Shown here: piece after piece, positions 1-4,472 of the stretch | How the letters are laid out: every line of letters begins with the position of its first letter | Numbering within the stretch: the stretch's first letter is position 1 | Source: a virus | Lineage: Duplodnaviria; Heunggongvirae; Uroviricota; Caudoviricetes | Reading direction: 5' to 3' (one strand) | Virus record (IMG/VR): IMGVR_UViG_2531839179_000010 | DNA: 4,472 nt | Position numbers and translations under genes: made by a program | The notes under the pieces: generated by a model | Told to the model about the DNA's origin: nothing | The model's database searches: none | The model's input: only the letters and a program-made list of their open reading frames with translations

Positions 1-5
1 GGCGC

Positions 6-82
6 TGGCCCACCTCCGAGGACTCGAACCTCGCACCGTCAACTTAGAAGGTTGATGCTCTATCCGGATGAGCTAGTGGTGG
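6..82 (-). tRNA. tRNA-Arg (anticodon UCU), phage-borne argN/argU-like
   Basis: Reverse complement folds as a 77-nt cloverleaf: acceptor CCACCAC/GAGGTGG (one A.A mismatch at 6-67), D-arm GCTC-ATCCGGATA-GAGC, anticodon stem TCAAC/GTTGA with loop CTTCTAA (anticodon TCT), variable loop CGGTG, T-arm CGAGG-TTCGAGT-CCTCG, discriminator G, encoded CCA (plus-strand TGG at 6-8). Layout parallels E. coli argU as I recall it. Confidence 0.8.
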
Positions 83-83
83 T

Positions 84-160
84 TGGTGGCCCTTGCTGGA
101 CTTGAACCAGCGACCTGGCGATTATGAGTCGCTCGCTCTGACCAACTGAGCTAAAGGGCC
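84..160 (-). tRNA. tRNA-Ile2 (anticodon CAU, lysidine-type), ileX/ileZ-like
   Basis: Reverse complement GGCCCTTTAGCTCAGTTGGTCAGAGCGAGCGACTCATAATCGCCAGGTCGCTGGTTCAAGTCCAGCAAGGGCCACCA: perfect 7-bp acceptor GGCCCTT/AAGGGCC, anticodon loop CTCATAA, T-loop TTCAAGT, encoded CCA. Closely resembles E. coli ileX as recalled, not initiator or elongator Met. Only 1 nt (pos 83) separates it from the Arg tRNA. Confidence 0.8.
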
Positions 161-248
161 GGAGGCAGAATAATAACCATATGTCATCACATCTGCAAAC
201 TCATCTGACCACCAGCACGTTTAACGTCCTGTGCCGTTTTTCAGGTAT

Positions 249-272
249 AAAAAAACCCGCATAAAGCGGGCT
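249..272 (-). terminator. Intrinsic terminator, lambda tR'-like (late terminator downstream of Q)
   Basis: On minus strand: GC stem CCCGC (270-266), loop UUUAU, stem GCGGG (260-256), then a 7-U tract (plus A-run 249-255). The 3' end (tttttttatacctg) resembles the end of lambda tR' as recalled. Lies between the Q stop (350) and the tRNA genes. Confidence 0.7.
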
Positions 273-349
273 CTTTCAAATGTCCATGTCTGCTATTCGC
301 CTCGCGGTACAGCTTTGCGAAGCGTACAAGAATTGAAGCAGTTTTTACG

Positions 350-904
350 TCAAAAAGCAATAACTTTTTTCTCTATACCAAAAGCCATAACTATTGGTTT
401 GTACAAAATAAATTCTGCCACCTTTAGCCAATGCTCAATGCGTCTTTCACAGGTTCTTAAACTCCATTTCGGGTGTGCATCATTCAGCAGTTCAGCCATT
501 TTGCGTTTGGTCATCCCCCGCCCCTCATACCGTTGCCGAAGGACGCTAATCAATCCTGGATGCTCTGCCAGCACCTCACTTATGACCCGATCAATACATA
601 ACGCCTCTGCATCAGTACAATGCGCCAGCCAGCTCTTTTGCTTACCGTTAATCATATCCCGCAAAAAAGCCTCAAGTTCAGACTTGTTCAGACCTGCTTT
701 TTTCATCCTCCGGAGCGCCTCGTTAATTGCCGTTTTTGTCAGCTTTTTAGAGGTCAACATCAGGTTAAACATATTCCCCGTCTTACCGCCACCAATATAC
801 GACCAGCGCCCCCACATACGTAGTTTTCCCTGAATCCAGACACTTTCCAGCGTGGTGAGACGAAGGTGTTCTCCGCTTTTTCCTGTATTCGTTGGGTAAA
901 TCAT
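350..904 (-). CDS. Late-gene antiterminator Q (Q82/Q933-type family), 184 aa
   Basis: ORF-track frame 350..1024, trimmed to the ATG at 904-902, which has a strong SD (AAGGAGGG, 7 nt upstream) and overlaps the upstream stop (ATGA). N-terminal motif LRMWGRW...GNMFNLMLTSK parallels the LERWGAW...LITSK motif of Stx-phage Q as recalled. Position (after nin-like genes, before tR' and tRNAs) fits Q. Confidence 0.65.
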   Translation of the reverse strand: MIYPTNTGKSGEHLRLTTLESVWIQGKLRMWGRWSYIGGGKTGNMFNLMLTSKKLTKTAINEALRRMKKAGLNKSELEAFLRDMINGKQKSWLAHCTDAEALCIDRVISEVLAEHPGLISVLRQRYEGRGMTKRKMAELLNDAHPKWSLRTCERRIEHWLKVAEFILYKPIVMAFGIEKKVIAF

Positions 905-1191
905 AAATATCCCTCCTTTCTCCAGATTTCTTGTGTGCGAAAAACACCTTCTGCATGCATCAGGCGTAATTCTTCTTTGGTGTAATCGCTGGTTTTTACC
1001 CGCCCGTCGATTAAATCGTGGCACGAGCTACAGGCAATCGCTGCCTGCATATCGTGTGGCTTTATCGCTGTTCCGCACGTTCCCGCCAGTCGGTAATGCG
1101 CCAGCACAGACGTTTCCGGATCGTGATTGCAGTAGCCAGGAATTCTGACGGTGCACATCTGCCCCCGCGCCGCTTTAAGTAAATCCACCAT
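901..1191 (-). CDS. YbcO-like DUF1364 family protein (putative Zn-binding nuclease of lambdoid nin regions), 96 aa
   Basis: 96-aa ORF with Cys pairs (CTVRIPGYC...; ...ACSSCHDLIDGR), same length as E. coli DLP12 YbcO. SD GGAG 8 nt upstream; start overlaps the upstream stop (TAATG). Confidence 0.65.
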   Translation of the reverse strand: MVDLLKAARGQMCTVRIPGYCNHDPETSVLAHYRLAGTCGTAIKPHDMQAAIACSSCHDLIDGRVKTSDYTKEELRLMHAEGVFRTQEIWRKEGYL

Positions 1192-1790
1192 TACGCAAAC
1201 TCCAGCAGCTGCGCGGCCACATTTTCGACTTGTTCCGGAGAGGAAAATTTACGGAACAGAATCCAGTTCCACAGCACATTCAGTACAGATTTATAAACCT
1301 GCTGAAACTCGGTTTCGTCCATATTCGCAAACGCGATAGATTTCGCCCGACACCCACGGCTACCGTCCGGATAAAAATGCTCGGTGTAAAATCCGGCCTG
1401 AATGGCTACCCACTCGCGGAAAGCCTCAAACGACTTTAGCAATGCCGTATCACGGGTTCTGCGTGTCGCAACTGTATTCAGATATTGCTCTGCGGCTTCG
1501 CTCAGAGCTGGCGTATGTTCCCGGCCTACTAATTCACACAGGTAATCAACGAAACCGGACACCAGTTTTCGTTCGCGAGGCGTGATCGCCCCACCGACCG
1601 GAGTCCAGTAATCGAAACCCAGTTGCAGGAGTTTGAAAAAACGCTTGTGGAATGCGTAGTTACGCACACGCTTAAAGTCTGCGTGTATCCACTCACCTAT
1701 TTTGATTTGATGCAGAAAATCGCAACTCTCCGGCGTCGCCGGGAGAAGTAATCCGGAAGAGGTTTGTTTGACCAGTTGTATATGTGCCAT
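1191..1790 (-). CDS. DUF1367-like conserved lambdoid phage protein, 199 aa
   Basis: ORF-track frame 1191..1832, trimmed to the ATG at 1790-1788 (MAHIQLVKQ...) preceded by SD GGAGAAAG. About 200 aa and immediately upstream of a DUF1364 gene, as typical for DUF1367. Family assignment is from memory; the CDS itself is well supported. Confidence 0.6.
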   Translation of the reverse strand: MAHIQLVKQTSSGLLLPATPESCDFLHQIKIGEWIHADFKRVRNYAFHKRFFKLLQLGFDYWTPVGGAITPRERKLVSGFVDYLCELVGREHTPALSEAAEQYLNTVATRRTRDTALLKSFEAFREWVAIQAGFYTEHFYPDGSRGCRAKSIAFANMDETEFQQVYKSVLNVLWNWILFRKFSSPEQVENVAAQLLEFA

Positions 1791-1828
1791 CGGCTTTCTC
1801 CGGTGGCACGGTGTTACACAGCAGGAGT

Positions 1829-2116
1829 TCAATCCTGCTCAAGATTGTAGATGAGTTTATTCTTCAGCAAAAGCAGAAAACCAGCCTTAAAACCAATCTC
1901 TTTCAAAACCCGTAATGATGTGACAAATTCGTCCTCACGCAAAATAAAACCGTCCGTCAGAAGTCCATTACAAAAATAAAATAACACAGCACCGCTCTTC
2001 CTTTGTTGAGATTGCAAACATCTAATGCGGCAATGGCTGACAATCGCTCCATTCTCAACGCGCACAGCATAGAGGCCATTTTCACTAAAAATTTCACGCA
2101 ATTCTTCGATTTTCAT
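1829..2116 (-). CDS. Hypothetical protein, 95 aa (first gene of the nin-like operon)
   Basis: Intact ORF with ATG at 2116-2114 preceded by GGAAGGA SD-like sequence; no recognisable motif. Ends 38 nt upstream of the DUF1367-like start. Confidence 0.55.
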   Translation of the reverse strand: MKIEELREIFSENGLYAVRVENGAIVSHCRIRCLQSQQRKSGAVLFYFCNGLLTDGFILREDEFVTSLRVLKEIGFKAGFLLLLKNKLIYNLEQD

Positions 2117-2197
2117 CTTCAGAATCCTTCCAGATAAATAGCTCTCCCCTGTTCGGGGTCCATCCCTCTTCTCCCTGCGCGCTACTTAAGTGAGTCG

Positions 2198-2225
2198 ATT
2201 CTATCTGCGAAGGTGCGCGAATCAA
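2198..2225 (-). promoter_or_regulatory. Candidate sigma70 promoter for the 95-aa/DUF1367/YbcO/Q operon
   Basis: Minus strand TTGATT (2225-2220), 16-nt spacer, TAGAAT (2203-2198); immediately downstream of the hok terminator and about 80 nt upstream of the 95-aa ORF. Confidence 0.3.
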
Positions 2226-2235
2226 ATTCACCGGA

Positions 2236-2290
2236 AATAAACAACAAAAAACCCGCCGAAACGCTGAGAGATCACAGCGATGGGCGGGTT
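2236..2290 (-). terminator. Intrinsic terminator at the 3' end of the hok mRNA
   Basis: Minus strand: AACCCGCC (2290-2283), inner hairpin CGCTG/CAGCG, GGCGGGTT (2257-2250), then UUUUUUGUUGUUUAUUU. Lies about 75 nt downstream of the hok stop. Confidence 0.6.
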
Positions 2291-2365
2291 AAGTGCGGGT
2301 GCGTTGAGGATGCCTGACACATCAGAGGTGGGCGGGGATGGGATCAGCTCCCCGCCCGGTCACTC

Positions 2366-2521
2366 TTACTTCCTGGATTCGTAGTCTACGAAGACAGCGA
2401 CCTCCGTCTGGCCGGTTCGGATTCGTACCTCACAGAGGTCTTTCCTCGTTACCAGTGCCGTCACTATGACGGTTAAACAGATGACGATCAGGGCGATTAA
2501 CATCGCCTTTTGCTGCTTCAT
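2366..2521 (-). CDS. hok: Hok family type I toxin (HokD/RelF-like), 51 aa
   Basis: Translation MKQQKAMLIALIVICLTVIVTALVTRKDLCEVRIRTGQTEVAVFVDYESRK is near-identical to E. coli HokD/RelF as recalled (single TM helix, conserved Cys). SD AAGGAG 9 nt upstream of the ATG at 2521. Confidence 0.9.
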   Translation of the reverse strand: MKQQKAMLIALIVICLTVIVTALVTRKDLCEVRIRTGQTEVAVFVDYESRK

Positions 2522-2578
2522 AGCCTGCTTCTCCTTGCCTTTCGGCATGTAAGAGGCTAACCTACATGTGCAAAGCAT
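2366..2578 (-). CDS. mok: mok-like reading frame (in-frame 19-codon N-terminal extension of hok, as in chromosomal mokC), 70 aa
   Basis: In-frame upstream ATG at 2578 gives the leader MLCTCRLASYMPKGKEKQA, similar to the MokC N-terminus (MLNTCRVPLTDRKVKEKRA) as recalled. SD GAGG lies 9-10 nt upstream, where a Sok antisense RNA would pair. Confidence 0.55.
   Translation of the reverse strand: MLCTCRLASYMPKGKEKQAMKQQKAMLIALIVICLTVIVTALVTRKDLCEVRIRTGQTEVAVFVDYESRK
2544..2572 (+). promoter_or_regulatory. Candidate sok promoter (antisense to the mok start region)
   Basis: Plus strand TTGCCT (2544-2549), 17-nt spacer, TAACCT (2567-2572); predicted start near 2579, reading into the hok leader. Position corresponds to the sok promoter in plasmid R1 hok/sok. 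Confidence 0.35.
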
Positions 2579-2650
2579 GAAATTGGCCTCAGATTAATGT
2601 TAAGCGTCTTGCCGGACGCGTAATGTTAACTGGGGCTTTTCTCTATCTGC
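2579..2650 (+). ncRNA. sok: Sok-like antisense RNA (antitoxin of the hok/mok/sok system); boundaries approximate
   Basis: Inferred from the hok/sok architecture: the plus-strand transcript from the candidate promoter would be complementary to the mok SD and leader (2579-2650). The 3' end is not defined; a hairpin GCGTC-ttgccg-GACGC at 2603-2618 with a weak T-rich tail is one candidate. Confidence 0.35.
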
Positions 2651-2697
2651 CTTTTGGTGTTCATGCCTGAAGCAGATAGCCTCAAGCACCCGCAGTC

Positions 2698-2727
2698 ATT
2701 CTACTTACCTCGCCAATATGAAATCAA
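2698..2727 (-). promoter_or_regulatory. hok/mok promoter
   Basis: Minus strand TTGATT (2727-2722), 18-nt spacer, TAGAAT (2703-2698). Predicted start near 2693-2691, at the 5' fold-back element GCGGGUGCUUGAGG, which resembles the 5' end of R1 hok mRNA. Confidence 0.5.
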
Positions 2728-2748
2728 TCAGAAAGGTGCCCCATAAAA

Positions 2749-3435
2749 TCACTCCTTCTCTTCTTTACCGTAGTGGAGTTGACCAATTTTGATAAGAGGG
2801 CGTCCCTGAGATTTGCGGTGTAGATTGGTATCGCGCAGAGAATACACACAGCCACAATATTCCTGCTGATAGAATTTTTCGCGCTTGCTGATTTCAATCA
2901 TACGGGACGAGCCGCCCTGCTTGCGCCAGTTATAATCCCAGTACACCATGCCCGGATAATGCGCGACGGCTCGCCGCCCACAGTCGTTAACCTGCTGCAT
3001 ATTTTTCCAGCGTGAAATGCCCAGTGAACTGCTGATCACACTGAAACCATTTTCAGCGGCGTACAGCGCTGTCCGCTCAAAACGCATGTCAAAACACATG
3101 GTGCAACGGATCCCTCGTTCGGGCTCCCATTCCATTCCTTTGGCTCGTTCAAACCAGTTGTCTGTGTCGTAATCAGCATCAATAAACGGCACGCCGTGTT
3201 GTTCAGCAAAGCGAATATTCTCATCCTTACGAATTAAATACTCTTTCTGAGGATGAATGTTCGGGTTGTAGAAAAAGATGGTGTAGTCGATTCCCGAGGC
3301 CTGAAGCGCCTCCATCACCTCACCGGAACATGGAGCACAGCAAGAGTGCAGTAGTAGTTTGTTTGCCCCGTTTGGGAGCTCCAATTTGGGCCGTTTGAAA
3401 TCAGCAACTGTCATAAATATGTTTATTGGGGTCAT
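2749..3435 (-). CDS. QueH-like (DUF208) putative epoxyqueuosine reductase, 228 aa
   Basis: Intact 228-aa ORF with the N-terminal motif [11 protein letters not shown], which I recognise as the DUF208/QueH Fe-S signature, plus further conserved-looking Cys/His/Asp ([16 protein letters not shown]). Start ATG at 3435 has no obvious SD, so the start is uncertain (second ATG 7 codons in). Confidence 0.6.
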
Positions 3436-3582
3436 AAAAATATCAAAGAGTGTAGCATTAGAACGGGGCTATCGGAAACAGATGTGTGACTGCTCCCCGC
3501 CCTTTCGGGCGGTCTCCTGATGATTTGAGGGTGCAGAAATCCCTCCGGTTAAGGATTAAATTTTTAACAGTGCTAAATTTAA

Positions 3583-3939
3583 TTATTCAGTTCTGGATTT
3601 TGTCGCCCTGCGTATCCGCGCTTTCGCGTTACGCTCAATCTGTATCAGCTTTTCTATATTTCTCCGCCTTTCCTGTTCCTCCTGGCGCAATAGCCTTACA
3701 TCATCTGCCAGTCTGGTTTCTCTTTTTGCCACAGAGAGCATCCAGTCAAACGGCTCCACAACCGCACCGCAGATTTTACAGCGGACCTGACGCTCTTTTT
3801 CGTCAACCCGTACAGAGGCGTGATGGCAATATGGTCTTTCCGATGGATCATAAAGAAAATTAACCTGATTACGAGGGTCATCCTCTTTTACCGGAAATAA
3901 AACAATATTACTTAACTCATCTTCTGGTTTTATTTCCAC
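3583..3939 (-). CDS. Hypothetical zinc-ribbon protein with basic C-terminal helix, 118 aa from GTG (129 aa from TTG at 3972)
   Basis: ORF-track frame 3583..3972; preferred start is GTG at 3939-3937 with SD AAGGAG (3951-3946) 6 nt upstream. Contains C-H-H...C-x-I-C (PYCHHASVRVDEKERQVRCKICG) and an Arg/Glu-rich C-terminal region. No family recognised. Confidence 0.55.
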   Translation of the reverse strand: MEIKPEDELSNIVLFPVKEDDPRNQVNFLYDPSERPYCHHASVRVDEKERQVRCKICGAVVEPFDWMLSVAKRETRLADDVRLLRQEEQERRRNIEKLIQIERNAKARIRRATKSRTE

Positions 3940-3940
3940 G

Positions 3941-4000
3941 TCACTCTCCTTTGATGCGAATGCCTGCGGCAATTAGTGCCTGATAACTAATTTCACTCAC
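3941..4000 (-). CDS. Candidate 19-aa leader/small ORF (VSEISYQALIAAGIRIKGE) upstream of the zinc-ribbon gene
   Basis: GTG at 4000-3998 preceded by strong SD AGGAGGTGG (7-nt spacer). Its stop TGA (3943-3941) lies 1 nt before the downstream GTG and its last codons contain the downstream SD. Confidence 0.25.
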   Translation of the reverse strand: MSEISYQALIAAGIRIKGE

Positions 4001-4124
4001 AGTACCACCTCCTGAAAATTACCCTGATAGAAAGCCAGTACACGCTGCATAACTTCGCTTTTACGACACTCAGTACAAATTATATTATGACGCCTGTCGT
4101 AACGACGTATTTCTCCGTCAGGTA

Positions 4125-4452
4125 TGAGGTAGCCTGAGTTTAACGGACACTCCTTCCTGAAATAGAATGGCATCAGAAGGAGCTAATAATGAGCAGAAAA
4201 ACCCAACGTTACTCTAAAGAGTTCAAAGCCGAAGCTGTCAGAACGGTTCTTGAAAATCAACTTTCGATCAGTGAAGGCGCTTCCCGATTATCCCTTCCTG
4301 AAGGCACTTTAGGACAATGGGTTACCGCCGCCAGAAAAGGGCTCGGTACTCCTGGTTCCCGCACGGTGGCTGAACTGGAATCTGAAATTCTGCAACTGCG
4401 TAAGGCGTTAAATGAAGCTCGCCTTGAGCGAGATATATTAAAAAAAAGCAAC
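4125..4452 (+). mobile_element. IS3-family insertion sequence (IS600-like), left end only; truncated by an IS30-like insertion
   Basis: Left terminal repeat begins TGAGGTAGCCTGAGTTTAACGGACAC at 4125, 64 bp upstream of orfA. IS sequence stops at about 4452 where IS30-like terminal sequence begins. Confidence 0.65.
4189..4452 (+). pseudogene. IS3-family transposase OrfA (IS600-like), 3'-truncated
   Basis: Translation MSRKTQRYSKEFKAEAVRTVLENQLSISEGASRLSLPEGTLGQWVTAARKGLGTPGSRTVAELESEILQLRKALNEARLERDILKK matches IS600 OrfA as recalled (HTH plus leucine zipper). It ends in the A-run frameshift window (4440-4447) and then diverges into IS30-like sequence. Confidence 0.7.
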
Positions 4453-4472
4453 TGTAGATTCAATTGGTCAAC
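4453..4472 (+). mobile_element. IS30-like terminal inverted repeat (element continues beyond the window)
   Basis: TGTAGATTCAATTGGTCAAC matches the IS30 terminal repeat as I recall it; it begins exactly where the IS600-like orfA reading frame loses similarity. Confidence 0.5.

Follow-up and report, generated by a model that had tools for sequence, protein, structure and literature searches.

A probable early/late operon junction with a Q-type switch and a tRNA cassette in a lambdoid prophage of the Shigella/Escherichia coli group

In the published definition of a Q cassette (10.1101/651190), the Q gene is followed by the promoter PR' and a pause element, and then by a terminator and late genes. 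An AntQ-IsrK arrangement has been shown experimentally in Gifsy-1, where AntQ interferes with termination and where orf45 and the anti-repressor gene anrP lie after isrK (PMC4825925). IsrK has been described as being transcribed from a phage promoter under antitermination control, and the interval between PR' and tR' in Stx2 phages is 258 nt (PMC7547250). The presence of tRNA genes downstream of Q has been described for SfI, Sf6, ST64T and P21 (PMC3636060).

The locus studied here is the left end (positions 1 to 904) of a 4,472-nt stretch of DNA, hereafter the window, taken from the Caudoviricetes record IMGVR_UViG_2531839179_000010 of IMG/VR. A first-pass annotation, made from the letters alone, had described on the minus strand a Q-type gene, a terminator, a tRNA-Ile2(CAU), a one-base spacer and a tRNA-Arg(UCU). 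This order was confirmed, the spacer between the two tRNA genes being position 83, and ARAGORN, which had been proposed as a check, called both genes, as tRNA(CAT) and tRNA-Arg(TCT), at the positions given in Table 1. The region is of an ordinary and known kind, the module that controls the late genes of a lambda-like prophage. From gene identities, homologies, the conservation of elements and the downstream genes of relatives, all of which could be read directly, we consider it very probable that 1-904 on the minus strand forms the junction between the early-right (nin) and late operons of a lambdoid prophage of the Shigella/E. coli group, equipped with a Q switch and a tRNA cassette.

Table 1. 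Features assigned at the left end of the window, in order of position.
Feature	Position	Strand	Evidence
First three bases (GCC) of tRNA-Thr(UGU)	1..3	-	read from L001, L035, L041
tRNA-Arg(UCU), argN-lineage scaffold, A6.A67 mismatch	6..82	-	ARAGORN, Rfam, alignment
tRNA-Ile2 type (anticodon CAU, ileZ/ileX homologue)	84..160	-	ARAGORN, Rfam, alignment, PGAP
Sigma-70-type promoter just upstream of the tRNA genes, TTGCAG (198-193)-N17-TATTAT (175-170)	170..199	-	promoter scan, conservation
Intrinsic terminator, tR'-like: 13-bp hairpin, GC core 270-266/260-256, U7 run 255-249	248..278	-	folding, conservation
Candidate PR' -10 hexamer TACGCT, predicted start near 314	321..326	-	conservation, inferred
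Second PR' -10 candidate (extended -10, TGcTTCAAT), start predicted near 325	332..340	-	conserved block, inferred
Late-gene antiterminator, Q-like, 184 aa, DUF1133/AntQ type; stop TGA 352-350	350..904	-	Pfam, PHROG, profile, Foldseek

On sequence comparison, the product of the Q gene is assigned to the DUF1133/AntQ type, as a distant member of the Q21 family (PF06530), and it is not Q933W. The protein scored 354 bits with Pfam DUF1133 and 29.4 bits, against a cutoff of 26, with PF06530 (Phage_antitermQ); PF06530 was matched by 20 of 20 DUF1133 family members, the best at 1.3e-9, and the corresponding PHROG 753 carries the description "anti-termination protein Q-like". A profile of the DUF1133 family matched the Q21 chains 6P18/6JNX with E=6e-6. 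The AF2 model, built from an alignment of sequences at least 71% identical, was of low confidence (mean pLDDT 56.8, with the N-terminal half below 50 and only residues 100-175 confident). When PDB was searched by Foldseek with this low-confidence model, the top four matches were all Q21 structures (probability 1.00, TM 0.49-0.55, E from 5e-3 to 3e-2); the next match was found at E>3, and no others had a probability of 1.00. A single-sequence AF2 model with a pLDDT of 42 was set aside. DUF1133 proteins can be annotated as Q21-family antiterminators accompanied by a recognizable conserved promoter hexamer and terminator.

The genes downstream of the window were read from relatives, the closest of which is L041, with one mismatch in 3825 bases. 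Nine near-identical contigs or genomes were used, namely L001, L035, L036-L039 and L041, together with L008 and L009 for tRNAs only, and the exact Q protein of the window is carried by L036-L039. To the left of the window, these nine relatives have a tRNA-Thr(UGU) and then a fourth tRNA. The tRNA-Thr gene ends at locus position 12003 in L001, which corresponds to window base 3, and at the same base in L035 and L041. The fourth tRNA is Gly(UCC) in L001 and L041 according to a tRNA scan of these two; in CFSAN029787 it is 71 nt long and annotated as Val. Beyond the tRNAs, genes for a class II holin, an RrrD lysozyme and Rz follow in L001, L035, L036-L039 and L041. The spacer from tRNA-Gly to the holin in L001 (11171-11849, 679 nt) showed no stx similarity and no Rfam family; none of its ORFs was convincing, and none of its phage matches was informative. 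It had been suggested that a third tRNA and a toxin or lysis cassette might lie beyond position 1; further tRNAs and lysis genes are indeed present there in the relatives, and neither argO nor stx was found left of the window in the near-identical relatives examined.

With the Rfam tRNA model, whose gathering score is 29, tRNA-Arg(UCU) scored 51.4 bits (E=2.9e-9) and its intact copy in L001 56.4 bits. The anticodon loop, CTTCTAA, contains C35 and U36, and in the D-loop, ATCCGGATA, position 20 is A; A20, C35 and U36 are identity elements for ArgRS. The gene lacks a fully paired 7-bp acceptor stem. Window base 15 is T, a change private against every relative examined, and because of this T the acceptor stem has an A6.A67 mismatch, where L001, L008, L035 and L041, which have A at this base, pair A6-U67. 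The mismatch may impair the window copy of tRNA-Arg. The closest match to this gene in 5426 E. coli genomes was 98.8% identical, with one mismatch, and the UCU form of the argN-scaffold tRNA was found in 16 of 5426 complete E. coli genomes.

The prophage in this host is decaying and IS-disrupted, and it must be asked whether the module is an inactive relic here, belonging to a defective prophage in which the elements no longer serve as a switch. Past position 4128 the region is replaced by an IS600 orfA that is itself interrupted by IS30, the DUF977 gene is truncated and the replication region is cut. The private stem-breaking change in tRNA-Arg points in the same direction, as does Shigella flexneri SFBU1023, in which the same Q gene is split over two chromosomal sites (L008, L029). 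We nevertheless regard inactivity of the module as a doubtful, though real, possibility. The ORFs of Q, YbcO, DUF1367, QueH and hok are all intact, and prophages that appear complete have copies of them with 99-100% identity; the terminator, the promoters and tRNA-Ile are unchanged. Moreover, even a prophage that had lost its viability would not thereby cease to express the tRNAs or a short RNA.

The terminator sequence on the minus strand is GAAAGAGCCCGC-UUUAU-GCGGGUUUUUUU. Its folding energy is -18.2 kcal/mol (z = -6.8), a value reached by none of 200 shuffles, while the plus-strand reading gives only -9.3 kcal/mol. An equivalent hairpin followed by a T-run is found 45-92 nt past the Q stop in 20 of the 22 DUF1133 loci, which come from many enterobacterial genera. 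A consensus terminator scan of 1-1000 reported no terminator, and this result was overridden after folding; the scan likely missed the element because the upstream A-run pairs with the U-run, so that the Us are counted as stem.

Right after the Q stop, a TAnGCT hexamer (TATATT in isrK loci) is conserved in 21 of the 22 loci, often with a TGn extension on its 5' side, and in isrK loci the Rfam isrK match begins 7 nt past the hexamer. This conservation points to the hexamer at 326-321 as the likely -10 element of PR' and the best candidate for it. In the window, TACGCT agrees with TATAAT at three of six positions and is without a clear -35 element. A second block, AACTGCTTCAATT, is kept in the window, L005, L006 and L007, and could be a -10 element or, equally, a Q-binding element. 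The assignment of PR' is ambiguous, since both 326-321 and 340-332 are candidates for its -10 element, and a consensus promoter scan gave no canonical promoter in the PR' region. A TTGACG overlapping the Q stop codon was considered as a -35 element and rejected, because its spacing to either of the -10 candidates is 10 or 21 nt.

Orthologues of the DUF1133 protein in L003 and L010, 76-82% identical to the window Q, are followed 33 nt past their stop codons by Rfam isrK matches of 67-76 bits; over L003 and L010, true isrK gave 67-81 bits. The IsrK (RF01394) match in the window, at 250-323(-), reached 19.9 bits against a gathering score of 50; membership of the short unit in isrK was rejected at this score, and only the positional analogy is kept. 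Other weak Rfam matches within 247-334 (Trp leader at 23 bits, STnc370, OrzO-P, RyhB and others) are far under their gathering scores and driven by the terminator hairpin, and were rejected; a Plastid-ycf2 match on the plus strand is the antisense of a tRNA. StxS and IsrK typify a class of small RNAs derived from phages, and the short transcript running from PR' to the terminator is a candidate member of it.

The tRNA promoter was read by the promoter scan as TTTGCA-18-TATTAT, and the element was also called in L002 and L001. In an alignment of the window with Stx2a_F349, 689R5 and PPompW, GTTATTAT is invariant and TTGCA is kept, while most of the flanking sequence diverges. The promoter is conserved over four different Q contexts. 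For the Thr-Gly-only tRNA arrays in L006, the promoter scan gave generic matches only. Since the promoter is conserved wherever the cassette occurs, the tRNA genes are probably expressed independently of Q as well. In Stx2a_F349, the tRNA cassette ends in a terminator of its own ahead of stx2A.

These observations can be combined in a model, in which promoter activity, start sites, Q-dependent read-through, tRNA charging and a benefit to translation are predicted. The last early gene would provide an antiterminator of the Q type, belonging to the Q21 family and, within it, to the DUF1133/AntQ branch. The short unit after it would consist of a likely constitutive PR', with TACGCT as its -10 element, and the terminator, and its sole product in a lysogen would be an RNA about 70-80 nt long. 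After induction, RNA polymerase at PR' would be loaded with Q and would read through the terminator, giving a transcript that would cover the tRNAs of the window, the further tRNAs, the holin, lysozyme and Rz genes and the morphogenesis genes to the left. Transcription from the cassette's own sigma-70 promoter is predicted to start a few bases 5' of tRNA-Ile, and, because the cassette has this promoter, its tRNAs would probably be made in the lysogen too, without Q. The cassette would decode A-ending codons that are commoner in the prophage than in the host, namely AUA and AGA and, by the tRNAs outside the window, ACA (Thr) and GGA (Gly); decoding of AUA by tRNA-Ile2 would follow lysidine formation by the host TilS.

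Another account would let the hairpin at 278-248 just end the early-right operon and leave the tRNAs autonomous, constitutive and outside the Q-controlled late transcript. It draws on the cassette's own conserved promoter, on the terminator before stx2A in Stx2a_F349 and on the weak match of the PR' elements of the window to consensus. We judge it improbable, because the terminator keeps its distance of 45-92 nt from the Q stop in DUF1133 loci with or without tRNAs (20 of 22), a conserved -10-like hexamer stands ahead of it, this layout is the one that defines a Q cassette, and a short RNA starts there in isrK loci. The lysis genes, furthermore, lie co-oriented downstream, and they were not found to have any other promoter dedicated to them. 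The autonomous and Q-driven views are also compatible with each other, since basal expression from the cassette promoter could be combined with a Q-driven boost on induction.

In the L001 prophage, the codon frequencies per 1000 are 8.6-11.8 for AUA, 5.2-7.9 for AGA, 4.9-7.3 for AGG, 11.1-14.1 for ACA and 10.7-12.6 for GGA. Averages for E. coli K-12 are about 4, 2, 1-2, 7 and 8 per 1000, respectively. The use of these five codons in L001 is thus approximately 1.3- to 6-fold over these K-12 averages. A value of 7.1 per 1000 codons has been given for ACA in S. flexneri 301 (PMC3636060).

Three anticodons are seen on the argN scaffold: UCU in the window, UCG in Stx2 phages, and, in 689R5 and PPompW, UUU together with an unusual C33. 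These variants suggest the speculative and, in our estimate, rather unlikely idea that the cassette is self-contained and mobile among lambdoid phages with unrelated Q genes, and that the argN anticodon has been rewritten at least twice and retuned to the codon demand of each prophage or host. If this reading were true, the UCU form would be a rare variant of Shigella and EIEC-like strains.

The likeness to the ileZ-argN(-argO) cluster that the first-pass annotation had seen extends to part of the region. The tRNA pair is homologous, with 87.9% identity over 6-177 and the same one-base spacer; the Arg anticodon, however, is UCU against UCG in argN of the Stx2 phage compared, and the third tRNA is Thr(UGU), not argO. 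In the proposed BLAST search against phages, 6-177 matched Stx2 phages, whereas 178-350 had no phage match at the megablast level; the DNA similarity to Stx2 phages stops at window base 177. Among the 296 matching phage records, 173 are named as Stx phages. The description of the arrangement as typical of Stx-converting phages was not upheld: only the two tRNAs are Stx-like, Q is of the DUF1133/AntQ type, 178-350 is unmatched, and the same tRNA cassette is found behind other Q types in non-Stx phages. Since tRNAs after Q also occur in non-Stx phages, the arrangement is general to lambdoid phages and not diagnostic of Stx phages.

It could still be supposed that the module belongs to a Shiga-toxin-converting phage, or to what remains of one, with stx or another toxin just to the left under Q control. 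The identity of about 88% between the tRNA pair and ileZ-argN of Stx2 phages, together with the many records of Stx phages among the matches, would agree with this, and a DUF1133-type Q occurs in the phage records Rac-SA53 and SerU-LTIIb, which we take to be LT-II toxin prophages. It has also been found in 13 Stx phages (PMC8136144). The supposition is nevertheless hardly credible: the near-identical relatives examined go on to tRNA-Thr, the fourth tRNA, holin, lysozyme and Rz with the toxin gene absent, the 679-nt spacer before the holin has neither stx similarity nor a convincing ORF, and the region 178-350 and Q are unlike those of Stx phages.

By ARAGORN, tRNA-Ile2 is 77 nt long, and it scored 70.5 bits (E=1.6e-14) with the Rfam tRNA model, in whose alignment its acceptor stem is free of non-canonical pairs. 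In an alignment with ileZ, ileX, metT and metU, its 5' end is GGCCCTT and its 3' end AAGGGCC, compared with GGCTACG in metT/metU. It tracks K-12 ileX and ileZ throughout, the lone acceptor-stem difference being compensated (T6-A67 vs C6-G67), and its acceptor, anticodon and T stems set it apart from metT/metU. The pairs C4-G69 and C5-G68 stand where tRNA-Met has U4-A69 and A5-U68; the former two are reportedly discriminators used by TilS against tRNA-Met. These pairs and the alignment with K-12 ileX, not metT/metU, bear out the earlier claim that the CAU tRNA is of the Ile type, and judged by its sequence it is an Ile2-type tRNA, predicted to read AUA after lysidine modification. That it is instead an elongator tRNA-Met, which is the label given by ARAGORN and which the CAU anticodon, by itself, can't tell from Ile2, has very little probability, given the alignment siding with ileX/ileZ, the presence of C4-G69 and C5-G68, and the tRNA-Ile label given to the identical gene by PGAP.

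These results mostly settle an annotation, identifying a probable late-gene switch of a non-toxigenic lambdoid prophage, likely one of Shigella sonnei or a close relative, and not of an Stx phage. It follows that toxin cargo should not be deduced from an ileZ/argN-like tRNA pair after Q. Because the cassette has a conserved promoter of its own, it may raise the supply of rare-codon tRNAs (AUA, AGA, ACA, GGA) in lysogens, and it could in this way affect the expression of horizontally acquired genes.

Comparison with known systems places the locus as follows. The cassette of phage 21 is laid out in the same way, its Q gene being followed by a promoter, for which the window has candidates, a terminator and late genes, and its Q protein (Q21; PDB 6P18, 6P19, 6JNX) shows detectable sequence homology to the window Q, with an identity of only about 18-20%; the two 8-bp direct-repeat subsites described for Q21 were not found in the window cassette. 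The AntQ-IsrK locus of Gifsy-1 shares the Q family (DUF1133), and in loci of this type a short terminated RNA lies directly after the Q stop. There, however, a C4-type antisense RNA comes next, where the window has tRNA genes, and the short unit is of another sequence type.

Among chromosomal genes, ileX of K-12 has the same anticodon and the same identity pairs as the window tRNA-Ile2 and a high overall similarity to it. The K-12 argU and the window tRNA-Arg both have a UCU anticodon and, therefore, the same codon specificity, but the window gene stands outside the argU/argO lineage, beginning with CCACCAC, not GCGCCCT, and differing in its stems.

The Stx2 phage Stx2a_F349 (AP012530), from whose annotation the names ileZ, argN and argO were taken, is like the window in the order of Q gene, terminator, tRNA promoter (TTGCAA-17-TATTAT), tRNA-Ile2, argN-scaffold tRNA and late genes. 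Its tRNA-Ile2 is about 96% identical to that of the window, and the one-base spacer is shared; L002 has this spacer. In contrast, its Q is a protein of 162 aa annotated as "late antiterminator Q protein", while the window Q is a DUF1133 protein of 184 aa; its argN has the anticodon UCG, not UCU; and its third tRNA is argO(UCU), with stx2AB present, where the relatives of the window have Thr(UGU) and a fourth tRNA and lack stx2AB. The PR'-tR' interval of Stx2 phages of the 933W/Sp5 type is of unrelated sequence and longer than that of the window.

The slot between Q and the lysis genes is used for tRNA genes in SfI, Sf6, ST64T, P21, vB_EcoS-689R5 and PPompW as in the window, and tRNA-Thr(UGU) is recurrent among them. 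The Q of these phages is of other types than that of the window, and SfI has Asn and Thr tRNAs. Both 689R5 and PPompW have a Q of 229 aa and the argN-like tRNA with UUU and C33 mentioned above, and in 689R5 the array is homologous to that of the window and its relatives, with Ile2, the argN-like tRNA, Thr and Gly followed by the holin.

Every gene in window 1-4173 lies on the minus strand (see the table), and these genes are the early-right (nin) region of a lambdoid prophage, leading into the late region. The order Q, terminator, tRNA-Ile, 1-nt spacer and tRNA-Arg, which had been read from the sequence in the first-pass annotation, was borne out by ARAGORN, Rfam and hairpin folding. On the strength of the tRNA calls, the Rfam scores and the folded hairpin, this gene order is real and no chance pattern. 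From about 4128 the prophage gives way to IS600 orfA, which is broken at 4452/4453 by an IS30 end (TGTAGATTCAATTGGTCAAC). This IS600::IS30 composite (window 4128-4472), which truncates the prophage DUF977 gene, is annotated in E. coli MLI106K4 and carried by more than half of complete E. coli genomes. The hok/sok type I toxin-antitoxin locus is complete (Hok ORF, 2366-2521), and the prophage that bears the tRNA gene array also encodes a tRNA-modification enzyme, the epoxyqueuosine reductase QueH.

Coordinates of features in the window and in related loci (L-numbers)
Feature	Position	Strand	Remark
Truncated DUF977 gene	3997-4173	-	
Zinc-ribbon ORF	3583-3972	-	
QueH	2749-3435	-	
hok/sok	2366-2691	-	sok RNA 117 bits
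Rem-like ORF	1829-2116	-	
DUF1367	1191-1793	-	NinB/Orf-like by PHROGs
YbcO	901-1191	-	
184-aa DUF1133 protein (Q)	350-904	-	stop codon 352-350
Two tRNA genes	84-160 and 6-82	-	
argN-scaffold tRNA copies	window 6-82; L002 4001-4077; L030 3006-3082; L031 3001-3076		
Split Q gene	L008/L009 6001-6453; L028/L029 6001-6114		
isrK/C4 regions	L003 6575-6776; L010 3290-3476 and 6588-6768		

The 184-aa protein matched Pfam DUF1133 at 354 bits and also scored above the curated cutoff for the Q21/Q933W family, PF06530 (29.4 vs 26 bits), which was matched by all 20 collected DUF1133 proteins (16 named genera) as well. The only PDB chains found with a profile of the collected proteins were those of Q21 (E=6e-6), and the family is Q-like according to PHROGs. 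The AF2 model of Q, built on a shallow alignment and confident in part only, had four Q21 entries and no others as its probability-1.00 structural matches. DUF1133 was identified as a Q antiterminator by HHpred in an earlier Stx-phage survey (PMC8136144). Rfam isrK was found above threshold 33 nt past the stop of 76-82%-identical Q orthologues in E. coli and Salmonella, and these loci agree with the Gifsy-1 AntQ-IsrK locus, at which AntQ hinders termination and the short terminated RNA is IsrK (PMC4825925; PMC7547250).

The best protein match was a Shigella sonnei cluster. DUF1133 proteins 91 and 87% identical to the window's were found on a contig binned as 'Candidatus Nanosynbacter' (JARKOR010000130.1) and in the Actinobacillus phage vB_Apl-pPE4 record (PP818812.1), respectively; each of the two resembles enterobacterial prophage DNA filed under an unexpected name. 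The same Q gene is split in Shigella flexneri SFBU1023 and E. coli ECMA0423, where codons 1-38 and 35-184 are found at chromosomal sites far from each other, suggesting IS-mediated rearrangement of this prophage. Where a DUF1133 locus is of the isrK type, isrK and a c4-a1b1 target match overlap and a C4 antisense RNA comes next; this suggests that Q is directly followed by a P1-like immI (c4/ant) module. Two isrK/C4 copies are present in the Salmonella locus, at a distance of 3.3 kb.

Between the Q stop and the tRNAs, a hairpin with a GC core (270-266/260-256) is followed by U7 (255-249). Its folding energy is -18.2 kcal/mol (z = -6.8 vs shuffles), that of the opposite strand merely -9.3 kcal/mol. 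A consensus terminator scan did not detect this hairpin; pairing between the U-run and the A-run upstream is the probable reason. Among the 22 DUF1133 loci compared, 21 have the hexamer TAnGCT right after the Q stop (TATATT where isrK is present), frequently extended by TGn, and a GC-rich hairpin with a T-run occurs 45-92 nt past the stop in 20. In isrK loci, the RNA match starts 7 nt downstream of the hexamer. By analogy, the leading candidate for the -10 element of the late promoter PR' is TACGCT (326-321), from which transcription would start near 314 and give an RNA of ~65 nt ending at ~249. TGcTTCAAT (340-332) is a second candidate, for which the start would lie near 325. The conserved block AACTGCTTCAATT might instead be a Q-binding element. 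A Q gene followed by such a short unit is the layout by which Q cassettes are defined (10.1101/651190), and we infer promoter activity, a pause element and a Q-binding site in the window.

ARAGORN, proposed earlier as a check on both tRNAs, called tRNA(CAT) at 84-160 and tRNA-Arg(TCT) at 6-82, one base apart; the Rfam tRNA model gave them 70.5 and 51.4 bits. The CAU tRNA aligns over its full length with K-12 ileX and Stx2-phage ileZ. It contains the pairs C4-G69 and C5-G68, and three of its stems set it apart from metT/metU. An identical gene is tRNA-Ile according to PGAP in two complete genomes. Judged by sequence, it is of the Ile2 type and would read AUA once lysidine-modified. The second tRNA has A20, C35 and U36 with the anticodon UCU, and alignment places it outside the argU/argO lineage, on the CCACCAC-starting scaffold of argN of Stx2 phages. 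Across prophages, the argN-lineage scaffold (5' end CCRCCA) bears three anticodons, UCU in the window, UCG in Stx2 phage Stx2a_F349 and UUU in phages 689R5 and PPompW, the last form having C33 in place of the near-universal U. Base 15 of the window is T; it is A in the near-identical E. coli prophage L001, S. flexneri SFBU1023, E. coli CFSAN029787 and GCA_013975985.1. This T turns acceptor pair 6-67 of tRNA-Arg from A6-U67 into A.A and lowers the score from 56.4 to 51.4 bits. The UCU form was found in only 16 of 5426 complete E. coli genomes, all with A at base 15, and the T variant in none of the 5426; the substitution may be either genuine mutational decay or an artefact of sequencing.

Immediately upstream of tRNA-Ile is TTGCAG-N17-TATTAT (198-170). 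When the window is aligned with the Stx2 phage, 689R5 and PPompW, all four share the GTTATTAT block without change and retain TTGCA, and the Stx2 sequence farther upstream is unrelated. The same promoter element was called in Stx2a_F349 (AP012530) and L001. In Stx2a_F349, the promoter (TTGCAA-17-TATTAT, L002 3879-3896) and a terminator-like hairpin (L002 4164-4192), located after argO and just before stx2A, bracket ileZ-argN-argO. Three kinds of Q gene precede the cassette: DUF1133 (window), 162-aa (Stx2a_F349) and 229-aa (689R5, PPompW). We infer that the tRNA cassette is a portable unit with its own promoter, basally expressed in lysogens; after induction, Q-modified polymerase would additionally transcribe it. 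In other species, most DUF1133 loci lack tRNAs and a few carry Thr-Gly alone, which marks the tRNA array as variable cargo. Of 5426 complete E. coli genomes, only 10 have the 352-nt module in full.

Contigs that encode the exact Q protein occur in 75 blocks of the assembly collection. The closest contig (GCA_013975985.1) equals window 1-3825 apart from base 15 and continues beyond the window with tRNA-Thr(UGU), which from the relatives begins at window base 3, tRNA-Gly(UCC), holin and lysozyme. The order is unchanged in E. coli FDAARGOS_944 (99.2% over 1-4127) and CFSAN029787, where Rz, terminase and head genes come next. Lysis genes, as suggested for the left, are present in these near-identical relatives; their third tRNA is tRNA-Thr(UGU), and neither the suggested argO nor stx nor any other toxin gene was found in them to the left of the window. 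Ahead of the holin gene is a non-coding spacer that has more terminator-like hairpins. In CFSAN029787, the fourth tRNA is a 71-nt gene annotated tRNA-Val (L035 6854-6924) replacing tRNA-Gly(UCC), and the array-to-holin distance is ~290 nt vs ~680 nt in FDAARGOS_944.

In the L001 prophage, the codons that the array's four tRNAs decode are used at 8.6-11.8 (AUA), 5.2-7.9 (AGA), 11.1-14.1 (ACA) and 10.7-12.6 (GGA) per 1000 codons, rates which we take to be above the E. coli averages. These rates fit the usual explanation, by which the phage tRNAs would supplement the decoders of rare A-ending codons for late genes. The same codon-supply argument was made for ACA in the SfI paper (PMC3636060).

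DUF1133-type Q with 68-70% identity is present in the Rac-SA53 and SerU-LTIIb phage records (H62, H63, H86; MN652886, KU052037, KU052038), known as LT-II enterotoxin prophages, and therefore can sit upstream of toxin cargo in other phages. The proposed match to the ileZ-argN cluster holds as homology; its Stx-phage framing is not supported. The Q type, PR'-tR' sequence, argN anticodon, third tRNA and downstream cargo are all different. Many non-Stx lambdoid phages have tRNAs in this slot. Three observations stand out as the least ordinary: a single tRNA scaffold bears three anticodons, the cassette promoter is conserved, and the tRNA-Arg stem has a private mutation. The components of the module are all of kinds already known, and public genomes contain annotated copies that are nearly identical.

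What the first reader, a model, noticed from the sequence alone, without database searches (positions are those of the whole stretch)
2236..2727. Apparently complete hok/mok/sok type I toxin-antitoxin locus with all regulatory hallmarks
Besides a Hok ORF near-identical to HokD/RelF, the locus retains an in-frame mok extension, a promoter, a candidate antisense sok promoter over the mok SD, a 5' stem-loop CUAUCUGC...GCAGAUAG (2650-2686), 5'/3' fold-back complementarity (5' GCGGGUGCUUGAGG at about 2693-2680 against 3' CCUCAACGCACCCGC at about 2309-2295, 14 of 15 with one bulge) and an intrinsic terminator. Chromosomal hok loci in K-12 are often inactivated, so an intact copy inside a prophage could act in prophage stabilisation or abortive infection.
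Basis: partly seen in the sequence, partly recalled or inferred. Interest (0 to 1): 0.55.

Follow-up and report, generated by a model that had tools for sequence, protein, structure and literature searches.

The report
Intact hokW-type hok/mok/sok toxin-antitoxin locus
This is a complete copy of the well-known hok/sok killer-gene module, in which a small membrane toxin is kept silent by an antisense RNA, sitting in a lambda-like prophage of Shigella/E. coli; it is nearly identical to the studied hokW-sokW locus, so it is ordinary.

Summary
On the minus strand, 2727-2243 carries a full hok/mok/sok type I toxin-antitoxin locus:
- a promoter
- tac at the 5' end, with metastable and stable 5' hairpins
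- ucb paired to the mok Shine-Dalgarno
- mok (2578-2366) in frame with hok (2521-2366)
- a 3'-UTR hairpin, fbi, and a terminator
- a convergent Sok gene on the plus strand

Evidence:
- Rfam RF01794 scores 117 bits (gathering 59).
- Pfam Hok/Gef scores 80 bits.
- The full-length RNA folds with tac/fbi closed (z = -9.1).
- Across 18 homologues, from R1 to Photorhabdus and Erwinia, the tac/fbi and metastable helices stay paired (89% and 95%) with coupled compensatory changes.

- Hok is closest to HokW of phage 933W/Sp5 (50/51), not K-12 HokD (46/51).
- The 5' stem-loop lies at 2643-2679, not 2650-2686.
- The Sok promoter (TTGCCT 2535-2540, TAACCT 2558-2563) lies over the early mok codons and the dcb box, just upstream of the hok SD. 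It is not over the mok SD.
- Sok starts near 2570, not 2579.

hokW/mokW/sokW is annotated in the GenBank record of phage 933W (AF125520) and was shown to work as a type I system in 2021. NCBI's pipeline already names this gene. The finding is already known and of low interest. Its role in this IS-disrupted prophage is untested.

The parts
2698..2727 (-). hok/mok promoter: -35 TTGATT (2727-2722), 18-nt spacer, -10 TAGAAT (2703-2698). The start is inferred at G2691, six nt after the -10, aligned with the start of the R1-type hok leader.
   Evidence: Consensus scan. The -10 is conserved in 933W. The 5' end aligns with the Rfam model start and with the R1-type locus.
2243..2691 (-). Predicted full-length hok mRNA, about 446-449 nt.
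   Evidence: MFE fold -195.4 kcal/mol, z = -9.1. Family alignment A2.
2680..2691 (-). tac (translational activator) element, GGGUGCUUGAGG. It can pair with fbi, with the adjacent downstream arm (metastable hairpin), or with ucb.
   Evidence: Element definitions from PMC9841398.
2664..2688 (-). Metastable 5' hairpin of the nascent transcript, UGCUUGAGGC-UAUCU-GCUUCAGGCA. It sequesters tac during transcription.
   Evidence: The first 30 nt fold this way, -14.9 kcal/mol. 95% of cells are paired in 18 homologues, with 3 covarying pairs.
2643..2679 (-). Stable 5' stem-loop CUAUCUGCUU...AAGGCAGAUAG of the full-length mRNA.
   Evidence: Helix 2: 90.6% paired, 3 covarying pairs.
2632..2640 (-). ucb (anti-SD) box AAAAGCCCC. 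It pairs with the mok SD in the full-length RNA. Its complement forms the U-tract of the Sok terminator.
   Evidence: Helix 5: GC/CG pairs kept in 17-18 of 18 sequences. Invariant columns.
2535..2563 (+). Sok promoter: -35 TTGCCT (2535-2540), 17-nt spacer, -10 TAACCT (2558-2563).
   Evidence: The hexamers are identical in 933W sokW, with one spacer difference. Primers YO-421/422 of PMC8621323 replace exactly this -10 to make the promoter-less sokW construct that becomes toxic. The geometry matches the R1-type locus, TTGCGC-17-TATCCT. The consensus scan did not find it, because the -10 matches only 3 of 6.
2570..2643 (+). Sok antisense RNA, about 71-74 nt. It has a 5' single-stranded tail (2570 to about 2578), a long hairpin and a UUUUCUCU tail. 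It is complementary to the mok start codon, the mok SD and the leader up to ucb.
   Evidence: Transfer of the sokW feature of AF125520. Fold -30.2 kcal/mol, z = -4.8.
2586..2589 (-). mok Shine-Dalgarno GAGG, 7 nt upstream of the mok AUG.
   Evidence: Sequence. Paired to ucb in the fold.
2366..2578 (-). mok ORF (70 aa). It is in frame with hok and shares its stop codon.
   Evidence: MokW of 933W differs at 3 of 70 residues: 2 in the leader and 1 in the Hok part.
2553..2557 (-). dcb box GCCUC. It is complementary to the mok SD region GAGGC and overlaps the Sok promoter spacer and -10 on the other strand.
   Evidence: Sequence. Invariant GCCTCTTAC block in all 18 homologues. Definition in PMC9841398.
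2366..2521 (-). hok toxin gene (51 aa, MKQQKAMLIALIVICLTVIVTALVTRKDLCEVRIRTGQTEVAVFVDYESRK), with SD GGAG at 2534-2531.
   Evidence: Pfam PF01848, 79.9 bits. 50/51 identical to HokW. PGAP annotates it as HokD, WP_014532198.1.
2331..2358 (-). 3'-UTR hairpin GGGCGGGGA...UCCCCGCCC. It is the expected protective 3' end of the processed (truncated) mRNA.
   Evidence: A hairpin is present at this place in all homologues, with different loop and stem details. The role of the equivalent R1 hairpin is described in PMC9841398.
2297..2309 (-). fbi (fold-back inhibition) element CCUCAACGCACCC. It pairs with tac, with one bulged C.
   Evidence: Helix 1: 89.3% paired. Column 4/426 shows UA in 10, CG in 6 and UG in 2 sequences.
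2243..2290 (-). Intrinsic terminator: 8-bp stem AACCCGCC/GGCGGGUU closing a 23-nt loop with an inner 5-bp hairpin, then U6 (2251-2246).
   Evidence: Fold -22.8 kcal/mol, z = -5.1. Relatives carry the compact form AACCCGC-UUCG-GCGGGUUUUU at the same place.

Best explanation
The region 2727-2243 is an intact hok/mok/sok type I toxin-antitoxin locus of the HokW/HokD subtype. It lies in the nin region of a lambdoid prophage, between queH and a rem-like gene and upstream of the Q antiterminator.

The mechanism below is inferred by homology with plasmid R1 hok/sok and with hokW-sokW.
1. The hok promoter makes a stable mRNA of about 450 nt.
2. While it is being transcribed, the 5' tac element is held in a metastable hairpin.
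3. In the finished RNA, tac pairs with fbi near the 3' end and ucb covers the mok ribosome-binding site. The RNA is then neither translated nor bound by Sok.
4. Slow 3' trimming back to the 3'-UTR hairpin removes fbi. tac then pairs with ucb, and the mok SD opens.
5. In cells that still make the short-lived, convergently transcribed Sok RNA (about 71 nt, from 2570), Sok pairs across the mok start region and the duplex is destroyed.
6. If Sok supply stops, mok is translated, hok is translated by coupling, and the 51-aa Hok peptide damages the inner membrane.

Shown here: every sequence and structure element is present, and the structures are conserved with covariation. Inferred: transcription, processing, Sok instability, toxicity and the biological role.
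For: - Rfam RF01794 gives a full-length match at 117 bits against a gathering score of 59.
- Pfam Hok/Gef scores 79.9 bits.
- The DNA is 92% identical to the annotated hokW/mokW/sokW locus of 933W, and 89-91% identical over more than 80% of the query to four sequenced temperate Escherichia phages.
- Hok differs from HokW at 1 of 51 residues.
- HokW is toxic and sokW neutralises it. Mutating the sokW -10, which is the same TAACCT found here, restores toxicity (PMC8621323).
- The full-length fold closes tac/fbi and ucb/mok-SD, and the nascent 5' end forms the metastable hairpin.
- In alignment A2, 81.5% of 2276 cells are paired, against 37-43% when the partners are slid by 1-3 columns, and 41 pairs change on both sides.
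- Column 4 of tac covaries both with fbi (UA/CG) and with the metastable partner (UA/CG).
- tac/fbi lies at a constant distance from the stop codon in almost all of the 35 related loci where a tac-like 5' end was found.
Against: - No expression or toxicity data exist for this allele.
- The Sok -10 is a poor consensus match (3 of 6), and the promoter scan missed it.
- The MFE fold of the truncated RNA keeps the metastable hairpin and does not form tac/ucb. An R1-type control does the same, so this is uninformative rather than negative.
- The terminator carries an unusual 23-nt loop whose efficiency is unknown.
- The Hok C-terminus has E49R relative to HokW, with unknown effect.
- Chromosomal hokA, hokB and hokC loci failed to mediate post-segregational killing in earlier work, as cited in bioRxiv 10.1101/2025.08.07.668861. 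Structural intactness therefore does not guarantee activity.
Confidence: 0.9

Rival explanations
1. The locus is structurally intact but has no killing or stabilising activity in its host. It is carried along as a passenger of a decaying prophage and kept silent by its own Sok RNA, or by Sok RNAs from sibling copies.
For: - Earlier tests of chromosomal hokA/B/C loci found no post-segregational killing, as summarised in bioRxiv 10.1101/2025.08.07.668861.
- The prophage is disrupted by an IS3-family element at about 4126 in the window, and by IS1 in a near-identical genome.
- The matching S. flexneri genome carries at least three hok loci of this subtype with almost identical Sok stem-loops.
Against: - All regulatory elements are preserved without a single disabling change. 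The window and S. flexneri differ at 3 of 1552 positions.
- The closest characterised relative, hokW-sokW, is active.
- The Sok 5' tails of the sibling copies differ at most positions, which argues against cross-silencing.
Confidence: 0.2
2. The locus is a decayed remnant, like K-12 hokD or the IS-disrupted hokA/C/E, and only looks complete.
For: The terminator loop carries an insertion of about 24 nt that is rare in E. coli genomes.
Against: - Promoter, tac, ucb, the mok SD and ORF, the Sok promoter and terminator, the hok ORF, the 3' hairpin and fbi are all present.
- They align without frameshift or truncation to 933W.
- The terminator stem and U-tract are intact.
- K-12 hokD shows what real decay looks like: the whole 5' leader is replaced.
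Confidence: 0.03
3. Role variant: in this prophage the module works mainly as a lysis accelerator on induction, as reported for hokW-sokW in Sp5, and not as a stabilisation or abortive-infection device.
For: PMC8621323 reports that sokW RNA disappears after mitomycin C in a RecA-dependent way, that HokW appears about 1 h before the endolysin, and that deleting the locus halves phage release.
Against: - The genomic position differs. Here the locus is in the nin region, whereas hokW in 933W sits at the far right end of the genome.
- This prophage carries IS insertions and may no longer be inducible.
Confidence: 0.3

Closest known systems
hokW/mokW/sokW of Stx2 phage 933W and Sakai prophage Sp5 (GenBank AF125520; Takada et al. 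2021, PMC8621323)
   Same: - 92% DNA identity from the -10 of the hok promoter to fbi.
- Hok 50/51 and Mok 67/70 identical.
- The same tac, ucb, dcb and fbi, and the same Sok -35 and -10 hexamers.
- The same Sok stem-loop.
   Different: - The Sok 5' tail and mok start region differ (2586-2572).
- The 3'-UTR hairpin has a 7-nt longer loop region.
- A dedicated terminator follows fbi here, while in 933W the sequence runs straight into the ygiW-like gene L0136.
- The location is the nin region rather than the right end of the phage genome.
hokD (relF) of the K-12 cryptic prophage Qin
   Same: - The same position relative to rem and the Q antiterminator region.
- Hok 46/51 identical.
- fbi and the terminator stem are conserved.
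   Different: K-12 hokD lacks the promoter, tac, ucb, mok and sok, because relBE abuts the hok SD. The window has all of them.
hok/sok (parB) of plasmid R1 and related IncF plasmids
   Same: The architecture and folding pathway are the same: tac/fbi, a metastable hairpin, ucb/mok-SD, dcb, a convergent Sok with a 17-nt spaced promoter over dcb, and a terminator after fbi.
   Different: - The paper on hokW gives 44% protein identity between HokW and R1 Hok.
- The sequences of the leader loops and the 3' UTR differ.
- R1 is plasmid-borne and has a proven post-segregational killing role.

Membership tests
[quoted passage not shown] | Small Hok/Gef-family membrane toxin ORF (about 50 aa, conserved TRK..LCE..EVA..YE) | tested here: met
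   Pfam PF01848 at 79.9 bits against a cut-off of 22. 50/51 identical to HokW.
[quoted passage not shown] | Conserved structured 5' leader of the hok mRNA (Rfam RF01794; the model is on the hok-sense strand and ends at the hok AUG) | tested here: met
   117 bits against a gathering score of 59, model positions 1-157 of 157, at 2691-2516 on the minus strand.
[quoted passage not shown] | Overlapping mok leader ORF with its own SD, upstream of and reading into hok | tested here: met
   ATG at 2578, GAGG at 2589-2586, open to the hok stop codon. The mok AUG is conserved in the family alignment.
[quoted passage not shown] | Convergent antisense Sok gene covering the mok translation-initiation region, with its own promoter and terminator | tested here: met
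   At the sequence level only. The promoter hexamers are identical to those of sokW, and their mutation abolishes antitoxin activity. A hairpin plus U-tract is predicted. Transcription was not measured.
[quoted passage not shown] | Long-range tac/fbi pairing that closes the full-length mRNA | tested here: met
   Present in the MFE fold. The position is conserved in almost all of the 35 related loci examined. 89% paired, with 4 pairs that change on both sides.
[quoted passage not shown] | Metastable 5' hairpin that sequesters tac in the nascent transcript, with coupled covariation to fbi | tested here: met
   The 30-nt fold gives -14.9 kcal/mol. 95% paired. Column 4 covaries with column 29 and also with column 426.
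[quoted passage not shown] | Refolding of the 3'-processed mRNA into the open form (tac/ucb and mok-SD/dcb) | tested here: inconclusive
   The complementary boxes are present: 6 tac/ucb pairs with one internal U-C mismatch, as in R1. The MFE of the truncated RNA does not adopt this form, and neither does the R1-type control. The boxes are almost invariant, so covariation cannot be assessed.
[quoted passage not shown] | Stable toxin mRNA and unstable antitoxin RNA, RNase III cleavage of the duplex, and killing when Sok is lost | not testable with these tools
   Needs Northern blots, a rifampicin chase and toxicity assays. Shown for hokW-sokW in PMC8621323.

The most novel reading that the evidence does not exclude
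Here hok lies in the nin region and points the same way as the early rightward (pR) operon. On induction, antiterminated read-through from upstream could run head-on into the convergent sok promoter and also make 5'-extended hok transcripts. This would couple loss of Sok, and so release of Hok, directly to the lytic switch. Separately, the hypervariable Sok 5' tail (2586-2572) would keep the three or more sibling hok/sok copies in one genome from cross-silencing each other. Neither idea was tested here.
Probability: 0.15. Interest if true: 0.35.

Novelty: already known. Interest (0 to 1): 0.1.

Why it matters
It matters little beyond correct annotation. Genome pipelines label only the 51-aa ORF, as 'HokD', and leave mok, Sok and the RNA elements unmarked. 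This window shows what the complete form of the K-12 Qin hokD locus looks like. A recent survey finds hok genes about four-fold enriched in prophages (bioRxiv 10.1101/2025.08.07.668861). The one functional study of this subtype found help with lysis, not stabilisation. The biological role of nin-region copies in defective Shigella prophages is still open, but the locus itself adds no new kind of system.

Tried and rejected
- The consensus terminator scan found nothing in 2100-2900. Folding shows it.\n- The consensus promoter scan did not pick up the Sok promoter. I placed it by homology with sokW and the R1-type locus instead.\n- The MFE fold of the 3'-truncated mRNA did not reproduce the expected open tac/ucb form. 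An R1-type control failed in the same way, so I treat this as a limit of MFE prediction, not as evidence about the locus.\n- A single-sequence shuffle test of the tac duplex was only weakly significant (49 of 2000). I relied on family covariation instead.\n- I considered that the Rfam 'sok' hit on the minus strand meant Sok is encoded on the hok strand, and rejected it. The model consensus runs from the hok mRNA 5' end to the hok AUG, so it is the hok-sense leader.\n- I considered a second IS at the window's 3' end, and rejected it. The A8G run at about 4440-4449 is the usual IS3-family frameshift motif inside orfA, and the frame stays open.\n- I did not use the large protein-database searches or structure prediction. 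They could not add to a 51-aa toxin that is 98% identical to a characterised one.

Full report
**What is in the window**

All genes from 350 to 4170 lie on the minus strand and form the nin/Q region of a lambdoid prophage.

| Coordinates | Feature |
|---|---|
| 6-82 | tRNA-Arg(UCU) |
| 84-160 | CAU-anticodon tRNA |
| 350-904 | DUF1133/Q-like antiterminator |
| 901-1191 | YbcO |
| 1191-1790 | DUF1367 |
| 1829-2116 | 95-aa ORF |
| 2366-2578 | hok/mok |
| 2749-3435 | QueH |
| 3583-3939 | zinc-ribbon ORF |
| from about 3997 | DUF977 remnant |
| from about 4126 (plus strand) | IS3-family element |

- The 95-aa ORF is 68% identical to K-12 Rem.
- The window is collinear and virtually identical with 'E. 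coli' FDAARGOS_943 from about 300 to 3900.
- It differs at 3 of 1552 positions from Shigella flexneri SFBU1023. A Shigella or Shigella-like source is therefore likely.

**Checking the observation**

*Coding and promoter elements.*
- The Hok ORF (2521-2366) and the in-frame Mok extension from ATG 2578 are there.
- Pfam Hok/Gef scores 79.9 bits.
- A TTGATT-18-TAGAAT promoter lies at 2727-2698. Six nucleotides after it begins GGGUGCUUGAGG. This matches the first positions of the Rfam hok-leader model and aligns with the 5' end of the R1-type leader.
- Rfam RF01794 covers 2691-2516 end to end at 117 bits (gathering 59, E = 3.9e-27). The model is named 'sok', but it runs from the hok mRNA 5' end to the hok AUG, so it describes the hok-sense leader.

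*Folding.*
- The predicted transcript 2693-2243 folds to -195.4 kcal/mol against -139.9 +/- 6.1 for shuffles (z = -9.1).
- CUAUCUGC/GCAGAUAG forms a hairpin, but at 2679-2643, not 2650-2686.
- AAAAGCCCC (2640-2632) covers the mok SD.
- A GC-rich hairpin sits at 2358-2331.
- A terminator (2290-2250, then U6) closes the RNA.

**Placing Sok**

- GenBank AF125520 annotates sokW as 71 nt starting 8 nt inside mokW. Transferred through the alignment, this gives 2570 to about 2640 here.
- Primers YO-421/422 of Takada et al. replace TAACCT with GAGCCG to make the 'promoter-less' sokW. The same TAACCT is at 2558-2563, with TTGCCT 17 nt upstream.
- This mirrors TTGCGC-17-TATCCT in the R1-type locus.
- The promoter therefore lies over the early mok codons and the dcb box, just upstream of the hok SD. 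It is the RNA body that covers the mok SD and start codon.
- The 2570-2645 RNA folds into a short free 5' tail, a long hairpin and a U-rich tail (-30.2 kcal/mol, z = -4.8).

**Is the structure more than chance?**

- Alone, the tac duplex (-21.5 kcal/mol) is matched by 49 of 2000 shuffles of the rest of the transcript.
- I collected 47 related loci from reference genomes. Among the 35 loci (including the window and 933W) in which a tac-like 5' end could be found, the best 3'-UTR partner lies 45-56 nt after the hok stop in almost all of them. The exceptions are two or three apparently disrupted copies.
- Matched changes occur. For example, GGGUGCUUGAGG/CCUCAACGCACCC in Escherichia corresponds to GGGCGCUUGAGA/UCUCAAGCGCCC in Photorhabdus.
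- I aligned 18 transcripts, including an R1-type plasmid locus, Photorhabdus, Pantoea, Erwinia and Citrobacter, and projected the window's fold onto them.
  - 81.5% of cells are paired, against 37-43% for slid controls. 41 pairs change on both sides, and no shuffle reaches the observed covariation.
  - The tac/fbi helix is 89% paired. Column 4/426 shows UA in 10 sequences, CG in 6 and UG in 2.
  - The nascent 5' end folds into a different hairpin, 2688-2664 (-14.9 kcal/mol). It is 95% paired in the family.
  - The same tac column 4 covaries with that hairpin's partner, UA in 10 and CG in 5.
- One nucleotide covarying with two alternative partners fits the folding pathway described for hok mRNAs: a metastable hairpin first, then the closed tac/fbi form (PMC9841398).

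**The open, translatable form**

- The complementary boxes for tac/ucb (six pairs with one internal mismatch, as in R1) and for mok-SD/dcb are present.
- The MFE fold of an RNA truncated after the 3' hairpin keeps the metastable hairpin instead.
- An R1-type control does the same, so this says nothing specific about the window.

**What it is**

- The DNA is 92% identical to hokW/mokW/sokW of phage 933W. It is 89-91% identical over more than 80% of the query to four sequenced temperate Escherichia phages whose records annotate MokW or HokD.
- Hok differs from HokW at one residue (ESEK to ESRK), and the Mok leader at two.
- It is 46/51 identical to K-12 HokD.
- In K-12, the hok ORF, fbi and terminator remain, but everything upstream of the hok SD is replaced by relBE.
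- Together with the Rem-like neighbour, this makes the window the intact counterpart of Qin hokD.
- 4713 of 5426 complete E. coli genomes have a match, and 2130 have one covering at least 80% of the query. NCBI's pipeline already calls the ORF HokD.

**How it probably works, and what for**

- The mechanism in the best explanation is inferred from R1 (PMC9841398) and from hokW-sokW.
- For hokW-sokW, HokW is toxic, sokW from its own promoter neutralises it, and RNase III and Hfq contribute. sokW RNA vanishes after mitomycin C in a RecA-dependent way. HokW reaches the inner membrane about 1 h before the endolysin appears, and deleting the locus halves phage release (PMC8621323).
- The prophage here carries an IS insertion in its replication region, so a role in phage release may be moot.
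- A recent survey reports about four-fold enrichment of hok in prophages and leaves the function open.

**Verdict**

This is an ordinary member of a thoroughly described system, of a subtype that is already annotated and experimentally characterised.

Noticed in passing
window 2258-2282 (minus strand): The hok terminator loop carries about 24 extra nt (CCAUCGCUGUGAUCUCUCAGCGUU, with its own 5-bp mini-hairpin). K-12 hokD and most relatives have the compact AACCCGC-UUCG-GCGGGUUUUU form. Only 2 of 5426 complete E. coli genomes match this part. S. flexneri SFBU1023 has it with one base different, at 2276.
   Followed up: partly
window 2572-2586: Among closely related hok loci, including three copies in one S. 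flexneri genome, 11 of 15 columns vary in the Sok 5' tail and mok start region. The adjacent Sok stem-loop (2587-2631) varies at only 1-2 of 15. This pattern would keep co-resident Sok RNAs specific to their own hok mRNA.
   Followed up: partly
window 2381-2383 (A at 2382, minus strand): The Hok Tyr47 codon is UAC followed by G. UACGAA is invariant in all 18 aligned homologues. This corresponds to the position where hokC, hokD and hokE mRNAs are reported to be A-to-I edited, recoding Tyr to Cys (PMC12214031).
   Followed up: partly
window about 4126-4472 (plus strand): An IS3-family element begins at TGAGGTAGCCTGAGTTTAACGG. Its orfA starts at 4189 (HTH_Tnp_1, 73.8 bits) and has an A8G frameshift motif near 4440-4449. 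From memory it resembles IS600. It cuts off the N-terminal two-thirds of the DUF977 gene, which is intact in FDAARGOS_943.
   Followed up: partly
window 2198-2225 (minus strand): A second promoter-like site has the same hexamers as the hok promoter (TTGATT-16-TAGAAT). It lies just downstream of the hok terminator and upstream of the Rem-like ORF at 1829-2116.
   Followed up: no
window 6-160 (minus strand): Two phage-borne tRNA genes, Arg-UCU and a CAU anticodon. ARAGORN calls the second Met, while PGAP calls the equivalent gene Ile in FDAARGOS_943. They lie downstream of the Q-like gene. In FDAARGOS_943 an IS1 sits between them and the Q-like gene.
   Followed up: no
L001 (933W) 2453-2572: In 933W the sequence diverges right after fbi and runs into the ygiW-like gene L0136, with no terminator of the AACCCGC type. 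hokW mRNA 3'-end formation may therefore differ from that of the window and K-12.
   Followed up: no

Follow-up and report, generated by a model that had tools for sequence, protein, structure and literature searches.

By its family, the 228 amino acid protein encoded on the minus strand of the stretch analysed here is a bona fide QueH, i.e. a predicted cobalamin-independent epoxyqueuosine reductase, and its gene is most likely a single-gene prophage cargo that would serve the B12-independent conversion of epoxyqueuosine into queuosine in a host relying on QueG. As for the window as a whole, by which we mean the entire 4,472 nt analysed, one explanation accounts best for the features found and we hold it with reasonable confidence. 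The stretch would come from a Rac-like lambdoid prophage whose early-right ('nin-like') region is mosaic here and has been damaged by the insertion of an IS3-family element. Its QueH gene would have been acquired from the chromosome of an enterobacterium and maintained in prophages by strong purifying selection, its 118 amino acid protein would belong to a large unnamed family of lambdoid nin-region zinc-ribbon/coiled-coil proteins, and the two genes would be unrelated single-gene cargo cassettes juxtaposed by recombination. The initial annotation had instead read these two genes, together with a 19-codon 'leader sORF', as one undescribed functional module carried as a prophage moron.

Table 1. 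Features of the analysed window, with positions counted from its first nucleotide.
Feature	Position	Strand	Remarks
hok/sok type I toxin-antitoxin locus	2366..2691	-	hok CDS 2366-2521; same homology block as QueH
QueH, predicted cobalamin-independent epoxyqueuosine reductase	2749..3435	-	228 aa from the first ATG; likely start 3414
Mosaic junction	3486..3517		hok/sok+QueH block meets 118-aa block; coincides with a GC-rich hairpin
Zinc-ribbon and long-helix protein, 118 aa, PHROG 1621	3583..3939	-	GTG start behind AAAGGAGAG
19-codon ORF VSEISYQALIAAGIRIKGE	3941..4000	-	GTG start; bridges the DUF977 stop and the start of the 118-aa gene
DUF977 / Ren-like gene, C-terminal remnant cut by the IS	3997..4124	-	Pfam DUF977, phrog_142
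IS3-family insertion sequence, left end	4125..4472	+	orfA start 4189

The three co-directional ORFs were found where the initial annotation had placed them (Table 1), and the flanks it described are also present, with hok/sok on one side and, on the other, the IS3-family element truncating the DUF977 gene. Carriage by a lambdoid, Rac-like prophage in its nin-like region is likewise borne out, the QueH gene lying in a slot with the replication genes on one side and Q on the other; the prophage itself is defective. The hok product matches Pfam HOK_GEF with E=9.8e-23 and sok matches Rfam RF01794 with 117 bits. The DUF977 remnant matches its Pfam profile with E=3.3e-13 while covering only positions 90-134 of 134, and it also matches the Ren-like phrog_142. 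Its homology to intact loci ends at 4124 and the open frame extends into the IS end as far as an ATG at 4173, which makes a chimeric ORF of 58 amino acids. The IS end itself (Pfam HTH_Tnp_1, E=1.3e-20) occurs at 1831 places in 436 E. coli and Shigella plasmids. Two tRNA genes, Arg-UCU and Met/Ile-CAU, are found at 6-160; since neither is a queuosine substrate, the link that had been drawn between the module and the tRNAs of the phage is weak. No compositional island appeared in the composition profile of the window, and an antisense ORF on the plus strand (3486-3863) showed no family match and was treated as spurious.

The DUF208/QueH motif named in the initial annotation is present in the 228 amino acid ORF and the epoxyqueuosine reductase reading, still a prediction, is upheld. 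The profile-HMM search that had been proposed as a check gave a significant match to Pfam PF02677 (E=1.9e-65, 220.6 bits for a cutoff of 23.5), covering profile positions 1-174 of 175. With phmmer, residues 27-203 align with residues 4-178 of the 192 of Thermotoga maritima QueH (PDB 7lc5_A, E=5.3e-22). C32, C33, C36, C111, C114, C194 and C196 are invariant in 77 sequences, so that no cysteine ligand is missing, and HSCCAPCS is common to diverse QueH homologues. The cysteines of the CCxPC/D, CxxC and CGC motifs, which we take to be the ligands of a [4Fe-4S] cluster and of an adjacent metal site, align with Cys/Asp positions of the T. maritima enzyme. Thus the prophage protein resembles T. maritima QueH (PF02677, PDB 7LC5) in its full-length family match, its conserved cysteines and its length class, but it carries CCAPC where the latter has CCAPD; Cys36, the residue concerned, is a cysteine in every other homologue examined. 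The translation probably starts at M8, the ATG at 3414, giving 221 amino acids, in agreement with the RefSeq annotation (221 aa) and with the Enterobacter orthologue. Given that RefSeq already annotates QueH by name, 'undescribed' was an overstatement for this gene.

The prophage QueH is 77-92% identical to the QueH of Erwinia, Serratia, Pectobacterium, Rahnella, Proteus and Enterobacter, and at the three chromosomal loci examined the gene is surrounded by TonB, MCP, LysR and similar chromosomal genes. Between prophage alleles there are 19-21 synonymous differences for 3 nonsynonymous ones, corresponding to a dN/dS of about 0.03 (range 0.02-0.08), and the gene is intact in all 88 other prophage copies examined. 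Of 5426 complete E. coli genomes, 995 (about 18%) carry it, 985 of them in full length. It is also present in HannyBb, a cultured phage, and its place is invariably the one flanked by DUF977 and hok. Besides HannyBb, the phage collection yielded 24 other tblastn matches, which are either pieces from metagenomes that lack verification or doubtful records of 280-380 kb and were not counted as phage QueH. A full-text literature search found no paper describing a prophage gene of this kind, and a survey by Hutinet et al. (2019) reported that homologues of QueA, QueG and QueH were absent from the viruses analysed (PMC6884629).

Around the QueH gene, a crude consensus scan, from which weak promoters could escape, detected neither a sigma-70-like promoter nor a Shine-Dalgarno sequence upstream, and no terminator downstream. 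Hence the label of moron, which classically implies an own promoter and an intrinsic terminator, does not fit this gene in its textbook form, the only related element being a hairpin devoid of U-tract upstream of it. QueH does share with the nin-region genes and morons (hok/sok, NinB-NinH, YbcO, RusA) the same slot, the organisation in single-gene mosaic cassettes and the independent assortment, but it lacks the promoter/terminator pair of the classic morons. Moreover, the IS parts it from the upstream early operon in this prophage, so its expression may be poor in the window. The missing promoter, together with the fact that QueH lies in one collinear homology block with hok/sok, would agree with a selectively neutral passenger, kept only through its linkage to the hok/sok addiction locus. 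We find this improbable, given the low dN/dS and the 88 intact copies; furthermore, hok/sok is found in the same slot without QueH, and the linkage is therefore breakable.

Upstream of QueH, the 118 amino acid ORF is a real gene. Its product matches phrog_1621 with E=1.4e-55 (phrog_8538 and phrog_4865 being related families), its dN/dS is about 0.05 and its family counts 1508 representatives at E<=1e-3. The start codon is a GTG in the window and an ATG in most alleles. The protein had been described as 'C-H-H...CxxC' with a basic helical tail: C38-x-H40...C54-x-x-C57 is indeed invariant and the motif of the basic C-terminal helix is conserved, but the second histidine of that description is not. 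In the AF2 model (pLDDT 75.5) strands are predicted at residues 43-46 and 51-54, followed by a helix from 63 to 117. The view that this zinc-ribbon protein belongs to no family that can be named is confirmed by the Pfam, NCBIfam, PHROG and PDB searches. No Pfam, NCBIfam or PADLOC family was matched above threshold, and in NCBIfam none of the four proteins searched matched a model. The profile search against PDB sequences returned nothing at E<=1, and Foldseek nothing in the PDB at E<=0.001. The nearest resemblance, a weak one, is to the TFIIB-type zinc ribbon, by Pfam (PF08271, E=1.8e-4, 21.4 bits for a cutoff of 29) and by Foldseek (1pft, E=0.46), from which the 118-aa protein differs by its CxH...CxxC ligands and by the single helix of about 55 residues that follows. 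When 10 distant or longer relatives were scanned with Pfam, nothing more was obtained than sub-threshold noise of the TFIIB-ribbon or coiled-coil type and an Ea22 fusion. At low confidence, we would guess that the protein acts alone in early lytic development by binding protein or nucleic acid.

The 19-codon ORF that precedes this gene had been taken for a leader. It has several features that would suit a translated leader or coupling peptide controlling translation of the 118-aa gene: a good AGGAGG precedes its GTG by 7 nt, this GTG overlaps the stop of the upstream DUF977 ORF (GTGA), its own stop falls 1 nt ahead of the 118-aa gene start in the window allele, and in most alleles following DUF977 an ORF begins at the same place. 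However, in most of these alleles that ORF has 27 codons and extends, out of frame, into the 118-aa gene, so both its length and its C-terminus vary; the 19-codon form was found in just one other locus, a window-like allele (L086), and the ORF is absent in 19 loci, missing where something other than DUF977 precedes the 118-aa gene. Furthermore, in its own frame 15 distinct nonsynonymous changes are observed for 7 synonymous ones (ratio 0.66), i.e. without purifying selection on the peptide, and the part conserved across contexts is the 3' 30 nt alone, where the RBS of the 118-aa gene is located. A leader peptide is thus unlikely; the ORF is probably allele-specific junction sequence, a functional peptide being unlikely, and a passive translational coupling through it, not dependent on a conserved peptide, is possible.

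What the prophage QueH would do can be considered in relation to its host. In E. coli and Shigella, QueG is the sole chromosomal enzyme that converts epoxyqueuosine (oQ) into queuosine (Q), and oQ accumulates when B12 is lacking. By family inference, QueH would carry out this reduction, from epoxyqueuosine-34 to queuosine-34, on tRNA-Asp, -Asn, -His and -Tyr by means of a cysteine-ligated [4Fe-4S] cluster and a metal site next to it. QueG depends on cobalamin, QueH being the alternative that needs no B12 (PMC4646009, PMC10378866, PMC5372724). The E. coli QueG has the same predicted reaction, oQ34 to Q34 (PMC5372724), but it is non-homologous to the prophage QueH, requires B12 (PMC4646009), depends on a [4Fe-4S] cluster and is encoded by a chromosomal core gene. 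Since QueG needs B12, the prophage QueH would complete queuosine when B12 is scarce, with a gain to the lysogen, to phage translation or to both. Compared with the known QueH, the present one is a temperate-prophage gene in a host that already has QueG, and its activity is predicted. We tentatively propose, at slightly less than even likelihood, that temperate Rac-like phages spread the B12-independent reductase among E. coli and Shigella, such that lysogens finish queuosine at low cobalamin while non-lysogens stall at epoxyqueuosine, the 118-aa family being a separate and unnamed matter.

A different substrate was also considered. Phages use the queuosine-precursor pathway for DNA modification (PMC6884629) and QueH occupies an accessory-gene slot, hence the enzyme could have been repurposed for a non-tRNA substrate, such as 7-deazaguanine in DNA or another epoxide, or for counter-defence. 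The phage 7-deazaguanine clusters (DpdA with FolE/QueD/QueE/QueC) have in common with the present case the presence of queuosine-pathway genes on a phage, but they act on DNA via the early pathway, whereas here a lone late-step tRNA enzyme is found with no DpdA nearby, and the 17 kb of the sister prophage contain no DpdA, Tgt or QueC/D/E genes. The high identity to chromosomal QueH, the same invariant residues and the very low dN/dS give no sign of neofunctionalisation. Moreover, PADLOC was searched for a defence or counter-defence role with QueH, the 118-aa and 95-aa proteins and the DUF977 remnant, none of which gave a match at E<=0.1. Repurposing is highly unlikely on these grounds, and the completion of queuosine in tRNA is still the preferred reading.

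In the window the two genes are co-directional and close to each other, with a gap of 147 nt. Shigella flexneri (L005), two FDAARGOS E. coli strains and about 20 IMG/VR contigs have them arranged likewise. Nevertheless, the co-occurrence across prophages that had been proposed as a check is not recurrent. QueH and the 118-aa gene are adjacent in only 2 of the 5426 complete E. coli genomes, that is in 2 of the 985 with a full-length QueH, whereas the 118-aa gene is present in 1679 of these genomes, mostly beside DUF977 or Ea22 and with QueH absent. At the species level, 1 of 80 QueH loci has an adjacent 118-aa gene, and the informative QueH loci of IMG/VR, a sample biased to window-like alleles, comprise 62 without the 118-aa gene upstream for about 14 with it. 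In prophages of Serratia, Yersinia, Klebsiella and Salmonella, QueH was never found next to the homologues of the 118-aa protein, and a partner of this kind is absent from the 6 kb around chromosomal QueH orthologues. Either gene usually sits alone in its slot, with the DUF977 gene on one side and hok on the other.

The alignments show the same separation within the window. By blastn against loci holding QueH only or the 118-aa gene only, one block extends over 2284-3485 (hok/sok and QueH) and is collinear in QueH-only prophages, and the other, with the 118-aa gene, extends from 3497, leaving a boundary gap at 3486-3496. A hairpin lies at this junction on the minus strand (CCGCCC-GAAA-GGGCGG), and the RNA fold of 3470-3545 on that strand reaches -29.2 kcal/mol with z=-3.3; as the hairpin lacks a U-tract, it is not a canonical terminator. 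The 118-aa gene thus behaves as an independently shuffled phage gene and would not form a functional pair with QueH. Based on the distribution of the two genes, a three-part module is largely refuted. Given the rare adjacency, the separate mosaic blocks, the homologues in four genera and the unconserved sORF, one co-evolved unit of sORF, zinc-ribbon protein and QueH, for instance one in which the zinc-ribbon protein would target or regulate QueH, is hardly credible, even though the co-occurrence in one lineage (S. flexneri L005, FDAARGOS strains and IMG/VR contigs) may reflect a lineage-specific interaction. What looks like a gene pair was produced by lambdoid mosaicism and is not worth pursuing as a system.

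The prophage QueH, taken by itself, would have consequences for its hosts. If active, it would provide a B12-free route to queuosine in about one fifth of E. coli strains and in some Shigella, a route that laboratory K-12 does not have, and it could account for differences between strains in oQ/Q and in Q-dependent biofilm, virulence and metal stress. A 2026 preprint describes that phage infection raises Q/oQ via queG in Shewanella, hence the oQ-to-Q step may matter during infection. An active prophage QueH would furthermore be a clean case of a temperate phage with a late-step tRNA-modification enzyme and, if the proposed role is true, a phage-borne auxiliary tRNA-modification gene tuning NAU/NAC decoding for the host, the phage or both.

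The 228-aa ORF matches the Pfam QueH family (PF02677) over nearly the entire model (E=1.9e-65), and its residues 27-203 align with the solved QueH of T. maritima (PDB entry 7lc5, E=5e-22). Each of the three family motifs (HSCCAPCS, RCxxC and YCGC) keeps its cysteines, seven in total, and none of the seven varies between the window protein and 76 chromosomal homologues. Both the profile match and the motif cysteines thus bear out the DUF208/QueH assignment made in the initial annotation. At the position of Cys36 an Asp is found in T. maritima QueH and a Cys in all aligned S. aureus-type and gut-bacterial homologues, hence CCAPC is the common form. The length of 228 aa is counted from the first ATG; given that the RefSeq call is 221 aa and that the Enterobacter orthologue ORF opens at the M8 equivalent, the ATG at 3414 is the likelier start.

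Compared with the window, prophage QueH alleles display 19-21 synonymous and 3 nonsynonymous changes (dN/dS ~ 0.03; dN/dS values are pairwise Nei-Gojobori estimates), and the full 228-codon frame is kept in 88 of 88 other prophage QueH copies examined. In prophages, QueH experiences strong purifying selection. When GTDB was scanned with one genome for each species, at least 581 QueH relatives were obtained, the best 80 of which share 77-99% identity with the window QueH. Among these 80, prophage neighbours are seen only in E. albertii and S. flexneri; at the three other loci with neighbours scanned (Enterobacter hormaechei, Erwinia amylovora and Serratia ureilytica) QueH lies amid ordinary chromosomal genes, e.g. 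TonB, a chemotaxis receptor, LysR regulators and an EamA transporter. Considering this high identity and the chromosomal setting at these three loci, prophage QueH is a recently captured enterobacterial housekeeping-type QueH and not a divergent paralogue. The closest non-prophage QueH among the matches listed (92% identity) is on an Enterobacter hormaechei chromosome (L006, 5181-6690), with a 234-aa phage-integrase-family remnant immediately ahead of it and budR/budA-like genes behind; this suggests a small integrated islet, not a core gene, in Enterobacter.

The window, 4472 bp long, belongs to a Rac-like lambdoid prophage and spans its early-right ("nin-like") to Q region, with all phage genes on the minus strand, and the three ORFs of the initial annotation were all recovered in place.

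Features of the window, in window positions
Feature	Position	Strand	Remark
tRNA-Arg(UCU)	6-82		
tRNA-Met/Ile(CAU)	84-160		
DUF1133 Q-like protein	350-1024	-	mechanical ORF, 224 aa, GTG start
YbcO/DUF1364	901-1191	-	
DUF1367 protein		-	between YbcO/DUF1364 and the 95-aa protein
95-aa protein	1829-2116	-	phrog_340, function unknown; without Pfam family
hok	2366-2521	-	
sok RNA family match	2516-2691		
QueH	2749-3435	-	228-aa ORF
118-aa protein	3583-3939	-	zinc ribbon
sORF	3941-4000	-	19 codons
DUF977/Ren-like remnant	3997-4124	-	C-terminal; Pfam positions 90-134 of 134 only
IS3-family element	from 4125		orfA from 4189 (+), HTH_Tnp_1, E=1.3e-20

The IS3-family insertion at 4124/4125 truncates the DUF977/Ren-like gene and lies between the upstream early operon on one side and QueH and the 118-aa gene on the other; a 58-aa ORF at 3997-4173 is a chimera, its first 16 codons being inside the IS end. 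E. coli FDAARGOS_944 has an annotated intact version that is nearly identical, in the order cI/Cro-like, YdaT, YdaV, DUF977, hypothetical 118 aa, QueH, HokD, DUF1367, DUF1364, DUF1133, four tRNAs and lysis genes. Shigella flexneri SFBU1023 displays the same core order (DUF977, 118-aa gene, QueH, hok, Q-like gene), with 118-aa and QueH proteins 98-99% identical to those of the window. The mechanical DUF1133 ORF overlaps YbcO by 124 nt; in RefSeq the protein is 184 aa, implying a start near 904 and an overlap of 4 nt. Likewise, the true length of DUF1367 is probably 199 aa, not that of the 213-aa ORF. Only some related prophages have the phrog_340 protein between DUF1367 and hok. The CAU-anticodon tRNA is Met by ARAGORN and the equivalent gene is Ile in RefSeq, an assignment that would call for lysidine modification; tRNAs for Thr and Gly also occur in sister prophages.

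The initial annotation had joined QueH, the 118-aa gene and the sORF into one candidate functional module. In a collection of 5426 complete E. coli genomes, which leaves out Shigella, the 118-aa gene is found in 1679 and QueH in 995, and only 2 have them side by side; the usual 118-aa setting is after DUF977 or beside ead/Ea22 genes. Between DUF977 and hok in IMG/VR, QueH stands alone in 62 informative loci; elsewhere this slot holds the 118-aa gene with other DNA after it, or both genes; the latter is a minority biased towards window-like alleles, and the IMG/VR and GTDB locus sets, as best 80 matches, share this bias. On blastn two separate homology blocks are observed, hok/sok with QueH (2284-3485) and the 118-aa cassette (from 3497), which meet at a GC-rich hairpin. 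Exactly at this mosaic junction, 3470-3545 of the minus strand forms a stable hairpin cluster including CCGCCC-GAAA-GGGCGG (-29.2 kcal/mol, z=-3.3), which may mark a recombination boundary or serve as an RNA-stability element; having no U-tract, it was rejected as a canonical terminator. Contig L086 matches the window at 99.5% identity through the IS, the DUF977 remnant, the sORF and the 118-aa allele, then diverges at 3501 and is therefore without QueH. In Serratia, Yersinia, Klebsiella and Salmonella prophages, 118-aa homologues follow RusA, NinH, YbcO or DUF977 with no QueH within 5 kb, and in the first three genera they lie just ahead of the Q-position gene. Furthermore, no 118-aa-type partner was found for chromosomal QueH orthologues. 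QueH and the 118-aa gene do not form a module, and the apparent association is a product of mosaic recombination, as judged from this distribution and the sequence comparisons.

The 118-aa gene is nonetheless real, given its dN/dS of ~ 0.05 and 82 of 90 copies intact. Its ORF starts at a GTG (3939) preceded by AAAGGAGAG, most alleles having ATG at this position, and 118 aa is the right length because distant homologues begin at the equivalent residue; a 129-aa TTG ORF was rejected, as homologue starts fit 118 aa. The protein has no family in Pfam, NCBIfam or PADLOC, in agreement with the initial annotation, which could not name one, and matches PHROG 1621 (function unknown, E=1.4e-55). Across 26 aligned homologues, with identity down to 44%, three elements are conserved: an N-terminal ELSNVVxFP motif, an invariant C38-x-H40 ... 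C54-x-x-C57 and a very conserved helix, LRxEExxRRxNIxKLIQIERNAKARIR. The AlphaFold2 model (pLDDT 75.5) displays a two-stranded ribbon and, after it, one helix (63-117), for which Foldseek against the PDB gave no significant match (top, TFIIB ribbon, E=0.46), and a profile search of PDB sequences gave none. When 1.84 billion representative proteins were searched with a profile, 1508 relatives passed a cutoff of E<=1e-3 and 224 passed one of E<=1e-10; most measure 100-180 aa. The three elements, as (V/I)xFP, CxH...CxxC ribbon and EE(K/R)NxKAR helix, are common to 15 of the 15 relatives read (among P0130-P0252), and a Pfam scan of ten relatives reached no family threshold except for one Ea22 fusion. 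The family also includes GC-rich, longer members (175-241 aa). Two homologues, P0002 (202 aa) and P0122 (256 aa), are predicted fusions with an Ead/Ea22 domain (PF13935), and may be real or frameshift/annotation artefacts. One IMG/VR contig (L099) holds two cassette copies ~ 1.7 kb apart (2221-2652 and 3917-4351), and Klebsiella prophages with a homologue (L250/L251) carry an Acb2/Tad1-hairpin-like gene (anti-CBASS/Thoeris sponge family) at 9488-9782, downstream of lysis genes. As a low-confidence guess, the 118-aa protein might serve the early lytic programme as a zinc-ribbon/coiled-coil adaptor.

The sORF is present with a good AGGAGG, but a functional leader peptide is unsupported. Indeed, in most DUF977-following alleles the ORF from the same GTG has 27 codons and extends into the 118-aa gene in a different frame; the 19-codon form is restricted to the window and L086, a window-like allele, and the sORF is absent where the 118-aa gene has different upstream neighbours. 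Distinct substitutions in its frame are mostly nonsynonymous (15 vs 7 synonymous, ratio 0.66). Conservation across all contexts is limited to the last ~ 30 nt, in which the 118-aa gene has its ribosome-binding site. Translation of the 118-aa gene may be passively coupled to that of DUF977.

Regarding QueH expression, a simple consensus-match scan found no promoter-like site, nor was a Shine-Dalgarno found ahead of the gene or a terminator 3' of it. It is probably read within the early-right transcript, from which the IS insertion cuts off the window copy. The proposed link between QueH and the phage tRNAs is unsupported because none of these (Arg-UCU and Met/Ile-CAU; Thr and Gly in relatives) is among the Q substrates. 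Epoxyqueuosine (oQ) accumulates in E. coli without B12, and this bacterium is not known to make B12 de novo. QueH performs the last step of queuosine (Q) synthesis, reducing oQ at tRNA position 34, and is an iron-dependent, B12-independent alternative to QueG (PMC5372724, PMC9508795, PMC10378866), which is cobalamin-dependent (PMC4646009); the latter paper in turn cites Frey et al. 1988 on the cobamide-dependent step from oQ to Q in E. coli and Salmonella.

As to novelty, the initial annotation's "undescribed" does not hold for the enzyme, whose family is known and whose gene RefSeq already names "epoxyqueuosine reductase QueH", but systematic QueH carriage by temperate Rac-like phages does seem undescribed. 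Our literature search for prophage QueH found no description, and Hutinet et al. 2019 found no QueA, QueG or QueH homologues in the viruses they analysed (PMC6884629). Among 50,697 phage records, Escherichia phage HannyBb is the only credible cultured phage with QueH, labelled hypothetical and occupying the same slot between DUF977 and hok. Prophage QueH is a new member of a known enzyme family, in a new genomic setting. The step from oQ to Q is topical, given a 2026 preprint reporting a queG-mediated rise in Q/oQ in phage-infected Shewanella. Taking together the B12 independence of QueH, the cobalamin dependence of QueG and the build-up of oQ without B12, the best-supported reading is that prophage QueH, with an activity predicted from its family, would supply a B12-independent route to mature Q, to the benefit of the lysogen, phage translation, or both.
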